Below are positions 1-13,589 of a DNA stretch of 13,589 nucleotides, in pieces. Every line of letters starts with the position of its first letter. The stretch's first letter is position 1. This DNA is from Zygophlyctis sp. KS116 (taxonomy: Eukaryota; Fungi; Chytridiomycota). The stretch covers positions 1 through 13,589 of the forward strand of contig BAAFSQ010000268.1 in the NCBI GenBank assembly GCA_054661495.1, written 5' to 3'. The notes under the pieces were generated by a model. It ran no database searches and was not told the DNA's origin. It saw only the letters and a program-made list of their open reading frames with translations. The translations under genes and the position numbers were made by a program.

Positions 1-165
1 CGTAATAGATTATCATCGGAGAAGGTAGCAAAACTCAACGCAATCAAGACAAATTCTTATGCTTTTAGAGATTATAACCTTCAGGACGTAGATGATATTG
101 ATGATGCTATTGATGAATCCAGTAATGCTGATGATTCAGATGCAACAGATGCTATAATAAGTTAA
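1..165 (+). CDS. hAT-family transposase, C-terminal fragment (end of dimerization domain plus acidic tail); 5'-partial
   Basis: Frame 1 reads RNRLSSEKVAKLNAIKTNSYAF...DVDDIDDAIDESSNADDSDATDAIIS* (TAA 163-165). RNRLxxExxxKLxxIxxN is the typical end of the hAT C-terminal dimerization domain. An Ac-like terminus follows about 100 bp downstream. Not in the ORF track. Confidence 0.8.
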   Translation, partial: RNRLSSEKVAKLNAIKTNSYAFRDYNLQDVDDIDDAIDESSNADDSDATDAIIS

Positions 166-193
166 TTAAAAGTAAAATAAATCCATTAAATGA

Positions 194-259
194 AAAACCC
201 ATAGCTGGGTTTTTGATAAAACCCAAACCCATAAAACCCAAGGCCTAGAACTGGGTTTT
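194..259. repeat. Subterminal (A)AAACCCA repeats of the hAT element, both orientations
   Basis: (A)AAACCCA at about 194, 218, 225 and 233; TGGGTTTT at about 206 and 252. Analogous to the short subterminal transposase-binding repeats of Ac. Confidence 0.75.
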
Positions 260-360
260 ATCCATCCCTGATCCTAGCAGAACGATGGATTACGTCACTT
301 ACTATCCTAGATTATTGTTTATCATTGAGTTCAACAACAAATTTACTGAGCAAACAAAAA

Positions 361-870
361 ATGGGTTGTGTAACGAGTGCCGAAAAGCGATGGATAGAGG
401 AAGGAATATTTTATGATTTATATTATCGACCTGGTATGTGCTGCTTCACTTTTGTAAACCATATGTGCATGCTAGATCATGATTTAGCATGTGTTCTAAC
501 AAGCGATCAGAATGCAGTTGTAGCATCACTTATGTATGATAAAGAATTTAGAATTACAAATCAGAAAATGCTTGCAGGGATTCGTAAAGGATCATCCAAA
601 ACTAAATTTAGTTATTATGATACATGTGTTATTCCGATTATAGAATTTACAGAAAATGAACAGGATTTAAAGGATAGACTATTGCAAGCAAGGATTGCGT
701 ATCCTGAAGCTAATGCAGTTTTAGTTCGAGGATTTGGTCTTTATGTTTGGGAGTCAGGATTATTATCAGTCCGTATGACTCAATGCTATGATCGCTTATT
801 TGCAATTGCAATCAAAATGAGATCCATGGGGATGGATCTTGCTAAAATTCACCCTGTAAATCATTACTGA
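361..870 (+). CDS. Class II aldolase/adducin-family protein, divergent homolog of methylthioribulose-1-phosphate dehydratase (MDE1/APIP-like); catalytic residues missing; probable intron 434-475
   Basis: Motifs EFRITNQKMLAGI, YYDTCVIPIIE, YPEANAVLVR.GLYVW and CYDRLFAIAIKM match APIP/Mde1. Removing GTATGT...CTAG (434-475, 42 nt, in frame) gives LYYRPDHDLACVLTSDQNAVVASL, which fits the family IYxxRPD..AVIHTHS segment. First in-frame ATG is 361, but the frame stays open back to the transposon border at 271, so the true start is uncertain. Confidence 0.75.
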   Translation: MGCVTSAEKRWIEEGIFYDLYYRPGMCCFTFVNHMCMLDHDLACVLTSDQNAVVASLMYDKEFRITNQKMLAGIRKGSSKTKFSYYDTCVIPIIEFTENEQDLKDRLLQARIAYPEANAVLVRGFGLYVWESGLLSVRMTQCYDRLFAIAIKMRSMGMDLAKIHPVNHY

Positions 871-986
871 TCTGCTGGAAGGTGAATTCACCATATTGGT
901 TAGAAATAAATTTATAGGAATTATGATTGAAGAAGAACGGGCAAAGCCGCCCATCCTTAGCTTTGTTAAAAATATATAAAGTTAAG

Positions 987-1115
987 GAAAAAGTGTGTGA
1001 GAATTGGTGCGAAAAGTGTGTGAATAGTGTCTGTTTGACAAGTGTGAGAAAAGTTTGAGTGCGAAAGGTGTGAGAAAAGTGTTTGAAAGCTGTGCGAAAG
1101 TTGCCAGAAGTGCGT
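987..1115 (+). repeat. Degenerate tandem array of about 10-11 copies of a 9-13 nt unit (GAAAAGTGTGY / GTGCGAAA / GTGTGAGAAAAG)
   Basis: Directly visible, e.g. gaaaaagtgtgt gagaattggtgc gaaaagtgtgt ... gtgtgagaaaagt ... gtgcgaaaggtgtgagaaaagt ... gtgcgaaagt. Ends about 30 bp upstream of ATG 1143. Confidence 0.75.
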
Positions 1116-1142
1116 GTTCACCCAAATTTAAATTTATCAATC

Positions 1143-2123
1143 ATGTTAAGAGCCCTCATGAATACAGGGATCTCCGAGAATACTAACACTGTTGGAGAGA
1201 CTAGTATTCAGATTGCTCAGAGAGCTCTAGAGAGGGAGAGAGCCCTTGGGGATGAGTTGACGAATCTGAGAGGACAAAGACAGGCTCTCGTTGGTCAACT
1301 TAATCTATCTCCAACAGAAGAAGAACGGGCACAGCTCACTAGTAGATTAAATGCTTTGGAAGAGGAGATCGATGTAACCTACAATTCAGCTTTTGGCGAA
1401 GTCAAGTATGACATCTTATTACTAACGAAAGGAAATTAAATAAGATTATTGAAAAGAATAATCAGATTGAACTTTCTTTAATGTTGGAGGAAATGTCTCG
1501 ATTTGAAAGAGTAGAGGTGTTATTCGAAAGTAGCACTGATTTTCCGCAACTGCCTCCCATCATAAGAACTATGAAACCCGTGCTATTTTTCTCAGAGCTT
1601 CAAGCTCTTGTAGAAAATTTATATCCAGGTTTCAATGTTGTCTTGATGAAACCTGGAACAGTGAACATGGTGGGAAGTCAGGAGGAACTATTTTTTGCTT
1701 ATCAAGACGTTTCGGAGGGGAAAGTGCTTTATTTGGAATTGAAGATCAGTAGTGCTTCCTTGAAAAGGAAAAGAAAAGCAGATGATGAAGGTGAATCTAT
1801 TCCAGAAGTCCGACATGAAGGACCGTGGTCGAACGCCGAAATTGAGTTATTCAAGATGGGTGTCGACCAATTTGGTTGGACAAAGTGGCAGAGTATTTCA
1901 GGGATAATTGGTACTCGAGATCGTCAGCAAGTACGTCAATTTGCCTCTACTCCAAAAGGTAACTAAATAATTTCTAATTTTTTAAGGTTTAAGTTTCAAG
2001 AAGACGCTTAGCATTACACAAGGATTATTGGATTTAGCAGAGGGTATGAAGATTGTAGCGCAGATATTCCAGGGAATGGTGACCGAGCATTCGGAACAGG
2101 GGGAAGACCTAGAGGACTGTTAG
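1143..2123 (+). CDS. Myb/SANT-domain protein (N-terminal coiled coil, PB1-like segment, NLS, single Myb repeat); exons 1143-1405, 1432-1958, 1987-2123; about 308 aa
   Basis: Intron 1406-1431 (26 nt, GTATGA..TACTAAC..AAG) joins ORFs 1083 and 1481 in frame. Intron 1959-1986 (28 nt, GTAACT..CTAAT..TAAG) extends the frame to TAG 2121-2123. Myb motif GPWSNAEIELFKMGVDQFGWTKWQSISGIIGTRDRQQVRQFA; basic NLS KRKRK. Confidence 0.85.
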
Positions 2124-2371
2124 TCACTGATTAGAAAAGACTGAATATATTGCATGTAAAGATATTCAAACTTGAATTAAAGTAATTTAAGTGACTTTTC
2201 CTGTAACAACCTCGTAAAAATGAAGTATTTCATCCACTTTTAAATCGACATGAAATTTGTTGTCCGAATCCTCATTCAGATTAGAGGAAGAGAAAACGAT
2301 ATCAAACGATTATCGTCTAATTCAAATCAATAGCCACCAGTGATAAGTTTCTAAATTTACAAAAAATATAT

Positions 2372-2839
2372 TTATGAATTTATAGAATCATCTGATGATT
2401 CTCCAATAGAAAATGCCATTCTAATTCCATGAATCGCTTGTGTATTTGAGATTTCCACATTTCTTTGCAAATCTAATTCATAATCTTGTTCTGTTTGATT
2501 CCAATTCAATAATGTCCGATTAGAAAGAACATTATGAGCTTCCTCGTTAAATCCACAATATGCCGCAATGATGAATGCTTCTGCACAAGTGAATGATGAT
2601 GTGAAATTCTTATTTGAGAGCAATAATCTAAAGTTTTTGGGCTTATTATTGAGAAGCCGATGCAGTTTAATACAAATGAGTTTAATATATTCTCTTGATC
2701 GTATAAACTGACAGCATCTGTAGGCAAGATCTACATTTAGATTTACAGAATTTAGAAAATGAATGCAAGATTCCAAGTCTAGCCAAGATAATAATTCTAA
2801 ATGCAATTCTGGCGGAAGCGCCCATATATTGATTTTCAT
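2372..2839 (-). CDS. F-box-like protein (N-terminal F-box, possible degenerate ankyrin-like repeat); 3' end uncertain
   Basis: MKINIWALPPELHLELLSWLDLESCIHF fits the F-box pattern (LPxELxxxIxxxL). AFIIAAYCGFNEEAHNVL resembles one ankyrin repeat. ATG 2839 is chosen because the ORF-track start (2866) overlaps the kintoun start. Confidence 0.6.
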   Translation of the reverse strand: MKINIWALPPELHLELLSWLDLESCIHFLNSVNLNVDLAYRCCQFIRSREYIKLICIKLHRLLNNKPKNFRLLLSNKNFTSSFTCAEAFIIAAYCGFNEEAHNVLSNRTLLNWNQTEQDYELDLQRNVEISNTQAIHGIRMAFSIGESSDDSINS

Positions 2840-2856
2840 TACTAGAAAGCTTGCGA

Positions 2857-4774
2857 ATGAATGCAACGACGGATATAAAGATTACTCAAGAGGAAATGCA
2901 AAGGCTCACAGAGTCATTAAAGAATGAAGAATTCAAGTCTTTATTTTTAGATTATGTCAAAGAAATTTCTGATCCGGCAAACAGGAAATTGTATGAAGAG
3001 GAGCTAAGAGCATTGGAAGCTGAACAGGGAAATGATATCACGTTTGTAAATCCAGAGCCGCATTTTGCTGTTAAAAGCAATGATGAAAATGGTCAAAAGG
3101 TATATAATAATGATTTAATCTTTGGCGTTTATTAATATTTGCTCTAGTTTAGCTATAAATGAAGCGATAGCGAAAAAGTCTAGTAAAGGAAGTAATTGGT
3201 CTATTCCATACAGTCTTGGAAAGCCTAGGGAAGATTTAGATAATGGTAATATTTTTAAATTTATTATTAGCAAACAAGGATTGTAGAGTTTTTGATGTTG
3301 TATTTCATCCAAAAACTATTGGTAAATGTACAAACGACGCTAGATTTAAAGATCTTATTATCTCTACTGCATTAGATGGGATAGAAAATCAGTTCAAGAT
3401 ACACTTAAATAGGGATTATAAACTTCCAAAATTAAAAGTAAAGGGTGTCATTCCATCTACAGTCATTAGAGTAAAAAAAAAGGAATTAAATGAAAATGAT
3501 AAAACTGAAACTACTACGGAATATCTAAAAAAGGTTCTGGAGAATCAACCAAGTATAGTTCAAAAAGAAGAGACTTTGAAAATTCCAGAATATACAATTA
3601 TTCATCAAGGGGTTATAAGTGACTATAGTGATTTTACAAACTCTAGAGAAAAGTCGGGGACAAGGCCAGATGTCTTAGTCATCAAAGTGAAATTGCCAAA
3701 AGTAGATTCGATTTCTCAAATTGAATTGGATACTTTTGAAAAATGTATAGAATTAAACGTCTCACGAATATACTCTGTAAATATACCTCTGCCATTCTCT
3801 GTGGTTCATGATAAAGGCACAGCTAAATTTGATAAAGGCATTAAAGAACTCTCTATAAGTCTTCCTGTAGTCAAACCAGCCTTGCCAAAACCAGAAAAGA
3901 TCATAATTGAGGAAATTCAAGATCTAGAGGAAGATGTTTCTGCTGCTGACATAAAAGAGGATTGTCTTGAATCTGGGAAGCAAAGTATTCAGGAAAAAGA
4001 CGGTCTCCAAAGTGTTATAACAAATGATGAAGCTGAACAGGTTGTGCAGATTAAAGTTCAAGATCAAAATACAAAATCCTTCTCAAAAGTTCCCATTTTT
4101 CATATGCGTCAAGATATAACGACCGTATCGTTTATGATACCCCTTCACATTAATGGTGATGATTCGAAAATTGAATTTCAAAGAGACTCGGTACGATTGA
4201 ATCTGGAGTCTAAAAAATAGTTTTTGTTCACTTTTTTACATGGAAAAGAAGAATATGGCTTACATGTCAAGTTTCAACAGAAAATTCATGCTGAAAACTC
4301 AAAACTAAAAATCGAAGAATCTCATGTATTTATTGTTTTGGAAAAGGAAAATCATGAAGAATGGGATTTTATTACATTTTATTCCTCAGGAATGAAATTT
4401 GACCGAGCTTTCTCTAAGATTATGTCGGACGCTGAAAAGAATTTATGGGTATTTTAAGATATGCTAATCAATAGGAAAATCCAGTAGATAGTTTAAAAAA
4501 AGCTGATGAATCAAGTCCCATCGTTATTACTCCTCAAATGGAACTTGATTCGAACACTTGTGTAAATAGCTCAGAAATAATCAATGTCTCTGACCCAGTT
4601 GATAATTCATCTTCAAACTTGAATGATAATTCAATAGTTGGCTTTCAGGATGAAATTGTAATTTCTGAGGGTCCACAATACTCTGTCGAAGTTAATGACG
4701 ATAATAATAATACAGGTCAATCAGTTCATTCGGAAATAATCGCTAATAGCTATTTATTTGAATTAGACGATTAA
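2857..4774 (+). CDS. DNAAF2: Protein kintoun / PF13, PIH1-domain axonemal dynein assembly factor 2; exons 2857-3099, 3125-3245, 3271-4190, 4221-4448, 4475-4774; about 603 aa
   Basis: N-terminal EEMQRLTESLKNEEFKSLFLDYVKEISDPANRKLYEEE; PIH1 motifs AFINICS, WSIPYSLGKPRED and VFDVVFHP; CS-domain AKFDK..KELSISLPV; C-terminal NSYLFELDD. Introns 3100-3124 (25 nt, ends TG), 3246-3270 (25), 4191-4220 (30) and 4449-4474 (26) keep one frame. Confidence 0.93.
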
Positions 4775-4808
4775 AATATGCTTATTTTATTAAATGCAGT
4801 TGATTGAC

Positions 4809-6754
4809 TTAGTTTTTAGCCTTACTATCCATTAGATCAAAAAAGGCTTCCTGTGGCAGATTAATCCCTCCGGCTACAGATTTCATTCTTTTTTTACCCT
4901 CTTTCTGACGATCTAAAAGCTTCATCTTTCGAGTTATATCGCCTCCATAGCATTTTGCAGTAATGTCCTTTCTTAGAGCTTTAATTCTATATTCTTAATT
5001 CATTTTAAGTATTACGTTTCTGTTGCAACAATCTTATTATTGACCGATGACTGTACTTTTATGTCGAAAAGCTGCCTGTCCACAACATTTTTCAATCTTG
5101 ATACCCATTCTTTAGAGATTTTTAACGATTGTGACTGATGACAAACGGAAGATAAAGAATCGACACTTTTCCCGTTCAGCAGGATATTTATTTTCACCAA
5201 TTCTGATGGCTCATATCCAGTCTCTTCGTAATCAAACCTTTTGCATTAAAACAATTAAAATTACGATGCATATCCAGACGATTTTGATTTCAAGATATCA
5301 TAAAAGTCCGTGAGAATCTCTGCTAGCGGTAGTTTGTATTTCATTATCACACGCTTTTCATCCAAAAACGAATACTCTAATTGTTCACCCCTTCTTTGAC
5401 TACAAAGATCCATCAAATTTCCTAAATACTCTGAAGGAAAAACAAGAGTTCCTAGTACGAAAGGCTCGAGAAATTCAATAATTTTTGAATGCTCTTGAAG
5501 CTCTGGAAATTCGGATGGATTTTGAATAATCTTTTCTGTACCGTCATGATATCGAATCATATATGGAACTGTGGGCATAGTGTTTATAATATTAGCCTTA
5601 TATTCTTCTTCTAAGCGCTCTCTAAACACATCCATGTGCAAAGTTCCTAGAAATCCAAGTCTAAATCCCTGTCCAAGAGAAACAGAGCTTTCTTTTTTTA
5701 CAGTTACTGACGAGTCATTTAAAGTCAGGCGATCAATCGCTTCCGTCAATTGTGGATAATCCTGAGGATTTACAGGAAATAATCCAGAAAATACCATACT
5801 TTTTGCTTGCTGGAATCCAGGGAAAGCATTTCGGTCATTTTTATCAGTTGTAGAATGAAAAAAAGTATCTCCTATGAGTGCATCGCGAGTACTCTTCATG
5901 TTTAAGACCAAATATCCAACCTGGCCTGTTCTAGTTTTTAGATCGATAAATAAATACCCCAACTCAAAGGTAGTAACTGGATCTGGATGCATGATGCCCA
6001 GGTCATGTACTTCATATGTCTGTTGATTATAATTGGAAATGATCCGATCTCCTTTCTTAACCTTTCCTTGCTTCACAGCCACTAAACAAATGACACCCTT
6101 ATATTGCTCATACCAAGTATCAAATAATAGACATTTAAAAGGCTTATTAACGTCGCCAACAGGATGCGGTATATCCAAAACCAAACGATCCAACAAACTA
6201 GCAACTCCCTGACCAGTCTTTGCCGATACTCCAAGTACTTTTGAATTAGGAATTTCAAATGCATTTTCTAATTGTTCCATTACCTTTTGTGGATCTGCAG
6301 CCGGCAAGTCAATCTTATTAAGAACAGGGAGTATCGCAAGACCTTGCGCAAAAGCCAAATAGAAGTTTGCAACAGTTTGAGCCTGAACTCCCTTTGTTGC
6401 ATCGACCAAGAATGCACATCCTTGACATGCAGCCAATGATCTACTGACCTCATAAGAGAAATCGACATGTCCCGGGGTATCAATCAAGTTTAAAAGATAT
6501 GTGGTTGAATTTACTGTATGGAACATTGTCGCTGTTTGTGCCTTGACTGTGATCCCTCTATCTCTTTCAACTTTGAGCTTATCAAGTACTTGGGAGTTTC
6601 CACCTTTTGCTATAACTCCAGTCAATTCCAAGATCCGATCAGCAAGAGTTGATTTCCCATGATCAATGTGTGCTATGATGCTAAAGTTCCTGATAAGCTC
6701 TGGGGGGAACTCTACTGATTTGCTGGAAAATGATCGCATAAACAAACGACACAT
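4809..6754 (-). CDS. GUF1: Mitochondrial translation factor GUF1 (EF-4/LepA); exons 6754-5958, 5930-5265, 5237-5016, 4986-4809; about 620 aa
   Basis: [44 protein letters not shown] and C-terminal [20 protein letters not shown] are LepA signatures. Introns 5931-5957 (27 nt), 5238-5264 (27) and 4987-5015 (29) restore GTGQVGY, GYASFDYE and ETIKALRK. Short Arg/Ser-rich N-terminus is consistent with a mitochondrial presequence. Confidence 0.97.
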
Positions 6755-6761
6755 AAAAACT

Positions 6762-8982
6762 TTATTCTATAATTATTACTTGAGGTTCAGGCTCCCAATC
6801 GATGTTCTTATGCATTTCAGATTTATATTTCTCTGGAGAGCTTACAACTAAAATATTTTTAAGATCTGATGTTCGCAGCAATGCTCTTGTACTTGTATCC
6901 GAATTTAATCTCTCGCAAAGATCATGATGAGAAAACGATTTGGTTTCTGGGCCGCGAATTAACCTAATGGTCCCATTAAAGAGTAATGATTCTTCAAAAG
7001 AATTAAATTTGGTTAATGGTATTTGCCATCTGATACCAAAATTTGGGGATAATCTTCCAACTTTTAAGTTAGAACTCCCAACTGGAGAATGAGCATGCGC
7101 CAGAGAATTCTCAATCAGTTGATTTCTAAATGAGACATTACGGCTATCAGTTTGAGAAATGTTATTTATAGCCTGACTAATTTTATGCACATAACGAGAG
7201 ACTTTTTGATTGTTTTTATAGATTGCAATAGCGGTTTCAAAATGAAATGATGCATTGGATTTCAGGAAGTTTCCAGTCAATGCTAGATCAAGTTTAGCTG
7301 TTTTCATGATCTGTAAAAGATCTTTAAGAAAATTTGAGCAAGCAAATGTGTCCGAATCCATGAAAACGATATATTCATAAGGAACAATTTCTGATAGATT
7401 TGGCAGTAAATCAATGAAATTTTGGACAGTATTATTTATCTATTAAATTTAGATTTTAGACTAAAATTACCAATATAAAGTCATCAAACATACCAGACAC
7501 TCTTGAAATAGTATCCGGGAAGAGATTATTACTTATTAAAGTGATGTCCACATCTTCCTCTGAATTTCTAACAGAAAGAACAGAGTTCAAGGTATTTTTC
7601 ATAGTGCCTTTGAATTTTTTATCATCCAAATCCAAAACCGAATAAATCAGACCAATCTTGTTTCTATTGGCATTTTTTTTAGGACCGACATCTAACATAC
7701 GTATGTGTTTTTGAGATTCCCATGATATATCAAAGCATTTCTTACCTAAAAGTTGATCACATTCTTGTTGAGAGTATGCCAGCTCAAGTGAATTGCCTAA
7801 ATTATACGCTTTGATCTGAGGATGTTTGACTTTGTCCCAAATTACTATTCTAGGCTGTCGGTTTGAGTTTATATACTCACAAACTTCTGCATTGAATATA
7901 TAACCGTGGCCTCTCATTTGAAAAAATCTCGCATGGCCAGCCATCACCAATGTATGATAATGAGAATATTTCGTTCTTGGATGCAGCTGAATTTCACTTG
8001 AAGGTCTAAAGCTACCTCCAAACAATGGTGAAAGTCTTCCCAACTTGATATTGAATCGATGATTATATATGGCTTCATTCAAAGCTGAGTACTGATTATC
8101 ATATTTTTCATTTTCTCCTAATCGACTCATAATCTGTATACAATCATCCAACAATCTAATGACATTTTGTTTATCTCTAAACATAATGACTCCTAAATCA
8201 GCGTCTCCTAGCCTAGAAAGATGTCTACTTTGACTGATGCCACTAAAGACCATATCCAAGTTTGAATTTTCAAAGAATGGTAGAATATCAGAAATAAATG
8301 AATTACAAATGATGGTATCCTGGTCAAAATAAATAGTTATTTTATACGGAGAAAGCTTCAAAGCATTTGATAAGGTGAACAAGGAATTTGCTTCAATATC
8401 ATCTGAGATTTGTTCGAACCGATCCACTACCATCCTTAGAATATTTAGCTTTCTTTCATCAATGGATGGGCCTACAAGACAAATTTTAATTTCTGGCTCT
8501 ACTTCTCTTAACTTACGAGCCTGATCATATATTTTCCTGTAATAATAATCAGAATTCATATTTGGATAAATCACAAGCAATACTCCAAACTTTTGAATCG
8601 TGCCAACTGAAGGCGATGGTAATTTATCAGACATTGAGATCTTGTCCGGACTTAATTTAATTAGATCATCAAAAGATTTAGATTTTTTAGGCTGATAACT
8701 GGTTTCCATATCAGGAGCCACCATGGTCATTGCAAACGTGATATTTATAAATGCAGCACTAGAATTCATGTAGTCTTGGATTTCATACTGGTTCGGTGCC
8801 TGCTGTTCCAGAGAACCTACCCTTAACGGTTCATTTTGAACCTGACCTAAAGTCACGACGAGCTCTTGCTCTTCAGCTGTATATGTGTGGTCTTTATTCC
8901 TTATTCTGAGTTTAATATATAGGAGTATGGCACAAAAGAAAACTAATACAAAAGAGAAAATACTTTTTTTTCTGAATTTCAT
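6762..8982 (-). CDS. Type II membrane protein with two tandem GT-A-fold (nucleotide-diphospho-sugar transferase-like) domains; exons 8982-7471, 7439-6762; about 729 aa
   Basis: Basic N-terminus plus TM (MKFRKKSIFSFVLVFFCAILLYI). Intron 7440-7470 (31 nt, GTAATT..TAATAG) joins the 508-aa and 199-aa ORFs. Two aligned DxD segments: SPYKITIYFDQDTIICNSFISDIL and VPYEYIVFMDSDTFACSNFLKDLL. CAZy family cannot be assigned by eye. Confidence 0.75.
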
Positions 8983-10404
8983 AATAAATTAGACTTTCGG
9001 ACACTTTTCTTCGTGACCTTTGATTGTGGCTGTTTCGGCCCCTCGTCAATTGATTTTTCGTGTTCTGCAATCGAGTCTTTCGGATCCATTACCAAAGTAG
9101 AGGAAGAAAGGTGATTTTGAGTCAGTCCGGATCTAGGACTTTCATTTCCTCTCATATTTAATAAATTCTGACATTGACGAATAGCATGCTCTAGAGCAGA
9201 TATTTTTTCCACCAATCTCCTGTTTTCCAATGCCAAAGCATCCGATGCTTCCTCCATATCCTTGATCCAATTCTTCTTTTTGACTCTGCATCTCGAGGCC
9301 GAAACTCTATTTCGTAGTCTTTTCAAGGTTTTGCGATCCATTTTTGCTGTGGGGATGATATTGGTGGGCAATCCGGCCTGTCGAGGCGCCTTCTTTTGCG
9401 AGCTGCAGTTCAGCTCACTACTCTGATCTATCTCCTTATGACAACCCATAGCTCCTAATCCATTAAGATTGATAAGTTTTTCAGGTGATCCAAAGTTTCC
9501 GGCAATGATGGCAGGATTTACATGGATTGCAGTATGATGGGGTCCTAAAAAGTGATGATGGCTATTTATACGTCCAGAAGAAGATTGTGACATTAAGATT
9601 GTTTGCTGTGAGATACTTTGATCACTCGAACTTCCTTGAAGTCTTTGAGATACATCATCTTGCAGAAAATCATCGAATTGATTAAACTCATAATTATTCC
9701 AATTATTCCCCTCATTATCGTTAAGGATTCCCATACTATGACCATAATTAGAGAATGACTGTTCCGCATTACCTTCGGAAGATATTTCGGTGTGCAAAAG
9801 ATCGGAATTTTGATTGCAAATATCTTTTAAACGCCTGACTGATATGTCATCAGAAACATCATGAGGAGAAGAATAGAATTTAGTGGATAAATCTAATGGG
9901 TAAATGGGCTCAGATGTATATTGAAAGCCTCCAAAGGAATATTGCCCATTTCCTCCACGATTGCTATCAAAGAATTCTGAAGAATATTCATATTGATGAT
10001 CTACTCCATTAGTCATATCTTTTGATCCGGCATAGTTTACTAAATTATCCAGATTTGATTTAGAAGTCTGTGGATGAAAGTCTTCGGAATATGAATCAGA
10101 ATTTAGATAGAATGTTTGGTCTGAATATTCATTTAGTTGTCCAGACAACTGATTGTTTACTTCTTCATCTATGTGTCAGTTTTAAAGATTGTATGGTCCC
10201 AGAATCATTGGCCGCCGATTGTGTCCTAGATCTAGGAAAATATCGGACATCAGCCCACCAATGAATCTGGGCCAATAAAACTACTAATTACCATTAATAC
10301 AAAGATCAGACGATGATGTTGGATGAATTTTCAAGTTAAAATCTTCATTATAGTTTGTTCTAATGATTAATCAGATCATACTAGATGGCTTACACAGTAT
10401 CCAT
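8979..10404 (-). CDS. bZIP transcription factor, ATF/CREB (Atf1/ATF2-like); exons 10404-10394, 10359-10292, 10168-8979; about 422 aa
   Basis: Basic region KRLRNRVSASRCRVKKKNWIKDME followed by a leucine zipper; NRxxASxCRxKKKxW is typical of Atf1/ATF2. The ORF-track start is a TTG. Splicing 10360-10393 (34 nt, GTAAGC..TTAG) and 10169-10291 (123 nt, GTAATT..CTGAC..TAG) gives MDTVTNYNEDF...CINDEEVNNQLSGQ in frame. The 5' exons are less certain than the domain call. Confidence 0.85.
10194..10274 (-). other. Long imperfect inverted repeat / RNA hairpin inside bZIP intron 2
   Basis: Outer arms (+ strand) TGGTCCCAGAATCATTGG 10194-10211 and CCAATGAATCTGGGCCA 10258-10274; inner CCGAT 10215-10219 / ATCGG 10242-10246; central perfect palindrome TCCTAGATCTAGGA 10224-10237. 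Confidence 0.8.
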
Positions 10405-10475
10405 AGTTTATTTAGTATTTTGATCGCTTTGGCCTTTAAAATTAGATAGTTTGTAGAGTTCAGAAAAGTTTTCGA

Positions 10476-10528
10476 GCTGATACGTCAGCGAAATGAATAA
10501 AAGATGGGAAGTCAAAAGACTGCGTCAC
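10476..10528 (-). promoter_or_regulatory. Two CRE-like (TGACG) sites upstream of the ATF-type bZIP gene
   Basis: Minus strand TGACGTA (10487-10481, within GCTGATACGTCAGC) and TGACGCA (10527-10521), in the 172-bp intergenic region about 80 and 120 bp upstream of ATG 10404. Confidence 0.45.
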
Positions 10529-10576
10529 TCGGACTTTTTCACGGAAATTTTAGACGAAACGCAGAAAAGAAAAAAA

Positions 10577-12060
10577 TCAACGATCATTATTAATAAGACT
10601 TGATGATGCTTCAGCAGAATAAATCATTTCGGGGATTGAAATTTTAGTAGAGCCTCGCCTATTGAGTAAACTTCCCCGGAAGGGATTATAGCTAGAGTCA
10701 AAATCGCGATTCCCTCCGGCAAACGATTCACTTATTGGATCCTCTTTTCCATCTAAAGAATCTAGATCTATCAGCTTTTCATACATTTGAGATTGCTCGG
10801 GGCTTGATTTAGATGCCCCAAGTACTGGTAAACAAGTGTGTTTAGCAGATGTGGGCGACAGAAACACTGGCGTGGTTTGTAACAGAGGAGGCAAAGGTGA
10901 ATTTACAGATTCTAAATCACTCTCCATCATTAAATTAGACTGGAAAAGTTCTGGATCTTGCAAAACTAATGGAACTGCACCACCCAAACACTTGAGTGGG
11001 AAATATGCACCCCTACCATTTCTAAGTGATATTCCTTCGGCCCAGCCATCTTCAAAAGCTCTATATAAAGTTACTGTATCTCCTATGGATAAGCTCATTT
11101 CATCAGATTTGGCTCCATTAAATTCATTTCTGACAGGGAAATATCTTTCACCATTTTTCATAATGATTTTATCTGCAATTTTCTCTGCTCTTGATTCATA
11201 AATTGGCCTATTTTCTGGTAAAGATTCAAAACGATTGTTGAATTGTCCCCGGTTTTGATTAGATCCAGTAACAGTCACCCTTCCGACCCTTTGAGATATC
11301 GCCCGACGTTCAGCTCTAACCTTGTCTGACTTACCATATTTATGAGCAAAAAGTAAGCATAAACAAATCATCAATGATATCGCCATTACAACTGCAGCAA
11401 TACTCCACATAATAATAATTGCTGATGAAATATCAGAATGATCTAATTGAATTTCATCATACAATACACTAGAAGATTTTGAAGTTTGACTTATTGTTGA
11501 CTGCAATGCTTTTTGCGACATCTTTGTCATTGATTCCACTTTACTTGTTGTACTGGTAGGAACAGATGTTATAGAAGATTTTAAATCTAACAGTTTAATC
11601 TAAACAACTAACCACTACATAAGCCCAAATCATTGATCCCAATACAACCAGTTAGAGGCTTACTTTCAATACATAATTTGGACATTGGTCCAAACTTGCA
11701 TGTGCTGAGAGAAGCTAGAGATGATAAATTAACAATTCCTGAAATTCCAGTATTTGATACATCTAGATATGATATAGAGCTTGGTAATTTTGGTAGATTC
11801 CCGATAAGTCCTGGATTGTCTGATATATTGATTTCTACAACATTAGAAAACACAAATAGAGATGCAGGAAGAGATCCTTTCAAATTATGATTAGATAAGT
11901 TGCTTTTTATAATTTCTATTTTATCTTACATCTCAATCACCTTTCGGTTCAGATCGCAAATGATTGGCCCAGTGCAGCATTCGCCTTCAACAGTTGATCC
12001 AAAAGCAGTCGATGATCTTAACTGATTAGAAATACTTAATAGCTGAGCACATTCATTCAT
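10577..12060 (-). CDS. Receptor-like protein: Cys-capped plant-type LRR ectodomain, Ser/Thr-rich stalk, TM helix, cytoplasmic SH3; exons 12060-11930, 11902-11613, 11586-10577; about 476 aa
   Basis: Introns 11903-11929 (27 nt) and 11587-11612 (26 nt) join MNECAQLL...ECCTGPIICDLNRKVIEINLSNHNLKGSLP, the LRRs (INISDNPGLIGNLP, LDVSNTGISG), TM (AIIIMWSIAAVVMAISLMICLCLLF) and SH3 (FNGAKSDEMSLSIGDTV...DGWAEG...GAYFP). Confidence 0.88.
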
Positions 12061-12232
12061 CAGGAAAATGAAATCTGTTGAAACAGTCAAAATTTTACGT
12101 TTTCGACAACGAAACGGCTTTGGAGTTTACACAAGCAGTAGCATTTAATATTGTAAACAAAATATCGCAGAATCTGATCGAAATTAATCTAGGACGGCGC
12201 TCTGTCAACATTTTCTCATTAAAACTAAAAAA

Positions 12233-13121
12233 ATGTCAAAAAAGCTCTGGGTTGCATATGAGGCGCTTGCAAAGAGATTTGGTCCTACAAGAGTCTCTGT
12301 TGATGGATGCTTCGGTGTGGATGACTTTAAAGGTAACATTATGTATTAGCTTATTTATAGAAGAAATCAAGAAGAAGTTTGAAATCACTGGGCCTGCATC
12401 TCAACTGAGTCTCTTCCAACCAGATGGAACTACTGAAATTAGAGCCGGAGACTCTCCTGCTGATTACTTGGAAGGAAAATCTAGTGGAAATGCGCTCATT
12501 GTTAAACATGTGGTCTCCTCTCAAGTCTCCAATCTTCAAAACAGTTCTTCCTCAAAAGCTGCCCTGATTTTGCAATCCACCATGACGACTGAGGAAAAAG
12601 AATCTATCTTGAAGGATATTTTTGAAGTAGAATCTAAAGATCTAGTACTACAAGCCAAAGATCTAGTACTACAAGCCAATGATGAGTTACTTGAAGCATT
12701 GAAAGAGAATATTAAACGCATCGAAGCAGAGCGTGATTTTTTAAAGGGAGCGCTTGATGCTCGTCATATTTTTGAAACTTACGAATTACGATTCCTGAAC
12801 CCGTATCCAAAAGCCGCAATACTTACAAGAGCGGAAAAGTGGAAGAAGCATCTTGTATTGAAACCAAAAATCCGGGAAAAGCTTGAAGAATGTGACCAAA
12901 AAATACTTTGGCATGATAAAGCGGCGGAAATTTATGACGAGTTAAGCAGAAGCAGTCATCAACGAGCAATAGACATTGGAAACGGAAAGTATATCGTGGT
13001 GATTGAAAAATCACTTCCTAAAACTTCGTATTGGTTTTTAAAGGTGCTAGCTAACGAACTGTATGGGGAAAATGTTTCAGCTCAAAGAGATATATTCGGT
13101 GAACCAGCATCTTCTGTATAA
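12233..13121 (+). CDS. Crinkler (CRN)-like protein: ubiquitin-like N-terminal header, coiled coil, uncharacterised C-terminal domain; exons 12233-12332, 12361-13121; about 286 aa
   Basis: Intron 12333-12360 (28 nt, GTAACA..TTATAG) gives MSKKLWVAYEALAKRFGPTRVSVDGCFGVDDFKEEIKKKFEITGPASQLSLFQPDG...NALIVK, resembling the VDDFKxxIKxK...LxL...LIV pattern of CR-type ubiquitin-like headers. ATG sits in an A-rich context. The ORF-track N-terminus (12078-12360) is probably not real. Confidence 0.7.
12636..12677 (+). repeat. Perfect 21-bp tandem duplication encoding KDLVLQA x2
   Basis: AAAGATCTAGTACTACAAGCC at 12636-12656 and 12657-12677. Confidence 0.95.
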
Positions 13122-13589
13122 CTGTCAAACGAAATGTTGAGTTATATCAGAATCAACCCCGATTATTATTATCAAGAAGTTTTACAATGTGAGTTTTGAA
13201 AATGTATGGTTTGCTTTCTGATGACTGATTAGTGCTTTATTGTTCAATAAATCGCTTTTTCTACGAGTCTGAGACCTGACATTAAAATCAGTTTTGACGG
13301 TTGTAAATCAACGCTTTAAGCTATTTGGTAAACGATTCTAACCATTCCTTAAAAATGTGTGTTTTTTACGTTGGCCTTGCGTTTTTTGCAACGAAATGGC
13401 TTTCGAGATTACATACATCACCAGATTTATTCTTTTTTGGTCTATAGTCTTAAACTTATTTTTGATGTATTCAGTTACCTATGGGATTCAGGACTCTTAT
13501 CATTATACTAGGCATGCGTCGATTGCACCGCTAGGTACTAGCAAGCCAAAAAATATTTTTGAACATGGAAGAATTCATAATCATCTTTG

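Follow-up and report, generated by a model that had tools for sequence, protein, structure and literature searches.

In microsporidia, the precedent for overlapping transcription, Encephalitozoon cuniculi has very short spacers and UTRs, AAUAAA near the stop codon, a short word near starts and transcription signals displaced into neighbouring genes (PMC2803860). Agaricomycetes transcribe tandem genes in conserved order as read-through polycistrons, which were demonstrated by long reads and whose genes are also transcribed independently (PMC4503453). Viral termination-reinitiation (TURBS; HvV190S AUGA; CHV1 UAAUG; PMC10275272) operates at stop-start overlaps, and reinitiation is known at AUGA and UAAUG overlaps (PMC10275272; PMC2699510). 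In green-algal bicistrons the nuclear ORFs lie extremely close together or overlap, and the first ORF shows a bias against upstream AUGs (PMC11291117).

The locus described here, in a chytrid window of 13,589 nt (the whole stretch analysed), has something in common with each of these systems. Judged from sequence, it shares all the listed features of E. cuniculi. It differs from microsporidia in that the host is an intron-rich chytrid carrying a flagellar-assembly gene, that the start-associated word is another one (TCCGA), and that the coding sequences themselves overlap, which the E. cuniculi study reports as rare after re-annotation (PMC2803860). We suggest, with a probability of about 0.72, that the bZIP, glycosyltransferase (GT) and GUF1 genes are ordinary Pol II genes, each of the three initiated on its own, with overlapping transcription units in a compacted chytrid genome. 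The genes and their junctions are as follows:

8979..10404, minus strand, bZIP transcription factor gene, 422 aa (exons 10404-10394, 10359-10292, 10168-8979; introns of 34 and 123 nt)
6762..8982, minus strand, GT gene, 729 aa (exons 8982-7471, 7439-6762; intron of 31 nt)
4809..6754, minus strand, mitochondrial GUF1/EF4 gene, 620 aa (exons 6754-5958, 5930-5265, 5237-5016, 4986-4809; introns of 27, 27 and 29 nt)
8979..8982, minus strand, junction 1, bZIP stop over GT start as ATGA, spacing -4
6754..6766, minus strand, junction 2, AATAAA (6766-6761) fused to the GT stop, 7-nt spacer, GUF1 ATG at 6754

The sequence-only reading had placed introns in all three genes, and the spliced models, with two, one and three introns, indeed translate without internal stops. 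The ATGA overlap that it reported is found at 8982-8979 (GT ATG 8982-8980, bZIP TGA 8981-8979), and the GT stop TAA (6764-6762) lies 7 nt from the first GUF1 ATG and 22 nt from the second (6739), as claimed. Spacers of -4 and +7 nt are too short for a promoter plus terminator.

Database searches of the three genes were run exon by exon. The bZIP product matches Pfam bZIP_1 (E 2.7e-8). The GUF1 product matches GTP_EFTU (E 1e-51), has the G domain and EF-G-like domains of GUF1/LepA (EF4), and its top matches are GUF1. The GT product is predicted to be a type II membrane protein that carries a tandem pair of GT-A-fold domains: in Foldseek a model of pLDDT 62 matches glycogenin, GtrB and Mnt2 with E-values from 2e-7 to 4e-6, and the N-terminal hydrophobic anchor is preserved in all relatives. 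Candidate DxD motifs are DQD and DSD in the window and are degenerate in some repeats of the related locus L026; Pfam matches lie below the cut-off, and a PDB sequence search with the GT profile gave no match.

The host genome (12.7 Mb, about 92% genic span, introns of about 27 nt, about 4.6 tiny introns per predicted gene) is placed in chytrids by a GUF1 tree built by a quick method with no Rozella or aphelid rows. Genome statistics come from a self-trained gene finder applied to 200 kb (1.6% of the genome), which is prone to merging tight neighbours. In this sample the 45 tandem pairs have a median gap of 87 nt and include other gaps of -1, 1, 5, 8 and 10 nt, and spacings like those at the two junctions are the short tail of a continuum in this genome. 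Convergent coding sequences overlap or almost touch. Divergent starts lie 35, 37 and 11 nt apart elsewhere, where Pfam supports one or both genes of the pair, and 17 nt apart in the window.

Related loci show that the gene order is old and the spacing labile. The bZIP>GT order is retained in six of them (in one via the N-terminus only), down to 22-29% GT identity, and GUF1 is next in three; a metagenome search for related loci gave no match. A fourth member of the conserved block and a conserved non-coding segment lie upstream of bZIP:

10577..12060, minus strand, co-directional SH3-domain membrane protein gene (Pfam SH3_9), 172 nt before the bZIP ATG
10480..10550, minus strand, conserved non-coding block with TCCGA at 10533-10529, CRE-like TGACG at 10527 and 10487, and the TTCCCATC word

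The SH3-domain gene also precedes bZIP in L023, L025, L029, L030, L031 and L033, and in L026 it is recognised only by a resembling C-terminus. The non-coding block aligns with L023, L025 and L026 and is present too in L029, L033 and L030.

At junction 1 the spacing in seven loci is -4, -4, -1, -1, +27, +181 and +180 nt. Thus the order that the sequence-only reading proposed to follow in relatives is kept, but the exact overlap is not. It occurs in four of the seven loci and is absent from a close relative (L033, +27) and two distant ones (L030, +180; L026, +181). Since relatives dispense with it, the genes are probably served by separate start and stop signals lying within their neighbours, and the block is probably no bacterial-style operon. 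At junction 2 the spacing is +7 in L023, -17 in L026, and +62 (or +7 in another frame) in L029.

These comparisons bear on the rival that was first proposed for the locus, a single polycistronic mRNA from the bZIP promoter on which GT (and GUF1) would be translated by termination-reinitiation at AUGA/UAAUG junctions, as in fungal viruses. Its broader form, in which reinitiation coupled to the stop codon would give this chytrid lineage translation of downstream ORFs on spliced nuclear mRNAs and bZIP>GT(>GUF1) would be a true translationally coupled operon alongside any nested promoters, would offer a rare cellular example of coupled translation following long ORFs. Three exact overlap kinds at junction 1 (ATGA, TAATG, TGATG), a junction 2 spacing that stays between -17 and +7 nt at three loci, and the persistence of the order, while GUF1 of Spizellomyces and Globomyces has different neighbours, speak for reinitiation. 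However, besides the relatives without overlap, the nuclear spliced genes of the window lack the viral hallmarks at junction 1: upstream of it there is no stable structure (z +0.37 and +1.14 in pseudoknot-free folding) and no UGGGA, one UGGGA being present 46 nt upstream of junction 2. A count of ATGA overlaps, which the earlier reading had called for, gives no excess in the 200-kb sample (5 of 22 TGA stops, where base composition predicts about 7). The genome has UPF1 and two genes with a SUI1 domain, yeast normally does not translate bicistrons (PMC11952965), and the three proteins have no evident common pathway, all of which weighs against coupling. We therefore consider both forms of reinitiation unlikely. 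A Pre-PUA (MCT-1/eIF2D) search gave no match, and PUA three, in a genome that is incomplete and intron-split; at 50-codon resolution, synonymous conservation shows no trend along bZIP.

Stop codons that overlap start codons, which some algal bicistrons also have (PMC11291117), would suit a bicistron read by leaky scanning. Unlike in the algae, the chytrid upstream ORFs are long and AUG-rich: ahead of the next start, the bZIP coding sequence holds 34 AUGs, of which 22 have a purine at -3, and GT holds 49; these counts already contradict leaky scanning, to which we give practically no weight. A -1 frameshift from bZIP into GT was ruled out by inspection: an in-frame TAA stands two codons before the GT ATG, with no slippery heptamer.

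Separate transcription units would need start signals inside neighbouring genes, and a candidate nested promoter or 5′-end element of GT is found in the bZIP tail:

8996..9006, minus strand, AAGTGTCCGAA word in the last bZIP codons, with TCCGA at -19 from the GT ATG

The AAGTGTCCGAA word is invariant in five loci, spanning two reading frames. TCCGA itself lies 12-20 nt ahead of the GT ATG in six of the seven loci, in two bZIP frames and once, in L026 (-12), in intergenic DNA; it is absent ahead of the GT ATG in L030. Its background is 1.2% of 30-nt coding windows. Among 94 other starts it is found before 17 (5.0 expected, p 1e-5), is among the top start-enriched words and is sense-biased. Genome-wide counts are 36 for GTCCGAAAATG, 1 for the control read backwards and 16 for the version with the AGT swap. 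We infer that TCCGA in the bZIP tail, a word typical of starts in this genome, may serve as a start signal of GT; if the genes are indeed separate units, TCCGA offers a testable start-associated word. The claim that promoter-like DNA exists only upstream of bZIP thus went too far, as TCCGA sits at 9001-8997. No TCCGA occurs within 100 nt of the GUF1 ATG. TCCGA is found within 60 nt about equally often in tandem (5 of 42) and divergent (5 of 49) genes, and it precedes just about 18% of starts.

At 3′ ends, AATAAA is the top word after stops (19 of 93 against 3.9 expected). Apart from junction 2, two copies are of note:

8893..8898, minus strand, AATAAA inside GT coding DNA, 80 nt past the bZIP stop, a weak candidate for the bZIP poly(A) signal
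4791, minus strand, AATAAA downstream of GUF1

Three loci carry a poly(A) word on the GT stop, AATAAA in the window and L023 and AATACA in L026. Being genome-typical, it predicts cleavage of the GT mRNA inside the downstream GUF1 ORF, and it argues against reinitiation on a polycistron. The spacers are as tiny as first described, but the statement that neither a poly(A) site nor a promoter could fit was overstated, given this word and TCCGA in the bZIP tail. The other option of the earlier reading, nested promoters and poly(A) sites, is supported by both words and by the closely spaced divergent starts. The word at 8893..8898 is retained in L023 only; L025 and L029 lack it, and in the 200 nt that follow their bZIP stop nothing resembles AATAAA, a point in favour of reinitiation. 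A weak terminator after the first ORF, as in Agaricomycetes (PMC4503453), is possible for bZIP; unlike in those polycistrons, the chytrid GT bears a clear poly(A) word.

A poly(A) word immediately before the GUF1 ATG, together with short A-rich or U-rich leaders, would also fit a long precursor that trans-splicing or internal cleavage turns into monocistronic mRNAs, the way nematode operons are processed. This is very improbable, as the 7-nt GUF1 spacer has no AG acceptor and overlapping ORFs could not both be released intact from one molecule.

For separate, overlapping transcription units we propose the following course. GT transcription would start in the last bZIP codons near TCCGA, giving a very short 5′ UTR, and the GT mRNA would be cleaved about 15-30 nt past the AATAAA of its stop, within GUF1 coding DNA. 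The GUF1 start site would lie inside the GT 3′ end. The bZIP transcripts would terminate somewhere within GT; some may continue to the GT poly(A) site, with GT untranslated on them. A lineage-specific 1-nt deletion may have shifted the bZIP tail from the KKKCPK frame, with its stop 6 nt before the ATG, to the TGA within ATG-A, and the ATGA would thus be a by-product of this frame change. With signals buried in neighbouring genes, the block could not easily be broken up, and this would account for the conserved order. If this reading is true, microsporidian-style overlapping transcription extends to an intron-rich chytrid, and the series -4, -1, +27, +180 nt represents an ORF approaching its neighbour's promoter.

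A fusion of the two reading frames at junction 1 was also considered:

8972..8994, minus strand, candidate 23-nt GT-AG segment fusing bZIP to GT in frame, judged not to be a real intron

Its removal would eliminate the ATGA and make bZIP and GT one gene, perhaps as a minor isoform, encoding a bZIP-TM-lumenal protein of ATF6/CREB3-like topology. An in-frame GT-AG exists in the window, L023 and L025 (26 nt), and the gene finder trained in this analysis picked it. However, its donor is at the 0.8th percentile, introns of at most 23 nt make up just 6 of the 477 predicted, donors are non-homologous between lineages, and 28% of synthetic junctions carry a comparable GT-AG. L029 has no in-frame GT-AG, because the AG was lost by a synonymous AGA to CGA change with MKFRKK kept. 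In addition, a stand-alone bZIP homologue in Boothiomyces ends after the zipper, with no adjoining GT. We regard the fusion as very unlikely, and a membrane-bound bZIP was rejected on the L029 sequence and the weak, non-homologous donors. Gene finders will join such neighbours via false short introns, as happened here.

Finally, the second bZIP intron is unusual:

10169..10291, minus strand, bZIP intron 2 with a long hairpin, 123 nt against a genome median of 27 nt

An Rfam search of the hairpin gave no match. HAC1-type splicing was ruled out by inspection, the ends being ordinary GT-AG and the intron lying upstream of the bZIP domain. The hairpin has z -5.5 in the window and -2.5 to -5.6 in five relatives, with weak covariation, and the frame across bZIP exons 1-2 and both introns is preserved in relatives.

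The run of bZIP, glycosyltransferase-like (GT) and GUF1 genes is real, and its order is conserved. The sequence-only reading was correct on its geometry: the GT ATG (8982-8980) shares bases with the bZIP TGA (8981-8979) as ATGA, and the two GUF1 ATGs lie 7 and 22 nt from the GT stop (6764-6762). The claimed introns also hold up in all three genes, the spliced models having no internal stops; these introns are GT-AG and 27-34 nt long, plus a single one of 123 nt.

8979-10404, minus strand: bZIP gene
6762-8982, minus strand: GT gene
4809-6754, minus strand: mitochondrial GUF1/EF4 gene

The bZIP and GUF1 identities are backed by Pfam. In the GT protein an N-terminal signal anchor is followed by two domains in tandem, the first with a predicted fold like GT-A enzymes, e.g. 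glycogenin, GtrB and Mnt2. The number of GT domains differs, with four in the environmental locus L026 (L026:2238-6993), and the L025 GT carries a C-terminal short-repeat tail (L025:12190-12397). Chytrids are the best named GUF1 matches (62-65%), and a quick-method GUF1 tree groups the window with L026 (99) within Chytridiomycota (97), placing both beside Rhizophydiales weakly (81).

Relatives were gathered by protein searches and contig look-ups. Of the proposed conservation of order and overlap, the order stood, with bZIP then GT in six related loci (L030 by N-terminus only) and GUF1 next in L023, L026 and L029, while the overlap did not, as the spacing at the bZIP/GT junction varies. The named chytrids examined lack this order.

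Junction offsets in nt (negative, overlap): bZIP stop/GT start; GT stop/GUF1 start
Window: -4; +7
L023: -4; +7
L025: -1, TAATG; GT extends to contig end
L029: -1, TGATG; +62, or +7 in alternative frame
L033: +27
L026: +181; -17
L030: +180

The bZIP C-terminus is KKKCPKx in three lineages, and in the window lineage a 1-nt deletion shifts it to KKSVRKSNLL. The ATGA looks derived, because the old-frame stop is still present 6 nt ahead of the GT ATG. Additional copies of both TCCGA and TCGGA lie in the 27-nt spacer of L033 (L033:1910-1936), as if the motif had been duplicated locally.

Translation of the three genes from one mRNA by termination-reinitiation has precedent in AUGA and UAAUG overlaps, which however depend on an upstream RNA element (PMC10275272). 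We consider it unlikely here: no such element was found at the bZIP/GT junction, the overlap is dispensable among relatives, and the genome has UPF1 and two SUI1-domain genes. Leaky scanning (PMC11291117) does not fit either, given the 34 and 49 AUGs that lie upstream. A 23-nt intron fusing bZIP to GT was picked by the self-trained gene finder, yet the donor ranks at the 0.8th percentile; a comparable pair occurs in 28% of synthetic junctions, donors differ across lineages, and in L029 the AG is gone by a synonymous change retaining MKFRKK. We rejected it.

We suggest that the arrangement is most likely a product of genome compaction with nested signals. AAGTGTCCGAA is unaltered by the bZIP tail frameshift and invariant in five loci; its word TCCGA, at 9001-8997 in the window, lies in intergenic DNA in L026, 12 nt upstream of the GT ATG there. 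Among 94 other genes' starts, a count independent of this junction, TCCGA is one of the two leading 5-mers within the preceding 100 nt (17/94 versus 5.0 expected, p 1e-5). Since it is sense-biased and equally frequent ahead of divergent and tandem genes, TCCGA appears to behave as a promoter or 5'-end element rather than a reinitiation signal. Across the genome there are 36 copies of GTCCGAAAATG, compared with 1 of the backwards control and 16 of the AGT swap. TCCGA was not found near the GUF1 start, which counts against the nested-signal reading. AATAAA is the top post-stop word (19/93 versus 3.9 expected) and overlaps the GT stop in the window and L023, as does second-ranked AATACA in L026. 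So does the bZIP end, where the candidate poly(A) word (8898) is kept in L023 but absent from L025 and L029, making bZIP read-through transcripts possible.

The genome (12.73 Mb, 1175 contigs) is compact. The self-trained gene finder, run on 213 kb, gave a genic span of ~92% and 477 introns (median 27 nt). Tandem gaps run continuously (-1, 1, 5, 8, 10, 22, 23, 28, 33, 35 nt upward; median 87 nt, 45 pairs) in a sample of 1.6% of the genome, with a gene finder inclined to fuse tight pairs; several flanking genes have Pfam backing, e.g. COG4 (TAATG) and NMD3 (1 nt). In this sample ATGA shows no excess (5/22 TGA stops), and stop+TG occurs in 6/94. Divergent start codons lie as near as 11-37 nt (ICln/flavoprotein, 35 nt; Tom22/AAA, 37 nt), including PIH1/kintoun (+) and an F-box-like ORF (-), 17 nt apart at window 2839-2857. 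Polycistrony cannot account for such pairs, so this genome must in any case have either tiny UTRs or nested signals. The 17-nt spacing is repeated in L023, and the two genes are neighbours in L029 too. The three genes most likely operate like the overlapping transcription of microsporidia (PMC2803860), and read-through similar to that of Agaricomycetes (PMC4503453) may also be present.

The bZIP gene has features of its own. Intron 2 (window 10169-10291, -) is 108-156 nt in six loci, versus the 27-nt norm, and forms a long hairpin in every locus folded (z -2.5 to -5.6) despite diverging sequence; covariation is weak (MAFFT alignment) and Rfam gave no match. The hairpin is a candidate splicing-control element. 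The 3' 21 nt of intron 1 (window 10360-10393, -), which include ATG-ATC-TGA, are the same in L025, unlike other introns, and the motif is lost in L029. The upstream promoter block (window 10480-10550, -) is conserved and has two CRE-like TGACG words; as the basic region of the bZIP is ATF/Jun-like, autoregulation is possible. ACGTCA is enriched ahead of starts too (200-kb sample).

Synteny with the 96%-identical L023 stops at window 2334 (window 1-2334 versus L023:9952-14826), past which L023 and L029 carry genes for a rhomboid and for a subunit of RNA polymerase; the window contig is possibly rearranged or misassembled. PIH1/kintoun has an apparent GT-TG intron (window 3100-3124, +), and a 21-nt direct repeat, seen by eye, lies at window 12640-12684 within the ORF at 12078-13121.
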